From: Promethearchaeia archaeon
Lineage (GTDB): Archaea > Asgardarchaeota > Lokiarchaeia > Sigyniarchaeales > SOKP01
Assembly: GCA_029856155.1 (NCBI GenBank)
Contig: JAHQWL010000040.1
Location: 32,001-96,000 of the forward strand
Direction of reading: 5' to 3'
DNA length: 64,000 bases
Each line of letters opens with the position of its first letter. Position 1 is the first letter of the stretch. A model generated the notes under the pieces. The model was not told where the DNA came from, ran no database searches, and saw only the letters and a program-made list of their open reading frames with translations. Both the position numbers and the translations under genes were made by a program. Positions 1 through 64,000 of the stretch are shown one piece after another.

Positions 1-2
1 AT

Positions 3-269
3 ATAGGTTTAGGCTTTGGAGGTACGCACTATGCTCCAAATTTTAATAGATTAATCAGAAATACGAATATAGCTATGTCTTTCATATGTCCAAAATATTA
101 CATTCAAGAATTAAATAAAGATATAATTGAGCAAATGGTAAATAATACTCTTGAAAAGGTTGATTATTTTCTTATTGATTGGAAAGGGACAAATTCCGAA
201 GATAAAAAACATCTAATACCTCTTTTAGAAGAATTTAATATCCCAATAAAGAAAACAAAAGATATGTAA
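3..269 (+). CDS. dtdA: D-aminoacyl-tRNA deacylase, archaeal type (5'-truncated by window edge)
   Basis: Frame is open from position 3: IGLGFGGTHYAPNF...ICPKY...IDWKG, the GGxHYAP and DWK motifs of archaeal DtdA/GEK1. Confidence 0.85.
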   Translation: MGLGFGGTHYAPNFNRLIRNTNIAMSFICPKYYIQELNKDIIEQMVNNTLEKVDYFLIDWKGTNSEDKKHLIPLLEEFNIPIKKTKDM

Positions 270-315
270 TATAAATTAATAAAATTAAATTAAAAATAAA
301 ATAAATGATAGTCTT

Positions 316-1218
316 ATGTTAGGAAAAAACCTTACTATAATTGGTGGTTCTGGTGGCATGGGTAAAGTTTTTGGAGAATTTTTTAAAAGATATGGCTTTA
401 AAATTACATTACATGCAAGAAATTTAGAAAGATTAGAGAATGTTGCTCATGAATTTGACGTAAATTATGAGTCTTCTTTAGAAGAGAGTGTGAAAGATGC
501 AGACATAATTTTAGTTTCAATTCCAATTACATCTACTGTTAGTATGATTCAAAAGATTGCCCCATTATTAAAAAAAAATGCCTTACTCATCGATATTACA
601 TCAATAAAAAACACAGTTGTGAATACAATGAAAAAGATTATTAAAGCTTATCCGATCAATTGCTTGTCACTACATCCTATGTTTGGTCCCGGTATAAAAG
701 ATATGAAAAATTATGTTATGATTGTTTTAAAAGTTGGTGGAACGGAAAAGTATGATGATTTAGTAGATGAATTGATAGCTTTATTTGAATTAAATGGGCT
801 AATAATTACTGAGACTACACCTGACATTCATGATAGACGAATTGCTTTAACCCTAGGAGTACCTCATATGTTTAACATTCTCTTTTTAAATCTTATTAGA
901 AGGTCAAAAGAGCCTTTAACTGAATTAACGAAATATACTGGTACTACATTCTTGTTACAAAAAGTTTTCGCTGAGAGTATAATTCAAAGAGAGAGAGAAA
1001 TGTTTGCAGAAATTCAAATAGAAAATCAAGAATTTCATAAAGTGTTAAATTTATTAGAAAGCTTAATAAAAGAATATAAAACAATAATTCAAAAGAAGAA
1101 TATATCTAAGTTCAATCAGATTTTTAACGAAGCATTAGATTATTCTAAAGAAGATAATGATTTTAAAGATTCTTATAGATATTTTTATGATTTTATGAAA
1201 ATTTTAAAACAAGAATAG
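316..1218 (+). CDS. tyrA: Prephenate dehydrogenase
   Basis: GGSGGMG Rossmann motif, DITSIK, HPMFGP, HD..IA. Confidence 0.9.
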   Translation: MLGKNLTIIGGSGGMGKVFGEFFKRYGFKITLHARNLERLENVAHEFDVNYESSLEESVKDADIILVSIPITSTVSMIQKIAPLLKKNALLIDITSIKNTVVNTMKKIIKAYPINCLSLHPMFGPGIKDMKNYVMIVLKVGGTEKYDDLVDELIALFELNGLIITETTPDIHDRRIALTLGVPHMFNILFLNLIRRSKEPLTELTKYTGTTFLLQKVFAESIIQREREMFAEIQIENQEFHKVLNLLESLIKEYKTIIQKKNISKFNQIFNEALDYSKEDNDFKDSYRYFYDFMKILKQE

Positions 1219-1264
1219 GAAGTATAATTAAATTTATTATTTATAACGACATAAATAATTTCGT

Positions 1265-1699
1265 CTACTGCTTTTTTTTCCTTATTATTTTTATTATAAT
1301 AAATCCTACAAAACCAGCAGTAAAAAATAATAATGTTCGAAAGGGAAATATCCCATCATTTCTATAAATATAAATATCAGTAGCTATAGATATAAAAGTA
1401 CATAATATTAATCCACATAAACCTATAATAAGTAATTCTATTTCCAAGGGTCTCTTATTCCCCCTTTTTATAGAATGGTAATACTTCCTTGGTGTTATTC
1501 CAATAAAAAAACCTCCAATAACAAATAGTAGCCATCCAATAATATAATATAAAGGAGATATAATTATCTCAATTACAAAACACATTATGAAATAATAAAT
1601 AAATGAAAAGGTTCCAATAAAAAAAAGAACTACGCCACTGAGAAGGAGTACATTTATTATTTTTGATGAAATTACCATACTAAATAATTTAACCTTCAA
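1265..1699 (-). CDS. Hypothetical membrane protein (~4 TM)
   Basis: 144-aa ORF with four hydrophobic segments. Confidence 0.6.
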   Translation of the reverse strand: MKVKLFSMVISSKIINVLLLSGVVLFFIGTFSFIYYFIMCFVIEIIISPLYYIIGWLLFVIGGFFIGITPRKYYHSIKRGNKRPLEIELLIIGLCGLILCTFISIATDIYIYRNDGIFPFRTLLFFTAGFVGFIIIKIIRKKKQ

Positions 1700-1850
1700 T
1701 TGACTATTTATATATTTCGAATTAAAATATGGAAAATTATTTAGTGCATTATAAATATTTAAAACAAAACACTAAAAGTACCAATATAAACTAAATTTTA
1801 TATTTATGCTCTAATTATATTGAATAGTCTATATAAATTTATTAAAGTGA

Positions 1851-2660
1851 ATGTTTACCTTGAATCTTGGGAAAAGAATAAGATTAGAACGGATTTTTGA
1901 TAGGAAAAGCAAAAAAACTATAATAATTCCAATGGATCACGGATTGACTATGGGTACTATCCCCGGATTAGAAGATTTAGCAGGAATGGTGGATAAAGTT
2001 GCCTTAGGAGGAGCAAATGCTGTTTTAATGCATTCTGGGATGGTTAGTGCAGGCCATAGGCAATATGGAAAGGATATTGGGTTGATTATTCATTTATCAG
2101 GAGCTACTAGTTTATCACCTCACCCTAATAGAAAGGTTTTAGTTTGTTCTGTTGAGCGTGCTTTAAAAATGGGAGCAGATGCGGTTTCAATACATATAAA
2201 TATTGGTGCAGAGGATGAACCAGAAATGCTTCAAGATGCTCAAAAAATTGTGGAAAAAACTAGAGAATGGGGTGTGCCCTTAATAGCAATGATGTATCCA
2301 AGAGGAAAAAAAATTACAAATGAAAACGATCCTAATGTAGTTAATATTGCAGTTAGAGCGGGAGTTGAATTGGGAGCCGATGTAGTTAAAACAAATTATA
2401 CTGGAGATATTGATTCATTTAGCATGATTACTAAAGGAGTAAGACATATTCCAGTTATTATTGCGGGGGGTCCTAAAATGGACACCATTCCAGATTTACT
2501 CCAGATGGCGCAGGACTCGATTGAAGCAGGTGGATCAGGAGTTGCTTTTGGCAGAAATGTATTTCAATCGGAAGATCCTACAAAATTGGTTCGAGCTATA
2601 AGTAAAATCCTTCATGAGAATTATTCTGTAGGAGAAGTAATGAAAGAATTCAAATTTTAA
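1851..2660 (+). CDS. aroA': 2-amino-3,7-dideoxy-D-threo-hept-6-ulosonate synthase (AroA', class I aldolase family)
   Basis: [37 protein letters not shown]; nearby aromatic amino-acid genes. Confidence 0.8.
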
Positions 2661-2676
2661 GAAGAATTGAAAGATA

Positions 2677-3546
2677 TTAAATAGACTCTTCTTTAATTTT
2701 TACGTAATATTTGATTAAATTTTTGAAGACATAGTTAGTAGGAGAAAATCCTTGTGTAGCGGTTTTTAGCAGGATTTTTTGAAGAAAATCACCATACTTA
2801 ACGTTTTGATCTAAAGTAACATTTAATTCTCTGATATTGAAGAAGCTACGAAAAAAGAGGGTTGGAAAATCAACTAATGGTTGTAGTACTTGACTATAGT
2901 AGTTCTTTCCCTCTTTAGTTAACTCTAATTCTTTTTTTATACTATAATGATAGTTTTTCCCTTTCTTTTTAATGTTAATGATTCCATCTGATTCGATTTC
3001 GTTCATGAAATTTTCGACATCAGTCAACTTTACATCTTTTATATTTAATTTGTTTAAGTTATCTAGTATTTCTTGATTTGTTTGGCCTTTCAACTTCATT
3101 AGCGTATAATTTCTGGCAATAATATTATATTTTAATGGAACAGATTCATGATCTAATTTATTGTATTGTATTAGATTTCCTAAAATCTCTTTTGCGACGA
3201 AATATTTTAATATTAGTTGATCTTCCTTAGAAAAATCATTTTTAAATAGCTCAGAATCAAAATAAGAACCATAAAAGGTTTGTAATAAAGTTTTTACTGA
3301 ATAAAAGCCATCCAATGTTGCTTGTTCAACGTTTTTTAGAACTGTAATTCTGTAATCAATATCTTTTAAAAATCTGTCTTTATCAAGAGGTATTTGGCAA
3401 ATAATATGAGGTTCAATATTAAGAGGCTCCAAATATTCGTCCCATTTTTTCTTAAAACGAGGAGATTGAGTTTTTACTATTCCTGATAATTTGTAAACCA
3501 CTTCACAAAGTTTATTTAGAAATTGTTCTTCTGAAACTTCAGTCAT
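2677..3546 (-). CDS. Hypothetical protein (possible winged-helix region)
   Basis: 289-aa ORF; no family recognised with confidence. Confidence 0.65.
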   Translation of the reverse strand: MTEVSEEQFLNKLCEVVYKLSGIVKTQSPRFKKKWDEYLEPLNIEPHIICQIPLDKDRFLKDIDYRITVLKNVEQATLDGFYSVKTLLQTFYGSYFDSELFKNDFSKEDQLILKYFVAKEILGNLIQYNKLDHESVPLKYNIIARNYTLMKLKGQTNQEILDNLNKLNIKDVKLTDVENFMNEIESDGIINIKKKGKNYHYSIKKELELTKEGKNYYSQVLQPLVDFPTLFFRSFFNIRELNVTLDQNVKYGDFLQKILLKTATQGFSPTNYVFKNLIKYYVKIKEESI

Positions 3547-3757
3547 CTACGAAATACCTTAACCTTATTCTATTTTTTTTTAACCTATTAATAATATTGT
3601 AACCTATAAATTTTTAAATTTTAAACAAAAAATTAATTGCGATAATTTACAAAACGATATAAATAATTAACTAAGATATTAAATAAAATTGATCGTAATA
3701 TTTGTATATAAATACGATTGTAAATTGAGCTAAACAAATGAAAATTGAGATTGATGA

Positions 3758-4168
3758 GTGTTAATGAATATGAGTGAAAAAAACTTAGAACATATAGCCA
3801 TTGCTGCAAATAACGAAAGCGATTCAGATAATTTTTTTATTGAATTATTAGGGTTAGAAAAAACAAGATCATTTACTGTCTCACCCGATTTGATTGAAAA
3901 ATTCTTTGGTATAAGTAAAGAACAAAAAATTATACGATATGAAAAAGGTTCTCTAAGTTTTGAAGTTTTTATTACTAATGATGAAAGTAATGCACAGGAC
4001 ACTTTTACTCACTCATGCTTATTAATAGAAAACAGAGATGATTTTGTTAAGAGGGCAAGCTCAATGGGATATGATATAGTGAAAGTTCCAAGGAAAGACG
4101 GTGTTGGATATTATCTTTTTATTAAAGATTCTTTTCAAAATCTATATGAAATAAAGGAAAAAATATAA
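3758..4168 (+). CDS. VOC/glyoxalase family protein
   Basis: LEHIAI..FF..LLGL, HSCL, FIKDSFQNLYEI pattern; true start may be a downstream ATG. Confidence 0.75.
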   Translation: MLMNMSEKNLEHIAIAANNESDSDNFFIELLGLEKTRSFTVSPDLIEKFFGISKEQKIIRYEKGSLSFEVFITNDESNAQDTFTHSCLLIENRDDFVKRASSMGYDIVKVPRKDGVGYYLFIKDSFQNLYEIKEKI

Positions 4169-4179
4169 TCCTATTAATC

Positions 4180-4602
4180 TTAATTATCTAAAATCCCTGA
4201 ACTCTTAATAATGTCCAAATGATCAAAAGCTAATTTTAATGAAGAAAGATTTGATAAGGGTACAACTTCTAGGGCAGCAGCGTCGTCTAAAGCTTTTGGT
4301 TTCTCCCTTTTTGTTAATGGTTCACATAAATAAGCTATAGTAACAGTGTGTCCTCTTGGATCTCTCTTTGGATCGGAGAAAATTCCAATAAGTTTTAGAA
4401 TTTTCACTGTAATATTTGTTTCCTCTTTCACTTCACGAATACAAGCATTTTCAACAGTTTCTCCTACGTCAACAAATCCTCCAGGTAATGCAAATTGCCC
4501 CTGAAAAGGATGATTTTTGCGCCGGATTAAGACAATATCCTTTTTATTATTTAATAGGATTAAAGCATCAACCGTTAATAATGGTGTAACTGGTTTGGGC
4601 AT
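4180..4602 (-). CDS. NUDIX hydrolase (ADP-ribose pyrophosphatase-like)
   Basis: Nudix box GGFVDVGETVENACIREVKEET and RDPRGH. Confidence 0.92.
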   Translation of the reverse strand: MPKPVTPLLTVDALILLNNKKDIVLIRRKNHPFQGQFALPGGFVDVGETVENACIREVKEETNITVKILKLIGIFSDPKRDPRGHTVTIAYLCEPLTKREKPKALDDAAALEVVPLSNLSSLKLAFDHLDIIKSSGILDN

Positions 4603-4631
4603 ATTTATACACCTGTTTTATAGAATTCTTA

Positions 4632-5453
4632 TTATTCATCCCATACTGCTGATGCAAGTAAATGTTCGATTCTAGTTTTCCGTGGTCTAATAAACTCTGT
4701 ATGATGTTCCTTTCGTTCCAGTAATAAATTCTTCTTAAGATTGGTTGAATTAACTATATAAACTTCTAAATTACCTTCATTAAGAAATATATGATTAAAA
4801 CTAGGGGAATCATTAGCGCGGATTTTATTTGAAGTTGAAGTACCACTGTAAAGAAAAGTTGTACTTGAGGAATTCTTCCAAGAAATGGTATACGCATGAG
4901 GAACATGGCGATGGCCCATTAGTACTAGATCTATTTCAAATAAATTAGTAAACTCTAAAATTTCTCCTGCATCTCGAACTGTTGTAAATTTTTGTCCAGA
5001 CATTGGAATTGGAATTAAATGGTGATGTAATGCTATTACTCTATCTTCTAAATTCCGGTTAAATTGACGGCCTAACCAATCCAATTGCTCATCTCCAATC
5101 ATTCCTTCCGCCATATCGTCTCTAGCGGAACAAACACCTACTATCAATGCATTCTTTTCCTCTAGAATCATTCTAGACCTTCTTGGTCCAATAAGTTTCT
5201 CAAAAAATATGAGCCCTGAATTTTTTGCATCATGATTGCCTGGTACTGCAATAAACTTAGTAATATCCTTTATTCTATTTATATATTGAACTACTTTTTC
5301 AAATTGATTAACCCGTCCTTTATGTACGAGGTCCCCAGTGCAAATTACGACATCAGGATGAGTTTCTTTAATATAACTAATAATGTTTTCAAAACAATCT
5401 TCTCGGAATTCACTTCCGTAATGTAAATCGCTAATTTGTATAATTTCTACCAA
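4632..5453 (-). CDS. Calcineurin-like metallophosphoesterase (Icc/CpdA-like)
   Basis: SDLH, TGDL, PGNHD, LHHH, GHRH motifs. Confidence 0.9.
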   Translation of the reverse strand: MVEIIQISDLHYGSEFREDCFENIISYIKETHPDVVICTGDLVHKGRVNQFEKVVQYINRIKDITKFIAVPGNHDAKNSGLIFFEKLIGPRRSRMILEEKNALIVGVCSARDDMAEGMIGDEQLDWLGRQFNRNLEDRVIALHHHLIPIPMSGQKFTTVRDAGEILEFTNLFEIDLVLMGHRHVPHAYTISWKNSSSTTFLYSGTSTSNKIRANDSPSFNHIFLNEGNLEVYIVNSTNLKKNLLLERKEHHTEFIRPRKTRIEHLLASAVWDE

Positions 5454-5616
5454 TTTTCAGCATCTCCTCATCATGAGGTTAATTTTTAAGAGAGAATTTC
5501 TATATTTATAAATTTATTAATTAGTACTAAATTTAAAATGTTTTTGATGAGATAAAAATCTTAAATAAAAAAAAATAGTTTGAAAAAATTCAAGTTAAAC
5601 AAAAACTAAGATAGTT

Positions 5617-5799
5617 TTAGTTATAGCTCTCTACATTGAGAGAGTGAATTGTCATTGCGAGCTTTTGATGTAAATTACGCTGTTCTGCTAATGATATAAG
5701 AGTGTTTTCATTATCGCAATTAAAACAAACGCCATTAACAATTATATAACGTAATTCTCCACATTGTGGACATTTAAACTCCTTATATATAGCTTTCAT
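5617..5799 (-). CDS. Small zinc-ribbon protein
   Basis: CPQC...CFNC in 60 aa; AGGA-like/GGAG-like purine run upstream. Confidence 0.6.
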   Translation of the reverse strand: MKAIYKEFKCPQCGELRYIIVNGVCFNCDNENTLISLAEQRNLHQKLAMTIHSLNVESYN

Positions 5800-5836
5800 T
5801 GTTTTTTCTCCTAAATTTGTAATTTTAATATATAAA

Positions 5837-5995
5837 TTAAATTTGATTTAATTTTGTTATTTTATCGATATCTTGTTTAATTTTTTCAATTATACCATCG
5901 ATAGATTTTTCGAGTGGTGTCTGTAAAACTTCTTTTTTTAATATGATATATTCATCCTTTTGGATTAGTAATGTTAATAGATATCGATTAAACAT
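5837..5995 (-). CDS. Putative 52-aa small protein (not in ORF track)
   Basis: ATG..TAA open frame MFNRYLLTLLIQKDEYIILKKEVLQTPLEKSIDGIIEKIKQDIDKITKLNQI, co-oriented just upstream of the zinc-ribbon gene. Confidence 0.4.
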   Translation of the reverse strand: MFNRYLLTLLIQKDEYIILKKEVLQTPLEKSIDGIIEKIKQDIDKITKLNQI

Positions 5996-6154
5996 TTTTA
6001 ATATATAGTTTCTCTATTTTTCTTTATTATTATAGAAAAAAAATAGAGTTTTAAGCACTCTCGTTATATAATATAGAGTCTATATAGTCTATATAGAAAG
6101 AAGGAGGAATGAAAAATATTAATTCAATGAAATTTTAGAGCCTATTTTTTTCTT

Positions 6155-7957
6155 CTATTTTGGTATTCCTTCTGAATCCCAACCTCTAATATTATAATAT
6201 TTCTCTAACATGTCTTTAAGGGGTGGTATATTCCCTTTTGTTCCTCCTTTAGGGATGGGAATTGAAAATCTTGTTCCGATTGAATCATCCTTTTTTGTAA
6301 TACCACATTTTATATTGTATTTTCTTTTTAAATTAAATAGATTTTCGCCAATACTTACCCAATCTTCAATTGTATAGGACCTCCCTGTGATTGCATTAAC
6401 AGCATCCACCCATGGACTGATCTCACTAGAATAAAAAAAGCCAAACATACATCCTCCTGTTGCTGTGTATGATTCGCAAGCATCTTGTATTTTTTTGACT
6501 GCATTTATGACTTCCTCACCTCCAGAAAATGCATCAATTCTTTCAGTAAGTCCTAATTCCTTTTTAAAATGTGTAGAAAATGATAAGTGAAATGGTTCAT
6601 AACCATGGTATGCCCCACGAGAAGATGTGGCGAAATCTAATGCTGTCATATTGTTCGAACGAGGTTCATGAGCAGGTACTTCAAGACCTTTTCCTTGTAT
6701 GTTAAGATCATCTGGTAAATTATTATTTTGACAAAATATCCGAACACCATCAGCCAAATCGTTCCCAATTTCTTTTCGAAATGCAATTAACTCGATTAAA
6801 TTTTCAATTGCTGAAGTGGCACCCCAAATAGTATATTGATTCTTTTCTGGATCTTTTTCAAACCCTAGACCATTATAGTCAATTTCAATTAATTTTCGCT
6901 CTACCGCTTCTAGAAAAACTCCAAGAACTCCACCAAGAGAAATGCAATCCATCCCTAAATCATTAACCATAATGTTCCATCTAATTAAAGCTTCTAAATC
7001 ATCCATATATAAATTGGAACCCAACATTCCCAAGAATTCATATTCAGGCCATTCCACCCATTCATTATTATACTTAATTTTTCCTCTACAAGCAGTCCAA
7101 CAATTGAAACAAGAATAATGTTGTATTTCATAGTTATCTTTTAGTGAATAAAATCCAATCTTTTTTGTTCCTTTCCATCGACTTAGTGTGAAATTCTTAA
7201 TCGGTACATCTCCCGCACTAACGTAATTATCCATATGTGCAGGAGTACCTACATCATGCATAACTACAGAAAAAGGTGTTGTTTTTGCTATTGTTCTTAT
7301 TCTTTGTGCCGCCTCCATTAATTTATCTTCATTATTGATAGGTACATCTTTAGTACCACGTATAACTATTGCCTTTAAATTTTTACTTCCCATTACTGCA
7401 CCCATACCGCAACGCCCTGCAGCATGACCTTTTTCGCTCATAATTGAAGCGAATTTAACAAGATTCTCTCCTGCTGGTCCTATTGAAGCAACTTTTACTT
7501 TATCATCACCGATTTCTTTCTTTAACAAATCTTCTGTTTCTCGGGTTCCTTTTCCCCATAATTCTGTAGCATCCCGAAATTCAACATTATCATTATGAAT
7601 CCATAAATAGACAGGATTCTCACTTTTTCTGCTAAATATAATATGATCATAACCTGCTTTCTTCAATTCATTTCCAAAAAAGCCACCAGCAGAAGATTCA
7701 CCTAAAATCTTGGTTAACGGGGATTTTGCCATAACAAAATGTCTACCACAGTATGGGACAGGAGTTCCACAAATTGGACCTAAAGAGAAGATAAGGAGAT
7801 TTTGAGCATCAAAAGGATCAATAGCGGGGGGAACTTCTTTGATAAAGATTGCAGCAGCTACTCCAGCCCCTCCAATATATTTTTCTTCTAATTCAGGATC
7901 TACAATTTCTGTAGTAAAGTTCTTAGCTTCTAAATCAATTCTTAATATTTTTCCCAT
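6155..7957 (-). CDS. aor: Tungsten aldehyde:ferredoxin oxidoreductase family protein
   Basis: KSPLT, IGPAGENLV, AAGRCGMGAVMGSKNLKA, CFNC...C, PEYE, DDxGxD-like NDLGMD, YY..RGWD. Confidence 0.92.
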   Translation of the reverse strand: MGKILRIDLEAKNFTTEIVDPELEEKYIGGAGVAAAIFIKEVPPAIDPFDAQNLLIFSLGPICGTPVPYCGRHFVMAKSPLTKILGESSAGGFFGNELKKAGYDHIIFSRKSENPVYLWIHNDNVEFRDATELWGKGTRETEDLLKKEIGDDKVKVASIGPAGENLVKFASIMSEKGHAAGRCGMGAVMGSKNLKAIVIRGTKDVPINNEDKLMEAAQRIRTIAKTTPFSVVMHDVGTPAHMDNYVSAGDVPIKNFTLSRWKGTKKIGFYSLKDNYEIQHYSCFNCWTACRGKIKYNNEWVEWPEYEFLGMLGSNLYMDDLEALIRWNIMVNDLGMDCISLGGVLGVFLEAVERKLIEIDYNGLGFEKDPEKNQYTIWGATSAIENLIELIAFRKEIGNDLADGVRIFCQNNNLPDDLNIQGKGLEVPAHEPRSNNMTALDFATSSRGAYHGYEPFHLSFSTHFKKELGLTERIDAFSGGEEVINAVKKIQDACESYTATGGCMFGFFYSSEISPWVDAVNAITGRSYTIEDWVSIGENLFNLKRKYNIKCGITKKDDSIGTRFSIPIPKGGTKGNIPPLKDMLEKYYNIRGWDSEGIPK

Positions 7958-8066
7958 AGTTAATTCATCCTCATAATTAAAACTCTAACAATAATACTAT
8001 TGGATTTAATCATATTAAATAGTTTTTAATAGTTGATAATGAAGTTATTTCATTTATTTTTAAGAT

Positions 8067-8966
8067 TTAAAAATTATTATAATTAAAATCTGAAAAAAAT
8101 GATTTAATTTGGTCTTTTTTCTTACTAGAAAGCCATTCAGAATGATGATATGAAGGTTTGAAACCAATCTTTTCTGGTTTGGATAACCATAATGGATTGT
8201 ATGGTACAAATCCTATTCTCTTTATATGTAGAGTTTTTAAATAGCGTGCTAACTTACTTAAATTTTCTGATGTATCTGTTATATCAGGAATAAGGGGGAT
8301 TCTTGGTAGAACTTCTATATTTTGTTTATTAATTAAATTTTCAAAATTTTCCAAAATGCGCTCATTGGAAACTTTACAATATTGGGCGTGAAGATTAGGA
8401 TCGAACATCTTTAAATCAAAATAAATTAAATCAACATACGGTTGTATCAGCTCATCAAATTTATTTTTATTATATAACCCACATGTCTCAATACATATAT
8501 GGATCTCTTCTTTTTTAAGTTCTTTGAGTAGATTATGAACAAAATCCATATGGTAGAGAGGTTCTCCTCCAGAAAGGGTCACTCCTCCACCAGAATTATC
8601 ATAAAATACTTTGTCTTTTAAAATAATCTTCATTAATTCTTTGATTGTATACATTTTACCTACAAATTTTAAGGCATTATTAGGACAAAAATCTATACAA
8701 CGTCCACATAGGTTACATATCCTTCGATCTATACGATATTTATAATCGAATTTAATCGCATTTTGATTACATTCTTCTAAACATTTACCACATTCTGCAC
8801 ACAATTCCTTATCAAAATATAGTTCCATAAAAGGAGATTTTGCTTCTGGATTTTGACACCAAACGCAAGAAAGGGGACAACCTTTAAAAAAGATAAGTGT
8901 TCTAATTCCCGGACCATCATCTAACGCATTTCTTTTGATGTCTACTATAAGGGTTTTCTCTGTCAT
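8067..8966 (-). CDS. Glycyl-radical enzyme activating enzyme (radical SAM with ferredoxin insert)
   Basis: DGPGIRT, CPLSCVWCQNPE, two CxxCxxCxxxC motifs, SGGEP. Confidence 0.93.
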   Translation of the reverse strand: MTEKTLIVDIKRNALDDGPGIRTLIFFKGCPLSCVWCQNPEAKSPFMELYFDKELCAECGKCLEECNQNAIKFDYKYRIDRRICNLCGRCIDFCPNNALKFVGKMYTIKELMKIILKDKVFYDNSGGGVTLSGGEPLYHMDFVHNLLKELKKEEIHICIETCGLYNKNKFDELIQPYVDLIYFDLKMFDPNLHAQYCKVSNERILENFENLINKQNIEVLPRIPLIPDITDTSENLSKLARYLKTLHIKRIGFVPYNPLWLSKPEKIGFKPSYHHSEWLSSKKKDQIKSFFSDFNYNNF

Positions 8967-9011
8967 TATTTCAAGAAATAAAAATTAAAAAATAAAAATA
9001 TTGCATATTTG

Positions 9012-11975
9012 CTATCTTGAATGATATTCATGCCTTTCAATCAGTTCTAATTGCATGTTTTTATTAAGTTTTGTGAAATAAGCATTATATCCTGAGACTC
9101 TAACCAAGAGCCATCTATAATCAATCGGATTAGCCATCGCATCTCTCATAGTTTCCGAAGATACAACGTTAAATTGCCATTGCATCCCATTTAGATCAAA
9201 AAAGCTCTGGACATAGCTCGTGAAAAGATCTAGAGTTTGTTTATGGTCATCAGCTGGATGCGGAACAAGTTTCACATTATAAGAAGCATTATTTGCCATT
9301 TTTAAGAAGTCTAAAGCTGCAACACTTTGAATGCTCGGAAGTAAGATATCAGTGGTACCAGGTGCGGGAGTTAATCCTGGAGTTAACGCCTTTCCTTTCT
9401 TTCTACCCGATGGTAAAGCTCCAGTCAGCATTCCAAATCCCGTATGATAACTTATCGACCAGTAGCCTACCAGATATTTACCACCTCTATAATTTTCGAC
9501 AGAATTGTAAATATCATAACAAAAATCAATTATATCCTGAGCCATTTCAATGGTTCCATCCTCACCTGAACCAAATTTTGGAACTTGTTCTATTTTATGC
9601 AAAACGGACTCGTAACCTTCGAAGTTATTATCAATAGCATCCTTTAATGTAGCAAAATTAAATTCGTTTTTATTGTAGACTAAATCCTTAATGACTAGTA
9701 AACTATCAATTACATCCGTAAGTGCAACAAGTGCAACTCCCGAAGTATTATATACGGCGCCACCATTAATAAGATCCTTAGCTTTTTCTAAAGGACCTTC
9801 GTAAAAACTCGATAAAAGTGGTGTTGGATGTATATATCTATGTGATTCCCCCAAATAATTATTAATTTCAATTGATTGCTCTGCTAAATATTTGAGTTGA
9901 GTTTTATAAGCATTTAGGAAATCTTCAAATGTTATAAAATTGATACGAACATCGCCAGTTTCAATTCCCATTTTTTCTCCCGTTAATGGAATAATTCCGT
10001 TGTTCAATGCCATTTCTAAGGGAGCCACCAAGTTTAAAAGCATACAATTCGTATGACCATAATGTTTTCCTACAATGCTTGGCTCAACACATCCAGTTGC
10101 AGCCCAATCTCTAGCATCTTCTATAGTAAAACCTTCGTGAACCAATGCTTCAATCATAGTTCTATCATTATGAATGCTTGGAGATGCCCCCATGTTTACA
10201 TTTACTTCAGTTAAACGCCGTAAATATTCCTTTGAATTAATTCCAGAATAATATCTAGCATTCATATTAGGATCTTGGAAACCAAGCATCTCATTTGTCT
10301 TTAAAATAATAAAGCTCATATCATTCACAGCGTTATTTCCTTCTCTATCAACACCACCAACTGTCACAGTATCATCTGAAGAACTACCTCCGAAAAGTTT
10401 CCAACCCACATTTGGCATTAGTGGATCGTGGTCGTTAATTCTAATAAACAAGGATCCGACTAACTCAATTGCCTTACTTATGATTTGTTCTTTTTCATTG
10501 TCATTTTTAGCTTTCTCAATCTCTTTTAAAAAGAATGGTTGGAGCATTTGATCTAATCTACCAATTGATAAAGCAGAATTAGCATTTTCACAATGTAAAC
10601 AAACAAAACTCGTCCAAATTGACTGTATTGCTTCTTGAAGCGTTTCTGCTGGTTTTCCTGGTACTTTCGCACATATTCTAGAAATTTCCTTTAATTCTTC
10701 AATTCTTTTTGCTTGTTGTGGTTCATTTGGATCCAAAGATTCAGCAATTCTTATTGCTTCTTCACTCAGATTTTTAGAATATGTTAAAACACCATCTATC
10801 GCTATTTGAATTGCCTTATAGAAATTTTTTTTCTCTTTTGAATCCACTTCTTTTTCTAATTTTTCAGCTTTATGTTTTACACTTTCTAATCCTTCGTTTA
10901 TAACCATTGGAAAACCCGGGACTGTATGGCTGATGGCATTGGTTTTCATCATAAAATAAAATACCCAGCCTTCTTCTAAAGCTTGAGATTTGGGATTATC
11001 GAATTTTTTACGGCAGTATTCTCTCACGTTCCGTTCCATCCAATAAGGAAAAACCTCTAGACTTAAAATTTCTGCATCTTTATCGGAAATATCGTTAGGA
11101 TTTAGCTCGCGTTCACCAATCGTTTTCAGTTCAGGCCAAATAGCTGTCGCAATAAGTTCAGGATACATCGGGATCCCAACTTCTTTTGATGTAGTAGAAC
11201 CAGCAATCAGATGTCTATCATGAATTATAGGTTTTTTATTAGACATTATGTAATTTACTGCTCCTGCTTGTCGTAATTCTGGATCTAGTGGATTTCCAGA
11301 ACTATCTTCCTCGAACCCATTTTCCCTATGATATTGTGTTACTAATTTAGCCCTTTCAACACATATTGCTGGTTTTAAGGCAAAACGCCGGTTTTTTAAA
11401 TATTTTAAACGTGGAAAATCCTCCAAAGAGTATTTTGCTAGATAAGGATCTTCTAATACCTCAACTTTATCAACCTTTCGATTCAAACTTTCATTCTTAA
11501 GCCTTCTACTCTTTTCTCCACTATCAATATTCTCAATTGGATATATTATTCGGTTTTCAGGACCTTTATAATCCTTGATCTTAGCTCCCATAACGAGCGA
11601 TGTGAGATAAGAAAACTTCGTAAGGTAAGACATGTTTCCAATATATCCCATCTCGTTTGTTAAAAGATAATTAAGCGATTCTTCAGCACTCTTGCTATAG
11701 AGATTTGCCAAAGTCTCTTTATCCTTATAATATATAGTGATATTAGGATCATCAATTTTTCCATCTGCCACAGTCATCTTTCCATCTTTAAAAATCACGT
11801 GAACATTAAATGCATCATCTTTAGTTGTAAATTGATACTTGGCATTAAAGATGAAGCCGGTTTTTTCATTATATATCTCTCTACGCATTTTTCTGCGAGT
11901 ATCAAATATCATTGCCAGTAAATTTAACTGATCTTTGAAATTTTCAAGCTCTTTATCAATTTCTAATTCATTCAT
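9012..11975 (-). CDS. Glycyl radical enzyme (PFL2/dehydratase-like) with N-terminal SCP2-like domain
   Basis: GRLDQ, GCVEP (single Cys), RVSGY glycyl loop; N-terminal ~130 aa resembles the SCP2 fold (QF..HVIFKDGKMTVADGKIDDPNITI). Confidence 0.9.
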   Translation of the reverse strand: MNELEIDKELENFKDQLNLLAMIFDTRRKMRREIYNEKTGFIFNAKYQFTTKDDAFNVHVIFKDGKMTVADGKIDDPNITIYYKDKETLANLYSKSAEESLNYLLTNEMGYIGNMSYLTKFSYLTSLVMGAKIKDYKGPENRIIYPIENIDSGEKSRRLKNESLNRKVDKVEVLEDPYLAKYSLEDFPRLKYLKNRRFALKPAICVERAKLVTQYHRENGFEEDSSGNPLDPELRQAGAVNYIMSNKKPIIHDRHLIAGSTTSKEVGIPMYPELIATAIWPELKTIGERELNPNDISDKDAEILSLEVFPYWMERNVREYCRKKFDNPKSQALEEGWVFYFMMKTNAISHTVPGFPMVINEGLESVKHKAEKLEKEVDSKEKKNFYKAIQIAIDGVLTYSKNLSEEAIRIAESLDPNEPQQAKRIEELKEISRICAKVPGKPAETLQEAIQSIWTSFVCLHCENANSALSIGRLDQMLQPFFLKEIEKAKNDNEKEQIISKAIELVGSLFIRINDHDPLMPNVGWKLFGGSSSDDTVTVGGVDREGNNAVNDMSFIILKTNEMLGFQDPNMNARYYSGINSKEYLRRLTEVNVNMGASPSIHNDRTMIEALVHEGFTIEDARDWAATGCVEPSIVGKHYGHTNCMLLNLVAPLEMALNNGIIPLTGEKMGIETGDVRINFITFEDFLNAYKTQLKYLAEQSIEINNYLGESHRYIHPTPLLSSFYEGPLEKAKDLINGGAVYNTSGVALVALTDVIDSLLVIKDLVYNKNEFNFATLKDAIDNNFEGYESVLHKIEQVPKFGSGEDGTIEMAQDIIDFCYDIYNSVENYRGGKYLVGYWSISYHTGFGMLTGALPSGRKKGKALTPGLTPAPGTTDILLPSIQSVAALDFLKMANNASYNVKLVPHPADDHKQTLDLFTSYVQSFFDLNGMQWQFNVVSSETMRDAMANPIDYRWLLVRVSGYNAYFTKLNKNMQLELIERHEYHSR

Positions 11976-12126
11976 CTCATTTCTCTCAAATCTGTAGATT
12001 TATAGATCTTATTTTAAGATTAAACTTCTGATATTATAATGTATTTTATTCATTAATTATTTATATCTTTAGTATTAAACTAAAGAGTAGAGTTTACTAA
12101 TTTTAATTCTTTAATAAAAAAGTCTT

Positions 12127-15102
12127 TTATTTATCTTTGTTTTTGATATAATTGTTTTTTATATATTGTAAAACTTCTGCTGAAGTAACTCCTTTTTTTG
12201 TTATTAGGACTTGGCCAAAATCGTTTTTTCCTCCTCCTTTTCCATTGAAATGTTTTTTTATTGCTGATACAATATTACCGATATTAATATCTGATTCTAT
12301 TGATGATTTACTCCCTGACATACCCATAAGCATTATACCTTTTTCACTTTGATTTGATATAAATGTAATTGTAGTAGGATCTTTCTTTAAAATGTTTTGA
12401 CTCAAATTTTTTACATCATTTTGAGTTAAATCTTCTGTAGATTCAAAAATTAATTTAGCATTATGATACAATTGAGCATTTTCTATCCGTTTTTCAATTA
12501 ACTCATCGCTAAACAAGTCCTTGATTGTAGATAACTTTTGTTTTCCTTCTTTCCATTCATTGTATAGTTTTTGAATTTTATTTGATACATCATCTTTTTT
12601 AGTACTTAAAACTTGAGAAATTTCTGATAACACATCACCTTCAAACGTTTCAGAGGAGATTAATTGTAAATCTCTCTCATCTACATTACCAGTTTTTAAC
12701 GCTTTGTTTACATTTTTCCATTTTTCAAGTATTTCTTTTACACGTCCAACAAGTTGCTTGCGATCAACATTTAAAATCTCTTTTAATTCATTAAGAATTC
12801 TTTTATGTTTTTCTTTTAATTTATTTGTAGCCTCTCCAGCTACAAAAGTAAGCCTGACTATTCCATCTTGAATCTTTTGTGATCTAGTAATATGGATATA
12901 ACCTGTTTCTGAAGTATTATTTAAATGTGTGCCCCCACAAGCTTCAACATCAACCCCAGGTATTTCAACAATTCTTAAATATTTTCCTGGCACTGCACCT
13001 CCTTGATAAATCGTCATTCCATATTTTTGTTCTGCTTCAGCACGAGGGATGAAACTGAGATTAAGATCTATTCCTTCTTCAACTATCTGATTTGCTTTCT
13101 TTTCAATTTCAAGAAGTTTATCTCTTGGAATTTGTTCATAGTGGGTTATATCCAAATGAGAGTTTTTAAGTGTTTTTTTAGCTCCTGCTTGATTCACGTG
13201 GCTTCCTAAAACATCTCGTGCTGCGGCATTTACAATGTGAGTAGCAGTGTGATGTTGGGAGAGTTGAGTACGCCACTGCTTATCAACTTCTACTTTAACG
13301 ATATCTCCCTCCTTAAAATTAGGTTTTTCATCTAAAACATGAATCGTATAGTTCCCTTGTTTAAAAGCATCAGAGAATTTTTGTCCATTAATCGTACCTA
13401 CATCATGAAGTTGTCCTCCAGAAGTAGGGTATACTACTGTTTTATCCAAAACAACCATTTTATCAATGATTTTCAATACTTTCGCTTCATTAGAAGTCTC
13501 AGTATAGTCATAATAATAGAGTGATTTTGTTTCAGGAATTCCCTCTAAATCTAATTCCACTTCCTTTCCTGTTGCATGGATTTGTTCGGTTATTTCATGT
13601 CGTTGGACTACTAAATTATAAAAATCGTCTGGAATGTTTACTTTTATCCCAAATTTTTTAGCTGTTGATTTTACCATATCGGGACTTATGCCATTAGAAT
13701 CATATAGTTCTATTAGAGTGTCAGTGGATATATCTCCTTTTTTCAATAATTTTTCTAAAATTTTTCCTGCTTTTTGCTTAGTTACATAAAATTTCTGCCT
13801 CTCAACATCTAGAATTTCTCGAATTTCATTTAAATGTTCTGAAACCTCAGGGAAGATTCCCTTTAATTCTTCAGCATGCCATTGGCAGACATCGGTTATA
13901 TCAATTTCCCAATTAAATTTATCTATAAAACTTATGGCACGACGAAATATTACTCTTAAATTATATCCTCCACCGACATTTGAGGGAAGTTTTCCATCAT
14001 TTATTGCAAAAAGTAAGCTACGTGCATGTTCAGCGATTGAGTAAAGTGCCGTCATTGGTAATATTTTATGTTTTAATTCCCTTAATCCAATTTTTAATTC
14101 TTTCGCAACGCGATTCCAAGCTTCATCCATATCATCAACTTCATCTACATTTAAAAATGCTGAAAATCGTGAAAACTGATTATATAATACTAAATCTAAC
14201 TCAATTTTTGTGATTTCTCTTAATTTTGATAAAACCAATGGAAAAATGGCTTCATACATGTTAGGAGTGCCTTGAGAAAACCATGCTACACGGTCTTGCC
14301 CAAGTCCCATGTCAAGAACTTTAAGTTTAAGTTCACGTGGCCCTTCAGGAGTTTGTTCAAACATAGTATAAACTTGATTAAATAGCTCTACTCCTCTACT
14401 GAAGAATTCAAGGCTACACCCAAAAGAGCCCCCACCTGCCCATGAATCTTCATGTATAGTTATTTCTTCCTTTGGTAGACCAACACCTTCATGAATAAAA
14501 TCATGTATATCCATAAAAAGTTCTCCTTGATTCCATTCTTCAGGTGGTACAAACGTATGCTGCCCTATCATAACAAAACCAGTATTATGAGAACCCGTTA
14601 TTCCAACATTTTCAATATCATTGAATCTTAAACAAAATTGAGGGATTATCAGCTTTTTAGCGGGGGGCTCTACTTCTCCCGTAATAACATATGGTTGAAA
14701 CGCTGATATTGATGCGATTGTAAATTCAGAAGTCGGATTCCATCGAGCTACACAAGGATATCTTTTAATTGGGACATATCCTCTTGGTTCTAAAATCTCA
14801 ACGATTTTCTCCCAAACTCCAATAAAAGTTAATTTAATTTTAGAAGGGTTATCTATAACTACTTGAAAACCTCCTGAACACGCAGGATCTCCACATACTT
14901 CCCTTTCTTTAAGTGTTGTCCAAAAATATCCTCCGCAACATTCACAATTTTTTCTCATATATCCTAATTTTCTAAGCTCCTTAGTAGGAAAGTAGACATC
15001 AGGATTTCTTGAGGCTATTTTTTTAAATATTTGTTTTAATTCCTTATCAGTGTGAGCATCCTTTAGTTCTAATTTTTCTTTATCTGTGAGCACTTTAATC
15101 AA
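12127..15102 (-). CDS. alaS: Alanine--tRNA ligase, archaeal type
   Basis: CLRFNDIENVG, DMGLG, EHAR, PSNVGGGY, editing-domain HTATH and CGGTH, C-terminal GKGGG. Confidence 0.96.
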   Translation of the reverse strand: MIKVLTDKEKLELKDAHTDKELKQIFKKIASRNPDVYFPTKELRKLGYMRKNCECCGGYFWTTLKEREVCGDPACSGGFQVVIDNPSKIKLTFIGVWEKIVEILEPRGYVPIKRYPCVARWNPTSEFTIASISAFQPYVITGEVEPPAKKLIIPQFCLRFNDIENVGITGSHNTGFVMIGQHTFVPPEEWNQGELFMDIHDFIHEGVGLPKEEITIHEDSWAGGGSFGCSLEFFSRGVELFNQVYTMFEQTPEGPRELKLKVLDMGLGQDRVAWFSQGTPNMYEAIFPLVLSKLREITKIELDLVLYNQFSRFSAFLNVDEVDDMDEAWNRVAKELKIGLRELKHKILPMTALYSIAEHARSLLFAINDGKLPSNVGGGYNLRVIFRRAISFIDKFNWEIDITDVCQWHAEELKGIFPEVSEHLNEIREILDVERQKFYVTKQKAGKILEKLLKKGDISTDTLIELYDSNGISPDMVKSTAKKFGIKVNIPDDFYNLVVQRHEITEQIHATGKEVELDLEGIPETKSLYYYDYTETSNEAKVLKIIDKMVVLDKTVVYPTSGGQLHDVGTINGQKFSDAFKQGNYTIHVLDEKPNFKEGDIVKVEVDKQWRTQLSQHHTATHIVNAAARDVLGSHVNQAGAKKTLKNSHLDITHYEQIPRDKLLEIEKKANQIVEEGIDLNLSFIPRAEAEQKYGMTIYQGGAVPGKYLRIVEIPGVDVEACGGTHLNNTSETGYIHITRSQKIQDGIVRLTFVAGEATNKLKEKHKRILNELKEILNVDRKQLVGRVKEILEKWKNVNKALKTGNVDERDLQLISSETFEGDVLSEISQVLSTKKDDVSNKIQKLYNEWKEGKQKLSTIKDLFSDELIEKRIENAQLYHNAKLIFESTEDLTQNDVKNLSQNILKKDPTTITFISNQSEKGIMLMGMSGSKSSIESDINIGNIVSAIKKHFNGKGGGKNDFGQVLITKKGVTSAEVLQYIKNNYIKNKDK

Positions 15103-15234
15103 ATTATGATAATCAAAACTATTTTATAAAACATTTAAAAGAATTATGATTCTCCTATAATAATTTCATCTAATATTTTCTTTCTTAACAATTTTATTAT
15201 CACTCTCTTGATTAATCTTCCGATAAATTATATA

Positions 15235-16338
15235 TTACTTTACCATTAGATAAGATCCTAATATTTTATACCAAATTACATTTTCATTTAACTTATCAAG
15301 AATTTTTTTTATTTTTGGATCATCTTTATCTCCTTCAAAGTCCATCAGAAAAATGTACTCCCAACGACCTCTTCTTCTTGGTCGAGATTCTATTTTTGAT
15401 AAATTGATATTTGCATCAGCAAAGATTTTTAAAACGCCGTATAAAGCGCCTGGAACGTGTTTAGTAATAAATATCAGAGATGTTTTAACTTTACCTTCTT
15501 TTTGATCGTTTTCTTTTTTTGAAATTATTAAAAATCTTGTAAAATTAACTGTATTATCTTCAATTTTAGAGCTTAAAACTTTCAATCCATATTTTTTACT
15601 TGAGAATTCTGTTCCAATAGCAACATAAGAATCATCATTTAATTCACTTACTCTTTGGGCAGCTTCTGCTGTAGAATTGACATTAATTAATTCTGCATTG
15701 GGCATATTTGTTTTAATCCACATTCTAGTTTGAGCAAAAGCTTGGGGGTGAGAAATTATATGTCTAATTTGTGATAAACTAGAATCTTTTGTTGACAATA
15801 AGTTGTGAATAATCCTAATCTCTATTTCCCCATAAATAACGAGATCCTTCTCAATTAATAAATCCAGAGTCTCTCTAACAGTTCCCTGGAGACTATTTTC
15901 TATTGGGATAACACCATAGTTTACTAAATCCTTCTCAACATTTTTAAAAATTTCTGATATAGAATTAAATGGTAAGAATTGTGTAGCAGCTTTTGGAAAG
16001 TATTCTAATGCAGCTTGGTGAGTAAATGTCCCCTTTGGGCCTAGATATCCAACTTTAATCATACTGCCTTGGATGAGTTTACAAGCGCTGATAATTTCTT
16101 TCCAAATCGCCTCTATACTCATCGGTTTTAATATTGTTGATTTTTGTTTAATTAACTCTATTATCTCCTTCTCTGTCTTCAGTTGATGAATTTCTATTCT
16201 TAATTCTTTTTTGAGATCCCCGATTTTTTGAGCAATTTTTCCTCTTTCATTTAAAAGTTCAATGAGTTTGTTATCAATTTTGTAGATCTCCTTTCGAAAT
16301 TCCTCTAATTCCAATTTGAATAAGTCTAGATCTTTCAT
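15235..16338 (-). CDS. pheA: Chorismate mutase/prephenate dehydratase
   Basis: N-terminal CM domain, YLGPKGT, PIENS, SHPQA, TRF, ACT-domain IESRP. Confidence 0.93.
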   Translation of the reverse strand: MKDLDLFKLELEEFRKEIYKIDNKLIELLNERGKIAQKIGDLKKELRIEIHQLKTEKEIIELIKQKSTILKPMSIEAIWKEIISACKLIQGSMIKVGYLGPKGTFTHQAALEYFPKAATQFLPFNSISEIFKNVEKDLVNYGVIPIENSLQGTVRETLDLLIEKDLVIYGEIEIRIIHNLLSTKDSSLSQIRHIISHPQAFAQTRMWIKTNMPNAELINVNSTAEAAQRVSELNDDSYVAIGTEFSSKKYGLKVLSSKIEDNTVNFTRFLIISKKENDQKEGKVKTSLIFITKHVPGALYGVLKIFADANINLSKIESRPRRRGRWEYIFLMDFEGDKDDPKIKKILDKLNENVIWYKILGSYLMVK

Positions 16339-16516
16339 TTGTTATTTTTTATATATTACTAAAAATTAAATCATTGATTATTTACATTTAATATTAATTT
16401 TTATTAAACTCAATAGTAAAAAGAACTTCTAGATTATAACTTTAATACAAACGATTCTTTTTAAAATAAAAATTTTATTTCTTAACAATTTTAGTATGCA
16501 ATTTCTGGATAAATCC

Positions 16517-16561
16517 TTTATCAGAGAGCAGATTCCTTGCCAATACTACTCTACTGATAAA
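16517..16561. repeat. Imperfect inverted repeat / hairpin in pheA-divergent intergenic region
   Basis: TTTATCAG (16517-24) / CTGATAAA (16554-61) enclosing AGAGCAG / CTACTCT, which pair fully on the minus strand with one G-U. Confidence 0.5.
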
Positions 16562-16634
16562 ACTTAAATACTATTGTATAAATATTTACTCACGAAGAAA
16601 TCTAATTTTAATTATATAAAGAGGTTGAAATCAA

Positions 16635-16937
16635 ATGGCTCATATTTTAGTTACAGGTTGGACTCCACAGTCCCAAGGAAACAAAATGATAAAAGTATAT
16701 ACGTCAAAAGATAAACCCGCATACCCCGATTTTATAAAAAAAGTACAGCATTGGTTGGCAATGTCTTCAGAGGGGATGATTAAAACTTATGCCGTGTACG
16801 AATGTCCAGATGATAAAATATTAGAAGGATTAAAAGCAATTGGCAGAAGATACACTTTATATGCTCAAATAGAGGGTTACAAATACTATCCTGAAGTACT
16901 ATTTGATGCTCAAGAAATAATCAAAATGTTTCTTTAA
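16635..16937 (+). CDS. Hypothetical protein
   Basis: 100-aa ORF with GAGGTTGA SD-like element upstream. Confidence 0.7.
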   Translation: MAHILVTGWTPQSQGNKMIKVYTSKDKPAYPDFIKKVQHWLAMSSEGMIKTYAVYECPDDKILEGLKAIGRRYTLYAQIEGYKYYPEVLFDAQEIIKMFL

Positions 16938-16961
16938 TTTTTATAAATTTCTTTTTTTTTT

Positions 16962-17408
16962 TTATAGTACGAGAGTCTGAAGTCGTGAATATCCTTTTTT
17001 CACAAAATCATAATTAAGTAATTCAATTTTTTCAGGGATTATTTTCAAGAGTAATTTCCTCCTCCCTCGAACAATTTTTTGAGCTTTTTTGAATTCTTCA
17101 TTTCCTTCTTTTAGAAATATCAACCTTTCTTTACCTATAGCGGTAATTTGCATACCTTGTATTTTTCCTTCAGACATAGGAGTATATATACCAATACTAA
17201 TAATTGGGTTTTCTTCTATATTCTTAACTTTCCTTCCCGGAGCTGGCCCTACATAAATATTAAAACTATCTTTCTCTGTATAGAAATCCATTGGAGTCGC
17301 ACGAGGAATATTATTGCTACAAGTACAGAGAACTAATACCTTTCTATTATCTAAAAAGTTACGAATTTCTATCTTTAATTCTTCTTTAGGCATATCTTTA
17401 TTATTCAT
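16962..17408 (-). CDS. Pyridoxamine 5'-phosphate oxidase-like (FMN/F420 split barrel) protein
   Basis: LCT..NNIPRATPM, RKVKNIEENP, GMQITA pattern. Confidence 0.75.
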   Translation of the reverse strand: MNNKDMPKEELKIEIRNFLDNRKVLVLCTCSNNIPRATPMDFYTEKDSFNIYVGPAPGRKVKNIEENPIISIGIYTPMSEGKIQGMQITAIGKERLIFLKEGNEEFKKAQKIVRGRRKLLLKIIPEKIELLNYDFVKKGYSRLQTLVL

Positions 17409-17507
17409 TTTCTCTATCGCTAAATTATATAATTTAAATCATAAATGAAAATGAACAAATGAAAATAAATGTTTAATGAATAGTAAAAAAGATCCGATTT
17501 TTTCGCC

Positions 17508-18659
17508 TTAAAAGCCAACTATGCTCGTAGGCGTAAAATCATTATCTGAATCTACAGCAGCTCGTACATATGGTGAAACAGGCCCATTAGCTAAGACCAT
17601 TATTTTTATTTTCGATCCCATATCAGGCTTATTTTGAACGCCAAATTTTAATTGAGCGGTTTCTGGGATCTCATTTGAGATAGTTGATACAACTTTATCA
17701 ACTTTAGATAATGTTAAAGTATGATCACCAGTAACAGATACTAAACATCTATTCACTTGTGTTGGGTCTGGCTTTAAAAGAGGATTATTTAACGCTAATC
17801 TTGCTTTTTCTATTAAATCTGATTCTTCGCCTAAACATTCTGCTATTCCCACTAAGCCAGAAGGATATTTTCCATTTGGGTTTTCCAAAAGTGTTTTTTT
17901 TACATCTGCAAAATCAATGTTAACTAAACCACAATTATTAATTAAATTTACAACTTCACCAATATTTCTTATTAGTATTTCGTCCATAATCTTAAAGCCT
18001 GTTATCATAGGTATTTTTCCGACAATTCCTAGCAAATTATCGTTTGGAATTGGAATTAAGAAATCAGAATATTTAGCAAGATTTTTTAAACCTAGTTGAG
18101 CTCTTACTGATCTTTGCTTACCTTCAGAGCTAAATGGAAGTGAGCAAAAAGTAACTACAATTGCATTATTTTTTTTTGCTTCTGCTGCAATAATGGGTGC
18201 AGCTCCAGTTCCCGTACCACCACCTAATCCGCAAGTTAAAAAGATTATATCAGCATTTAAAGTTTTATTTAACCTGTCGCGGTCTTCTTCTGCTGCTTCA
18301 GCTCCAACTGAAGGGTCATTGCCTGACCCTAATCCATTACATCGTTCTTTTCCAATTAATATTTTATGCTTTGAATTTGAGTAATATAAGTCATGCGCAT
18401 CAGTATTAATATTTACTGTCTCAGCATTACTAATGCCCATATCATCTAATCTTGAAACTGTATTATTTCCAGCACCTCCTACACCAACCACGTATGTTTT
18501 AATTTTCAAAACTTTTAATAGATCTGCTAAAAATTTGTCATCATCACAATTAGGGTTTGAGTTAGGATTTTGGTTAAACTTAGCTATTTCATTGAACCTT
18601 TCTCTTACAGATGATCGAGATTTGGCTAATTCAACTAGGTCAAATATATCATCACTCAT
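17508..18659 (-). CDS. ftsZ: Cell division protein FtsZ
   Basis: GVGGAGNN, NTDA, GGGTGTG tubulin signature, PF..EG, T7 loop NIDFADV. Confidence 0.95.
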   Translation of the reverse strand: MSDDIFDLVELAKSRSSVRERFNEIAKFNQNPNSNPNCDDDKFLADLLKVLKIKTYVVGVGGAGNNTVSRLDDMGISNAETVNINTDAHDLYYSNSKHKILIGKERCNGLGSGNDPSVGAEAAEEDRDRLNKTLNADIIFLTCGLGGGTGTGAAPIIAAEAKKNNAIVVTFCSLPFSSEGKQRSVRAQLGLKNLAKYSDFLIPIPNDNLLGIVGKIPMITGFKIMDEILIRNIGEVVNLINNCGLVNIDFADVKKTLLENPNGKYPSGLVGIAECLGEESDLIEKARLALNNPLLKPDPTQVNRCLVSVTGDHTLTLSKVDKVVSTISNEIPETAQLKFGVQNKPDMGSKIKIMVLANGPVSPYVRAAVDSDNDFTPTSIVGF

Positions 18660-18869
18660 CGAATATCATCAAAAAAATAATTAAATAGAAATATCTAGAT
18701 AATACAGATATATTCTAAAATAAAAAAGGGAGAAATATCTGCGTAATATAAAATAGAGAAAAGATTTATTGAGAACTAAATCATTTTTTTGGTTTGAAAA
18801 AGAAAACACATCATTGTAGAGAATAAATTTATAAGCTTAAATTATCATGAATATCAAGGGGTATAGAAT

Positions 18870-19109
18870 ATGGAAATTGATAACACTAAAGAAAGCAGCG
18901 ATAAAAACATAAGTGCATCAGAAGTTAGCGATTTAATTCAAGTAAGGGCTATAATTAGCTGTCCAAACTGTAATTATAAGAGAAAGTTTAGAAATCAATT
19001 TCCTCGAAAAGACCTTGAATTGCTTACTGTAGCAGTTAAAGTTTTTGATTGGATGACATGTAATACTTGTGGAGATCTACTTAAATTAGATTTAGAATTT
19101 AAAATTTAA
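18870..19109 (+). CDS. Small zinc-binding protein
   Basis: CPNC...CNTC in 79 aa. Confidence 0.65.
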   Translation: MEIDNTKESSDKNISASEVSDLIQVRAIISCPNCNYKRKFRNQFPRKDLELLTVAVKVFDWMTCNTCGDLLKLDLEFKI

Positions 19110-19136
19110 AATGTATTTGTAATTTTACCTTTTTAA

Positions 19137-20447
19137 TTATATCTCAAGATTAATTTCCCCGTACGTTCCTCCTCCCCCTGGAGTATAATTAATCTCGTCA
19201 TTTCTCATTGCTTTTATAATTGACGCTATATTCTCATTAAACTTTTTAATATGATTAATAGGTGTATCGATTATTATCTCAAATTCTGAACCTAACTTTT
19301 CAATAATATTATTATAAGCATTGAGTACCGTTTTACTAGTTTTACTTGTTATGTGTTTCACTGAACGTATGATATCGATTAATGGAACAGCATTAATATA
19401 ATCTGGTCTGTGATCTGGATGATTGGGTTTTTCACTAGTTGAAATCAGATCTATTCTTTCACTTACACCCAATTTTATTTTATAATTTTTACTTAATTCT
19501 TTCTTACAAGAAGGACATACTATTTTGGCCTTATTTACTTGACTAATATAATCTCGTTTAGCGATATCGGGATCATTAGTATATATAATTATAAAATTCT
19601 CTGTTATCGAATATTGGCTAAAGACGTCATTAAACGACTTTCTTGTTTTTTTAAAAAGAATTCTTCTTCTACATTTATTGCAAAACATATTATAATATTT
19701 TCCGAGTTTAGGATGCAACCCTACATTTAGTGATATTTTTCTATTATCTTTTCTTCTTATCGCTAATACTATTTCTTCAAAGGAGGGGTTATCAATATCA
19801 AATCTATTAAATTCTCGGCCTAAAGAGCGTGGTCCTTGTGAATGTGCATCGCTATTACTTAGAAAAGTTACATCTCTTAAACATTCCAATCTGTCTGCAA
19901 GATTCGTATTGGCAGATAATCCAAGTTCTATAAAATGAACTTTTTTTGTAGCATCTTGATAACAATCTGAAAGAGTTTCAAATCTATTTTGCCGAAATAT
20001 CGCTTTAAAAGGAGTAAAAGCGTGAGCAGGACCAATTAAAGCACCTTCATCTGAGATTATATCAACCAATTCTGCGGGAGGTAAATTAACCCTTGGACGT
20101 CCACCCCATTCACCCAAAATATTACTTGAATAAGGTTCTAATTTCTTTTGAATATTTCTAACCATCTCAAAATCTTCAAAAATGACAACTTCATGAACAC
20201 TTTCTTGATCTTCTATTTCAGATTGAAGAATAAAATTAACATCTTTATAATTATAGGCTCTATCTTTATTTTTTTCTAGTTTTTGTTCTAAATATTTTAA
20301 CCAATCTGGCTGTAAAACATCTCCAGTTCCTAAAATATTTAAACCTTTTTTTTTGCAGGTATCGATCATAGTATCTAAATTTAAAGATTTTGATACTCCA
20401 ATAGAATGGGGGGAATGAATGTGTAAGTCAGCATTGAAAAAATTCAT
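19137..20447 (-). CDS. PHP-domain endonuclease Q-like protein
   Basis: DLHIHS, PAHAFTP, ELGLSA, SNSDAHS, LGRE, GKY..C..C, C..C, PGGGGTYG. Confidence 0.85.
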   Translation of the reverse strand: MNFFNADLHIHSPHSIGVSKSLNLDTMIDTCKKKGLNILGTGDVLQPDWLKYLEQKLEKNKDRAYNYKDVNFILQSEIEDQESVHEVVIFEDFEMVRNIQKKLEPYSSNILGEWGGRPRVNLPPAELVDIISDEGALIGPAHAFTPFKAIFRQNRFETLSDCYQDATKKVHFIELGLSANTNLADRLECLRDVTFLSNSDAHSQGPRSLGREFNRFDIDNPSFEEIVLAIRRKDNRKISLNVGLHPKLGKYYNMFCNKCRRRILFKKTRKSFNDVFSQYSITENFIIIYTNDPDIAKRDYISQVNKAKIVCPSCKKELSKNYKIKLGVSERIDLISTSEKPNHPDHRPDYINAVPLIDIIRSVKHITSKTSKTVLNAYNNIIEKLGSEFEIIIDTPINHIKKFNENIASIIKAMRNDEINYTPGGGGTYGEINLEI

Positions 20448-20519
20448 TTTTTATCCAAATTAAATAGTAGTGTTATAAATATTTTTAATTAAATTGAATT
20501 AAGAGTATTTTATTTATGA

Positions 20520-21566
20520 TTAAATAATGATCATTTTATCTTGAATTTGATCACTTAATAGAACTCTAAAATATTCTAATTCCTTCTTGAAAATTACTTT
20601 TTCTAACTTTCCTTCAACTAATACTTTTTCATTTTCTCTTGCGTGCTCACAAAAGCGACCTCTGAATGAGCTGATTTCACTAATATCTTTTATATTAATT
20701 TTGTTTGAATTATTACTAATTTCAAGAATTTTTAAAGGATTGATTTTATATGAACAAGGTGTAAAAATAGAGTCTCTTGAATCTATGATGTGTGCTTTAA
20801 GTTTAATTCTACCAAAATTTTTATATTGATAATCATAAAAATTTCCTTTCCAATCGTTGGGGCTTTTAATATATCTAATAAAAAAATCGGTATCCATATA
20901 TTTTCCCTGATGCTGTTTTCTTTGTTCACTTCTCAGAAAATCTTCAAATGGAATATTAGAACCACCTACTCTCCAATTATAATGCGATTTATATTCATCT
21001 ATATTATACTTCCGACAATTATTTGATTTCTCAAAGATTTTTACCAATTTTTCTTGAAATTTAACACTTGTTTCTGTACCATAAATTATTATGTCAATGT
21101 CAGATTCTTCAGTATTCAGTCCCACCATTATTGATCCTGTAATCCCTATTGAACCCTCAGAAAGATTTCCTTGCGAGCTAAATAATTCACATAATGTTCT
21201 AGAACGCTTTTCGCTAGTTGATAATATTTTTTTTTCTAATAGTTTTTTAAAGCAGTTTCGTGGGGTATAAATTTTTTTTATTTCTTTTTCTTTAACTCCT
21301 TGGACCTCTAAATCAAGTTCTTTAGAAAAAAAAAGATATTCTGGATATTTTTCTCTCAAAAGGGCATATCTATCTTCTAATTTGTAAATTTTTTTAAAAT
21401 TAATACCATTTTTTATCCGGGATCCCTCTGGATGAGGAAAAAATCGTAAAAAGCATATGATATAATCATTTGGATGGAGAAGACCTTTTACATCAAAAAA
21501 TAAATTATCATTTTTTGTTTCTATATAATCTCCTTCAATTCCTTTTAGAATTTTCATGAAATTCAC
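20520..21566 (-). CDS. Archaeal DNA polymerase beta-like nucleotidyltransferase
   Basis: GITGS...SDIDIIIYG motif; F.VKG..HP N-terminus. Confidence 0.8.
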   Translation of the reverse strand: MNFMKILKGIEGDYIETKNDNLFFDVKGLLHPNDYIICFLRFFPHPEGSRIKNGINFKKIYKLEDRYALLREKYPEYLFFSKELDLEVQGVKEKEIKKIYTPRNCFKKLLEKKILSTSEKRSRTLCELFSSQGNLSEGSIGITGSIMVGLNTEESDIDIIIYGTETSVKFQEKLVKIFEKSNNCRKYNIDEYKSHYNWRVGGSNIPFEDFLRSEQRKQHQGKYMDTDFFIRYIKSPNDWKGNFYDYQYKNFGRIKLKAHIIDSRDSIFTPCSYKINPLKILEISNNSNKINIKDISEISSFRGRFCEHARENEKVLVEGKLEKVIFKKELEYFRVLLSDQIQDKMIII

Positions 21567-21577
21567 AATTCAATTTA

Positions 21578-22735
21578 TTAATAACCAGAGGGAGTTTTTG
21601 TTTTAATATCTGATGGAGTCTTTGTGTTAATTGAGGGAGTTTTCTTTCTTATCTTTCTCAATTCTCTTTCAAATGCCTTTTTCTCATTTAGAAATCGTTG
21701 TTGATCTTTTTCTAATTTTTCTCTTTCACGTTTGATAATATTTTTATCACTTTCTAAGTTCGCTTTTTGCTTTTCCAGTTGTCTATATTCATTGTTTAAT
21801 CTGTTAAATTTTTCCTCTAAATTTGGAATTTTGTGATTCAAGGAGTGATATTTATTTTCTAGGGCAGGAATTTTTTTTTCTAATTCTTTTAATCTTGCTT
21901 CTTGTTGATGTCTTCTTTTTTCCAAATCATTTACATTCCTTTCTATCTTATCTTTATATTTTTTTAGATCTGCTTTTTTCTTATCAATTTCACGAGTTTT
22001 TAGGTCAATATCTTGCTTTTTATAACGAGTTTTTTCTCGTTCTTCTTTTAATTTTTTCTTTTCGTCAGAGATTCGATTTTTTTCATCACTAATCTCTCTC
22101 CTTAGACTATTAATTTCCTTATTTAAATTATCCCGATCTTTAGTTAAATCTTTGATTTCGTTTCTTAAATCCATTAACTTAGATTCTAGATCATTAATAG
22201 TTCTTTCTAAAGCATTTTCTCTTCTTTCCATACCAGGAATTTTTGTTTTTATTTCCTTTATTCGTTTTTCTGTCCGTTGTTTTTCCCATTCTAGATTCTT
22301 TTTTTGATCCCCGATATCCTCTCTCAATTTATCTAATTTTTCTTGAAATCTCTCTAATTCAGCATTTTTTTGATCTAATTCCTGATTTTTATTTCTGATT
22401 TTTTCTCTAAATTGTTGTTCTTTAGTTGTTAAATCACTATTCTGTTGTTTTATTTGATTTTTCGTTCTTTCTAACTCATCTCGTAAGTTATCTCGTTGTT
22501 CAAGGAGATATTTAATTTTAAGTTCTTTTTCTTTTCTTTTTTTCTCAAGATCTTCAACATTTTCTTTATAATTTTCAATTTGATTAATAACTTTTTCCCA
22601 TTCACTCTTTTCTTTATCTAACTTGATCCTTTCTTTTTTTAGTTTTTTAAGCAATTTTTTATCCGAAATTGTATCTAGTTTTTCATCTGGTGTTTTTTCT
22701 CGAATTTGATACTTAGGAATTGGTTCGTCGTTCAT
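21578..22735 (-). CDS. Long coiled-coil protein with terminal KTP repeats
   Basis: ~340 aa of E/K/R/L heptads; C-terminus KKTPSINTKTPSDIKTKTPSGY. Confidence 0.8.
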   Translation of the reverse strand: MNDEPIPKYQIREKTPDEKLDTISDKKLLKKLKKERIKLDKEKSEWEKVINQIENYKENVEDLEKKRKEKELKIKYLLEQRDNLRDELERTKNQIKQQNSDLTTKEQQFREKIRNKNQELDQKNAELERFQEKLDKLREDIGDQKKNLEWEKQRTEKRIKEIKTKIPGMERRENALERTINDLESKLMDLRNEIKDLTKDRDNLNKEINSLRREISDEKNRISDEKKKLKEEREKTRYKKQDIDLKTREIDKKKADLKKYKDKIERNVNDLEKRRHQQEARLKELEKKIPALENKYHSLNHKIPNLEEKFNRLNNEYRQLEKQKANLESDKNIIKREREKLEKDQQRFLNEKKAFERELRKIRKKTPSINTKTPSDIKTKTPSGY

Positions 22736-22935
22736 AACGGTTCAATTTTTAATATACTCTATTAATAAATTCATATGAATATTGACTCTAAAGTGTTTGC
22801 TAATCAAGACTTTAATATTAAAATTTTTAATTTTGTTGATTCTATTTATATAGCTTAATTTCTATTATTTTCATATAATCATAGCAAAAAAAGTACAAGA
22901 TTTATATTTAAAATATAATTATTGAGGTTTATTTT

Positions 22936-23361
22936 ATGGGTTTTGATAATGAATTTGATGATGAATTTGATGAACAAGAATTTGATGAAGATTTAGAAGA
23001 ATTAGAAGAAGAGTCTGAAGAAAATACAGAAGAAGATAAAGAAGAACCTTTTGAAAAGATTCCTGAGGAAGAAGTTGAAACAAAAACTCCTACTACTAAA
23101 ATTGTTTCTGGAGGGAAGAAGATTTCAGTATATTTTATGTCTACCATTGGTCCAGGTGAGAAAAAACAAAAACTAACTGTTAATGATGGAAATCTTGTCG
23201 GTGATATTAAAGAAACCGTAGCAAATTTATTTGGTTTAGATCCTGCTGACTTTCATTTATCTTGTGGTGGTATAACAATGGATGAAACTAATTCTTTAAG
23301 CTATTATACTATTTCTGATGGAGATGATATACTTTTAATTCCAGCTAGTACTGCCGGTTAA
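22936..23361 (+). CDS. Ubiquitin-like (beta-grasp) protein 1 with acidic N-terminal tail, ends STAG
   Basis: KLTV...VGDIKE.VA..FGL....FHL..GG..MDE..SL..Y.I.DGD.I.L ubiquitin-fold pattern. Confidence 0.85.
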   Translation: MGFDNEFDDEFDEQEFDEDLEELEEESEENTEEDKEEPFEKIPEEEVETKTPTTKIVSGGKKISVYFMSTIGPGEKKQKLTVNDGNLVGDIKETVANLFGLDPADFHLSCGGITMDETNSLSYYTISDGDDILLIPASTAG

Positions 23362-23406
23362 ATCTTTCTTATAGAAATAAAGGGTTTTAAAATTAAGGTC
23401 GCTTTT

Positions 23407-24204
23407 TTAATTTTTCTCTTTTCGTGAGGGAATTAGAGCAATTTCATCGTCATCATCGATACTATAGTCCTTTATTTGTGAGTTCTCATCTAATAATATC
23501 CCCCCGGAAGATAAGAGAAAATCATGTTGTTCATAATCAAATAATAGTGCAATTTTCTCTTTAACTGCTCTTGCTGATTCATCTGTATCTATTATTATAA
23601 TTTTCGTTTTCTCACCCGGTTCCAATAGTGATCGTATATATACGCGAATTTGATCTTCTATTTCTATAGAACTTTTAGGAGGTGTATAAGTTATTGCACC
23701 ATTAATATTATCTCTGTTTTCCAACATATTTTCGATTAACTCTTTTCTCTCATTTGGGTCAAAATATATCATTTCTCTGATAAACAATATCTTGTCCATT
23801 TTTGATAACCCCAATAAGTTGATTTTATTTAATTCTTCCTGACTTAAGATTGAAAAAATATATTTATCAATAATTGGCATATCCTTATAGGACTCATTTG
23901 ATTCAACATAAGCTTCTATTGAGGGCAAAGCATCAATATAATCTTCAATAATAGTGAAATTGTTCTTTTGAATTGACTTTGGTTTTGCGATATACTTTTT
24001 ATCTTTTATCGTCTTGAAGGGACTACTACTTTTAGACTGTAAAACTGAATAAATTGTACTAGTGGATAAAACAGCAACACTACCAATAGTAAGAACAAGA
24101 AATAATGGCGTATTTTCTATGTGATATAGGAAAAAAAAGACATAGAACAAAATACACACAATATAAAGAGCGAAAACACTTAAAATTCTATAATTTTTTC
24201 TCAT
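23407..24204 (-). CDS. Membrane-anchored protein with C-terminal ubiquitin-like domain
   Basis: Two N-terminal TM segments; C-terminal domain (PGEK...FLLSSGGILLDENSQIKDYSIDDDDEIALIPS) is paralogous to the Ubls; no terminal Gly. Confidence 0.8.
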   Translation of the reverse strand: MRKNYRILSVFALYIVCILFYVFFFLYHIENTPLFLVLTIGSVAVLSTSTIYSVLQSKSSSPFKTIKDKKYIAKPKSIQKNNFTIIEDYIDALPSIEAYVESNESYKDMPIIDKYIFSILSQEELNKINLLGLSKMDKILFIREMIYFDPNERKELIENMLENRDNINGAITYTPPKSSIEIEDQIRVYIRSLLEPGEKTKIIIIDTDESARAVKEKIALLFDYEQHDFLLSSGGILLDENSQIKDYSIDDDDEIALIPSRKEKN

Positions 24205-24289
24205 GATTTTTTAATTAGATTGTTTTCTGAATTTAAAATATTTAATTTAAAATTTAAATGGGATTGGAATAAAATTGGAGTTTTTAATC

Positions 24290-24961
24290 TCATTCACCTT
24301 GAATTGATTTTCTCACATTGAAATATTTTCTAAGATCTAATTTGAATATATTCCTATTTTTTTCTTTTTCAGTTTTTATTAACTTTAAATCTATTAAAAT
24401 ATCTATATATTTTTTAATAGTGCTATGATTCTTTTTTAAACCATCTGCTATCTCTGTGATTTTTAATGCTTTATTTTCAATTCTCATAAATTCTATTATA
24501 TCTTGAACGAGATTCTTTTTCAAATAATAGTGAAACGGGTCAAGTTTTGGATTTGAATCAAATTTGAAGAACATTCTATGATTATTGATTTGTTTTGACC
24601 TAACAAATTGAAATTTTTCTAAGCATGATAAATGCCATAAAGCTTGATTACTGCCAATTTTTAGAACCTTCATTATTTCATTAATATTTGATGGATTTTT
24701 TTTTATAAAATTGAAGATTTCATTTCTTATAGGGTGTTCTATAATATTATTTTTCATTAATTTTGTTCCAGGGATAATAATACGCCGTTTAATTAAATCC
24801 TTTAAAACTAACTCGATTCTATTCTCGTTTATATTAGGGTTGTATCGTACTCTATTATTTATAAAGGAGATAATTTCTCTAATTGAAAAGAAGGTTTTCT
24901 TTTTTAAATACTCCCTTACTAATTCAAGAACAACAGATTCCGTATTATCCAGATGATTCAT
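24290..24961 (-). CDS. Multi winged-helix transcriptional regulator (ArsR-like)
   Basis: R..IF.FI..NP..INEI..L.IG....WHL..LE and a second HTH ITEIA.GLKKNHSTIKKY. Confidence 0.75.
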   Translation of the reverse strand: MNHLDNTESVVLELVREYLKKKTFFSIREIISFINNRVRYNPNINENRIELVLKDLIKRRIIIPGTKLMKNNIIEHPIRNEIFNFIKKNPSNINEIMKVLKIGSNQALWHLSCLEKFQFVRSKQINNHRMFFKFDSNPKLDPFHYYLKKNLVQDIIEFMRIENKALKITEIADGLKKNHSTIKKYIDILIDLKLIKTEKEKNRNIFKLDLRKYFNVRKSIQGE

Positions 24962-25229
24962 AAGTCTTTACTTTTATTCCGTCAATTGATCCGGTTTTTA
25001 TAATTATATACTCTCTCTACAACAACTTTTCATAATTCATATATATATTGATAGGGTTTCATACAATTTATAATATAATTTCTTAAGAATTCTAATTTTC
25101 ACCTTTTTATTTTTGATAAGAACTTGAATACTTCAAAATCATTCCAAAGGGTTTTATAATATCTTTTTAACGCCATTTTATTAAGACTAATAAAAATTTA
25201 AAAATTAAAAATAAATGGAAGTGATATGA

Positions 25230-25562
25230 ATGAGTTTTGATGAATTTGATGAAGATTTAGGAGGAAATGAACCTGTAAAGTCTAAAACTCCTGCTAGTAA
25301 AACTCCCGCTGCAGGAAAGAAATTGACTTTATACTTTATGTCAACAATTGGTCCTGGCGAAAAGAAGGAAAAATTAACTGTAAATGACAGTAATCAAGTA
25401 AGAGACATTAAACAAACATTAGGAAATTTATATGGTCTTGATCCTAATGATTTCCATATTTCTAGTGGAGGGGTGACTATGGATGAAAATAGTTCCCTAA
25501 GCGACTATGATGTAAATGATGGTGACGATATTCTATTAATTCCCGCCAGTACAGCTGGTTAG
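25230..25562 (+). CDS. Ubiquitin-like protein 2, ends STAG
   Basis: Close paralog of Ubl1 (YFMSTIGPGEKK..LTVND; DGDDILLIPASTAG); first gene before E1. Confidence 0.88.
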   Translation: MSFDEFDEDLGGNEPVKSKTPASKTPAAGKKLTLYFMSTIGPGEKKEKLTVNDSNQVRDIKQTLGNLYGLDPNDFHISSGGVTMDENSSLSDYDVNDGDDILLIPASTAG

Positions 25563-25646
25563 ACTTATAAAACTTTCTTCATAAAATATAATATAAGTTA
25601 AGGGCATTTAGCCCTTCAATTTTTTTTATTTTTTTTGTAAAACTTA

Positions 25647-26906
25647 ATGGTGATAATATTGGATAAGGATACAGATTTTTTCGCAAAAGAATTGTCAGTG
25701 GAAGAGAGAGACCTTTATGACCGCCAATTTCGTTTGGAGGGATGGTCCCAGAAATTGGTAAAGAATTCAAGAGTTCTTATAGTTGGGGTTGGAGGTTTAG
25801 GTTGTGAAATTGCTAAAAACTTAGCTATGCTCGGTGTTGGTCACCTTGATCTTATTGATTTAGACATTATTGAACATTCTAATTTAAACCGTCAAGTTCT
25901 TTTTACGGGAGCAAAGATAGGAGAACCTAAGGCAGTTGTTGCAGCTCGAAAGTTGAAAGAAATTAATCCTAACATTATTGTTAAGGGATACCATACCTCT
26001 CTAGAACGTTTGAATCCCACACTATACCAAGCTGCGGATGTTGTTATTGGAGGTCTTGATTCAATGAATGCACGTCTAAATTTAAATGCACAATGTATAA
26101 GATTTAGAAAGCCATTAGTAGATGGAGGAGTATCTGGTTATTATGGTCATGTATACACAGTTTTTCCGTATAAAAATGCTTGTTATGAATGCAATCCATT
26201 GCCAGTAGGGGAAACTGATGAAATGGCTGCTTGTACCGTAGTTGGTATCCCTCGAAAAAGGATCCATTGTGTTTTTAAAGGAGATATGGCATTTAGAGAA
26301 AAATTTGATAGAGATCCAAATCCAAAAAATGTAAATGATATTAAATTCATTCAAAAGGTTGCAAATGAACTAGTAACCAAGTATGATTTCTTTCCTGAAT
26401 ATACTAAGGATGATATTGTGAAAATCATTGATAGACACGATCCTGGTATAATAACTATAAATGCTGTTATTTCTGCATTACAATCACATGAAACCACTAA
26501 AATTCTTCATTGGAAAAAAGGTCATAAAGGATTAGGTGAACCTATTAGAAATTATGTGATCTATAATGCAATTACAATGAAATTTTATCATATTGAAAAA
26601 AAAAGAAATCCAGAATGTTCTCAATGTGGTAAACAGGTTCGTCGAATATCTATAAAATTGAGATCTCAATCACCTTGTATAAATATAATTAAAATATTGG
26701 AGAAAAACGGATTTAAATTAGATCCAGATTCTGAACCGATACTAACTTTACTGGATTTCAATGATATTATGGTAATTGATTTAGAAAAGAATCCAATTGA
26801 AAATCGTCTAAGAAATTACGAATTTATGACGGCAGCAGGGTTTAAAGGTGGAGAAATTTTTGTAACCTTAAAAATAAAACAAAATTTGAATCAGAAAAAG
26901 GTTTAA
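25647..26906 (+). CDS. E1 ubiquitin-like activating enzyme
   Basis: YDRQ, GVGGLG, DLD.IE.SNLNRQ, zinc ligands CYEC/CSQC, candidate catalytic Cys in AACT followed by PR..HC as in Uba3/Uba1-type E1s. Confidence 0.92.
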   Translation: MVIILDKDTDFFAKELSVEERDLYDRQFRLEGWSQKLVKNSRVLIVGVGGLGCEIAKNLAMLGVGHLDLIDLDIIEHSNLNRQVLFTGAKIGEPKAVVAARKLKEINPNIIVKGYHTSLERLNPTLYQAADVVIGGLDSMNARLNLNAQCIRFRKPLVDGGVSGYYGHVYTVFPYKNACYECNPLPVGETDEMAACTVVGIPRKRIHCVFKGDMAFREKFDRDPNPKNVNDIKFIQKVANELVTKYDFFPEYTKDDIVKIIDRHDPGIITINAVISALQSHETTKILHWKKGHKGLGEPIRNYVIYNAITMKFYHIEKKRNPECSQCGKQVRRISIKLRSQSPCINIIKILEKNGFKLDPDSEPILTLLDFNDIMVIDLEKNPIENRLRNYEFMTAAGFKGGEIFVTLKIKQNLNQKKV

Positions 26907-26973
26907 AATTAATATTATAAGAAAAAAACAATTATAAAATAAAAAATTAAAGATAATAATAAGGGTTGAGAAA

Positions 26974-27501
26974 ATGAGTATAAGAAGTAGTCGTATTTCC
27001 CGAGATTTTGCGGGATTAAAGAAAATGCTGAAAGAGGGTAGTCTTGTTCAATTAAACCCATTTAATCCTAAAAGGAAGAGTATTGATCATTTAGCAATTT
27101 CATTTAAAGGACCTAAAGGTACTGTTTATGCAGGTGGTCTTTTTAGGCTAGAATTGAAATTCCCAGCTCAATATCCTAATCAACCTCCTTTTGTTAGATT
27201 TCATACTCCAATTTGGCATCCAAATTTTTGGCCAAAACCATCTGAATATAAAGGACAAAGAAATATTTGTCTAGCGTTAGTAGATCCATCGTTTATAGGT
27301 AAAAAAGGGGGATGGAGTCCTTCAAAAACAGCTGTTACGGTTGTTCAAGCGATAATTGCTATGTTAAATACACGCGGTAAATATGTAAATCCTACTGATG
27401 TTTTCAATAAAAAAGCAGCAATTGAAATGATGAAAAATCCCAAATTTTTCGAGAAAAAAGTAAAAAATCTTGTTAAGAAGTATGCAAACAAAAAATGGTG
27501 A
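26974..27501 (+). CDS. E2 ubiquitin-conjugating enzyme
   Basis: GPKGTVYAGG.F, FP..YP..PP.V.F.TPIWHPN, NICL, WSP. Confidence 0.95.
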   Translation: MSIRSSRISRDFAGLKKMLKEGSLVQLNPFNPKRKSIDHLAISFKGPKGTVYAGGLFRLELKFPAQYPNQPPFVRFHTPIWHPNFWPKPSEYKGQRNICLALVDPSFIGKKGGWSPSKTAVTVVQAIIAMLNTRGKYVNPTDVFNKKAAIEMMKNPKFFEKKVKNLVKKYANKKW

Positions 27502-28325
27502 TTTTATCTATGGACGATAAAGAATCAGCCAAAAATTCAATCAAAGATACAATTAAGAGGAAGATAAAAGAAAAAATAAAACAAGAACTACTAGATGAAA
27601 TCTGTGAAGAACTAGCATTAGAAGAAGACGAATTAACAGAAGAAATTTCTTCAATTCTTACAAAAAAAACTTCTAATAAACCAACTATAAAACTTACAAA
27701 GATCCCTACAGCAGAAATTACAGAAAAAAAAGAGGTTGATATTCAAGAAGAAGAGAAAATCAATAAGGAAATTTATATTTCAGTAAAAGCGATCCTTAAA
27801 ATAGCGAGTCATGCACTTAAATATGCGAATTCTAAGATTCCAAGAGAAAAATGGGTGGAAGTTATAGGACTTTTAGCAGGAAAGATAGAAAAAAACAATG
27901 GTATCTTACATATTGAGGATGCTTATCCAATGGGGCATGGTACAGCTGTCTATGCTGAAATTAAAGATTATAAAAACTATGCTAGAGCATTCCAAGATAT
28001 TAAAAAACAAAGATTATTTATCTGTGGGTGGTATCATTCACACCCGAGCTATGGATGTTTTTTAAGTTCGGAAGATATGGGTACGCAAGCTAGATATCAA
28101 AAACTTTGGGATAAATCCGTTGCTCTTGTCATTGATCCATACCAAATTGATGGAAAATCCACAGGATTTGAAATATATACAGCGGATCTTAGAACTAAAA
28201 CATGGTATCCTTTAGTGTACGGAATTAAGGGATCACTAGATATTAAGATGCTTCCAGAAATTTTAAAATTTATGAATCCAATTATTGAAGGGAAAGCTGT
28301 ATACCTTGAATATGATGAAGATTAA
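27495..28325 (+). CDS. JAMM/MPN+ metalloprotease (Rpn11/CSN5-like)
   Basis: EVIGLL..GWYHSHP.YG..LS..D, VIDP; N-terminal acidic/coiled extension. Confidence 0.93.
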   Translation: MVILSMDDKESAKNSIKDTIKRKIKEKIKQELLDEICEELALEEDELTEEISSILTKKTSNKPTIKLTKIPTAEITEKKEVDIQEEEKINKEIYISVKAILKIASHALKYANSKIPREKWVEVIGLLAGKIEKNNGILHIEDAYPMGHGTAVYAEIKDYKNYARAFQDIKKQRLFICGWYHSHPSYGCFLSSEDMGTQARYQKLWDKSVALVIDPYQIDGKSTGFEIYTADLRTKTWYPLVYGIKGSLDIKMLPEILKFMNPIIEGKAVYLEYDED

Positions 28326-28354
28326 AATATAAGAAATTTGGTGATAATTAAACT

Positions 28355-29542
28355 GTGCCTAAATTTAAAGCTGTCGCAATAACACTGACGATATTTTTAT
28401 TTATAGGCATAATACATGGTGCAATTTTAAATTCTTTTAATGTATTTGTGAGCTGGTTATTAATAGGAATATGGTTAATTTTTTCTTTCAAAGTTTTAAA
28501 AAATATTAAACAATATCGTGAATATCGAAGTCCTCACAATACTGCATTTTTTACCGTTGGTCCTGTTTTTGTAGGTATATTTTATTCCATCTGGGGAAAT
28601 TTTACTGGTTTATTAGGAGAAAATCTTCTTGTAATTTCAGATTTATATTTAAGTTGGTGGAGTATTCTATTTGGATTTCCTTATGTATTGTATGGCTCAA
28701 TATCGTTATATCATTGTTTTAAAAAATATAATGTAATTTATTTTGGGACAAAATCAATAAACGCACGAAAATTTGGCTATATGTTAGGTTTTTCAATTCT
28801 ATTTTTCATAATTGTTTACTGGATAAGTTTTTATTCACTTATCGACTACTATGAATCGTTATTAATACCTCTCCATTTTTTAATAGATCTTAATCTTTTA
28901 TTATTGCTTATTGGTTCTATATTAATAATAATTATTCACGGTTTTTTTGGAACTCGAACCCAATTACCCCGATTGACAAGAGATTATATAACTAGACGTA
29001 CAAGTAGATTGAATGATTTAGCATCACCTAATAGGCGTAGAGAAAGTACCCGTAGTACAATACGATCATCCCCCACACCATCAACTAGAACAGTATCTCG
29101 TACTTCAAGATCAGTTTCTAATTCCTCAAGATCAACTCCTACTGCACATATACAATCAAGGAGTTCTAGAGTCAAAACAACTACTCGAACTACAAGTGGT
29201 AGTAAAACAGGACAGCCATTTAGAAGTAGTAAAAGTTCTATAAAACACATAAATTTTAAGTTATATAGACCAAAAGCTGCGAATTTGTCAGTGGAAGATT
29301 TTAAATGCATATTTTGTTTTAGATTACCCGAATTTCCTAAGGATAAGGGAAGAGGAATAATTTTATGTCCAAATTGTAGATATCCCGCTCATGCGGATGA
29401 ATTCAAAGATTGGCTCAGAAGCTCTCGTCTTTGTTCTAGATGTAATGCTCCTATTCCATCAAGTTATAGGAAAAATCCTAAAATTATTAGTGTAAAAAAT
29501 TATATAGTCATTTATAAGAGCTTATTAAGCAAAAGACTGTAA
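28355..29542 (+). CDS. Multi-pass membrane protein with C-terminal RING-like zinc finger (candidate E3)
   Basis: ~6 TM segments, S/T/R-rich linker, CIFC-x16-CPNC-x4-H-x2-E-x3-W-x6-CSRC. Confidence 0.75.
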   Translation: MPKFKAVAITLTIFLFIGIIHGAILNSFNVFVSWLLIGIWLIFSFKVLKNIKQYREYRSPHNTAFFTVGPVFVGIFYSIWGNFTGLLGENLLVISDLYLSWWSILFGFPYVLYGSISLYHCFKKYNVIYFGTKSINARKFGYMLGFSILFFIIVYWISFYSLIDYYESLLIPLHFLIDLNLLLLLIGSILIIIIHGFFGTRTQLPRLTRDYITRRTSRLNDLASPNRRRESTRSTIRSSPTPSTRTVSRTSRSVSNSSRSTPTAHIQSRSSRVKTTTRTTSGSKTGQPFRSSKSSIKHINFKLYRPKAANLSVEDFKCIFCFRLPEFPKDKGRGIILCPNCRYPAHADEFKDWLRSSRLCSRCNAPIPSSYRKNPKIISVKNYIVIYKSLLSKRL

Positions 29543-29574
29543 TTTCTTTAAATTATTAGAATTTTAATTAAAAA

Positions 29575-30519
29575 CTAACTTCTAATTTTCAGTTTTTTTT
29601 TTAATTCCCCTACAGTTGTTTTCAATTCAGCATATACGTTATGTGGATGGATACTTTCAAAGCTTTCAATTTTAAATTTTATTTTAAAATCATCTTCAAG
29701 ATTGGCAAAATCTCTTATAATGAAATTTTTTGCCATTTCTCTGATAACATCTTCAGAAAAAAGAGGTTTTAAATGAGCACTTCTTACTAATTCAGCTTCT
29801 TCAGGTCTTTTTAAAACAGATTGAATTTTTCCACTCATGGAGTCCTCTATTACATCAATGATATCTAAAACATCTATCTTATGATTGGTAAGGTCTTTTA
29901 TCTGAATGATTATCGTTCCAATAGATCTTTGATTGTGAGAAGAAAAGGGTAGGATATTTAATAATTTGTTGAGATCCTCCTCTGAAACGTTAATATCTTT
30001 TCTAGAGTTCACAACTTGTTCTGCATATTCCAATGAAAGCTCTTTAGCGCAAGGACATACTGTCATACCGACTGCACTAGCACTTATAAAATAATTATAA
30101 TCAATATTGCCTGAAATATCTCGACTTGCTTTTACAAAAGAACTAATTTTATAGGATTTTTGAATGATTCTTTCATCATTTTCTCTTACTTGTACGATGA
30201 TTTTTCCCTCTAATTTAACTTCAGCTTTTGAAGTATATGGGTGACGTTCCATCAATCTTTTTACAATTCTATCTCCTACAAGCTCAATTGTAGGAGTCGG
30301 TTTGAAAATTACTTCATTAATGACTTCTTCAATAGTCTCTGAAGTTCGGGACATATGTATACCACGTTGCTCAGCAGGAAGATTGATTAATGCCGAAATT
30401 TTAGGGTAAAACGAGTATCTTTTATTTTCTTGAACAATCTCAACTTTTTTTTCTAATTCTACAATACCAACCTTATCTATGGGAATGTCTATTGCTGAAC
30501 CAGAGTCTTGCAAATCCAA
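29575..30519 (-). CDS. mptA: GTP cyclohydrolase IV (MptA/FolE2 family)
   Basis: RGIHMSR, TVCPC, HNQR, LKRPEE, ESIHPH. Confidence 0.88.
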   Translation of the reverse strand: MDLQDSGSAIDIPIDKVGIVELEKKVEIVQENKRYSFYPKISALINLPAEQRGIHMSRTSETIEEVINEVIFKPTPTIELVGDRIVKRLMERHPYTSKAEVKLEGKIIVQVRENDERIIQKSYKISSFVKASRDISGNIDYNYFISASAVGMTVCPCAKELSLEYAEQVVNSRKDINVSEEDLNKLLNILPFSSHNQRSIGTIIIQIKDLTNHKIDVLDIIDVIEDSMSGKIQSVLKRPEEAELVRSAHLKPLFSEDVIREMAKNFIIRDFANLEDDFKIKFKIESFESIHPHNVYAELKTTVGELKKKLKIRS

Positions 30520-30627
30520 TTTAAATTTGGGAATTTAAAGTCACCAGAATCAAAAATTAATTTTTTAATGTTCTATTTTTTAAAAGGATTAGAAATATTT
30601 AAAATGATTTACAATGTTTATGAATTA

Positions 30628-31797
30628 ATGGCTAATAAATACTTATTCAGCAATTATGCTTTAATTGGAGAGAATTTAGATTTAAAGCAGAATGTAAATT
30701 TAGAAATAGACCAAAATGGAAGAATTACCCATATTTCTTGCGATAATATAAGTGAAAATATCGAAATTCTAGCGAATCATCAGACATTTTTAATGATGCC
30801 AGGTTTTATAAACTCACATGTCCATATTGGAGATAATTTCGCAAAAGAATTGGGTTTTAATAAAGATCTAGGGGAAATTGTTGCCCCACCATTTGGTCTT
30901 AAACATAAATTATTAAGACAAACTCCAAAAGATATTAAAATTAATGGAATTCAAAATGCTGTTCTAGAAATGCTTTCAAATGGTATTACATTTTTTATTG
31001 ATTTTCGAGAGGAAGGAGTAGATGGTTTAAAGCTTTTAAAAACAGCGCTTACTGACAGTTCAATTAATTTTTTAGCTTTAGGACGATTTATGGATGAAAG
31101 TGAAATAGAATCTATATTTGATATAGCAGATGGTGTTGGATTATCTAGTTATAAACAAATTACTTCATCAAATAAAAGATTTATTGTATCTGCTAAACAT
31201 AAATTTAAAAAAATTATTGCTTGCCATTGTGCAGAAAAGATTCGTAGTGAAAATTTAATAGATAAAATATTTAACGATAATATTGTTGATGTCATTATTC
31301 ATGGAACCAAATTTACCAAAAAAGATTTAGAAAAAATAAATAGATATAATAAATCTCTTGTTTTATGTCCTCGTTGTAATGGATATTTTGGAACTGGATT
31401 TCCTCCCATCAGTGAAGTTATTAACTTGAAAATTCCAATATCATTAGGCACAGATAATTTAATGGTAAATAATACTGATTTATTTGAAGAGATAAGATAT
31501 CTTTATCGAATTTCGAGGGTTTTATGCAATTATAATAAAGAGCTTCAAGTTTCCTCCAAAGATTTATTGAAAATGATAACAATTAATGCTGCAAAAAATT
31601 TTAATCTCGAAAAAGAGTTTGGCTCAATTTCAATAGGAAAATTTGCTGATGTTTTTTTAATTGATCTTGGCTCTCCAAATCTTTTTTCTTCTAAATTAGA
31701 TTCTAATAATATATATAATTTAATTACTCAAAGAACAAAATCAGAAAATATAAAAAAGACATTTATTAAAGGAGGGTTAGTATTTGAAAAAAGTTAA
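30628..31797 (+). CDS. Amidohydrolase family protein
   Basis: PGFINSHVH, HCAE, IHG, CPR.N, LGTDN, T.NAA; start taken as the ATG at 30628 (uncertain). Confidence 0.85.
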   Translation: MANKYLFSNYALIGENLDLKQNVNLEIDQNGRITHISCDNISENIEILANHQTFLMMPGFINSHVHIGDNFAKELGFNKDLGEIVAPPFGLKHKLLRQTPKDIKINGIQNAVLEMLSNGITFFIDFREEGVDGLKLLKTALTDSSINFLALGRFMDESEIESIFDIADGVGLSSYKQITSSNKRFIVSAKHKFKKIIACHCAEKIRSENLIDKIFNDNIVDVIIHGTKFTKKDLEKINRYNKSLVLCPRCNGYFGTGFPPISEVINLKIPISLGTDNLMVNNTDLFEEIRYLYRISRVLCNYNKELQVSSKDLLKMITINAAKNFNLEKEFGSISIGKFADVFLIDLGSPNLFSSKLDSNNIYNLITQRTKSENIKKTFIKGGLVFEKS

Positions 31798-32452
31798 CAA
31801 CCCCTATATTATTTTAAACGCTGCAATGACTATAGATGGTAAAATTGCTACTAAAGAAGGTGATTCAGAATTATCGGATAAAGTTGACTGGAAAGAGGTT
31901 CATAAACTTCGAACTCAAGTTGATGCAATAATGGTAGGAAAGGAGACAATTTTAAAAGATAATCCAAAATTGCATATTAAATATTATAACCACAAAGGAT
32001 ATTATAGAATTGTTTTAGATAGCAATTTGACGATACCACTAGAATCGAATGTAATTTCCTTTCAACCAGACATTTATCCTACAATAATTTGCATTACTGA
32101 CAATGTTCCGTTTACCAAACAAAGAGATTATGAAGAAAAAGGAGTAAAAATAATTAGAGCTGGGGATGGTAAACGTGTGGATTTAATAAAGCTTTTACCG
32201 ATCCTAAAAAGTTTGGGAATAAATACTATCTTACTTGAGGGTGGGGGTAATTTGAATTGGAGTTTTATACAAAATAATTTAATTGATGATATAAGGTTAA
32301 CTATAGCGCCCTGGATTGTGGGTGGAAAGGAAGCAACAAGCTTGGTAGAAGGAATAGGATTTGAAGAGATAAAAAGTGCACCTAGATTCGATTTATTTGA
32401 TGTTAAAATCAGAACTTATTATATTACTTTAAGTTATAAAAAGAGAAAGTGA
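31784..32452 (+). CDS. arfC: 2,5-diamino-6-ribosylamino-4(3H)-pyrimidinone 5'-phosphate reductase (RibD C-terminal/Rib7)
   Basis: AMTIDGKIA, VHKLR..DAIMVG..T...DNP.L, EGGG. Confidence 0.85.
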   Translation: MKKVNNPYIILNAAMTIDGKIATKEGDSELSDKVDWKEVHKLRTQVDAIMVGKETILKDNPKLHIKYYNHKGYYRIVLDSNLTIPLESNVISFQPDIYPTIICITDNVPFTKQRDYEEKGVKIIRAGDGKRVDLIKLLPILKSLGINTILLEGGGNLNWSFIQNNLIDDIRLTIAPWIVGGKEATSLVEGIGFEEIKSAPRFDLFDVKIRTYYITLSYKKRK

Positions 32453-33573
32453 TGATTGAAAAGAAAATCAAGCAGTTAATGGGTTTAACTATTAAGAAAT
32501 TAAGTATTAAGGTTAAAGATATAAAAGATCAATTACCTGAAGAAGATCGTTATGTAATTACATATTCTAAAAATTTTACACTTTCTCTTTCAAATTATTG
32601 TATAAATCAGTGTGGATATTGCGTTTATAATTATAAAATTCCGAAATTATGTAGCGATGACAATGTTACTTTACTTAGTAATGAATGCATTGTAAATTTA
32701 ATTCAGAAAGCTCTTCAATACAATTGTAAAGAAGCTCTTATAATGTCTGGAGAATGTCCCGAAAGTTTTCTTGAAGTTAAAAAAGAACTTGAAAAAAGAA
32801 ATTGTTCAAATTATATTGATCTTGTAAAAGATATTAGTAGTAATCTTCTAGATTTTAATATTTTACCCCATACAAATTTAGGATATCTAACTTATAATGA
32901 ATTAAAGAATTTAAAAAAATATAATGCAAGTATGGGATTAATGCTTGAAAGTACAAGTATGAAACTCTTTGAAAAAGGCGAAGTACATGAGTATTCTCCT
33001 GGAAAACTGCCAAAAAAAAGAATAGAGCATATAAATAATGCAGGAAAATTAAAAATTCCATTTACTACAGGTTTATTATTAGGTATTGGAGAAAGTATTG
33101 AAGATATCATTGGAGATTTATACTTAATTAAGGAGATCAATGATGAATATGGGCATATACAAGAAGTAATAATTCAGAATTTCATAAATAAACAAAATAT
33201 CCCTTACCAGCCCAAAAAGTTAATTACTCTTGAAGAAATGCTTAAAATAGTAGGATTTGCTCGAATTATCTTTAAAAACGAAATGGCTATTCAAGTCCCT
33301 CCAAATCTTATAAAGGGTTTTGAAAGAGAGTTTATCGATATGGGAATTGATGATTTTGGCGGAATTTCCCCTATCACATTAGATTATATAAATCCTGACA
33401 ATCAATGGCCTCAAATAGATGAATTAGGTAAAATTTGTAAAGAGAAAGGTTATAATCTCAAAGAGAGACTTCCTATTTATAACAAGTTTATCAATAAAGA
33501 AGGTTTTTGTTCAGAAAATATTAAAAAAGTAATAGATAATATAAACTTAAATGATAAATACTCCGTTTTCTGA
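32449..33573 (+). CDS. cofG: FO synthase subunit CofG
   Basis: ITYSKN, CINQCGYC, PHTN.G, SMGLMLE, IPFTTG.L.GIGE, QVPPNL, GGISP. Confidence 0.92.
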   Translation: MMIEKKIKQLMGLTIKKLSIKVKDIKDQLPEEDRYVITYSKNFTLSLSNYCINQCGYCVYNYKIPKLCSDDNVTLLSNECIVNLIQKALQYNCKEALIMSGECPESFLEVKKELEKRNCSNYIDLVKDISSNLLDFNILPHTNLGYLTYNELKNLKKYNASMGLMLESTSMKLFEKGEVHEYSPGKLPKKRIEHINNAGKLKIPFTTGLLLGIGESIEDIIGDLYLIKEINDEYGHIQEVIIQNFINKQNIPYQPKKLITLEEMLKIVGFARIIFKNEMAIQVPPNLIKGFEREFIDMGIDDFGGISPITLDYINPDNQWPQIDELGKICKEKGYNLKERLPIYNKFINKEGFCSENIKKVIDNINLNDKYSVF

Positions 33574-34681
33574 AAATATCAGTCCAAAAATAAGGAAGAT
33601 TCTAGAGAAGTCTTTAGATTCGGATGAAATAAGTTCAGCAGAAGCCTTAGAACTCTTGAAGGTAAAGGGAAAAGAGTTTTTTGCTTTACAGTATGTTGCT
33701 GATCAGATCTGCTTTGAAAAAAAGCAAAATCTTGTGACTTTTGTTATAAATAGAAATATAAATTTCACTAATATTTGTTATCAATGTTGTAAATTCTGTT
33801 CTTTTAGTTTACCAGCAATACATCCTAAAGCATTCTTACTTACTATTGATCAGATTAGAGAAAAAATAATTGAGGCTAAAAATGCAGGATGTACGGAAGT
33901 TTGTATTCAAGGTGGCATAAATCCTGACGTAAAGTTTGAATTTTATTTAGATATTCTTAAAACTGTTAAAAATATCGATCCAAAAATGCATATACATGCA
34001 TTTTCTCCACAAGAAATATTCTATATGACTAAATTGTTTGAAAATTCGATAATAGACACCCTTAGAGAATTAAAAAAAGCAGGGCTGGATTCTATTCCAG
34101 GAACAGCTGCAGAGATATTAGTTGATGAAATAAGAAAAGTAATTTGCCCAAATAAGGTTAATACTTCTCTATGGAAAGAAATTATAACTACGGCTCACAA
34201 ATTAAAGATTCCAACAACGTCTACCATAATGTATGGCCATATTGAAAGGTTAAGTGATAGAGTTAAGCATTTGGAAATATTAAGAGATATACAAAAGGAA
34301 ACTCATGGTTTCACTGAATTTGTACCATTACCATTCGTTAAAGAAAATCCGATTTTATCTCAGCTTGAAAATTTTCCTTTAAAACCAAACTATGGAATGG
34401 ATGATTTAAAACTATTTTGTGTAGCAAGATTATTCTTAAATAATTACATTGATAATATACAATGTAGTTGGGTAAAATTAGGACCAAATTTTGCGCAAGT
34501 TTCTTTAAATTACGGGGTTAATGACTTCTCTGGAACATTAATGGAAGAAAATATTTCAAAAAGTGCCGGTGCTGAATTTGGTGAGTATTTATCTCCAGAA
34601 GAAATAGTGAAAATAATAAATACCGCAGGAAAAAGACCCGCACAAAGAGATACCATATATAATATTATAAAATACTATTAA
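33551..34681 (+). CDS. cofH: FO synthase subunit CofH
   Basis: NRNINFTNIC...CKFC, PGTAAEIL, STIMYGH, FTEFVPL, SWVKLG, GTLMEENI. Confidence 0.93.
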   Translation: MINTPFSENISPKIRKILEKSLDSDEISSAEALELLKVKGKEFFALQYVADQICFEKKQNLVTFVINRNINFTNICYQCCKFCSFSLPAIHPKAFLLTIDQIREKIIEAKNAGCTEVCIQGGINPDVKFEFYLDILKTVKNIDPKMHIHAFSPQEIFYMTKLFENSIIDTLRELKKAGLDSIPGTAAEILVDEIRKVICPNKVNTSLWKEIITTAHKLKIPTTSTIMYGHIERLSDRVKHLEILRDIQKETHGFTEFVPLPFVKENPILSQLENFPLKPNYGMDDLKLFCVARLFLNNYIDNIQCSWVKLGPNFAQVSLNYGVNDFSGTLMEENISKSAGAEFGEYLSPEEIVKIINTAGKRPAQRDTIYNIIKYY

Positions 34682-34720
34682 GATCTTGATCTTTTTATTA
34701 ATTTATATTTGAAATTTTAA

Positions 34721-36589
34721 TTATAAATGGGGTTTTTGGGACTGAAGTAAGTCTAAAACATAACGCTGGGCAATTAGATCTGAGTTAACTTTTCCTAATA
34801 CAATACCTTCTTCCACAACAGGCATTGCTGAGATTTTATACTGTTCCAATTCACGTACTATATCTACAATTGTAAAATTTGGATGAGAAGTAATAACATC
34901 TCTAGACATTATTTTATCAAGAGTATCATTTATATTTCCGTCCGCTGTAGCTTTAGTAATATCCCAATCGGTTACAACACCTACAAGTTTACCACTCGAA
35001 AGAACAGCTATAATATCACTTGCTTCTTTAATAATCAAGGATGCGGCTTCTTGAATTGTGCTTTTAACGTCGATAGTTGGTATTGCTATCATAATATCTT
35101 TAGCTGTACGTTCTCTTTCTTTTGCTGTAAGACGTTGAAGGCTTATTTGTTCAGCAGCAGTGCAGGGTAACATATCAGAATTTTTAATTAAAATATCAAC
35201 TAATTCAATCATGTTATTATGAATTACTTTTTCTCTATATTCCTCACCTGCTAGTAAGCGTTGTTTTGATAATTCAGCAAATTCATTTGTATGATCTTTT
35301 AACCATTCTTGTACTGCTTCACGATTACCTAACATTTCTTCTGGAATTTGTAAGTGATCTGGGGTTTTTATAATATGTTCTTGGGCTGCAAATATTACTC
35401 CCCCCGAATTAACTAAATAATCATTTGCGATCATAACTCCTTTTTCTCGATATACAATCTGTTCCATTCGAATTCGGGCAGTTTTTCTGTTTGGATCAGG
35501 AGAATAAGTATTAGCTCCTTCAATAATTAATGACCATTTTCCCATTCGATCAACGGTCATCGAGGGATTTTCTGAACTTCTAACACATAAGTAATTAAAA
35601 ATTGGAGCGGCAGGAATGAAACAAAATGCATTTTCCAAGAGTAAATTATCTGCATTTGTAGAAAATTTAGTTGGGTGTTTATATCCCTCTGAGATTATTT
35701 GATTTTTAAAATATATATTAGTAACTAATTTTTTTTCTTTCCATAATTTAAATAATTCTCCAATAGGCAATCCAGATTTGTTATATAAATATCCCTCCAA
35801 ATCACTAATTCCTATAACTTTTGCTTCAGGTAATCTTTCTTTCAATATCCGGGCTGCATGTGCACCAACAGCCCCAAAGCCTTGAATCAAAATACTAAGG
35901 TCTTGTATATTAGGAATTTCCAAATTAGCAAATTGATTAAGTATTCTTAATCTTGGCATAATTTTTAACAAAGTTTGTAAAGCAATTATAACTCCTCCGG
36001 CAGCAGCCCCAATTTCATCAATACGATTCCCTCCCATATCAGCGGGTTTAGAGAGAGCATTATCTAACCCATTCTCAATAGCAATAGTCTTCATATCAGC
36101 ATCATTTGTGCCAACATCAGGTCCTGGAAGGTAAATCTCCTTATACCGTCGAATTAATTGGGCGAAACCACGAACAACTTCAGTGTGTTTTTCGGGAGAG
36201 AGGTCCCTTTCAGTCACAATTCCAGCTTTTCCGCCCCCATAGGGGAGATTAGCAGCAGCATTTTTTAATGTCATACCTCGTGCTAAATTATGGATATCAG
36301 ATGGAGTTATATTTGGTAACATCCTAATCCCCCCCATTGAAGGGCGACCTCCCGCGAGAGAATCCACGACTACATATCCTCCGATTTCAAGTGGTGAATC
36401 TTCATCCCATATACAGGCAACTAGGTGTGGACCTACTTTATCACTAATAATTCCTAAATGTGATAAAAGATGGACATCTAAATTACTAAATTCTATATAA
36501 CATTTTCCTTGATCTTTCTTAAGCCGAGCCTTAAAAGTATCTTTCGGAAGATATTCATTAAGAAATGACTCCATATTTTTTGGGATCAT
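34721..36589 (-). CDS. Glu/Leu/Phe/Val dehydrogenase family protein with C-terminal CBS pair
   Basis: GGIRM, MTLKNA, GGGKAG, GPDVGT, QGFGAVG, EGAN, NSGGV; LVGVVTDWDI and MPVVE CBS motifs. Confidence 0.88.
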   Translation of the reverse strand: MIPKNMESFLNEYLPKDTFKARLKKDQGKCYIEFSNLDVHLLSHLGIISDKVGPHLVACIWDEDSPLEIGGYVVVDSLAGGRPSMGGIRMLPNITPSDIHNLARGMTLKNAAANLPYGGGKAGIVTERDLSPEKHTEVVRGFAQLIRRYKEIYLPGPDVGTNDADMKTIAIENGLDNALSKPADMGGNRIDEIGAAAGGVIIALQTLLKIMPRLRILNQFANLEIPNIQDLSILIQGFGAVGAHAARILKERLPEAKVIGISDLEGYLYNKSGLPIGELFKLWKEKKLVTNIYFKNQIISEGYKHPTKFSTNADNLLLENAFCFIPAAPIFNYLCVRSSENPSMTVDRMGKWSLIIEGANTYSPDPNRKTARIRMEQIVYREKGVMIANDYLVNSGGVIFAAQEHIIKTPDHLQIPEEMLGNREAVQEWLKDHTNEFAELSKQRLLAGEEYREKVIHNNMIELVDILIKNSDMLPCTAAEQISLQRLTAKERERTAKDIMIAIPTIDVKSTIQEAASLIIKEASDIIAVLSSGKLVGVVTDWDITKATADGNINDTLDKIMSRDVITSHPNFTIVDIVRELEQYKISAMPVVEEGIVLGKVNSDLIAQRYVLDLLQSQKPHL

Positions 36590-36878
36590 AATATTAAACC
36601 ATTTGAGGATGTTTAGTTCATAAGCGTATGCTATATAAGTTTATTAATTATTTAAATTTCTACTCATAAATTAATTATAAAACATATAATATTAATAAAT
36701 GGGAATCCTTAGAATTTTAAAAAGACTAATTTTGTTAATTTTAGTTCACAAATGAAATTTATTAAATTCTAATAAATAAAAACTAACAAATTTAATTCTA
36801 AATATCAAAATTTTAAAAACTAATAAAATTATTTTTTGATTAAAAATTAGAATTAATATTAAAATTATAAAGAAAGAA

Positions 36879-37178
36879 TTGGTGATTGTTATCCCGATAA
36901 CCCTAATAGCAACTGTTCGAGTGAAAAATGGAAATATGGAAAAGGCTATTGAAGCTTTAAAAGAAGTTGTACCTAAAATAAAAGAATCAGAATCAGGATG
37001 TTTACAATACATTCCTCACACAATAAAGGGAGAGGAAAACTCAATTATTTTTTATGAAGTATATGCTGATTCTGATGCATTGAAACTACATAATAAGAAT
37101 TTAGGTAAGAACATGGCAAAACTAGGTCCACTTCTAGAACCTGGAATGGACGCAAAGATATGTCATGAAATAGTTTAA
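36879..37178 (+). CDS. Antibiotic biosynthesis monooxygenase (ABM) domain protein
   Basis: ESGCLQY..H, FYEVY.D..AL..H. Confidence 0.8.
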   Translation: MVIVIPITLIATVRVKNGNMEKAIEALKEVVPKIKESESGCLQYIPHTIKGEENSIIFYEVYADSDALKLHNKNLGKNMAKLGPLLEPGMDAKICHEIV

Positions 37179-37193
37179 TAAACAATTTTTTTT

Positions 37194-38765
37194 TTATTCA
37201 TCTTGGATATAAGGTTTTCCAAAAAATAAAAAAATTTCTGCTTTTTTCAGTTCTCTACCTAAATAATTTAAATGAGATATATCTTTAGTTAAGTCATTTT
37301 GAATTATCTTTTTATTTAAAGCTTCAGCATTTTCCCCTATAAAAGTTTGAAGTAAATTGTCATCATAAGAATAGAAATGAACAAAAATTTTTTTAGAATA
37401 GTTATCTGTATAAATTCTAAAATATCCATTAGGATCGGGGATATAATCTTGTACGGTTTTATCTACTAATATCACATTAGCTTGATTTATAGTAGGTAAT
37501 TCTTGACTTGTTTTTCCTTTAGCCTTTAATATTGAGATTCCTTGGTTTATTGGGGGAGTTTTATTATGTTGGGCAATATAATTTAATTTTACACTATCTT
37601 TTAATTCTCTTACCCCTCCCATTAATTTTGCACTATGTTCAACAGTAAAAAGAATTCCCATATCTAATTCAATTGCAATACTAGCTAAAAGTCCATTAAT
37701 TCCGACAGAATCAATATCCATGAGTTCTACTACGTTTGAAATTCCAAAAAACATTGGTAATTCAAAAGGTTTATACTTATTTTCAATAACTTTCTTTTTA
37801 TATAGAAAATAAGCTTCCAAAGAGTTGCAAATTCCTGGACTAATTGGTGTTTCTAATAAAGGATCAGCTATTAATTTCTTGAATCCATTGCTAAATAATA
37901 TCTTTGTTAATTTAAATAAATTTTTAACTCGAGTCTCGGGATCTTTAGGAAAATAGGCTTCCTTAACATTTGTGGGGAGTATAACAATAGGAATGTTTTT
38001 AGGCAGATTTAACATTTCTTCATAATTGCCAAGATCTAAACTTAAAATGAGGTCAATGTTTTCATCTGCAGCAGCATTTATCTCTTCTGGGACCATTGAA
38101 TCGATACTTATCAAAACATTATATTTGGACCTTATTAATTTAATTATCTCTTTGATTCTTTCGGGTTTTGGTTTATTAGATATACATCCAATATCTATAA
38201 TATCCGCTCCAGAATTTATATAATGTTTTGTTTTTTTAAGAATATGCTCATTGTTTTTTTCAGTACAATTGACTATCTCAGCAATTATAGGGGGTGGCAT
38301 ATCCCTTCCAATTATGATATTGGGGGTTTTTTCATTAATGTAAAATGTATGAGAACCAAGTTGATTTTTAGCTAGTTCTAATTGTTCCTTTACAATATCA
38401 GTATATTCGTTTTCTCCTGAAATCTCTAATAATCTATTTGCCGGTATTGTATTAGATAAGTTGAAATTTTCTAAATTTTTTAAAGTAATAGACAAATCAG
38501 AGGCAAATTCTGGTCCCTTTCTAATATTTATAGAAAATTTTTCTTCTAAATTTGTAGAATCCCACTGGATAAAACCAGGTAATAATATCAAATCATAATT
38601 AGAAATTTCTATCTGTTCTAAAATAGTAGTTGTTATAGATTCTGTGAGAAATGCAGAAATAGATATTGGTGCTTTTATAATGTTTATCTTATGCTCTTTT
38701 ACGTGTTCAACTATCTTTTCTATTATGTCATAACTCTGTAGGCCAGTAATTATAAGAATTCTAAT
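37194..38765 (-). CDS. Dihydropteroate synthase-like protein with C-terminal DUF4346-like domain
   Basis: AEIV, GADIIDIG, SIDS, DPLL, G.SNV.EL.D.DS.GIN, DPNGYF, H..YLGREL; frame stays open up to ATT at 38765 (IRILIITG...). Confidence 0.85.
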   Translation of the reverse strand: MRILIITGLQSYDIIEKIVEHVKEHKINIIKAPISISAFLTESITTTILEQIEISNYDLILLPGFIQWDSTNLEEKFSINIRKGPEFASDLSITLKNLENFNLSNTIPANRLLEISGENEYTDIVKEQLELAKNQLGSHTFYINEKTPNIIIGRDMPPPIIAEIVNCTEKNNEHILKKTKHYINSGADIIDIGCISNKPKPERIKEIIKLIRSKYNVLISIDSMVPEEINAAADENIDLILSLDLGNYEEMLNLPKNIPIVILPTNVKEAYFPKDPETRVKNLFKLTKILFSNGFKKLIADPLLETPISPGICNSLEAYFLYKKKVIENKYKPFELPMFFGISNVVELMDIDSVGINGLLASIAIELDMGILFTVEHSAKLMGGVRELKDSVKLNYIAQHNKTPPINQGISILKAKGKTSQELPTINQANVILVDKTVQDYIPDPNGYFRIYTDNYSKKIFVHFYSYDDNLLQTFIGENAEALNKKIIQNDLTKDISHLNYLGRELKKAEIFLFFGKPYIQDE

Positions 38766-39855
38766 TTAAATCACTTATCAATTTGTCTTTTTCAAATGGA
38801 ATAAAAATATCATCTAAAATTGATCCATTAGCTTCTCTAATTTTTAAATTACTAATAATAGGTTCAAATCTACCACCCAATAATCCATTGGCTATAAAAG
38901 CTGCACCCTGAGCAGCACGTTTTGCTATTTGACTAAATGAATTCATTATTCTTACAGGAGCAACATCAATTAAACCACGAATCATTTTCTCTCGAATATA
39001 TGCTAAATTTGATCCTCGGCCCGCCAATAATACTTCTTTAATTTTTTCTTTGGATGAAAATGACGAAGATATTCCAAAAACAGCTTTTTTTACGCTTGAT
39101 AAGTAAGCTTTTAGAGCAATCTTTGTTTGTTCATCCTTCTCAGCTAAAAGTGTAATTTCTTTCAAACTCAAATCGGAATAACCAGAAATATAGGCTACTC
39201 CACCTTTATATATATTTTTTTTATGAATATTTTTAATTAGATAGGCTAATTCTCCATCAAGACTGCCACAAGCTCTAAAACCCATTATGTTACTTCCTCC
39301 AATTCCATCTATTATTTGGCCATTTTCAATTGCTAAAACTGCTGTAAATCCATAACCTATCTCCACCATAATAAAATTTGTATTTTCCGGACCAACTTTA
39401 AATCTTTCCATCTGGTCTTTAATTCCAGTAACAGCAGTGCAAATCTTATCTGCTGTACCCATATCGATTTTATTAATTTTTCGATATTTTGGAACAGTAG
39501 GTAGATGCTTAACTCCAGGTACAATGATACCAGGTATCTTTTGAGCTTTTATTAATCTTAGAACTTCACCAAGTCCAACCAATTTATCTTTTTCTTTCTG
39601 ATCAAATTTTAATAATGTAAAAAAAATATCTTGCTCTGTTAACTCTTGTACATTTTTTAAAGGAAGCCCAAACCCACTTGGAGCAACCATTAGATCAATA
39701 TTTTTTACAGAATTAATTATAGTAATAGCTTTCTGAGGATTCGCAATTAGTTCTTTAGTGGGTAAAGATGTGTCAAGAATTGTTTTATTATCCTCAATAC
39801 CGAAGAAATCCCACGATAAACTACCAGGATCTATGCCTAGAACTCGATAAATCAT
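38761..39855 (-). CDS. DUF1464-like ASKHA-fold protein (associated with C1 cofactor clusters)
   Basis: GIDPG, APSGFG, NKIDMGTADK, DGIGG, LDGE.AY, AAQGAA. Confidence 0.8.
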   Translation of the reverse strand: MIYRVLGIDPGSLSWDFFGIEDNKTILDTSLPTKELIANPQKAITIINSVKNIDLMVAPSGFGLPLKNVQELTEQDIFFTLLKFDQKEKDKLVGLGEVLRLIKAQKIPGIIVPGVKHLPTVPKYRKINKIDMGTADKICTAVTGIKDQMERFKVGPENTNFIMVEIGYGFTAVLAIENGQIIDGIGGSNIMGFRACGSLDGELAYLIKNIHKKNIYKGGVAYISGYSDLSLKEITLLAEKDEQTKIALKAYLSSVKKAVFGISSSFSSKEKIKEVLLAGRGSNLAYIREKMIRGLIDVAPVRIMNSFSQIAKRAAQGAAFIANGLLGGRFEPIISNLKIREANGSILDDIFIPFEKDKLISDLN

Positions 39856-40076
39856 TTCAAAGATTAAATATATTAATGCTTTTTATAAGATTCTATAATT
39901 CTTTTTATATTCTATTTTTTTTTAATAATTGCATTTAACTTTTAAAATTTTTAGAAATTAAGTTAAAACTATAAAAACTGTGAAAATTTTTAATAATTTA
40001 ATCTAAATTTGAAATCTTATACTAAGTTGTAAGAAAATAATAGGAAAAAAATTAATTATAAAAGTGGTGAAAAAAG

Positions 40077-40607
40077 ATTTTTGTTAAAGTATTTGTATGT
40101 AAAATATGTGGAGAAGCATATATTGGAGAAGAAGCCCCAAGTCGATGCCCTTTTTGTGGCGCATTTAAAAAATATTTTGTAGAATCGACAGAATATGATG
40201 ACGCTGGTGCTTGGGATGTTGAATTAAACGAAACCGATAAGACTAATGTAGAAAAAGCTTTAGAAGTCGAAATATCGAACAATATCTTTTATAAATGTGC
40301 AAGTAATAAAACTCCAGAATTAGATGGTCAAAAGATATTTAAAATCCTTGCTAAAGTGGAAGGTGAACATGCTTCTGTTTGGAAGAAAATTTTAAAGTTA
40401 GACAAAATAGAATTTCCAAAATATGACAAATGTGCGGCTAAATATAATCCAAACCTAAAGGAATCTCATAGCAGAGAGGACAGAGCAATAAAATTTTACG
40501 GGCAAGCTGCTGCTGATGCTCAAAATTCAAGAGTGAAAGAAATTTTTCAAGCTTTTGTAGAAGTCGAAACAGACCATCTTCATCTCTCTGAAGCAAGACT
40601 TAAATAA
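40077..40607 (+). CDS. Rubrerythrin-like protein (N-terminal rubredoxin plus ferritin-like domain)
   Basis: VFVCKICG...PSRCPFCGA in frame with EGEHA, E..A..FY, ETDH; only ATT/GTT starts available after TGA at 40068. Confidence 0.85.
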   Translation: MFVKVFVCKICGEAYIGEEAPSRCPFCGAFKKYFVESTEYDDAGAWDVELNETDKTNVEKALEVEISNNIFYKCASNKTPELDGQKIFKILAKVEGEHASVWKKILKLDKIEFPKYDKCAAKYNPNLKESHSREDRAIKFYGQAAADAQNSRVKEIFQAFVEVETDHLHLSEARLK

Positions 40608-40791
40608 ATTAAGTCTTTCTATTTTTTTTTAGTTTATTAAAATTAATATTCGCTTTGGAAATTATTGTTATTAAAAATAAATTGAAAATTTAAAACGTTA
40701 GTTAGTTTAAATAAAATTAAGAGAAGATCTCTTAAATTAATAAGAGACTTAAAATTATTTATTATTAATCAGATTAAATAGGTTCAAAGTC

Positions 40792-43296
40792 ATGAGTAAA
40801 ACCAATGTAAATTATTCTGACCAAAAAAGGGAGACAAAATTCCCTATTGCTGAATCTCATGGTCTTTCTCCTCGATCTAAATGGCTTAGAGATTATTACT
40901 TTAGGGGACTAGAGCGAGAATGGAATAATCAATTTATGCCATTTACAACTGGAACAGATTGGGATATCGTGTTTCATGAGGGAGATTGGTATATTAATCC
41001 TGAAGTATATTACTATATCCAAGTATTAGGAAAAAATGATAAAGGTGTATTTGCATCATCATATAGATCAATGGCTATACCAGTTGAATTGCCAGATAAT
41101 TTTTGGGAATTATCTCTACCAGAACGTAGAGTCACCTTTCTCGAAAAAGTTATGCTTGATTATATTCCTCACGAAATTATTTCTGAAAATGATTTAATTG
41201 CAGGTGGGAGATTTAATACTCAATTAAGCAGATGCTTTAATGAGGAAGAAGCAAAAGAATATTGGAAGAAAAATGTAAGAAATAGAGAAGCTGTTTTTAA
41301 GTACCATAAATCTGGATTTGGAAATCTAGGAGCAGTTCCAGGTCATATTATACCTGATTATGAAACTGTAGTTAAAAAAGGATTTAAATATATCTATGAA
41401 AAAGCTCGCAAAACCTATGATGAACTTACAGAAGAGGAAAAAATTGGACCAAAAGGAGGAGAACTCAGAGCAATCATGACTGCAGCTAAAATTCCAAAGA
41501 AATTAGCAAAGAAATATGCTGAAGAGAGCCGAAGATTAAAAACTGAAACTAATAATCCTAAGAAAGCTGAAGAACTTGAACAAATGGCAATGAATTTAGA
41601 AAAAGTACCATGGGAGCCTGCTGAGACTTTTTGGCAAGGAGTTCAAACAGTTTGGCTAACTCATATGTTAGTAATGGCTGAAGAATCATACCCTGGAGCA
41701 GGCCTCTCTTTTGGTAGAATTGATCAGTATCTATGGGATTTATATAAAAAAGATGTTATTAAGCAAAAAACATTCAGTAAAGAATTTGCAAAAGACATAT
41801 TAAGCAGTTTCTGGTTTCATTGTAATACTGTGTATGATGCAATGATTAGAGTTGGTAATCAGGGATTATTATCAGGATTCGGTCAAATTATAACACTTTC
41901 TGGATGTGGTTCAAATGGAGATGATTTAACAAATGAACTTACTTACACTATGCTTGAAGTCATAGATTCATGGTATCCGAGTCTTGAGCCTAAACCTAAC
42001 GTAAGAATTCATAGAAATTCTCCAGAAAGACTTTTGGATATATTAATAGATATGATTGCGAGAGCTCAAGGAGCTCAATTCATTCTGAATTTTGACGAGA
42101 GAAGTATTGCTGGAATGGTTAAAGAAGGTATACCTAAAGAAGAAGCTTGGAATTATGGAGTAGTAGGTTGCCTAGAAAATACTATGCAAGGTAATGATAG
42201 AAGCGGAACTGTAAATTGCAATCCTAATTTATCTAAATCTATTGAATTAACATTATGGAATGGTAAAAATATGCCTAGAAATGATATTGTTACTAAACCT
42301 GGCGAACAAATCGGACCAGAAACAGGAAATCCTGAAGATTTTCAATCATGGGAAGAATTTTATAACGCTTGGAAAGGACAGGTTGAATTTATTATTAGAT
42401 ATACTGTGGATATAAATAATTTATGCGAAGAACTTCGAGGTGATTTTATTCGCACTCCATACCTATCTTCGATCGTTCGAGGATGTATAGAGCAAGGTTT
42501 AGATATTATAAATGGAGGTCCTGAATTGAGATTTATTACTGTTGAAGGAGTGGGATATGCTACGACAGTTGATTCATTACTATCAATTAAGAAGCTTGTA
42601 TATGAGGATAAAAAATACACAATAGCACAAATCAAAAATTCCATTATGAATGACTTTAAAGGAAACGAGGTAATGCAAACTTACTTAATGAATAAAGCTC
42701 CTAAATATGGGAATGATGAAGATGATGTTGATGAATTTTCTAAAATGGTAATGGAAACATGGGCTGAAGAATGTTGGAAATATAAAACACCAACCAACTA
42801 TCAATATCGTCCAGGAATGTTATCATGGAACTACTGGGCTGGAGCAGACGCTAGTTATACAATAGCAACACCAAATGGACGGAATAAGGGATCATTTCTA
42901 TCAAATGCAATCTGTCCTACCAATGGAGCTGATAAAAAAGGGCCTACAGCAGTTACTAATTCTATTGGTAAAGTATTAGGAGGAAAAACTGAATCTGGAG
43001 AATACCTTAATTATTTACCCAATGGAGCAAGCCATACAATTACTTTTAATCCGTCTATAATTAAAGATCCAGAACATAAAGAGAAATTTAAAGCTTATTT
43101 ACGAGGATACATTGAAAATGGAGGGACTTCGTTACAAGTTAATATGCTTGATGCTGAAATGTTGAAGGACGCTCAAAAACATCCCGAAAATTATAAGAAT
43201 CTTTTAGTTAGAGTAACGGGTTATAATGCATATTTCACCACCATAGGTAGAGAATTACAGGATGAGATAATTGCAAGAGAATCTCATAGAATTTAG
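40792..43296 (+). CDS. Glycyl radical enzyme (PFL2-like)
   Basis: GRIDQY, GCLEN (single Cys), RVTGY. Confidence 0.92.
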   Translation: MSKTNVNYSDQKRETKFPIAESHGLSPRSKWLRDYYFRGLEREWNNQFMPFTTGTDWDIVFHEGDWYINPEVYYYIQVLGKNDKGVFASSYRSMAIPVELPDNFWELSLPERRVTFLEKVMLDYIPHEIISENDLIAGGRFNTQLSRCFNEEEAKEYWKKNVRNREAVFKYHKSGFGNLGAVPGHIIPDYETVVKKGFKYIYEKARKTYDELTEEEKIGPKGGELRAIMTAAKIPKKLAKKYAEESRRLKTETNNPKKAEELEQMAMNLEKVPWEPAETFWQGVQTVWLTHMLVMAEESYPGAGLSFGRIDQYLWDLYKKDVIKQKTFSKEFAKDILSSFWFHCNTVYDAMIRVGNQGLLSGFGQIITLSGCGSNGDDLTNELTYTMLEVIDSWYPSLEPKPNVRIHRNSPERLLDILIDMIARAQGAQFILNFDERSIAGMVKEGIPKEEAWNYGVVGCLENTMQGNDRSGTVNCNPNLSKSIELTLWNGKNMPRNDIVTKPGEQIGPETGNPEDFQSWEEFYNAWKGQVEFIIRYTVDINNLCEELRGDFIRTPYLSSIVRGCIEQGLDIINGGPELRFITVEGVGYATTVDSLLSIKKLVYEDKKYTIAQIKNSIMNDFKGNEVMQTYLMNKAPKYGNDEDDVDEFSKMVMETWAEECWKYKTPTNYQYRPGMLSWNYWAGADASYTIATPNGRNKGSFLSNAICPTNGADKKGPTAVTNSIGKVLGGKTESGEYLNYLPNGASHTITFNPSIIKDPEHKEKFKAYLRGYIENGGTSLQVNMLDAEMLKDAQKHPENYKNLLVRVTGYNAYFTTIGRELQDEIIARESHRI

Positions 43297-43350
43297 TAAT
43301 TTTTATTTATTTTCCAATTATTATTAAAACTAAAGAAAAAATTTAAGATT

Positions 43351-44352
43351 ATGGCATTATCTGAAGCTTTAATCTTCCAAATTCAGAAATTTTCAACTGA
43401 AGATGGTCCAGGAATCAGAACAACTGTGTTTTTTAAACATTGTCCATTAAAATGCATATGGTGCCATAATCCTGAATCTATACTTAAAATTCCTCAACTT
43501 GAATGGTTTAAACATAAATGTATTGGATGTAATACATGCATAGAAACATGCCAACAAAAAGCATTATCATTTTACAAAAATGGCCTGAATATTGATAGAA
43601 AAAAATGTAATGGATGCGGAGAGTGTGTAGAGGAATGTCCTTCTACGGCATTAAATATGCTAGGTAAATTGTGGAATTTAGAGGATCTCTACTATGAGAT
43701 AGAAAAAGATAAGATTTATTATACTAAATCAAATGGAGGAATAACGGTTTCTGGTGGTGAACCTACCCAACAACCTGATTTTATAACTAATTTTTTGAAA
43801 AAATGTAAAGATAATGGAATACATACTGCTATAGACACATGTGGATATGCATCCAAAATTGTTTATGAACGTATTCTACCTTATGTCGATTTAGTACTTT
43901 TAGATATAAAGCATATAGATTCAGATAAGCATAAAGAGTATACTGGTGTTCCTAATGAAGTAATATTAGAAAATGCCATTTGGATTTCTAATTATTTAAA
44001 AGAAAATGATAAAAAAATGTGGATCAGAACTCCAATTATCCCCCATTATACAGCTACTGATGAAAATGTTAAAGAAATCGGAGAATTCATTGTAAATAGA
44101 TTAGATAATTTTCCTGAAAGATGGGATCTTCTTTCTTTTAATAATCTTTGTAGCTCAAAATATGAAAGATTAGATATGGAATGGTCCTTAAAGGATGAGC
44201 CATTAATGAAAAAAGAAGATATGGAACATTTTCTTAGAATTGCAGAAAGTACAGGTGTTCAAAACTCATGTTGGTCAGGATTGACAAAGAGGTCGGAGGA
44301 TGATGACACTAATACCAATAAAAGTAAAAAATCAACAACACCGTCTTGTTGA
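43351..44352 (+). CDS. Glycyl-radical activating enzyme
   Basis: DGPGIRT, CPLKCIWCHNPE, two ferredoxin motifs, SGGEP. Confidence 0.93.
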   Translation: MALSEALIFQIQKFSTEDGPGIRTTVFFKHCPLKCIWCHNPESILKIPQLEWFKHKCIGCNTCIETCQQKALSFYKNGLNIDRKKCNGCGECVEECPSTALNMLGKLWNLEDLYYEIEKDKIYYTKSNGGITVSGGEPTQQPDFITNFLKKCKDNGIHTAIDTCGYASKIVYERILPYVDLVLLDIKHIDSDKHKEYTGVPNEVILENAIWISNYLKENDKKMWIRTPIIPHYTATDENVKEIGEFIVNRLDNFPERWDLLSFNNLCSSKYERLDMEWSLKDEPLMKKEDMEHFLRIAESTGVQNSCWSGLTKRSEDDDTNTNKSKKSTTPSC

Positions 44353-44397
44353 TAATATCAAATAACAATTTAAATAAATTAAATAACTTGATAAAAT

Positions 44398-45276
44398 ATG
44401 AGTGAAGATAATAGTAAATTTGGTTGGGATTCTGAATTTTCAGATAATCTTATTGCATTTACTCAACCAGAAATAATGGTAAAATTAGTTTCTACAATAG
44501 ATTCAAGGGGTTGGCCCCATATTACAATTATTACATCAAATCGGGCGAAAAGCAGAGATCAAATAGTATGGGGTCAATTTTTTGCAGGTACGAGTAAAGA
44601 AAATGTGCAAAAAAATCCAAAACAAGGAATTTTTTATATGACTCCGGAAGCTCCATTTAAGTTCATTCAAGTTAAAGCTGATTTTACCCATACTAAAAAA
44701 GAAGGTGAAGACCTTGAATATTTCAATCAATTAGATTTTTTCCGATATTTAACTTATATTAATGTTTATAAAGTTTTTTATAACGATCTTGTTGCTGTAA
44801 CCCATATTAGAGATTTGCCACCTGGTAGTATCCCAAGAAAAATTTTTAAAGCTATTATTAAAGAAGCAAAAACTAATCTAGAAGAAAAAAGACTAAATGT
44901 TATAGGGTATAAGCTATTTACAGATAAAATAGGTATAAGAGCGATAGCATATATCGATCCCTCTGATGGGTATCCCGTAGTTATTCCGCATCTTCAACTA
45001 AATGCTGTTGATCACAATAGACTCTATTTCCCATTGACAGCATTAAAAGAGGATTTTTTAAAGATTCCTGTTAATTCAAAAGTTGCTGTAATTGCCGCTA
45101 ATTTCGATATGGCTAGCCAAGTAGTGAAAGGAACCTTTACAGGTATTCAATCAGTTGAAGATATCGAATATGGATTAATAGATATTGAAGAGATTTATAA
45201 TAGTTCTCCACCTATAGTTGGTAAAATTTATCCTGAAATTGAAACAAGACCTAAGGTAAATAAATTTACTCTTTAA
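44398..45276 (+). CDS. Tandem pyridoxamine-phosphate-oxidase-like (split barrel) protein
   Basis: STIDSRGWPHIT..SKENVQKNP, with a second repeat AYIDPSDGYPVV. Confidence 0.65.
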   Translation: MSEDNSKFGWDSEFSDNLIAFTQPEIMVKLVSTIDSRGWPHITIITSNRAKSRDQIVWGQFFAGTSKENVQKNPKQGIFYMTPEAPFKFIQVKADFTHTKKEGEDLEYFNQLDFFRYLTYINVYKVFYNDLVAVTHIRDLPPGSIPRKIFKAIIKEAKTNLEEKRLNVIGYKLFTDKIGIRAIAYIDPSDGYPVVIPHLQLNAVDHNRLYFPLTALKEDFLKIPVNSKVAVIAANFDMASQVVKGTFTGIQSVEDIEYGLIDIEEIYNSSPPIVGKIYPEIETRPKVNKFTL

Positions 45277-45347
45277 ATTTTTTCTTTAGAGAAGAATCTT
45301 AAAAAGATCAAAGAAAAATAATAATATAATCTTATTAACGGATCAAA

Positions 45348-46046
45348 ATGTTTAACTATAAAGATTTTGGGCTAAAAGAAGGTAATCTATATGAAATTAT
45401 AGCCACCACTTATTCTATAGCAAAAAATGGTATGGAAATTAAACCCAATGCTTCTTGTATGGGCATTAGAATGATAGAAGGAGAGCAAATACAAATATCT
45501 CCTTTCTACAGTACTAGTACTTATAAAAATTTGAAGGAGTATAATACAATTGCAATCAATTTTGTTGATGATGTATATTTATTTGCTCTAGCTGCATTAA
45601 AAGAAGCAGAGTCTCCTATTGATTTAACAGAATTTCCCTTAAAATATTATGGTTTTAAAAATATAGAATCTCGTGCTATGGATATGCCATACATAAAAAA
45701 AGCATGGGGAATTCTAATAGGCGAAGCTTCACAAGAATTTCAAAAAACCAAAACCGATAATCTAGGAGAAGTAGTTATACCTATATTTAAATTAGATGTC
45801 ATTTTTACTGAAAAACTTCAAGAAACTCATAAATTGTTTAATAGAGCTGAAAATTTAGCGCTAGAAGCAATAATTCTAACAACTCGCTTGAAGATTGCCA
45901 GAGAAAATCAAAACCAAGCTCTATTTTCTAAGATAAATGAAAAAATAGAAGGATTAATAGAAAATATTGAAAGATTTGGATATAATAAAAGAGCATTAAA
46001 AACTATTAAATTAGTAAAGAACTATATAAATAAATTATTGATTTAA
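45348..46046 (+). CDS. DUF447 family protein
   Basis: YE.IATT, PNA..MG, TY.NL, FNRA..LA.EA.I..TR. Confidence 0.8.
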   Translation: MFNYKDFGLKEGNLYEIIATTYSIAKNGMEIKPNASCMGIRMIEGEQIQISPFYSTSTYKNLKEYNTIAINFVDDVYLFALAALKEAESPIDLTEFPLKYYGFKNIESRAMDMPYIKKAWGILIGEASQEFQKTKTDNLGEVVIPIFKLDVIFTEKLQETHKLFNRAENLALEAIILTTRLKIARENQNQALFSKINEKIEGLIENIERFGYNKRALKTIKLVKNYINKLLI

Positions 46047-46438
46047 TCCTTATTTTGAATTTTTTCAATAAACATTAAAGGATATTCCAATTCATCAACC
46101 CATTCTACTTTTGCTACTACGTGTATAGATTCATATTCAATATTTATTTCTGCTTGTATTATTCTGCCTGTAATCTCATCATAATCAAATTCTGACTGTT
46201 TTTTCCCTAAAACTTTTTCCCTATCTAAATGAATTTTTACAGATTTAACATAAGGTTGGCATGAAATTGCTGATTCAATACCTCTTTCTATCGAATTAAT
46301 TATATTTTCATCACTTTGAATAGGAATTCCACATAGAATATGATATAACGCCCCTAATTTGATACCAGTTTCAAAACAAGCTCTTTCTCTATCACTTAGA
46401 TCAGATGAAAAATAAATTTTATTATTAGTTTTGGGCAT
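46043..46438 (-). CDS. mptD: Archaeal dihydroneopterin aldolase (MptD/DUF372)
   Basis: ERACFE.GIKLGALYH..G.P, QPYV, YPLM. Confidence 0.88.
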   Translation of the reverse strand: MPKTNNKIYFSSDLSDRERACFETGIKLGALYHILCGIPIQSDENIINSIERGIESAISCQPYVKSVKIHLDREKVLGKKQSEFDYDEITGRIIQAEINIEYESIHVVAKVEWVDELEYPLMFIEKIQNKD

Positions 46439-46444
46439 TTATAA

Positions 46445-47455
46445 TCAATCTATAAATTCTATTTTTGCACCTATATTATTAGGTTTACATATATAGATAT
46501 GTCCTCCACTATTTTTCTGATTCTTTTGGACGTCTCTTAATAAAATTTCTGCTTCTGAGTCAGATTCTACAACCCCAACAACACTAGGTCCAAAAGATGA
46601 CATACCGTATGCCTTTAATCCATACTCTTCAAAAAATTTTAAAAGATCTTTGACAATTTCGTGTTGCAAATCAATTTCGATTTTTTTAAATCCAATATTC
46701 TGAATTCTTTTTAATCCTTCTCCAAAACAATATAAATCATTTTTTATAATCCCGGGAATAACCTTCATAATAATTTGGTGAGAAACTTCATTTACTTCAT
46801 CTCTAGGAACTGGTGCATAATTTTGAAAAACACTAACTTCTTCATCTCCATATGCTCCTTTCTTTACATTAGGAATTACTAAGACGAACCTCCAATTTTC
46901 AGGTATATTATACGCAAAAATTGTTAATGCTGGGTTTGCTGAAATTGAAGCGGATGATGGTAAAAAAGTTTCCTTTTCTTTTCCTTTCCCAAAATCGTGT
47001 CCTCCATCTAATATAAAACCTCCTGTTTCAAAACCTCTCCACCCGATTCCAGAGGTACCTCCTCTTTCTACTATTTTTGTTAAATCACTAGTAGTTAAAT
47101 GAGAATAGTTCTTCAATTTCGTTATGGCGGTAGCTATAGCTAAGGATAATTGCGTCTTTGAGCCCAATCCTACGTGGGATGGAAAATATCTTTTAAGATT
47201 GAAGTGAAAGTTTTTATTACTAATATTAAATATTTTAAATACTTTTGAAGCTATTTCATTAATAACTTCAATTGATTCTCGATAATACTTATGAGCTTCA
47301 ATTTTAAATTCTTTAGCACTATTAGACGCTTCAAAAACTACGTTAGGTCGGTCTAACATAAGTCCAATACCGCCGTCTACCCTACCCGTATATCCATTTT
47401 CATCGATTAAAGAAAGATGTATCCGACAAGGCGTAGTTATTCTAAGAGATGTCAT
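46445..47455 (-). CDS. mptG: Beta-ribofuranosylaminobenzene 5'-phosphate synthase (GHMP kinase fold)
   Basis: P.RIH..LID, GRVDGG.G, HVGLGS.TQ, RGGTSGIG, GGFILDGG, GMSSFGP. Confidence 0.9.
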   Translation of the reverse strand: MTSLRITTPCRIHLSLIDENGYTGRVDGGIGLMLDRPNVVFEASNSAKEFKIEAHKYYRESIEVINEIASKVFKIFNISNKNFHFNLKRYFPSHVGLGSKTQLSLAIATAITKLKNYSHLTTSDLTKIVERGGTSGIGWRGFETGGFILDGGHDFGKGKEKETFLPSSASISANPALTIFAYNIPENWRFVLVIPNVKKGAYGDEEVSVFQNYAPVPRDEVNEVSHQIIMKVIPGIIKNDLYCFGEGLKRIQNIGFKKIEIDLQHEIVKDLLKFFEEYGLKAYGMSSFGPSVVGVVESDSEAEILLRDVQKNQKNSGGHIYICKPNNIGAKIEFID

Positions 47456-47571
47456 ATTAGTCTTTTTTAAAAAAACGAATTCTCAACTATAAATAAGAAT
47501 TTTCAAAATAATTTAAATATATGATAAACTTTAATTCAGAGTTTTTAGAGATTTAGAAGGATTTGAGCAAT

Positions 47572-47685
47572 TTGAGCGATTTAGAAGGATTGACTAGGAA
47601 TTTAATAAAAAAAGAATATTCTGAACTAGAAATTCTTCCAAGATTTTTATATCAAAAATTAAAAATACAAAACAATAAAAATTGA
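47572..47685 (+). pseudogene. Truncated, diverged copy of the 5' end of the AIR-synthase-like gene
   Basis: TTG-started MSDLEGLTRNLIKKEYSELEILPR vs MSDLEGLTRRLMEKGFRKEEIILR at 48980 (14/24 identical), then degenerates and stops. Confidence 0.7.
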
Positions 47686-47727
47686 GTAATAATTTAAATT
47701 AATATTAGAAATCATGTGAATAGAATT

Positions 47728-48858
47728 ATGTATGATGTTGTAATTAGTGGAGCTGGTCCATCTGGTTCACATTGTGCTAGAATTATTGCTGAAGCGGGAT
47801 TTAAGGTAGCTTTATTAAAAAAAAATACATAATGGCGAAAACCTTGTGGAGGTTCAGTGTCCTCTGAAATTCTTGCACTATATCCCGAAATAGAAAACTT
47901 AAACATTGCAAAAATCACCGGCACAAAGATTTATTCTGCAAATCTTCATAGTCTCGAACAGAGGCGTACGGATAATTTATATTCTGTAATTGTTGATAGG
48001 TTAGATTTCGATGATTTAATAAGGAACATTGCTGTAGATAAGGGAGCTGAATTATTTGATAAGAATTTATCATATGATTTTGTAATAAAAGAAGGAAAAA
48101 GAATAGGAGTAAAGACAAAAACGCCAGAAGAGATTAAAGAGTATTATGGAAAAATTATTATTCTTGCTGATGGAATGAGTTCAAAATTAGCTATAAAATC
48201 AGGATTGCGTTCAAAATGGGAGCTTAAAGATATCATTGTTAGCAAATGTGCTATAATGGAAGGAGAAAATAAGTTAGATTATAATTTAGGTTATGTTTTT
48301 TTTCAAAGCTATATGGGATATGGTTGGATTTTCCCATTGGGTAAAAAAAGATTCAATATTGGTTGTGGTTCACCTGCTGAGATTGCGTTAAAAGTTAATT
48401 TAAACAAGATGTTTGGTAATTTTATTAATGATCAATACATAAAGACCCATTATCTTACTTCTGATTATAAAACTATTTGGTCAGGATCATATCCACTTGC
48501 TAGAAATGGAATTTTAGAAAAATGTTTGTTCTCTGATAATCTATTGTGTATTGGTGATGTTGCCGGCTTCGTCTCACCTATAACGGGTGAGGGAATTCAT
48601 CAATCTATGCATTCTGCAAAAGCAGCAGCTGAAGTAGCTGTGAATGCTTTGGAAAAGGAAGATTATTCTAAAGATACTCTAAAAGCATATAGAAACCATC
48701 CAGATGTTAAAAATTTAAGAAGAGTTTTTAAATCACTTTTACGTTTAAGAGATTTTTTCTTTGAAGAGAATGGAAAAAATCTAAATGAAATGCTAGAAAG
48801 AGCAGAAAATGACCCCGAATATAGAGAAAAAGCTTTGAATATATTTTTTGCAAAATAA
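47728..48858 (+). pseudogene. Geranylgeranyl-reductase-family flavoprotein with in-frame TAA at 47830-47832
   Basis: MYDVVISGAGPSGS...ALLKKNT*WRKPCGG continues in frame into the 47857 ORF (DRLDFD, ADG, YGWIFP, GDVAG.VSP.TGEGI). Confidence 0.8.
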
Positions 48859-48979
48859 GAATGAAATAAAAGAGATTTCTCTTTTAAAAAAAAATAGATT
48901 TCATGGGGAAATATATTTTATAATCTCTTTATTTAATATAAATTAATATTGATTGATTTATATACAAAAGGTTTTCTTT

Positions 48980-50392
48980 TTGAGTGATTTAGAAGGTTTA
49001 ACTAGAAGGTTAATGGAAAAGGGTTTTAGAAAGGAAGAAATTATTTTACGGCTTGTTAAGGAATATATGGATTTTAAAGACATTAAACAAGAGTCCGCAA
49101 CTCTTCTTGCTGAAGCGATTTATGAAGAATGTAAAAAGAGTGATATTAGGATTGTTTCAGATCCCTTTATGAGATATTTATTAGATATTAATAAGTCAAA
49201 TGTGACCATTGGAAAACAAGGAGTGGGTTGTAGGGGGTCAGGCGACTTTTTTGTTCATAAGCTCATTGCAGAGCTATCTGAAACAGAGAAGAGAGCATAC
49301 TTATCACCTAGCTCTTTAGATGATGCTGGTGCTGTGAGAATTAGTGATATTGAAGGTTTTAAAGCAGAAGATGATTTAATCATTGTATCTAAAATGGAAG
49401 GAATTCATAGTCGCTTAAGCGACTTTCCATTCTTGTGTGGTTTTCACGTAATTTCATGCAATACATTTGCGTGAAGCGTATCGAGAGCCGCACTACGAGA
49501 TCTCTATGTCAAAGGAGCAAAACCAATTTCCATTATGGTTGATGTTCATTTAGGAGATGATGCTGATGTTGGTAAACTCTTAGATTTTATGGCAGGAATT
49601 TCCACAATTGCAGAACTTACTGATGTACCTATAACGGCAGGCTCAACTTTAAGAATTGGAGGTGATATGGTTATTGGAAATAGACTTGTAGGAGGGATTG
49701 GGGCCGTTGGTATTGCTGAGGGTAAACTATTTGCTCGAAGGAATATAAAAAAAGGAGATAAAATACTTATGACTGAAGGTGCAGGAGGTGGAACAATCAC
49801 AACCACTGCAATTTATTCAGGAAACCATCATGTTGTTAAAGAAACGTTGAATATTAAATTTCTTGAAGCTTGCAAAGTAATCTTAAATTCAAATTATATA
49901 AATGAAATTCATGCAATGTGCGATGTGACGAACGGAGGGCTCAGAGGAGATCTCTATGAGATTAATTATGAAGCTAAATGTGGAGTAACAATTTATGAAC
50001 AAGAAGTAAGAAAACTTGTAAATCCGATTGTTCTTGAATTACTTGAAAAAGTATCGGTTGATTATTTAGGGGTTTCTTTAGACGCACTGCTAATTTATTG
50101 TTCTGAGGATGTTTCCAATAAAATAATTTCAGATTTAAGAGAAAATGGTATAAAATGTTCTGAAATTGGGTATGTTGATGATTCGAACCAAATAAAAATG
50201 ATTTTTGCGAAAGATAAACAAGAAAATATTTTGCCTCGATTTCGGGAATCAGCTTACACCAAAATAAAACAAGAAATAGGAGAACAAGCACCAGAATCTA
50301 AAGAAGAAATGGAAAATGATATACAAGTGACTGCTTCAAATGCGATAAAGAAACGAAATAAGATAATAAAATATATAAAAAGTCAAAACTAA
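48980..50392 (+). CDS. AIR synthase/PurM-like (selenophosphate synthetase-related) protein, spliced: exons 48980-49451 and 49482-50392, ~460 aa
   Basis: GVGCRGSGDF, LDDAG, EGIHSRLSDFPF, RAALRD, GSTLRIGGDMV, GAGGGT, MCDVTNGG; the two ORF-track pieces are in the same frame and separated by one UGA inside a BHB-bounded insert. Confidence 0.85.
49452..49481 (+). other. Candidate 30-nt archaeal bulge-helix-bulge intron in an mRNA
   Basis: 11-bp exon stem (49435-45/49483-93), 4-bp helix ACGU/GCGU (49446-49/49476-79), 3-nt bulges AAU (49450-52) and AUC (49480-82), 9-bp intron stem (49453-61/49467-75). Confidence 0.85.
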
Positions 50393-50398
50393 AGCTAA

Positions 50399-51226
50399 TT
50401 ATAAATCTAAATTGAGAACTTGATTCATAGAACCCGAGCGAAATCCTGCTAGATCTACCGTAACATAAATAAATCCAAGATTTCTTAACTTTTCTCTAAT
50501 TTTTTTCATATTTTGTTCAGTTAAGACTTTTGGGAGATCGCTTTGTAGAAATTCAATTCTCCCTAAATTGTTCTCATGTAATCTGACTCTCAACTGCTTT
50601 AAGTTGAATTTATTTTTTAGGAACCTCTCCGCTTCTCTTATCATCATTAATTTTTCTTCATTTATAATTTGCCCATATGGAATTCGAGAAGAGAAGCATG
50701 CCATTGATGGTTTAGATTGAACATATAAATTATAAAATCTGCAAATCTCTCTTATCTCATTCTTATTAATTTTGAAATCAATATATGGTGTAGATATTTT
50801 TAGCTCTTCTAGGGCTTGCATTCCAGGCCTATAATCCGAAAGATCATCAATGTTTGAACCATCTAATATTATATCAAAATGTTTTTTGTTTTTTATTTCA
50901 AGGATATCATTATATAATACAGTTTTACAAATATAGCATCTATTTGAAGGATTACATTGGAATTCTTCGTTTTTTAAGGGATCTCGTTCAAGGATCATAT
51001 GATTTATATCATAATTATTAGCAAATTGTATGGCCTCATTGATTTCTTCTTCAGGATAAAGAACTGAACTTTCAGTTATAAGAAGAGTGTCTCTAGCATA
51101 TTTTTTTGAGAGAAAGGCTAAAAGGGAACTATCAACACCCCCAGAAAAAGCTACTATTACCTTTTTTCCTTCCAAAAAAGATATGATATTCTTTAACTTT
51201 TTTTCTATTATATTAGGCAAATCCAT
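50399..51226 (-). CDS. larE: ATP-dependent sacrificial sulfur transferase LarE family
   Basis: PP-loop AFSGGVDS, RCYICK, DGSN.DD..DYRPG, ACFSSRIPYG, RVRLH, GFRSGSMN. Confidence 0.9.
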   Translation of the reverse strand: MDLPNIIEKKLKNIISFLEGKKVIVAFSGGVDSSLLAFLSKKYARDTLLITESSVLYPEEEINEAIQFANNYDINHMILERDPLKNEEFQCNPSNRCYICKTVLYNDILEIKNKKHFDIILDGSNIDDLSDYRPGMQALEELKISTPYIDFKINKNEIREICRFYNLYVQSKPSMACFSSRIPYGQIINEEKLMMIREAERFLKNKFNLKQLRVRLHENNLGRIEFLQSDLPKVLTEQNMKKIREKLRNLGFIYVTVDLAGFRSGSMNQVLNLDL

Positions 51227-51381
51227 AATTAATTGTTATATTATTGAGGTTAATATCTAATAAAAGGAACCCAAGGTTTATAACTTCACAATTTTAATTG
51301 ATAAGAGTTTTAATAAAAATATTAATAATTTAGTATGAATCTTAAAAATAAAAGAATATACATGACGCTATTGCAATAAGC

Positions 51382-51389
51382 TTTATATA
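51382..51389 (+). promoter_or_regulatory. Candidate TATA box for leaderless small gene
   Basis: TTTATATA preceded by purine-rich CAATAAG, ~24 nt upstream of ATG 51413. Confidence 0.45.
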
Positions 51390-51412
51390 TATAGAATATA
51401 ATAAGTTATAAT

Positions 51413-51550
51413 ATGGACAAAAAATGGTATATCTTAATTGGAATTATTATAGTAGTTATTATAATTATTATTGTTCTATTTGCTACCAAGGTTGTTTTGA
51501 TACCGGGTATAAACGACGGTGGTGGCGGTGGTGGTGGAATTTTTGGTTGA
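51413..51550 (+). CDS. 45-aa single-TM protein with poly-Gly tail (not in ORF track)
   Basis: MDKKWYILIGIIIVVIIIIIVLFATKVVLIPGINDGGGGGGGIFG; GGN codon run stands out in AT-rich intergenic DNA. Confidence 0.7.
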   Translation: MDKKWYILIGIIIVVIIIIIVLFATKVVLIPGINDGGGGGGGIFG

Positions 51551-51598
51551 TAAAAGTAGATGATTATTAGATAATAGGAAAAAAAATTGATAAAGATA

Positions 51599-52888
51599 TC
51601 AATAAAAATCTGATTTAAATTTTTGAAGTTTACTTACTTTGTAAAAATTCCCAATCATGCTCCCTAATATCGCAATTATGATTCCGATTATTACCCAGAA
51701 ATATATAATATAAGCTAAATTATTGGTATCATATGGAATTTCAGTAATGAGTCTCCCTGAAAACAGAGAAATAGGAAATATCTCAGGATTGTTTAAAAGA
51801 ATTAATAATATTGGGATAAATGTTAATGAAAAAAGAGCTTCTAGTACTAACATCACTTGCTGTCCCGTATAATTCCTCACTCCAATAATTAAGCGAATTA
51901 AGTTAATTAATCCACCAATAACTATAAATAATCCAAATATCTTCAACCAATCCAAGAATTCTATCTTAAAAAGGCCTGGAATTTCAGCAAAAGGCTGAAT
52001 TATAATAATTAATCCAAAGATTAAACCCGCAATAGCTCCAAAAATTAATTCTCCTACTGTAACTGGCTGTTTTTTTCTTAATTCTCTTTTCATTTTGGCT
52101 GCTTCTTTTCTTTCCTCTCTACGTTGTTTAGCTCTTTCTAATTTTTCTTCTCTTCGCATTTTTGCTTCTAGTAGCTTTTGTTCTGTTCGTAATTGTGCCG
52201 TTGCTAGTTTTTCTTTTGTAACTGCTTTAATTTCAGCTAATTTTTCTTTTGTACGAATTCGGGCTCCTATAATAGTTTCTTTAGCTTTTTGTTTTGCTTC
52301 TTCTAATTTAATTTTTGTATATTCTCGAGTTTCTTGAAGTCCTTTTTCTGATATATGGAATGGGAATATTAAAGCCAATCGTGAAGGAATTACACCAAAA
52401 TCTTCGGGTAAAAATCCCTCCATAGAAAAATAAACAAATATGACTGTTATTACAAGAGCAGTAATCAAACAACCAATCCACATTCCTGAAAACATTTCTC
52501 CTAAGCTTATTAACCAATTTAAAGGTTGAAAAATAATCTTAAAAATTGAGACAATGATATTAATAGCAATGACAATTAGGAAGAAAAAAAGCATCGTTCT
52601 TATGTAAAAGTCAAAAATTTCTCCTGTTATATATAGTTTTGGTGTACCTCGGCTTTTGTATATTTTAGCAATACTTTCTGGAGTACCAATTTGTAAAAGT
52701 GCTTGCTGTATATCAAAATCAGATGGCTCACGTCCTTCAGCGATATTTCTTGCTTCATCTAGAATTTGAGTTTCTAAATCTTTTAAAATTTTATCAGTTT
52801 CTTCTTTTTTTAGTTTTAACCATTCAGGAAGTTTTTTATATACCTGAGTAAGATAGTTATTTATCATTTCATGCTCAGAATAGTTCAT
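51599..52888 (-). CDS. HAAS-like N-terminal domain membrane protein with 11-residue helical repeats
   Basis: YL..V..KLPEWLK...G.P..IA..YK.RGTPK; paralog of 56306-57361. Confidence 0.75.
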   Translation of the reverse strand: MNYSEHEMINNYLTQVYKKLPEWLKLKKEETDKILKDLETQILDEARNIAEGREPSDFDIQQALLQIGTPESIAKIYKSRGTPKLYITGEIFDFYIRTMLFFFLIVIAINIIVSIFKIIFQPLNWLISLGEMFSGMWIGCLITALVITVIFVYFSMEGFLPEDFGVIPSRLALIFPFHISEKGLQETREYTKIKLEEAKQKAKETIIGARIRTKEKLAEIKAVTKEKLATAQLRTEQKLLEAKMRREEKLERAKQRREERKEAAKMKRELRKKQPVTVGELIFGAIAGLIFGLIIIIQPFAEIPGLFKIEFLDWLKIFGLFIVIGGLINLIRLIIGVRNYTGQQVMLVLEALFSLTFIPILLILLNNPEIFPISLFSGRLITEIPYDTNNLAYIIYFWVIIGIIIAILGSMIGNFYKVSKLQKFKSDFY

Positions 52889-53023
52889 TTTAAATCCTCT
52901 AATTTTTAAATAAGATGATGAAAATTATGTTTTAACTAGTTTAAATCCTAGGTGTTTATTAAACTATTGGAGTCCATTTTTCAATAAGTAATCTCTAATT
53001 CAGGAAAAAGAAAAAAATCTGGT

Positions 53024-53803
53024 TTACCATTTAAAGTCAGGATTGAAAAAGAGAAGTGAATTTAACTTTTGTAAAGTAATGAAAACAATAACATAATACC
53101 ACGCAAGTGAGCTAAACATGAGTATCCACTCAAGAAACTGTCTTGTTAATGGTGCTGGGGATATTATGTATAAGATAGACGCAGTAGATGGTCCTAATAT
53201 CATGAAATACCCTACGACTTTCGGAAATATTCTTTTCCTTAATACAATTGCTAAACCCGTAAAAAATGCGCCGAAAGCAAATCCACCAAATGCTGATGTT
53301 GAGAAATAATAATGTAAATCAAATGGAGATCGTTCTAAACTAAATACTCCTACAAAAAACATACCAATAACACCAACAAGAAGACATACGACTCCTGTAT
53401 AACCAAATATTCTTCTAAATAAGATTGTATAATATTCCTTCTTTGAGTTGTCTAATTTATAATTTTGATGTGTACTATATAATCGACTTAAATTCAGAAT
53501 TAAAGGGACGATAAAGATTGCACTTAATATACATGTTAAGTCTAATATAAAGGGAGCGGGAGTATATATAAGAGATCCTAAATCACTTATCCAATTATAC
53601 CATACACTATATTCAAGAGAACCAAAATTAATTGCAACGATTAATCCCGTAATTAATCCTGGTAAAAATGTGATCAAACTAACATAAATTGAAATCTTAA
53701 CAATTTTTGGCTTAGTAAGCGTATCATATATATATTTACTGTTCTTTTTCATTTTTATGATAATCGGATCTATGAATTCCTTATATGAACTTTTTTGGCC
53801 CAT
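53024..53803 (-). CDS. DUF998-like membrane protein
   Basis: YS...NWISDLG, VGVF, H...S..AF, EW motifs; multiple TMs. Confidence 0.7.
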   Translation of the reverse strand: MGQKSSYKEFIDPIIIKMKKNSKYIYDTLTKPKIVKISIYVSLITFLPGLITGLIVAINFGSLEYSVWYNWISDLGSLIYTPAPFILDLTCILSAIFIVPLILNLSRLYSTHQNYKLDNSKKEYYTILFRRIFGYTGVVCLLVGVIGMFFVGVFSLERSPFDLHYYFSTSAFGGFAFGAFFTGLAIVLRKRIFPKVVGYFMILGPSTASILYIISPAPLTRQFLEWILMFSSLAWYYVIVFITLQKLNSLLFFNPDFKW

Positions 53804-54061
53804 ATTATAATACCCTTCTTATAATATTATTAACATTTTGTAAATTTAAAATTTATTCTACTCGGAAACTGAAATAAATTTTATCTTAACCCGTCTCCTT
53901 ATATATAAAATCAAATTACCGATATTTAATTGTTTTGATCTCCATAAACTAAATTGTTCTGATATTATTATTATTTAAAATTAGTATTGTATAAATAAAT
54001 ATATTAAATCATATACTGAATCTAAAGTAAGTTTCTCATATTAATAATTAATTGAAAGGCC

Positions 54062-55573
54062 TTAAGACTCAATTATTAGATTATTTTGTTTTGTTTCATT
54101 ATTATATTTAACCAAAAAAGTTTTTCCTACCAGTTCTTCTTTCTCTAGCTCTAAAAGAGTTTTTGAATCTGAGGGGAGCAGAGCAAAAGTACGTTCTCCA
54201 CTCTCTAACTTTCCCATTACGACACCCACTTCTGGGAAGCCCTTTCTGTTATATATTATTGAATATGCCTCTATTGTAAGATCTCCATTCGCTTTTTCAA
54301 TAGGTTCTGGCAGAATTTTCGCATTAATTTTTTGTTGTATATCATCATATTCATTTTCTTTCCAACCTATAGCAGGAGGTCTATTTCCATATATCCCAAT
54401 CGATTCTGATGTATTATATCCTCCATTTGCTAATATCATTATTTTCATCTTTGGATTTCTTTGAATTAATTCAATTGCAGAAACTATTGGATGCATTGAA
54501 TAACTACTGAAAGGTCCTCCAAAAAATGAAAGTCCTCCAGTTATTGTTAAATCACGTTGATCATCATCAGGAATTCCAATTTCTTGCCTAGCAATTTCAA
54601 CCATACAAGGAAAACAACTATAGAGATCAAAAGCATCTATATCCTCTAATTTTAGATCAGCTTGCTTTAATGCAAGTTGTGATGCTTTTCTTATTGCTGG
54701 TGAATCATATAACTGAGGACGTTGAGTCATATAAAAAATATTATGAAGATCAGCACCCCCCATTAGATAAACCCAAAATTTTCGATCAATCCCAAGATTT
54801 TGTGCAGTATTTTCATTTGTCATAATTATTGCTGCTGCTTGATCTACATAAAGGTTGGCAACCATACGTTTTGTATATGGATGACAAACTATGCGGTTAT
54901 CAGAACTAGGGGTAATTATTTCTTCTGCACTAAACTTATTTTGTATCCAAGCATAAGGATTTTGAGAAGCTATGCTAGAAAAACATTCATATCGCTTACC
55001 TATATGAACTGAGTGCTCTTTTAAACTTCTGCCGGAAGCAGCTCTTAGGGCAGTTTCGATCAGAGCATAGATATATGGGGGATTAGTAAGTTTATAACTG
55101 TTTTCAAACTTGCTTAGATAGAAAATAATTGCTTTCCGAGCTTTATTTGTTGCTTCTGGAGGTGGTTTTGGCCAATCCAAGATAATTTTATCCTTGTTAG
55201 CACGATATTTAGAATAAGATGCCTCTCCTCCGGCAATAAGAATAGCTTTACTTTCACCTAAAGAAATAGCTTTAGCAGCCTTATTGACTAATAATTGAGG
55301 TGTATTTCCACTTATAGGGGCGGTATAATATTGAACTGGTTTTATTCCAAGGAGTTGACTCAGTTTCCCTGGAGCATCCTCATAAATCCAACTAGAAATA
55401 GTTGACATATATATGGTGTCAATTATTTCTTTCAGACTATCTGCTTCTGAGATTATAAGGGCATTTTTACATGCTTTAGCAACTAAATTAAGTGGATCAA
55501 GCGGTATACGTTCATCTTTTTGTTGAGTAATTTGAGCGGCTCCAATGATAACAGGTGTATTTTTTTGATGCAT
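54062..55573 (-). CDS. Thiolase-like protein (non-canonical acetyl-CoA acetyltransferase family)
   Basis: GNTPQ, GGEA, ASQNP.AW, PYTK.M, VDQAAA, DLYSCFP, TGGL.FFGGP. Confidence 0.82.
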   Translation of the reverse strand: MHQKNTPVIIGAAQITQQKDERIPLDPLNLVAKACKNALIISEADSLKEIIDTIYMSTISSWIYEDAPGKLSQLLGIKPVQYYTAPISGNTPQLLVNKAAKAISLGESKAILIAGGEASYSKYRANKDKIILDWPKPPPEATNKARKAIIFYLSKFENSYKLTNPPYIYALIETALRAASGRSLKEHSVHIGKRYECFSSIASQNPYAWIQNKFSAEEIITPSSDNRIVCHPYTKRMVANLYVDQAAAIIMTNENTAQNLGIDRKFWVYLMGGADLHNIFYMTQRPQLYDSPAIRKASQLALKQADLKLEDIDAFDLYSCFPCMVEIARQEIGIPDDDQRDLTITGGLSFFGGPFSSYSMHPIVSAIELIQRNPKMKIMILANGGYNTSESIGIYGNRPPAIGWKENEYDDIQQKINAKILPEPIEKANGDLTIEAYSIIYNRKGFPEVGVVMGKLESGERTFALLPSDSKTLLELEKEELVGKTFLVKYNNETKQNNLIIES

Positions 55574-55680
55574 ATTTAGATTTAAGGGCTATTTCTAAAA
55601 ATTTAGGTTTTAATTAGTAAAAATTGGTGAAAATTTAAAGTTTTAAAAATTTTTACTTTGAAAAGAATAGTAAACTTTAA

Positions 55681-55701
55681 ATACTATACGTTGCATAGTA
55701 T
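55681..55701. promoter_or_regulatory. Candidate PadR operator
   Basis: ATACTAT-N7-ATAGTAT inverted repeat 54 nt upstream of the PadR gene, plus an extra ATACTAT half-site at 55709-55715. Confidence 0.55.
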
Positions 55702-55755
55702 CCATAGAATACTATATTATTAAATAAATTAAAAATTAAACTAAAAATTGAAACA

Positions 55756-56313
55756 ATGGAGTTGAAAAATTTGATAAAACGTGTAAGAGAATTAGATTCA
55801 AATGCATTAATAGCTTCACAGGAGTTCAGAGATTATGTAGAAAGACAAGAAACTGAGATTAATAGAGGAATAAGTTCACTTTGTATATTATCAATAATTA
55901 TTCAAGCAGGTGAAGAAGGTTCACATGGGTATAAAATTCTGAAAAATTTAACAGACCAAACAAATGAAATGTTAGTTATAGAAGAAGGAACACTCTATCC
56001 TATATTAAGAAAGTTAGAAGTCGATAATATTATAAAATCTGAAAGAGAAGAATCAGGAAGAAGGAGAAAATTTTACAGAGTTACTGATTATGGTAAAAAA
56101 GTCTTTAATCACCTTGCTGGATTTTATAGTAAATTAACTGAAGCTATTGCACCTTTATATGATATAAGCATTAATTTAAAATCAGAAAAATATTTATTTT
56201 GTCCAATGTGTGCCAACAAAATCGAATTTTCAAATTTAGAAGTTAGGTTTTGTGATGTTTGTGGAAATAATATTGAAAAAGAATTAAAAGAAAGAGGTTT
56301 AAGAAATGAGTGA
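55756..56313 (+). CDS. PadR family transcriptional regulator with C-terminal zinc ribbon
   Basis: HGYKI, EGTLYPILRKLE, RRKFYRVT..G; CPMC...CDVC. Confidence 0.9.
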   Translation: MELKNLIKRVRELDSNALIASQEFRDYVERQETEINRGISSLCILSIIIQAGEEGSHGYKILKNLTDQTNEMLVIEEGTLYPILRKLEVDNIIKSEREESGRRRKFYRVTDYGKKVFNHLAGFYSKLTEAIAPLYDISINLKSEKYLFCPMCANKIEFSNLEVRFCDVCGNNIEKELKERGLRNE

Positions 56314-57361
56314 AAAAGAAATGACAAATTTAATAAAAGGATATTTAAAGGAAGTTAAATCAAAATTACCCGAATGGCTTAAAGATAAGAAGGAACATAA
56401 GGAAATCTTGGCTGAACTTGAAGAACATATAAGGAGTAAGGCAGAAGAGTTATCTGAAACGGGTCAACCTACATTGGGATCTGTTCAAATGGCAATTTCC
56501 CATATGGGGAGCCCACAAAACATTGCGAAGGAATATAAACGACGAGGAACTCCAAAAGTTTATATCACTAAGGAAATGTGGCCATCTTATCTCAAAGTAC
56601 TAGGAATTGTGTTTGCTGTAGTTATTGGAATTACACTTATCTCACAAATTGTAGATTTCATTTTTGGGAATGTTGATTTTTGGCAATTATTCGGAAATAT
56701 AATTCAGGGAATACAAATTGGATGCCTTTCAACCTTTGCGATAATTACTATAATTTTTGTAGCGTTATCGATGGAGGGTTATTTTCCTGAAGACTTTAAA
56801 TCAAAGAAAATTCGAGAGAAGGAAAAACAACAAATTGAATTAGCACGGGAACAAGGAATTCCGATTTCAGTAATAAAGAAAAGACCGGTAAAACCCTATA
56901 TTAAACCCATTGGAGTTATTATTGGTGGTGTAATCGCTATAATTGTAGGGATTTTCTTTATAGTACTACCAATTCCGGCTATAACAAGCTTGATTGAAGC
57001 GGAATTTCTATTATACCTACAATTCGCAGGTCTATTCATTTTAGTTGAAGGGATCTTGGATTTAAGCAGAGGATTAATAGGAAATAGGCAATTCTTTACT
57101 CATCAGATTCTTCATGGAATTACAATAGGTGTAAAACTCGCATCAATATCAGTAGTAATCTTCATGATGATGAGACCAGAGATATTTCCAATATTATTCG
57201 TTAACGAACCTGGGGACAACCTTATAAATATAGGAGTTGCTCCAGAATACTATGCTATTTTCAGAGGAATTGCCGGTGTAATTATAGCTGTAATAGTACT
57301 AACTACAATTGAAGACTTCTATAGAATTTATAAGGCTGAAAAATACAAATTTTTGAAATAA
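56306..57361 (+). CDS. HAAS-like domain membrane protein, coupled to PadR
   Basis: Overlaps the PadR stop; YLKEVKSKLP...ELEEHI...MGSP..IA; several TMs. Confidence 0.8.
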   Translation: MSEKEMTNLIKGYLKEVKSKLPEWLKDKKEHKEILAELEEHIRSKAEELSETGQPTLGSVQMAISHMGSPQNIAKEYKRRGTPKVYITKEMWPSYLKVLGIVFAVVIGITLISQIVDFIFGNVDFWQLFGNIIQGIQIGCLSTFAIITIIFVALSMEGYFPEDFKSKKIREKEKQQIELAREQGIPISVIKKRPVKPYIKPIGVIIGGVIAIIVGIFFIVLPIPAITSLIEAEFLLYLQFAGLFILVEGILDLSRGLIGNRQFFTHQILHGITIGVKLASISVVIFMMMRPEIFPILFVNEPGDNLINIGVAPEYYAIFRGIAGVIIAVIVLTTIEDFYRIYKAEKYKFLK

Positions 57362-57454
57362 ATAATATTTTTTTTATTTTTTTTTATTTTCTCATTCTAT
57401 ACTATTTTAGGATTATTTTTGGTTAAATCCGTCTAAAAAAAAAAGGAGTTTTTT

Positions 57455-59698
57455 TTAATATGAAACGTGTGTTGCACTCATATTAACTAATCGTGGTAAA
57501 ATTATACAGGAAGGATAATCTGGACCCGTTAGCAGTGTATTATTCGCAATATTATATTTTAGATAATTGTTTGCTAAGGGCGCTCCTGTATTTGGGTTTG
57601 CCGCAAAGCGTGCATAATTGGAACTCGATATTGCCACACGTATTCTATTTCCTGGAGCGAATACATAAGCAGTAGACCAGCAATCAACTAATAATTCGTA
57701 AACATCTTTTTGGTCCCCTGTCATAAATACATCAGTAGTATAATTATATCTTGATCTAACGGTTAAGGACCCATCTGTTATTAACATCGAACGGCCATCT
57801 GGATAAACATCAGTTAATTTAACAGTGAAATCAGTATCGGTACAGTTAGAAGTTACGAATAAGTTACCCCAAATTCTTCCAACAATTTCAATAGATTCGT
57901 TTAATATAGATGTTTCAAAAATTAGTACATCTGCTCTATTTTCAATTGAACTCTGATCCATTGGGCCTTCGAGATCGAAGGGTTCATTTTGACCCCCTCT
58001 ATTTGGTACTGGATTTCGAGGATCATAGAGATAAGTGAAATTTTTATTTGTTGATGGATAAGAGCTATTGAGTAAACCACCTATAGATGTAAAATACCAT
58101 TTATCATTCACATAATCCAAAGGCCAATCATAAGCGTATCTCCAATAGTTCCACTCACTTGAAGGAGTATCAACGTCTCCCATTAAATAATACGCAACCC
58201 TAGCGCCATCCCAATTTGTAGATTTACCAAGGAGAGCGTAATCAAAAACTTCCTGTTCCCAACTGAATGCTAAATCAAACCCTATTGAATTTTTAGGATA
58301 CGTTAATTCACCCTGTTTTGTAGAATCAAACAAATTTACATGCGTCCATGGTCCCATTATTAACCTTTGTTTTCCACGAGCAGTAGGAGCTCCATAATCA
58401 TCATATCCAATATAACCATCGATTGTACCTTGAAGAAAGTGGTCATACCATCCCCCAACGTGAATTGCAGACACCGAGACGTTCGAATAGTGTGGTCCAG
58501 CTGATATCGATAAAGATGTAGAATTATATAATACCTCATTTTTTGGAAATAAACTAAACAATGTATCTATCTGATATTGGAAATTTTCAGGCGCGACACT
58601 TTCTATCCATGTTTCAGTCAATGATTTATGATAAGAACCCTGGTATATAGCGTGATCGAATAATTCTGGAGTACCAAACCATAATTGTTGTGCGACTAAT
58701 CCTTCAGGGGCCATTCCTGCATAAAAGTATTGATTAATACAAAGAGCAGAAGCACCAGCACTCGCTATTTTACCATTACTCCAACTTTGGTTTAGTATCC
58801 AATTAAGAGTATCAACACCATCTTGATATGATTTAGAAAATAGTAAGAATCTGTCTCCTCCTTCAGAATCATGTGTTCCCCTTAAATCTTGAATGACTAA
58901 GTGATAATCTTGCGTTGAGTAAAATGTTCTATAAATATCCATACCATTTTTTCCATAAGGAGTTCTAATTAGGATTACTGGCTTTGGTGTACCGAATGAA
59001 GCGGGAGCAAAATAAACATCGGTAGCTAATCTAACGCCATCTCTCATTTTAATCATATAAGTTTTTTTATCTGGAGGTTCATAAGCCGTAGATAGGGATA
59101 GAATTGCGGTTGGTGTTGCGATTAATATGGACATCAGTATAATTTGAACAGCTCTCGGAAATTTGTTAAAACTTCGTTTGTCATATTTTTCTATTAATTT
59201 AGAAAGAGAGAGGAAAGAATTTTTCATTCCATAGTGTAAATAAGCTAATAAACTTATTCCTACTGCCGCGATTGAATAGTAGTTTACTTCAATTAAAAGA
59301 AACCAAATAATTCCAATTAATGGAGCAAGAATATTGATTAGTTTTGCTATGATTTTCACTGGTTTTAAGCGAAAATTTTCTCCGATTTGTTTAATATAGT
59401 TGCTACTCACTAAAAGTGAATAAAAGCATATGAAAACGGTTATTGGGAAGTAGATCATTCCAAAAAGTACGATAGATATTTGTTTAATACTAAAGTAAAT
59501 TTTCTCATTTTTAGTGAATAACTTTACACCTTCTCCCAACTCTTTATTTCGATCCTTAAAATAATTGAAATAGTAAGTTACGATGTATAATCCGCGGAAA
59601 ATCAGCAATAAAATCAGATTAGAGATAAATATCTGTTCAAGATTTAGATACCCTAAAGTATAAAGTTGATAAAATATCATTATAATCCAATCAATCAT
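57455..59698 (-). CDS. CocE/NonD family hydrolase with N-terminal multi-TM anchor
   Basis: MRDGVRLATDVY, RTPYGK, QDLRG..SEG, WSNGK..G.S, GGWYD, GPWTH, DPRNPVP, ISSSNY. Confidence 0.88.
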   Translation of the reverse strand: MIDWIIMIFYQLYTLGYLNLEQIFISNLILLLIFRGLYIVTYYFNYFKDRNKELGEGVKLFTKNEKIYFSIKQISIVLFGMIYFPITVFICFYSLLVSSNYIKQIGENFRLKPVKIIAKLINILAPLIGIIWFLLIEVNYYSIAAVGISLLAYLHYGMKNSFLSLSKLIEKYDKRSFNKFPRAVQIILMSILIATPTAILSLSTAYEPPDKKTYMIKMRDGVRLATDVYFAPASFGTPKPVILIRTPYGKNGMDIYRTFYSTQDYHLVIQDLRGTHDSEGGDRFLLFSKSYQDGVDTLNWILNQSWSNGKIASAGASALCINQYFYAGMAPEGLVAQQLWFGTPELFDHAIYQGSYHKSLTETWIESVAPENFQYQIDTLFSLFPKNEVLYNSTSLSISAGPHYSNVSVSAIHVGGWYDHFLQGTIDGYIGYDDYGAPTARGKQRLIMGPWTHVNLFDSTKQGELTYPKNSIGFDLAFSWEQEVFDYALLGKSTNWDGARVAYYLMGDVDTPSSEWNYWRYAYDWPLDYVNDKWYFTSIGGLLNSSYPSTNKNFTYLYDPRNPVPNRGGQNEPFDLEGPMDQSSIENRADVLIFETSILNESIEIVGRIWGNLFVTSNCTDTDFTVKLTDVYPDGRSMLITDGSLTVRSRYNYTTDVFMTGDQKDVYELLVDCWSTAYVFAPGNRIRVAISSSNYARFAANPNTGAPLANNYLKYNIANNTLLTGPDYPSCIILPRLVNMSATHVSY

Positions 59699-59761
59699 AA
59701 ACTTAAATTTATACTAAGTTATTTATAAAATTATCTATAAGTTCTAGAGCGTCAAACAAAT

Positions 59762-61201
59762 ATGGGAAACAATATAGGAGATTCTATAGAGATTAATCAT
59801 CGAAGATCATTAGGTGTTCATTTAACTTCAAAAGATATTTTTATAAATTATATATTTCCTGAAATTCAAGATAAATTGTGGGAATATAAATGGATAGATT
59901 TGTTCGCTGGGGAAGGTAATTTAATTCTACCAATTTTAAATTCAATTTCCCCCAGCAAACGAATTCAATTTTTTAAAGATCACATTTATTTATATGATAT
60001 TCAACCAGTAATGGTAAAAAATTGTGTTATAAATGCTAAAAATTACGGTATCCCCTCAGAAGTAGCCAATAAAAATATCAATTTGAGAGATAATTTAGAG
60101 AGCTTCCCTGACTTTTTGAATAACACAAAATTTCCTGTATTTCATATAACAAACCCACCATATCTCTATTTAGGATATATACAAAAGCATAAAGAAACTC
60201 AAAAATACTTAGAATTTTTTAAAGGCAAAAATAATGGTTATCAAGATTTATATCAAATTGCTATGATAAACGATCTAAGAAATGAAATTACGAATTTGAT
60301 TTATATTATTCCATCGAATTTTTTATATGGTGCATCTGTTTCAAATAAATTTCGTAAAGATTTCCTTAAATATTATAATATAACAAAAATGACAATATTT
60401 GAAACAAAAGTGTTCGAATACACGGGGACAAACATCTGTATTGGTTTCTTCAAAAGGAAAAAAGCTCCTAAATCTGAAAATCTAAAATTTAAGGGTGTTA
60501 AAATTAAAAAAGAAAATGTTATACTCGAAAAAGAGTATGAACTTAAAACAGAATTTAATTATCGTGCTGGTTCTGAAATAGATGAGTTTCTTAAAAAATT
60601 TCTTGTTCAAAAACCCTTAAAAGTAAATTATTACCTATTAAAACAAGAAGTTCTGCAAAATGATGGAGATAATGAAATTACGGTCATAGACGCTAATAAT
60701 TATCAAAATAATAAATATCAGAAAATAATTCTCTTTATAAATGACGAGCTTAAAGAGAGAATCAGATCAAATATTTTATACGTTCGAACTGTCGATACAG
60801 GTTCTTATAAAGGTAGGGTTGGATTAGGAATAATTTCTGAGGATTTTAAAGTTGATGGAATTTATGTATCAGGGAACACTTATCGAACTCATCCAATCCA
60901 AGTATTTTTTGAACCTAAAATTACACCAGATGAACAGAAATTACTAAAAGATTATTTTAATTTTATTTTAGAATCTTTTAGGGAGAAATTAGACAGTGAG
61001 TTCCTTACAACCTATAAATATTCTGATGCAGAGTATACAAGAAAATATCTAGGTTTAACTCAAGTAAGAAAGTTAATTCAAACTTTTCCTTACAGTAAAT
61101 TAAATTATAATTTCAAGGAAAAATTAAAGGATTTAATTGTAAACAAAAATTTCAACAGTATTTTAGAATTGTTAAAAGCTAGCAAAGATAAAAGCAATTA
61201 A
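59762..61201 (+). CDS. N6-adenine DNA methyltransferase (orphan)
   Basis: DLFAGEG (motif I) and TNPPY (motif IV), IIPSNF. Confidence 0.82.
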   Translation: MGNNIGDSIEINHRRSLGVHLTSKDIFINYIFPEIQDKLWEYKWIDLFAGEGNLILPILNSISPSKRIQFFKDHIYLYDIQPVMVKNCVINAKNYGIPSEVANKNINLRDNLESFPDFLNNTKFPVFHITNPPYLYLGYIQKHKETQKYLEFFKGKNNGYQDLYQIAMINDLRNEITNLIYIIPSNFLYGASVSNKFRKDFLKYYNITKMTIFETKVFEYTGTNICIGFFKRKKAPKSENLKFKGVKIKKENVILEKEYELKTEFNYRAGSEIDEFLKKFLVQKPLKVNYYLLKQEVLQNDGDNEITVIDANNYQNNKYQKIILFINDELKERIRSNILYVRTVDTGSYKGRVGLGIISEDFKVDGIYVSGNTYRTHPIQVFFEPKITPDEQKLLKDYFNFILESFREKLDSEFLTTYKYSDAEYTRKYLGLTQVRKLIQTFPYSKLNYNFKEKLKDLIVNKNFNSILELLKASKDKSN

Positions 61202-62044
61202 TCCCAGAAACATGGATGTTTTTAATAATAAACTAATTCTTTTAAAATCCTTTTTTACTAAATTGGGTTTTAACATTAATGTTATAGTATATACTGCTAG
61301 AGCTAATCCAAAAAACATCGAAATCAAAAAGAACATTTGATTTAAAATATTAGTGAAATTTGGTAAAATAAAGAAAACTACGGCTAATATTGCAAATATA
61401 AGAGATAAATTTTTTGATTTTTTAATCCCAATCTTAATTGCTAATGTTTTTACACCTTCATTTTTATCTCCTTCAATATCTTCGCACCCCTTGATAATTT
61501 CTCTAGAGAGTAGAAGGAAGAATGCCGTTAAGAAAAAGAAATATATATATGGAGGAATGTTCGAATTGTTTAAAACAGCTCCGTAAATAAGTCCAATCGA
61601 AAAGGATACACTGACAATTATATTTCCGATAAATCCACTTTTTTTACCCCAAGCTGCGTATAACCAGCCTATAAAAACAAAAAAAAAAGCTATAATAATA
61701 TTCAGATATCCAATATTAAAAAAAATACTATGAAAAATAGCAATTGCAATGCCTACTAAAGAAGTTGCTATCCATAAGATCTTTGCTTGACTTAATGTTA
61801 TTGAACCTCTGGGTATAGGTCTTTCGGGACGGTTTATTTTATCAATTTCAATATCATAATAGTCATTAATGACCATCCCTGAACCTGCGATAAAAAAGTA
61901 AGTAAGAATTCCTAAAATTAGATTCAAAATTAACTTAAAAGGATCTATTCCTAATCTTGTATTTAGAATTCCTATAATAACAGTTAAACTTCCCATTAAA
62001 TCATTAATAGGTCGAAGAATTTCGATGGCATCTTTTAATTTCAT
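61172..62044 (-). CDS. Digeranylgeranylglyceryl phosphate synthase (UbiA family)
   Basis: NDYYD.EID.INRP.RPIP.G, REIIK..ED.EGD; adjacent to GGGP synthase. Confidence 0.9.
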   Translation of the reverse strand: MKLKDAIEILRPINDLMGSLTVIIGILNTRLGIDPFKLILNLILGILTYFFIAGSGMVINDYYDIEIDKINRPERPIPRGSITLSQAKILWIATSLVGIAIAIFHSIFFNIGYLNIIIAFFFVFIGWLYAAWGKKSGFIGNIIVSVSFSIGLIYGAVLNNSNIPPYIYFFFLTAFFLLLSREIIKGCEDIEGDKNEGVKTLAIKIGIKKSKNLSLIFAILAVVFFILPNFTNILNQMFFLISMFFGLALAVYTITLMLKPNLVKKDFKRISLLLKTSMFLGLIAFIFASF

Positions 62045-62057
62045 TAAAATACACTCT

Positions 62058-62885
62058 TTATCTTATTGCAAAATTCTTTTTCTGATATTTCCCAGCGTTT
62101 TTAATTTCATCAACTATGCCTTTTAATGAGTTTCCATTATCTTTAAGAATATGATTTTCGATATAAGTACCCATTACGATGATATCTGCTCCAGCGTCCA
62201 CGAAAGCTCTTGCATCTTCTTTATTGTCAACGCCACCACCAGTAATTATTGGAATATTTAGAACTGATGAACATGTTTTTATATGGTCAACAGGAATTTT
62301 TTCTCCTCCCGAACCTGCTTCTAAATATACAATTTTGAAACCAAACATTTCTGCCGCTAAAGCATAAGCTGCTGTTAATTTAGGTTTCTTTCTAGGTAAT
62401 AATCTCGCATTACCTATCCATCCCGCACTACCTCCAGGTTCTATTATTAGGTATGCCATCGAAATATATTCTAAGTTATAAGATTTAATTGTATAAGAAG
62501 CAAGGGCTTGTTGACCAATGATTGAATAAGGATCAGATGAGTTTAATAAAGACATAAAAAAAATCGCATCAGCATGTTTAGAAACATTACTAATACCTCC
62601 AGGAAAAATAATAATTGGGACCGAGACTTTATCTTTTATTGCCACTATTGTATTATCAACAAAGGTTTGATCAAACACAGTACTTCCTCCTATTAAAATG
62701 GCATCAGTACCAGCCTCTTCAGCATATTTTGCCATTTTTCCCGCTTTGGATGGTCCTTGTCTTAATGGATCAGGATCTATTAAAGAAAAATGCAAGGCTC
62801 CTTCAGTATTGATTTTTTTAATTAAATATTCATAAGTACTTTTTTCAATATACTCATCAATTATTATATCAACCATAAAATTCAC
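62058..62885 (-). CDS. Geranylgeranylglyceryl phosphate synthase
   Basis: LIDPD, IGGST, FPG, FMSLLNS, YLEAGSG, GGG. Confidence 0.92.
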   Translation of the reverse strand: MNFMVDIIIDEYIEKSTYEYLIKKINTEGALHFSLIDPDPLRQGPSKAGKMAKYAEEAGTDAILIGGSTVFDQTFVDNTIVAIKDKVSVPIIIFPGGISNVSKHADAIFFMSLLNSSDPYSIIGQQALASYTIKSYNLEYISMAYLIIEPGGSAGWIGNARLLPRKKPKLTAAYALAAEMFGFKIVYLEAGSGGEKIPVDHIKTCSSVLNIPIITGGGVDNKEDARAFVDAGADIIVMGTYIENHILKDNGNSLKGIVDEIKNAGKYQKKNFAIR

Positions 62886-62899
62886 ATCTTTTAAGTTCT

Positions 62900-64000
62900 T
62901 TATTTCTTTTTTGTATTTACAATCATTCTTTCAATATTATCATATATTGCAATAACATTTTCTTTCCAATTAGAAAATTGATCTAAATTTTTCGCAAATT
63001 TTTTATAAAGTTTAGCGATCTCGTTCATTTTTATCCTAAGATAATTTAGATCTAATAATAATTTTGGTTGGGAAATCCCTTTAACAGCTTTAACCGCCAT
63101 ATTAATTAAAGATAAATTTAACCCCCCCGTTGAGGAAATTTCTAAAATTTCTTCTCCTTTCAACAAATCTCGTTCTAAACCAAAATTTAATTCCTCATTT
63201 GAAAGATTTTGCAGAACAATTCTTAATAAATCTAATGAGGCAAATTCAGCTCCAAAACTTGTCATTATATTATAATTATAATCCCATAACTCGTTTATGG
63301 AATTATCATTATTTTCTATTGCATGAACCGCTGAATTTGCAGCATGAAATCCCGCTCTCATAGAGGGATCAATCCCACCACCATGAAGTGGATTAACTTG
63401 ACAGGCAGCATCTCCTACTAACATAAACCCGTTATCCGCACAGGACCATAGTGGCCTTCTTACAGGAACTACACCACCTCCAGTTGAGAGAATTTCAGCT
63501 TTGGATGTTTTAATAAATTCTTGAAATACATTTGTTTTATATAAATCCTTTACTTTGCCTCGATAATCCATAAAGGTACCAATTCCTATATTAATGGAAG
63601 TCTCGTTTTTTGGAAAATACCAGATGTATCCTCCAGGAGCTTTTTCTTGATCTAGAATTATTGTAATGTATTCGGGATCATCTACTTGTTGATCTATAGG
63701 TGAGAATTTTACAATCTCACGATAACATAAAATACTATCGTTTTTTGATATCTTTTTTTCAATTAGGGAACTTCTTACATTTTTTCTTAAGGGAGAATAA
63801 AATCCACTCGCATCAATAACGATTTTTGCATTTAGGTTTATCTTTTCTCCATTTTCTAATTTAACGTGAAGTCCATTTACAGTTCCATTTTTATATAACA
63901 AATCTAATGCCAGTGTTTTATCTAAGAATTGTTTAACACCAGCATCAAGAGCTTCATTCAATAATCTTTGTCCAAATTCTAATCTATTAACGATATAACC
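62900..64000 (-). CDS. Digeranylgeranylglycerophospholipid reductase / GGR family (5'-truncated by window edge)
   Basis: Frame open to the edge (GYIVNRLEFGQRL), DASG, PGGYIWYFP, VGDAA..VNPLHGGG; in lipid cluster. Confidence 0.85.
   Translation of the reverse strand, partial: GYIVNRLEFGQRLLNEALDAGVKQFLDKTLALDLLYKNGTVNGLHVKLENGEKINLNAKIVIDASGFYSPLRKNVRSSLIEKKISKNDSILCYREIVKFSPIDQQVDDPEYITIILDQEKAPGGYIWYFPKNETSINIGIGTFMDYRGKVKDLYKTNVFQEFIKTSKAEILSTGGGVVPVRRPLWSCADNGFMLVGDAACQVNPLHGGGIDPSMRAGFHAANSAVHAIENNDNSINELWDYNYNIMTSFGAEFASLDLLRIVLQNLSNEELNFGLERDLLKGEEILEISSTGGLNLSLINMAVKAVKGISQPKLLLDLNYLRIKMNEIAKLYKKFAKNLDQFSNWKENVIAIYDNIERMIVNTKKK

Follow-up and report, generated by a model that had tools for sequence, protein, structure and literature searches.

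Does a block of neighboring genes in a Promethearchaeia archaeon encode a complete ubiquitin-like (Ubl) conjugation pathway of its own, separate from di-Gly ubiquitin, and, if so, of what kind? The block lies in a 64,000-nucleotide stretch of contig JAHQWL010000040.1 (the window). A sequence-only reading had described a co-oriented Ubl2–E1–E2–JAMM–TM/RING gene set here, joined by a second Ubl, a membrane Ubl, a wHTH protein, and a coiled-coil protein, and had likened it to ERAD and UFMylation. Our analysis makes it likely that the locus is a complete, dedicated, eukaryote-like archaeal pathway for Ubl conjugation and deconjugation, centered on a tag with an Ala-Gly end.

Results

Gene content and conservation of the locus

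All nine predicted genes are open reading frames at the coordinates first proposed, and a Pfam search of the locus returned three ubiquitin-family domains, a ThiF-type E1, a UBC-type E2, and a JAB protease, in agreement with the described arrangement. No ESCRT or sulfur-carrier gene is present within the locus, as had been claimed; matches to Snf7 (ESCRT-III) fall elsewhere, on contigs C8 and C57, and those to ThiS on C102, C31, C17, C26, and C64. The core of Ubl, E1, E2, JAMM, and membrane RING genes is syntenic in the genus, family, order, and class and in other Asgard classes, and 188 of the 400 genomes sampled from the phylum (about half) have an E1 orthologue. Conservation of the neighborhood across Asgard genomes had been suggested as a check; all related loci that we fetched and that were of sufficient length show the five-gene core in synteny, far beyond what chance would give. 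The statement that the locus differs from known Asgard operons did not survive this comparison, since this layout is the usual one in Asgard archaea and its features are the rule for a phylum-wide system. Contigs from an RNA library of a relative (90–97% identical) match the coiled-coil gene, Ubl1, Ubl2, E2, and JAMM, and one bridges the junction of the JAMM and membrane RING genes; DNA carry-over being possible, they give a weak hint of expression.

The proposal that this is a self-contained set distinct from di-Gly ubiquitin was borne out by the rest of the genome, which carries a separate compact di-Gly operon on contig C54 (its Ubl ends in VIGGS), another Ubl ending in AGGF on contig C52, and a third E1/E2 pair on contig C35. 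An Ala-Gly system beside Gly-Gly systems in one genome suggests that several parallel tagging pathways probably predate eukaryotes.

The modifiers end in Ala-Gly

Ubl2 (25,230–25,562, forward strand; 110 residues) is a ubiquitin-family modifier with an acidic N-terminal tail containing SKTP-x-SKTP, a beta-grasp domain, and a stop codon directly after LLIPASTAG; it matches the Pfam ubiquitin family at 1.6e-6, above the cut-off. Ubl1 (22,936–23,361, forward strand; 141 residues) is 68% identical to Ubl2, has a long acidic N-terminal tail with one TKTP and the same LLIPASTAG end, and matches Pfam ubiquitin at 2.2e-4, just under the cut-off; orthologues are present in three related genomes. A third copy, unlinked on contig C24, has the C terminus of the other two, again followed by a stop. 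The profile of this family matches ubiquitin in the PDB, and ubiquitin and FAT10 are among the 60 best solved relatives listed.

Ubl2 has 856 homologues. IPAS[TS]AG is present in all 120 of its nearest cluster representatives, and the Gly is the last residue in 110 of them. The earlier description of single-Gly modifiers thus stands: the IP-x-S-T-A-G terminus is kept across classes. In relatives, short variable tails often follow the Gly (1–18 residues in some), and the tag is therefore a processed precursor there; the tags of this genome require no maturation.

Upstream of Ubl2 is a block, CTTCAAAATCATTCCAAAGGGTTTTATAATATC (25,132–25,165, forward strand), that contains a TATA-like TTTTATAATA. 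It occurs once in the window and is common to Ubl2 and the unlinked third copy, the surrounding intergenic DNA having diverged, which makes it a putative promoter. Between Ubl2 and E1, a terminator-like hairpin, AAGGGC-ATTTA-GCCCTT with a following T-run (25,600–25,625, forward strand; a match to the consensus only), is a possible attenuator that would yield tag in excess over the enzymes.

The activating enzyme resembles UBA3 and SAE2

The E1 (25,647–26,906, forward strand; 419 residues) consists of an adenylation domain, a short catalytic-Cys loop (A195-C196-T197 ... H207-C208), two CxxC zinc motifs, and a C-terminal ubiquitin-fold domain at approximately residues 333–411. It matches Pfam ThiF at 5e-61, and its nearest relatives in the PDB are SAE2, UBA1, and UBA3 at 1e-38 to 1e-36. 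Positions invariant among 19 orthologues (G47xGG, R26/Q27, D138, C179/C182, C196, and C324/C327) cover ATP binding, Mg, zinc, and the catalytic Cys. The AF2 model (pLDDT 78.8) aligns over its whole length with UBA3, including the ubiquitin-fold domain, and UBA3 is the best Foldseek match (E 4.6e-27, 414 columns). The operon does not encode a second, inactive subunit of the NAE1/SAE1 kind, and the E1 is therefore likely a homodimer.

These assignments bear on whether the single-Gly tag, with a UBA5/UBA4-type activator, belongs to a UFM1-like or a sulfur-carrier (SAMP/Urm1-like) system. Mature UFM1 ends in a single Gly preceded by a small residue, which the terminus of our tags resembles. However, the E1 matches UBA5 and Uba4 only at 4e-16 to 2e-17, whereas its matches to SAE2 and UBA1 reach 1e-38, and it lacks a rhodanese domain; the E2 belongs to the canonical UBC proteins, with HPN...Cys, and not to UFC1; and the tag profile finds ubiquitin and FAT10, Pfam assigning the tag to none of UFM1, Urm1, or ThiS. 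ThiS genes and a ThiF of MoeB size are encoded elsewhere in the genome. Together, the family assignments of E1, E2, and tag contradict the UFMylation-like part of the sequence-only reading, and a UFM1-like or sulfur-carrier system is hardly credible.

Conjugating enzyme and JAMM protease

The E2 (26,974–27,501, forward strand; 175 residues) has a UBC fold with H82-P83-N84 and a catalytic C99, all invariant in 21 sequences. It matches Pfam UQ_con at 9e-26 and, in the PDB, is nearest to Ubc15, UBE2R, and UBE2T (1e-17 to 1e-13). Its HPN-to-Cys spacing exceeds that of Schizosaccharomyces pombe Ubc15 by 7 residues, and this insertion beside the active site is conserved. The E2 frame overlaps by 7 nt that of an Rpn11-like JAMM metalloprotease (27,495–28,325, forward strand; 276 residues), which has a Lys/Glu-rich N-terminal extension of ~90 residues. 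The JAMM motif is intact (E122, H181-S-H183, S191, and D194) and invariant in 20 orthologues. The protein matches Pfam JAB at 5e-17, and its best PDB match is the Caldiarchaeum Rpn11-like protein 6fjv (1.5e-16), followed by Rpn11 and CSN5.

Ubl, E1, E2, and JAB are also the gene content of bacterial Bil-type systems, and an antiviral module of the Bil/CBASS-Cap2 kind would tag virus proteins. The E1 does match CBASS E1–E2 models of PADLOC at the superfamily level (3e-18), and relatives have fusions of STAG-type Ubl domains with HerA-like ATPase or VWA proteins. The PADLOC matches nevertheless fall far short of those to eukaryotic E1s (1e-38), and neither the Ubls nor the RING protein has one. 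Moreover, no mobile-element or defence genes adjoin the operon, which sits in a stable, syntenic housekeeping neighborhood in about half of the sampled phylum; the flanking genes tested encode an NTP-transferase, a PHP-domain protein, and the GTP cyclohydrolase FolE2. An antiviral role is thus very improbable.

A polytopic membrane protein with a RING-like finger

The last gene (28,355–29,542, forward strand) encodes a 395-residue protein with six predicted TM helices (residues 4–197), a disordered basic linker rich in Ser, Thr, and Arg (residues 200–298), and a C-terminal finger, C318-x2-C321-x16-C338-x2-C341-x4-H346-x2-E349-x3-W353-x6-C360-x2-C363. The protein itself has no Pfam match, and the 120 listed of its 291 homologues are all unnamed or “hypothetical protein” and lack a Pfam domain. 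Five of 17 orthologues match zf-RING_2, at best at 1.3e-4, and the orthologue matches to zf-RING_2 and Prok-RING_1 are all below the Pfam cut-off. The finger ligands and W353 are invariant in the 17 orthologues; there are seven, not eight, clear zinc ligands, the sixth position being Glu (Ala in one orthologue). In the AF2 model (pLDDT 73), the C-terminal 87 residues (309–395) match RING/U-box structures, including 3lrq (Z 7.8), Ring1b (Z 7.1), RNF165 (TM 0.77), and the HRD1 RING, with many E2-bound RINGs among the matches; Z-scores of 6–8 are middling. The TM bundle gave no informative match. The six predicted helices and the RING-fold domain uphold the description of a polytopic E3 candidate, and the fold of the modeled finger indicates that the protein is probably the ligase of the pathway.

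A KTP motif common to the tags and a coiled-coil protein

The coiled-coil protein (21,578–22,735, reverse strand; 385 residues), a candidate substrate or scaffold, has TKTP at residues 371 and 379 in its C-terminal tail and EKTP near its N terminus, and only coiled-coil-type matches in Pfam, NCBIfam, and PADLOC. Its gene adjoins a Ubl gene divergently in relatives up to the class level. At least two [ST]KTP motifs occur in just three of the 6309 ORFs of the genome, namely two 110-residue tags and the coiled-coil protein. Orthologues keep the motif, and those of the coiled-coil protein keep C-terminal [ST]K[TV]P repeats. The motif that it has in common with the tags is the sole pointer to the coiled-coil protein as a candidate substrate encoded in cis, and [ST]KTP might just as well serve for phosphorylation or docking.

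The same motif raises the question of whether the E2 selects targets directly through it, much as Ubc9 reads the SUMO consensus site with no E3, so that the membrane zinc-finger protein would be a substrate, a receptor, or unrelated. The tags have a SUMO-like flexible N-terminal tail with a conserved Lys motif that is also present on the neighboring coiled-coil protein, the 7-residue insertion of the E2 could form a recognition surface, and the finger lacks one canonical ligand and stays below the Pfam threshold. Yet residues 309–395 adopt a RING/U-box fold with an invariant Trp at the usual E2-contact position, and the membrane RING gene closes the operon across classes as its constant last member. 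Direct E2 recognition and a RING E3 are, moreover, compatible rather than mutually exclusive. We therefore consider it unlikely that the membrane protein is not the E3.

Accessory genes

The membrane-anchored Ubl-domain protein, TM-Ubl (23,407–24,204, reverse strand; 265 residues), has two N-terminal hydrophobic helices, a linker, and a C-terminal Ubl domain that matches Pfam ubiquitin at residues 195–257 (1.9e-5, just under the cut-off). It ends in IPSRKEKN, without a terminal Gly, and has TYTPP at the KTP position. Lacking both the Gly and the Lys of the motif, TM-Ubl is most likely a nonconjugatable membrane adaptor or decoy. Within the family, 92 of 135 genomes encode it; its gene as a rule lies ~2 kb from the E1 but is unlinked in occasional genomes.

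A membrane-anchored Ubl beside a membrane RING recalls ERAD, in which HERP/TMUB proteins are membrane-anchored Ubl-domain factors. In an ERAD-like quality control, misfolded proteins, whether membrane or secreted, would be tagged by the membrane RING, extracted, and degraded by the proteasome; the predicted layout of the RING protein, polytopic with a cytoplasmic RING, resembles that of Hrd1, Doa10, and MARCH, and the HRD1 RING is among the fold matches of the finger. Against this, Cdc48, proteasome, and Derlin/rhomboid families are absent from the adjacent genes tested, the match of the TM bundle to an HRD1 complex chain (Z 6.7) is within noise for helical bundles, none being reliable to Hrd1 or Derlin, and the sole candidate substrate is a soluble coiled-coil protein. 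The proposed resemblance to ERAD accordingly comes down to the membrane RING, and such a role is rather improbable.

The wHTH protein (24,290–24,961, reverse strand; 223 residues), divergent from Ubl2, has at least two winged-helix domains (Pfam HTH_5 at 2.2e-7 and HrcA_DNA-bdg at 2.5e-5, with ArsR/SdpR-type matches as well) and is most likely a local regulator. Its gene and that of TM-Ubl are syntenic in the three genomes with Ubl1 orthologues. Ubl1, TM-Ubl, and the wHTH protein do not belong to the core of the mechanism, since only part of one family has them and their genes are not always linked.

Discussion

From the gene content, catalytic residues, folds, synteny, and separateness from the di-Gly systems described above, we infer the biochemical steps, topology, E3 role, and substrates of an Ala-Gly conjugation pathway. 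By homology, the UBA3/SAE2-type E1, probably as a homodimer, would adenylate the C-terminal Gly of Ubl1, Ubl2, or the third copy; the tag would pass to a thioester on Cys196, the E2 being recruited through the ubiquitin-fold domain of the E1, and then to Cys99 of the UBC-type E2. The cytoplasmic RING-like finger may dock the charged E2 at the membrane and promote transfer to lysines of nearby proteins. The Rpn11-like JAMM would take the tag off and, in relatives with 1–18 extra residues, would also expose the Gly. The doubled [ST]KTP of the coiled-coil protein and the N-terminal tails of the tags are the best candidate acceptor or docking sites; if they serve as such, chain formation and a dedicated substrate become possible.

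One of the closest known systems is the operon of Caldiarchaeum subterraneum, which encodes Rpn11, Ub, E2-like, E1-like, and small RING finger proteins and has been reconstituted in vitro (PMC5654768, PMC6043591). Both have modifier, E1, E2, RING, and Rpn11-like JAMM in one operon, the JAMM of our locus is nearest to 6fjv, and relatives of its tags are, like CsUb, encoded as precursors with C-terminal tails. In contrast to the Gly-Gly of Caldiarchaeum, the tag here ends in Ala-Gly and has a conserved acidic N-terminal tail with [ST]KTP; the E1 has 419 residues and a ubiquitin-fold domain, whereas that of the Caldiarchaeum-like operon in the same genome has 294; and a six-helix membrane protein carries the RING as its C-terminal domain, in place of a small soluble RING protein.

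Asgard clusters with a eukaryote-like set of Ub, E1, E2, RING, and deubiquitinase have been catalogued together with ESCRT, and Ub and ESCRT genes of Lokiarchaeota were already reported in two separate regions (Hatano et al. 2022, PMC9192718; UEV-Vps23 preprint, 10.1101/2023.07.25.550441). The parts of these papers that we consulted treat di-Gly (pro-)ubiquitin and a soluble RING E3, and in those parts of the Asgard ubiquitin literature that we searched we came across no report of a tag ending in Ala-Gly, a RING embedded in the membrane, the KTP motif, or a genome with three E1/E2 sets in parallel.

Among eukaryotic systems, SUMO-2/3 offers an analogy only, a flexible N-terminal tail with a short conserved Lys motif, which in our locus is also found on the candidate substrate. 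Unlike the SUMO-2/3 acceptor site read by Ubc9, the motif is [ST]KTP rather than psi-K-x-E, its Lys is a putative acceptor, and the E2 is not specifically Ubc9-like. Hrd1, Doa10/MARCH RING-CH proteins, and RNF/ATL-type TM RING-H2 proteins likewise join a polytopic membrane domain to a cytoplasmic RING-type finger, with no sequence homology to the membrane protein detected. C4HC3 is the consensus of RING-CH/PHD-type fingers, which the spacing C4-H-x2-[C to E]-x3-W resembles; the finger here differs in having Glu for one ligand and in its C-terminal position after a disordered basic linker of ~100 residues, behind an unmatched TM bundle. The E1 is closest to UBA3 and SAE2/UBA2, the eukaryotic NEDD8 and SUMO E1s, in both sequence and fold. 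Its catalytic-Cys domain is much shorter than theirs and the operon has no inactive-subunit gene, but it has in common with them the adenylation domain, the Cys loop “CT..P...HC”, the zinc CxxC pair, and the C-terminal ubiquitin-fold domain.

Gene content and setting of the locus

All nine open frames that the sequence-only reading had placed between 21578 and 29542 were found at their coordinates (9/9). They encode a coiled-coil protein, the ubiquitin-like (Ubl) protein Ubl1, a membrane-anchored Ubl-domain protein (TM-Ubl), a winged-helix (wHTH) regulator candidate, Ubl2, an E1, an E2, a JAMM protein and a membrane RING-like protein. The observation of the locus is confirmed; the interpretation attached to it, a membrane-associated Ubl pathway of ERAD or UFMylation type separate from di-Gly ubiquitin, is partly supported. 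In Pfam, E1 matches ThiF (5e-61), E2 matches UQ_con (PF00179, 9e-26) and the JAMM protein matches JAB (5e-17). The ubiquitin family (PF00240) is matched by Ubl2 above the cut-off (1.6e-6), by the C-terminal domain of TM-Ubl (1.9e-5) and by Ubl1 (2.2e-4). The 223-aa divergent protein carries ArsR/HrcA-type winged helices, and the 385-aa protein yielded nothing in Pfam beyond coiled-coil noise.

The E2 and JAMM genes overlap by 7 nt, and 29 nt separate the JAMM gene from that of the membrane protein. The sole strong terminator-like site inside the operon is a G+C-rich hairpin with a T-run at 25600-25625, between the Ubl2 (tag) gene and E1, where a high tag-to-enzyme ratio may be set. The window lies on contig C44 of a 4.1-Mb assembly, and the flanking genes encode an NTP-transferase, a PHP-domain protein and a FolE2-type GTP cyclohydrolase. 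Downstream, positions 29575-33573 hold genes of a cofactor-biosynthesis look and of no relation to the Ubl locus: the GTP cyclohydrolase, of FolE2/MptA type (Pfam 2.9e-59), is followed, judged by eye, by an amidohydrolase, a RibD C-terminal-like reductase and a radical-SAM FO-synthase-like protein.

As had been claimed, ESCRT and sulfur-transfer genes are absent from the locus; ESCRT-III and ThiS-family genes sit on other contigs. A sulfur carrier of the SAMP/Urm1/ThiS-MoaD kind was rejected, given that an E2 is present, that there is no rhodanese domain and that the ThiS genes lie elsewhere in the assembly; the families of the E1, the E2 and the tag also speak against it. A Bil/CBASS-type defence system was likewise rejected: PADLOC returned matches at the superfamily level only (E1 3e-18, JAB 2e-4), and the gene context is stable and of a housekeeping kind.

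One soil metatranscriptome library contained contigs that match the coiled-coil gene, Ubl1, Ubl2, E2 and JAMM at 90-97% identity, and one of these contigs crosses the JAMM/membrane-RING junction. These contigs come from a relative and may reflect DNA carry-over, and we take them as a weak hint that the operon is expressed.

Conservation of the operon across Asgard archaea

Conservation of the neighborhood across Asgard genomes, proposed beforehand as a check, was borne out. The same succession of genes, Ubl-E1-E2-JAMM-membrane RING, is seen within the genus, in three further families of its order and in additional families of its class; it extends to other classes, in which E1 identity is only 45-48%. 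At a threshold of E <= 1e-70, 48 of the 53 genomes of the genus have an E1 orthologue, and across the phylum 188 of 400 do. One carrier is a genome of the same order that consists of a single 6.0-Mb contig (G171). The coiled-coil gene adjoins the operon in loci of its own family and of families f2, f3, f4, f7 and f28. Of the 135 genomes of the family, 92 have TM-Ubl; its gene mostly sits about 2 kb from E1 and is sometimes far off. The module of Ubl1, TM-Ubl and wHTH is younger than the core operon. In a marine-sediment DNA run (X1), a contig joins position 22534 to 24232 through six foreign letters, omitting Ubl1 and TM-Ubl, with one side resting on 24 letters only; it may represent a strain that lacks the accessory module, a chimera, or another organism.

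Eukaryote-like E1, E2 and JAMM

Among solved structures in the PDB, E1 is closest to SAE2, UBA1 and UBA3, each an active subunit (1e-38 to 1e-36); MoeB follows at 1e-32, and Uba4 and UBA5 lie at about 1e-16 to 1e-17. The UFMylation-like pathway suggested by the sequence-only reading does not survive this comparison: UBA5 reaches only 4e-16 versus 1e-38 for SAE2, the E2 matches PF00179, and the modifier matches PF00240 and ubiquitin. A UFM1 system (UBA5, UFC1, UFM1) is thus contradicted by the families of the E1, the E2 and the tag.

Invariant positions in 19 E1 orthologues include the G47xGG nucleotide loop, R26/Q27, D138 and two CxxC pairs, as well as the loop A195-C196-T197...H207-C208, which is the 'CT..P...HC' signature that marks the catalytic Cys of canonical E1s. 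The AlphaFold2 model of the protein (pLDDT 78.8) aligned by Foldseek to UBA3 over 414 columns (E 4.6e-27), and its residues 333-411 form a C-terminal beta-grasp-like domain (pLDDT 83-96). The C-terminal ubiquitin-fold domain of the canonical eukaryotic E1 clade (UBA1/UBA2/UBA3) is thus present in this E1 too, and is predicted to recruit E2. In contrast, the inactive adenylation partner with which that clade forms a heterodimer or pseudo-dimer has no counterpart here; the E1 has a single ThiF domain, and a search of the locus for a second ThiF gene found none.

In E2, H82-P83-N84 (HPN) and C99 are invariant across orthologues, with a conserved 7-residue insertion separating the two. The metal site of the JAMM protein is intact, E122, H181, H183, S191 and D194 being invariant among orthologues, and among solved structures the protein is closest to the Caldiarchaeum Rpn11 homologue. 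E1, E2 and JAMM are all intact and of a eukaryote-like kind.

A ubiquitin-like tag ending in Ala-Gly

The tag family profile matches ubiquitin and FAT10 in the PDB. Its members begin with an acidic N-tail followed by SKTP-x-SKTP, and the sequence IP-[AVHFS]-S-[TIR]-A-G is kept in every tag orthologue. Many orthologues end at the Gly; others carry a tail of 1-18 residues (such as R, M, K, KA, YLV or KCIC), the pattern of a precursor trimmed back to Gly. Among the nearest cluster representatives, IPAS[TS]AG is present in 120 of 120, with 110 ending at Gly and 10 carrying 2-7 more residues. All three tag copies of the genome, which end in Ser-Thr-Ala-Gly (STAG), have the Ala-Gly end.

From its last Lys to the C terminus, the tag runs for about 50 residues free of Lys and Arg. 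After trypsin digestion, a modified Lys would therefore keep a very large remnant, and standard proteomics based on the Gly-Gly remnant would miss the conjugates. Finding archaeal "ubiquitylation" needs a different protease or an approach that follows the intact tag.

A membrane-embedded RING-like protein

The 395-aa membrane protein, the E3 candidate, has no Pfam match, and Pfam and NCBIfam gave nothing useful for it. Of its 291 homologues, the 120 listed all lack a name or are labelled "hypothetical protein", and none of the 120 carries a Pfam domain. In an alignment of 17 orthologues, C318, C321, C338, C341, H346, W353, C360 and C363 are invariant and E349 is nearly so. These residues make up a C4-H-(E)-C2 finger, spaced as in C4HC3 fingers, with Glu as sixth ligand; seven zinc ligands only are clear, and the finger has no Pfam match over the cut-off.

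The AlphaFold2 model (pLDDT 73) has three parts: six confident helices (residues 4-197, pLDDT 75-95), a disordered linker rich in Ser, Thr and Arg (residues 200-298), and a folded C-terminal domain (residues 309-395). Foldseek and VIA-align both placed this last domain as RING/U-box-like. Its RING/U-box fold matches span Z 6-7.8 and include 3lrq (Z 7.8), Ring1b (Z 7.1), RNF165 (TM 0.77), the HRD1 RING and RNF38; many of the structures matched were solved with their E2. Five orthologues match zf-RING_2 (best 1.3e-4) and four match Prok-RING_1. We read the C-terminal finger as a probable real but divergent RING. Predicted complexes of E2 and the RING domain (residues 300-395), each supplied as an alignment, scored 0.35, 0.07 and 0.13, the mark being 0.32, and we count these scores neither for nor against a pairing. 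One relative has, beside the full membrane RING gene, a further ORF of 137 aa (L029:6990-7403) that duplicates the RING-like domain alone; the full gene includes a masked stretch there.

The basic N terminus and very basic linker would, by the positive-inside rule, place the RING in the cytoplasm. A polytopic membrane domain joined to a RING is likewise found in the ERAD ligases Hrd1 and Doa10, with which the modelled 395-aa protein shares this layout and, as predicted, the cytoplasmic side. Searched in Foldseek PDB, VIA-align wide and ESM Atlas (the last by features as well as by shape), the transmembrane domain returned generic helical bundles only; a match to a chain of the HRD1-SEL1L complex (Z 6.7) lies within noise. 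Cdc48, Derlin and proteasome families were absent from the adjacent genes tested at the locus, and the ERAD-type function suggested for it may apply but finds no specific support.

A KTP motif shared by the tag and the coiled-coil protein

The motif [ST]KTP occurs 35 times in the genome versus 24 expected (6309 ORFs of at least 60 aa). Only 3 of the 6309 ORFs have at least two copies: two 110-aa tags and, from the locus described here, the coiled-coil protein. The motif is conserved in the N-tails of tags across classes and at the C terminus of the coiled-coil orthologues; TM-Ubl has TYTPP at the KTP position and lacks the terminal Gly. On this pattern, the coiled-coil protein and the tail of the tag are the strongest candidates to provide acceptor or docking sites.

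A more specific reading, which we consider rather improbable, is that the Ala-Gly tag is put site-specifically on the Lys of [ST]KTP, in the manner of SUMOylation, with the membrane RING building a scaffold of tagged coiled-coil protein at the membrane, as a route that runs alongside Gly-Gly ubiquitin and is insulated from it. If such motif-directed tagging were true, the motif on the N-tail of the tag itself would permit chains, the C-tail of the conserved coiled-coil neighbor would be a second acceptor, and Asgard archaea would have a pathway invisible to di-Gly remnant proteomics.

Other ubiquitin-like systems in the genome

A compact, Caldiarchaeum-like di-Gly operon lies on contig C54 (L017:8618-12526) and encodes a 76-aa RING-like protein, an 86-aa TM protein, an 85-aa Ubl ending in VIGGS, an E2-like protein, a 294-aa E1 without a ubiquitin-fold domain and a 166-aa JAB protein. 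It directly adjoins three Roc-type GTPases with longin-like N termini. Contig C35 (L016:202-10176) encodes a third E1 (527 aa), with the same architecture of Cys-loop and ubiquitin-fold domain as the E1 of the STAG locus, and an E2 sharing 41% identity with its STAG counterpart. This pair, conserved in nearly all relatives searched, adjoins a 2127-aa ORF. Its two genes do not form an operon, being separated by those for a methyltransferase and a HAD hydrolase. A Ubl ending in AGGF is encoded on contig C52. The separateness from di-Gly ubiquitin that had been proposed stands because these other Ubl systems, like the ESCRT-III and ThiS genes, lie on other contigs, the STAG set having an operon of its own beside them.

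The third 110-aa STAG tag is unlinked (C24:30900-31232; L105:6901-7233) and about 88% identical to Ubl2 in DNA. The two genes have a common upstream block of about 35 bp (CTTCAAAATCATTCCAA-GGGTTTTATAATATC), and the remaining intergenic DNA differs. Sought across the window, this upstream block, the putative promoter of Ubl2, occurs once, and therefore no shared operator is evident for Ubl1 or the divergent genes. The neighbors of the unlinked tag encode small zinc-ribbon proteins and an 876-aa protein with an Rce1-like CAAX protease domain.

In relatives (L027:2213-3964, L028:9691-11448 and L101:11072-12814), the operon and the coiled-coil gene are adjoined by genes for proteins of about 580 aa. 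Each has a STAG-type Ubl domain at its C terminus (closing with STAG plus a tail, or with SRAG), and the fusion partner is either a VWA domain whose start resembles Cdc48_N or a HerA-like ATPase. Such fusions could be carriers conjugated whole, or precursors.

Comparison with known systems

In eukaryotes, ubiquitin, NEDD8, SUMO and other modifiers follow insulated pathways, each served by an E1 and an E2 of its own, and when the split into insulated pathways took place is a question on which the STAG locus bears. The genome described here has three E1/E2 sets, one of which combines a UBA3-like E1 that includes a ubiquitin-fold domain, an Ala-Gly tag and a membrane-embedded RING. Since there are three sets, and since the STAG set is conserved across several Asgard classes, the diversification of tagging pathways, and tagging at the membrane, may predate eukaryotes.

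Archaeal operons for Ub, E1, E2, RING and Rpn11 are established, and the Caldiarchaeum operon has been reconstituted (PMC5654768, PMC6043591). Asgard clusters have been catalogued, with the Ub and ESCRT regions of Lokiarchaeota reported as separate (PMC9192718). In the searchable texts on archaeal and Asgard ubiquitylation, including these three papers and 10.1101/2023.07.25.550441, we found no Ala-Gly Asgard tag, membrane RING or KTP motif, nor, for the STAG paralogue, a UBA3-like E1 that has a ubiquitin-fold domain, nor three parallel E1/E2 sets in a single genome; mention elsewhere is possible. The STAG locus is like the archaeal eukaryote-type ubiquitylation operon in its beta-grasp modifier, E1, UBC-fold E2 and Rpn11-like JAMM. 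It differs in the end of its modifier: the Gly-Gly of Caldiarchaeum- and Asgard-type modifiers is replaced by Ala-Gly, so that the final Gly alone is shared with ubiquitin.

What the first reader, a model, noticed from the sequence alone, without database searches (positions are those of the whole stretch)
49435..49493. Canonical bulge-helix-bulge intron inside a protein-coding gene (candidate spliced mRNA in an Asgard archaeon)
Seen in sequence: the two ORF-track pieces (48953-49474, 49535-50392) are one frame reading ...FPFLCGFHV-ISCNTFA*SV-SRAALRDLYVKGA. The RNA folds as an 11-bp exon stem GUGUGGUUUUC(49435-45)/GAGAGCCGCAC(49483-93), a 4-bp central helix ACGU(49446-49)/GCGU(49476-79), two 3-nt bulges on opposite strands (AAU 49450-52, AUC 49480-82) and a 9-bp intron stem UUCAUGCAA/UUGCGUGAA closing a UACAU loop. 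Established: archaeal EndA cuts after the 2nd nucleotide of each bulge and RtcB ligates the exons. Applying that rule removes 49452-49481 (30 nt, frame-preserving, includes the UGA) and creates CAC GTA ACG AGA GCC GCA CTA CGA GAT = H-V-T-R-A-A-L-R-D. As I recall, that matches the intron-less family motif (GFHV.RAALRD). The Thr codon exists only after splicing. mRNA introns in archaea are well established essentially for crenarchaeal cbf5. Inference: the tRNA-splicing machinery controls expression of a metabolic enzyme here; unspliced mRNA would give a 164-aa truncation. This parallels HAC1/XBP1-type non-spliceosomal splicing in a lineage close to eukaryotes.
Basis: partly seen in the sequence, partly recalled or inferred. 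Interest (0 to 1): 0.96.

Follow-up and report, generated by a model that had tools for sequence, protein, structure and literature searches.

The report
tRNA-type mini-intron in Asgard enzyme gene
A 30-base insert with a stop codon splits a conserved enzyme gene of a Loki-type (Promethearchaeota) Asgard archaeon; it has the exact RNA shape that the tRNA-splicing enzymes cut, so the mRNA almost certainly has to be spliced, which papers show inside a coding sequence for only one other archaeal gene (cbf5).

Summary
Window 49435-49493 folds, as the minimum-energy structure, into a strict helix-bulge-helix-bulge-helix motif (z = -5.6). Cutting after the second base of each bulge removes 49452-49481 and gives GFHVTRAALRD. 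That matches about 460-aa intron-less homologs, which lack exactly these 10 codons.

In 28 related genomes I found the same insert at the same site. Twenty are 30 nt and eight are 29 nt, so the latter shift the frame. The stems covary, and the exon helix is kept only where the insert is present. dN/dS is 0.10-0.17 in both exons. The genome encodes two EndA paralogs (one with the catalytic His, one without) and RtcB. I checked a second intron of this kind in an unrelated gene of the same genome.

No RNA data cover the locus, so splicing itself is inferred.

New here: the window's gene is a mosaic. Exon 1 plus the intron belongs to an allele shared across three genera. Exon 2 is of the resident genus. 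A relic of the old exon 1 sits at the ancestral position (47563-47685).

This scan had already found and followed up the same orthologous intron, and many like it, on other Asgard DNA.

The parts
48980..49451 (+). Exon 1 of the AIR-synthase-related (PurM-superfamily) gene. It starts at TTG 48980 (LSDLEGL..., read as M) and ends with GTA A.
   Evidence: Homologs start MSDLEGL/LSDLEGL. Pfam AIRS N-domain. dN/dS 0.12-0.17. This half is 85-96% nt identical to intron-bearing alleles of other genera and 58-79% to same-genus intron-less alleles.
49452..49481 (+). 30-nt BHB intron with an in-frame TGA at 49472-74.
   Evidence: Homologs lack exactly these 30 nt. There are 29- and 30-nt orthologous versions in 28 other genomes.
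49482..50392 (+). Exon 2, from CG AGA GCC... to the stop TAA at 50390-92. The spliced product is 460 aa.
   Evidence: Pfam AIRS_C. dN/dS 0.10-0.15 downstream of the stop or frameshift. From about +330 nt it is closest to same-genus intron-less alleles.
49435..49445 (+). 5' strand of the outer exon-exon helix. It pairs with 49483-49493.
   Evidence: Intron-bearing genes keep 10.4-10.8 of 11 pairs; intron-less genes have 5.5 of 11.
49446..49449 (+). 5' strand of the 4-bp central helix (ACGU). It pairs with GCGU at 49476-49479.
   Evidence: 98.3% of cells are paired, and one C-G to U-A compensatory change occurs in L001.
49450..49452 (+). 5' bulge AAU. The predicted cut is between 49451 and 49452.
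   Evidence: Geometry. The cut rule, between the 2nd and 3rd bulge residue, is stated for cbf5 in PMC2738675.
49453..49475 (+). Intron hairpin: a 9-bp stem (49453-61 with 49467-75) and the loop UACAU.
   Evidence: Six of 9 pairs show changes on both sides across 29 sequences.
49480..49482 (+). 3' bulge AUC. The predicted cut is between 49481 and 49482.
   Evidence: C49482 is invariant because it is the second base of the Thr codon.
49483..49493 (+). 3' strand of the outer helix (GAGAGCCGCAC).
   Evidence: The Arg codon here is AGR in 29 of 29 intron-bearing genes and CGN in 43 of 59 intron-less genes.
47563..47685 (+). Relic of the resident, intron-less-type exon 1 (SDLEGLTRNLIKK.YSE..IL, about 25 codons, then drift). 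It lies about 115-120 nt from the start of the divergent GHMP-kinase-like gene, the ancestral position.
   Evidence: The spacing in intron-less genomes is 114-126 nt in 18 of 27. Longer relics at the same place occur in G083, G001 and G072.
47728..48858 (+). Cargo between the relic and the working gene: a geranylgeranyl-reductase-like FAD oxidoreductase ORF with an in-frame TAA at 47830-32. It is probably decaying.
   Evidence: Relatives' copies are only about 55% identical and have no stop, and an intact paralog lies elsewhere in the genome. This ORF is not upstream of the gene in the other intron-bearing genomes checked.

Best explanation
Window 49452-49481 is a 30-nt archaeal bulge-helix-bulge intron inside the only copy of a conserved 460-aa PurM-superfamily ('AIR-synthase-related') gene of a Promethearchaeota (Lokiarchaeia-type Asgard) genome.

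In the pre-mRNA the two exon ends pair into an 11-bp helix. A 4-bp helix flanked by two 3-nt bulges on opposite strands follows, and the intron closes with a 9-bp hairpin. The splicing endonuclease cuts after the second base of each bulge. The genome has a His-bearing and a His-lacking EndA paralog, which is the (alpha-beta)2 pattern published for Asgard archaea. RtcB then joins the exons. This creates the Thr codon A|CG and restores GFHVTRAALRD, which contains the Asp of the conserved PurM-family motif. Unspliced RNA can only give a 164-aa fragment.

Shown here: the structure, its conservation and covariation, the exact 30-nt gap in homologs, frame-shifting 29-nt versions, selection on both exons, and the enzyme genes. 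Inferred: the cleavage and ligation themselves, and that splicing is constitutive.

A second layer is moderately supported. In this genome, exon 1 plus the intron arrived by recombination as a foreign allele that circulates among at least three genera. The resident exon 1 was left behind as a relic.
For: - Fold: the MFE structure equals the strict hBHBh' motif, z = -5.59.
- Homologs: 15 intron-less homologs of about 448-465 aa have a gap of exactly 10 codons, GFH----------VTRA(C/A)LRD. A sixteenth hit (P0009) carries the same insert, with its TGA read as W.
- Distribution: 29 orthologous inserts, all in one family. Twenty-one are 30 nt and eight are 29 nt; the 29-nt ones put the two halves in different frames.
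- Covariation: 95.9% of pair cells are paired, 8 pairs change on both sides, 0 of 500 shuffles reach this, and slid controls give 30-53%.
- Exon helix: 10.4-10.8 of 11 pairs with the intron against 5.5 of 11 without. Arg is AGR in 29 of 29 against CGN in 43 of 59.
- Selection: dN/dS is 0.10-0.17 in exon 1 and exon 2, including a pair with 29-nt introns. In the 17 codons between the junction and the next ATG, Leu and Arg change synonymously in the spliced frame.
- Junction: every intron-less allele reads GTN ACN. Only the predicted cut sites give GTA ACG.
- Enzymes: two EndA-family genes, of which one has the catalytic His and the other lacks it, plus one RtcB. Asgard (alpha-beta)2 EndA with the L1 loop is reported in PMC5829648.
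- Same mechanism elsewhere in the genome: a 30-nt BHB insert at G000:C98:57026-57055 restores DKHSTGGVPGNK in an AMP/thymidine-phosphorylase-family gene.
- Mosaic. Relics and upstream insertions.
Against: - No read, cDNA or peptide shows the spliced junction. No RNA run is listed for this locus, and the two junction searches in metagenome contigs found only multi-gene DNA contigs of intron-less alleles.
- Two of 29 orthologs have an A.G mismatch at the outer end of the central helix.
- My crude genome-wide structure-plus-ORF scan did not separate real introns from AT-rich background hairpins. I cannot say from my own data how many such introns the genome holds.
- For the mosaic layer, no integrase or endonuclease was found in the cargo, and the breakpoint is only bracketed between about +25 and +330 nt.
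Confidence: 0.9

Rival explanations
1. Programmed translational bypass, as in T4 gene 60. The ribosome takes off at GUA (Val, 49448-50) and lands on the GUA at 49478-80, skipping 30 nt (29 nt in the shorter versions). It resumes at UCG AGA, giving GFHV-S-RAALRD.
For: A GUA lies at both places in the window and in most orthologs. A hop would restore the frame for both the 29- and the 30-nt versions. A stop codon and a hairpin follow the take-off site.
Against: Two of 29 orthologs have no GUA at the landing site (GCGGAUCG in G071 and G054), and one takes off from GUU. The product would carry Ser where 14 of the 15 intron-less homologs aligned have Thr (the other has Ala). A hop does not need an 11-bp exon-exon helix, a 4-bp helix or two 3-nt bulges, yet all are kept by covariation and by synonymous choices. 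The second intron in this genome has no matching codons at its ends.
Confidence: 0.02
2. The insert is translated. UGA is read as selenocysteine or read through, giving a lineage-specific 10-aa loop.
For: In 21 genomes the insert is 30 nt and in frame. One gene caller read the TGA as W and reported a 474-aa protein (P0009).
Against: Eight orthologs have a 29-nt insert that shifts the frame. The insert's variation follows RNA pairing, not codons. Some versions carry TAA or two stops.
Confidence: 0.005
3. The gene is dead or split. Either it is a pseudogene or assembly error, or two separate polypeptides (164 aa, and 285 aa from ATG 49535) work together without splicing.
For: Two ORFs are what gene callers see. 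A relic and a stop-bearing neighbour show that the region has been rearranged.
Against: The insert is present in 29 independent assemblies. An independent Logan contig of the best-holding run bridges it. It is the only copy of a gene found in 119 of 135 genomes of the family. dN/dS is 0.10-0.17 on both sides. The 17 codons between the junction and ATG 49535 include the invariant R, A, L, R, D, L, Y, V, K, G and stay conserved in the spliced frame with synonymous changes. They would be untranslated in a split protein.
Confidence: 0.02
4. The 30 nt are a recombination scar (an att-like joint) left where the foreign exon 1 was joined to the resident exon 2. They only happen to look like a BHB motif.
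For: The insert lies within about 30 nt of the point where the foreign-type sequence ends. Relics in G083 and G001 end 21-27 nt after the junction.
Against: A scar would not keep a strict 3-4-3 geometry through compensatory changes in 29 genomes. It would not explain why the gene stays under selection. Genomes with the intron-bearing gene at the ancestral spot and no relic (G062, G066) carry the same insert. A scar would still have to be removed from the RNA, so this is a statement about origin, not an alternative to splicing.
Confidence: 0.03

Closest known systems
BHB intron in the cbf5 (pseudouridine synthase) pre-mRNA of Crenarchaeota (Desulfurococcales, Sulfolobales; Watanabe 2002, Yoshinari 2006, Yokobori 2009 = PMC2738675)
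   Same: It lies inside a coding sequence and interrupts a conserved catalytic region. The cut is predicted between the 2nd and 3rd bulge residues. The hosts have a hetero-oligomeric EndA. Presence is patchy among relatives.
   Different: The gene is different (a PurM-superfamily enzyme of unknown substrate) and so is the phylum (Asgard). Here the motif is strict hBHBh', whereas most cbf5 motifs are relaxed. The intron is only 29-30 nt. It travels with exon 1 between genera. cbf5 splicing was shown by cDNA and in vitro; this one has no RNA evidence.
HVO_1309 mRNA intron of Haloferax volcanii (Schwarz 2020 = PMC7714728; reviewed in PMC10485636)
   Same: It is an EndA substrate in an mRNA. The review counts it with cbf5 as the two archaeal genes known to be spliced this way and expects more.
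   Different: The host has an alpha2 EndA. It does not rebuild a codon.
BHB introns of Asgard tRNA genes (PMC11291895; bioRxiv 10.64898/2026.10.13.758758)
   Same: The motif, the expected enzymes and a similar size range are shared. This genome's tRNA genes are also heavily interrupted: aragorn calls only 23 tRNAs, 11 of them with introns, several of 31-33 nt.
   Different: Those papers describe tRNA genes only. Neither mentions introns in coding genes.
HAC1/XBP1 unconventional splicing (IRE1 cut, tRNA ligase/RtcB joining) in eukaryotes
   Same: It is non-spliceosomal. A protein endonuclease cuts at stem-loops in an mRNA, ligation is of the RtcB type in metazoans, and the reading frame downstream changes.
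   Different: The endonuclease is IRE1, not EndA/TSEN, and the event is a regulated stress switch. Nothing here shows regulation. The resemblance is in the way it works, not in descent.
Intron or intein homing with co-conversion of flanking exons, and integrating elements that carry a replacement for the gene end they displace
   Same: The intron is inherited together with flanking exon sequence across species boundaries. A displaced copy of the resident gene end remains beside variable cargo.
   Different: A 30-nt intron encodes no endonuclease. No integrase or homing endonuclease was found nearby. The co-transferred tract is one-sided: all of exon 1 but only about 30 nt of exon 2.

Membership tests
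Archaeal BHB (EndA/RtcB-dependent) intron in a pre-mRNA | [quoted passage not shown] | tested here: met
   The MFE and centroid structures equal this motif, z = -5.59.
Archaeal BHB (EndA/RtcB-dependent) intron in a pre-mRNA | Cutting between the 2nd and 3rd bulge residues yields an in-frame junction that matches intron-less homologs | tested here: met
   Removing 49452-49481 gives GFHVTRAALRD. Homologs have an exact 10-codon gap and read GTN ACN at the junction. The rule is stated in PMC2738675.
Archaeal BHB (EndA/RtcB-dependent) intron in a pre-mRNA | The structure, not the sequence, is conserved among orthologs (covariation) | tested here: met
   Across 29 sequences, 95.9% of cells are paired, 8 pairs change on both sides, and 0 of 500 shuffles reach this.
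Archaeal BHB (EndA/RtcB-dependent) intron in a pre-mRNA | The host encodes the splicing endonuclease and an RNA 3'-P ligase | tested here: met
   PF01974 matches at G000:C13 (198 aa, with His) and G000:C52 (202 aa, without). PF01139 RtcB matches at G000:C83.
Archaeal BHB (EndA/RtcB-dependent) intron in a pre-mRNA | The spliced RNA (exon-exon junction) or the excised or circular intron is observed | not testable with these tools
   No RNA holder is listed for the locus. Only DNA contigs could be laid on it.
Archaeal BHB (EndA/RtcB-dependent) intron in a pre-mRNA | Purified EndA cleaves at the predicted sites | not testable with these tools
   This is a bench experiment.
Selenoprotein / UGA recoding | An in-frame UGA within a translated, frame-preserving conserved segment | tested here: not met
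   Eight of 29 orthologs have a 29-nt insert that shifts the frame.
Programmed translational bypass (gene 60 type) | Matched take-off and landing codons in all members, and a product consistent with homologs | tested here: not met
   Two of 29 lack the landing GUA. The product would have Ser where homologs have Thr.
Mobile (homing) intron | An intron-encoded or adjacent homing endonuclease | tested here: not met
   The intron is 30 nt and has no ORF. Cargo ORFs have no nuclease or integrase Pfam match.
Mobile (homing) intron | Co-inheritance of the intron with flanking exon sequence across lineages | tested here: met
   Exon 1 is 85-96% identical among intron-bearing alleles of three genera, against 58-79% to same-genus intron-less alleles. 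Exon 2 shows the reverse.
PurM superfamily (AIR-synthase-related protein) | AIRS N- and C-terminal domains | tested here: met
   PF00586 at 4e-08 and PF02769 at 1.6e-14. It falls far below the cut-offs of ThiL, SelD, HypE and PurL. The nearest solved structure is HypE at only E = 2e-5.

The most novel reading that the evidence does not exclude
The mini-intron is not a passive passenger. It is part of a cassette (promoter, exon 1, intron and about 25 nt of exon 2) that moves between Promethearchaeota genera and inserts into the resident gene just after the junction. The cassette displaces the old exon 1 and brings variable cargo. The intron, and the exon helix that must match it, would then mark and protect the incoming allele, for example by breaking a recombination or nuclease target. 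If so, BHB introns in coding genes would spread by a homing-like route without encoding any enzyme. That would give a mechanism for intron gain in the closest archaeal relatives of eukaryotes.
Probability: 0.2. Interest if true: 0.9.

Novelty: new member of a known kind. Interest (0 to 1): 0.74.

Why it matters
In the papers I could search, endonuclease-type splicing of an archaeal coding sequence is documented only for cbf5 in Crenarchaeota. One Haloferax mRNA (HVO_1309) is also known to be spliced, and a 2023 review says more cases 'remain to be discovered'.

This locus is a clean case in an Asgard archaeon, backed by unusually strong comparative support. A conserved enzyme can be made only if the tRNA-splicing machinery processes its mRNA.

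With the second intron I verified in the same genome, and the many unverified notes of this scan, it points to routine mRNA splicing by tRNA enzymes in the lineage nearest to eukaryotes. It also gives a concrete system for asking how such introns are gained: an allele pair with and without the intron, insertion relics, and 29- and 30-nt variants.

In practice, gene callers split or mistranslate these genes. One database entry reads the TGA as Trp.

Tried and rejected
- RNA evidence: no RNA holder is listed for this locus.
- Laying four DNA runs: only the best-holding run, possibly the sample the window was assembled from, bridges the insert. This adds no independent support.
- Spliced-junction search in metagenome contigs: the 26-mer pattern found nothing. 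The 17-mer found 66 places, of which only two (L197, L200) are this gene. Both are long multi-gene DNA contigs of intron-less alleles, not cDNA.
- Genome-wide BHB scans of my own (strict, relaxed and long-stem geometry, each with an ORF-merging test): counts under the true cut rule equalled those under shifted mock rules (216 against 177-213; 9 against 9-11). The test has no power in this AT-rich genome. It recovered this intron as the best hit and the AMP-phosphorylase-family intron.
- blastn-short of the intron against its own genome: only 11-14-nt chance-level matches, so there is no sign of a repeated intron family by sequence.
- The covariance model R1 found the intron only in family f1. 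It found none in the 25 genomes sampled from six other families of the class, which is a small sample.
- I first read L040/L041 (intron-less, GTG ACG AGR GCN) as recent precise intron losses. I withdrew this after the exon-1 tree showed that their exon 1 is of the resident type. They may never have had the intron.
- Folding around the in-frame TAA of the neighbouring reductase-like ORF showed no BHB (z = 0.14).
- Pfam on cargo ORFs gave no integrase or nuclease.
- Function of the host protein: no family-level assignment beyond the PurM superfamily.
Full report
**1. The observation**

Folded alone, window 49425-49503 gives as both MFE and centroid the following structure:
- an 11-bp outer helix (49435-45 with 49483-93);
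- a 4-bp central helix (49446-49 with 49476-79);
- two 3-nt bulges on opposite strands (49450-52 and 49480-82);
- a 9-bp inner stem closing a 5-nt loop.

The energy is -30.6 kcal/mol, against -15.4 +/- 2.7 for 200 dinucleotide shuffles (z = -5.59, no shuffle as good).

The 5' bulge lies on the far side of the central helix from the exon helix. The 3' bulge lies next to the exon helix. This is the arrangement of archaeal tRNA introns at position 37/38 (my knowledge of the motif).

The two ORFs 48953-49474 and 49535-50392 are in one frame and are separated by TGA 49472-74.

**2. The insert is absent from homologs, to the base**

Read through, the gene is an AIR-synthase-related protein with PF00586 and PF02769. 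Thousands of relatives of about 460 aa exist, the best of them in Promethearchaeota/Asgard MAGs.

I aligned 16 relatives. Fifteen have a gap of exactly 10 residues: GFH----------VTRA(C/A)LRDLYVKG. The sixteenth, P0009, carries the same insert, with its TGA read as W by a gene caller.

Cutting after the second base of each bulge removes 49452-49481. PMC2738675 states this rule for cbf5. The cut joins GTA A|CG AGA, giving H-V-T-R-A-A-L-R-D. All intron-less alleles read GTN ACN here. Shifting either cut by one base gives a different sequence, so the junction is unambiguous.

With the TTG start at 48980 (homologs begin M/LSDLEGL) the spliced product is 460 aa and the unspliced one is 164 aa.

**3. 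Orthologous inserts**

A six-frame search of 135 genomes of the same family found the gene in 119. Many had an internal TGA or were split at the same residue. Extracting the junction from all fetched loci gave 29 insert-bearing genes including the window's: 21 of 30 nt and 8 of 29 nt. About 60 were distinct intron-less genes.

The 29-nt versions occur in three genera. They arose in two ways: a loop deletion in G062, and a shortened stem in the g6 and g11 genera. They put exon 2 in a different frame from exon 1, which excludes any reading in which the insert is translated.

A covariance model built on the 29 sequences found the element once per genome in 27 of 126 sampled genomes of the family, the window's own aside. 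It found none in 25 genomes of six other families of the class. Two further weak 41-nt matches, in G116 and G133, are probably intron-less junctions that I did not check.

**4. Structure under selection**

On the 29-sequence alignment:
- 95.9% of pair cells are standard pairs.
- Eight pairs have changes on both sides, six of them among the nine in the intron stem.
- No shuffle out of 500 reaches the observed values.
- Sliding the partner strand by 1-3 columns drops pairing to 30-53%.

The exon-exon helix is kept at 10.4-10.8 of 11 pairs in insert-bearing genes. In intron-less genes the same positions pair at only 5.5 of 11. The Arg codon after the junction is AGA or AGG in 29 of 29 with the insert and CGN in 43 of 59 without. 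Synonymous sites of the exons are therefore constrained only when the insert is present.

**5. The gene is alive**

It is the only full copy in the genome. Pairwise dN/dS between insert-bearing genes is 0.12-0.17 in exon 1 and 0.10-0.15 in exon 2, including a pair with 29-nt inserts.

The codons between the junction and the next ATG (RAALRDLYVKGAKPISI) hold invariant residues of the family. Leu and Arg there vary synonymously in the spliced frame. This argues against both a pseudogene and a two-polypeptide enzyme.

**6. Machinery and context**

The genome has two EndA-family ORFs. One (198 aa) carries the His of the catalytic triad, and the other (202 aa) lacks it. This fits the (alpha-beta)2 enzyme with broad specificity reported for Asgard archaea (PMC5829648). 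It also has one RtcB.

aragorn recognises only 23 tRNA genes, 11 of them with introns. This agrees with published reports of heavily interrupted Asgard tRNA genes.

I verified one more coding-gene intron in this genome. G000:C98:57026-57055 is 30 nt and has a 4-bp helix, 3-nt bulges and a 9-bp stem, but no exon helix. It splits an AMP/thymidine-phosphorylase-family gene, and its removal rebuilds DKHSTGGVPGNK. Earlier notes of this scan list many more in this genome. I did not check those.

**7. Rivals**

- *Ribosomal hop.* A hop from GUA 49448 to GUA 49478 would also restore the frame in both length classes. It would give Ser where homologs have Thr. Two of 29 orthologs lack the landing codon. 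A hop does not explain the strict 3-4-3 geometry or the exon helix, and it cannot apply to the second intron.
- *Selenocysteine or read-through.* Excluded by the 29-nt versions.
- *Assembly error.* Excluded by 29 independent assemblies.

**8. What is missing**

No RNA run is listed for the locus. The splicing event itself is therefore inferred, and nothing bears on whether it is regulated.

**9. A mosaic gene**

An earlier agent, working on the same orthologous intron in another genome, reported that the intron spreads with the front half of the gene (e1-5505163). I tested this on the window.

*Identity along the gene.* Exon 1 of the window's gene is 85-92% nt identical to exon 1 of insert-bearing genes from three genera, whose exon 2 is only 70-75% identical to the window's. 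The nearest exon 2 sequences (78-86%) belong mostly to intron-less genes of the window's own genus, whose exon 1 is only 67-73% identical. In 45-nt sliding windows, the foreign-type signal (0.85-0.96 against 0.58-0.79) runs from the start codon to about 30 nt past the junction. The two are equal up to about +320. From +330 the resident type wins, 0.82-0.93 against 0.6-0.8.

*Trees.* On separate DNA trees, with the 12-15 nt next to the junction left out, insert presence needs 7 changes on exon 1 and 20 on exon 2. Thirteen insert-bearing genes form an all-intron clade on exon 1, with moderate support (68). ML distances reverse between the halves: window to G126 is 0.15 against 1.09, and window to G041 is 0.81 against 0.30.

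*Relics.* In intron-less genomes the gene starts 114-126 nt from a divergent GHMP-kinase-like gene in 18 of 27 cases, and never more than 891 nt away. In the window that position holds a 25-codon relic of a resident-type exon 1 (47563-47685). A reductase-like ORF with an in-frame TAA follows, and only then the working gene.

Longer relics sit at the same place in three other genomes, each with different cargo:
- G083: an intact 165-codon resident-type exon 1 ending GFHVTRACLRDLP*.
- G001: 93% identical to exon 1 of an intron-less contig that also shares its exon 2.
- G072.

Twelve of 18 insert-bearing genomes have more than 1.3 kb between the two genes.

*Interpretation.* The simplest reading is that exon 1, the intron and about 25 nt of exon 2 enter as foreign DNA. 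Sometimes this happens by clean replacement (G062 and G066 have the normal spacing). Sometimes it happens by an insertion just after the junction that leaves the old exon 1 behind. No integrase or nuclease was found, so the mechanism is open. Because related genomes are not independent samples, the counts overstate the number of events.

**10. Comparison with what is known, and verdict**

The case meets every sequence-level criterion of an EndA-type pre-mRNA intron. The RNA-level and enzyme-level criteria could not be tested.

It is a new member of the kind defined by cbf5: a new gene, a new phylum, a strict motif, a very small size and an unusual mode of spread.

This scan has already followed up the same orthologous intron in at least three other genomes, and similar introns in many genes. 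In the searchable literature I found nothing on coding-gene BHB introns in Asgard archaea.

Noticed in passing
window 47563-47685: A short ORF repeats the first ~25 residues of the AIR-synthase-related protein in its intron-less form (SDLEGLTRNLIKK.YSE..IL). It lies about 115-120 nt from the divergent GHMP-kinase-like gene, where intact intron-less genes start. I read it as a relic of the displaced resident exon 1.
   Followed up: yes
window 47728-48858 (TAA at 47830-47832): A geranylgeranyl-reductase-like FAD oxidoreductase ORF has a single in-frame TAA at codon 35, just after an A9 run. No BHB fold is present (z = 0.14). Relatives' copies are only ~55% identical and uninterrupted, and an intact paralog is at G000:C52:61900-63021. 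It is probably decaying cargo, or a sequencing error at the homopolymer.
   Followed up: partly
G000:C98:57026-57055 (L157:727-756): A second 30-nt BHB intron in this genome, in an AMP/thymidine-phosphorylase-family gene, carries an in-frame TAG. Removing it rebuilds DKHSTGGVPGNK. It has no exon-exon helix, so it would need a broad-specificity EndA.
   Followed up: yes
window 49394-49430: Exon 1 holds a perfect 16-nt palindrome AGTCGCTTAAGCGACT (49409-24) flanked by ATGGAA/TTCCAT, directly upstream of the BHB. Another first-reader note flags it. In L001 the palindrome is not perfect. It was not tested for conservation.
   Followed up: no
window 44398-47455: The neighbours are an archaeal-type dihydroneopterin aldolase (PF04038), a GHMP-kinase-like protein, a DUF447 protein and a PNPOx-like protein. 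This set hints at pterin (methanopterin-type) cofactor synthesis. The host gene also converges on a PP-loop ATPase (LarE/QueC-like, 50399-51226). This is a hint only for the function of the PurM-like enzyme.
   Followed up: no
G000 whole genome: aragorn recognises only 23 tRNA genes in a 97%-complete 4.1-Mb genome, 11 of them with introns (9-529 nt). Many tRNA genes are probably too interrupted to be called.
   Followed up: no
L230:1506-3296 (G001): The cargo between the relic and the working gene in G001 is a 596-aa ORF built of about five repeats (HQ.DIEDIV..KGGKII...W.Y.GKN...PYF.IEC...W). It has no Pfam match.
   Followed up: partly
L197 (Ga0209986_10001509) and L200 (WOR8_10010837): These are intron-less alleles on long DNA contigs whose junction reads GTAACGAGRGC, the same as the predicted spliced product of intron-bearing genes. 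L197 shares exon 1 with G001's relic (93%) and exon 2 with G001's working gene (90%). It is either the pre-insertion state or a precise loss; I could not tell which.
   Followed up: partly
window 40792-44352: A glycyl-radical enzyme (834 aa, pyruvate formate-lyase-like) sits beside a radical-SAM activase with ferredoxin-type Cys clusters. I judged this from the sequence only.
   Followed up: no
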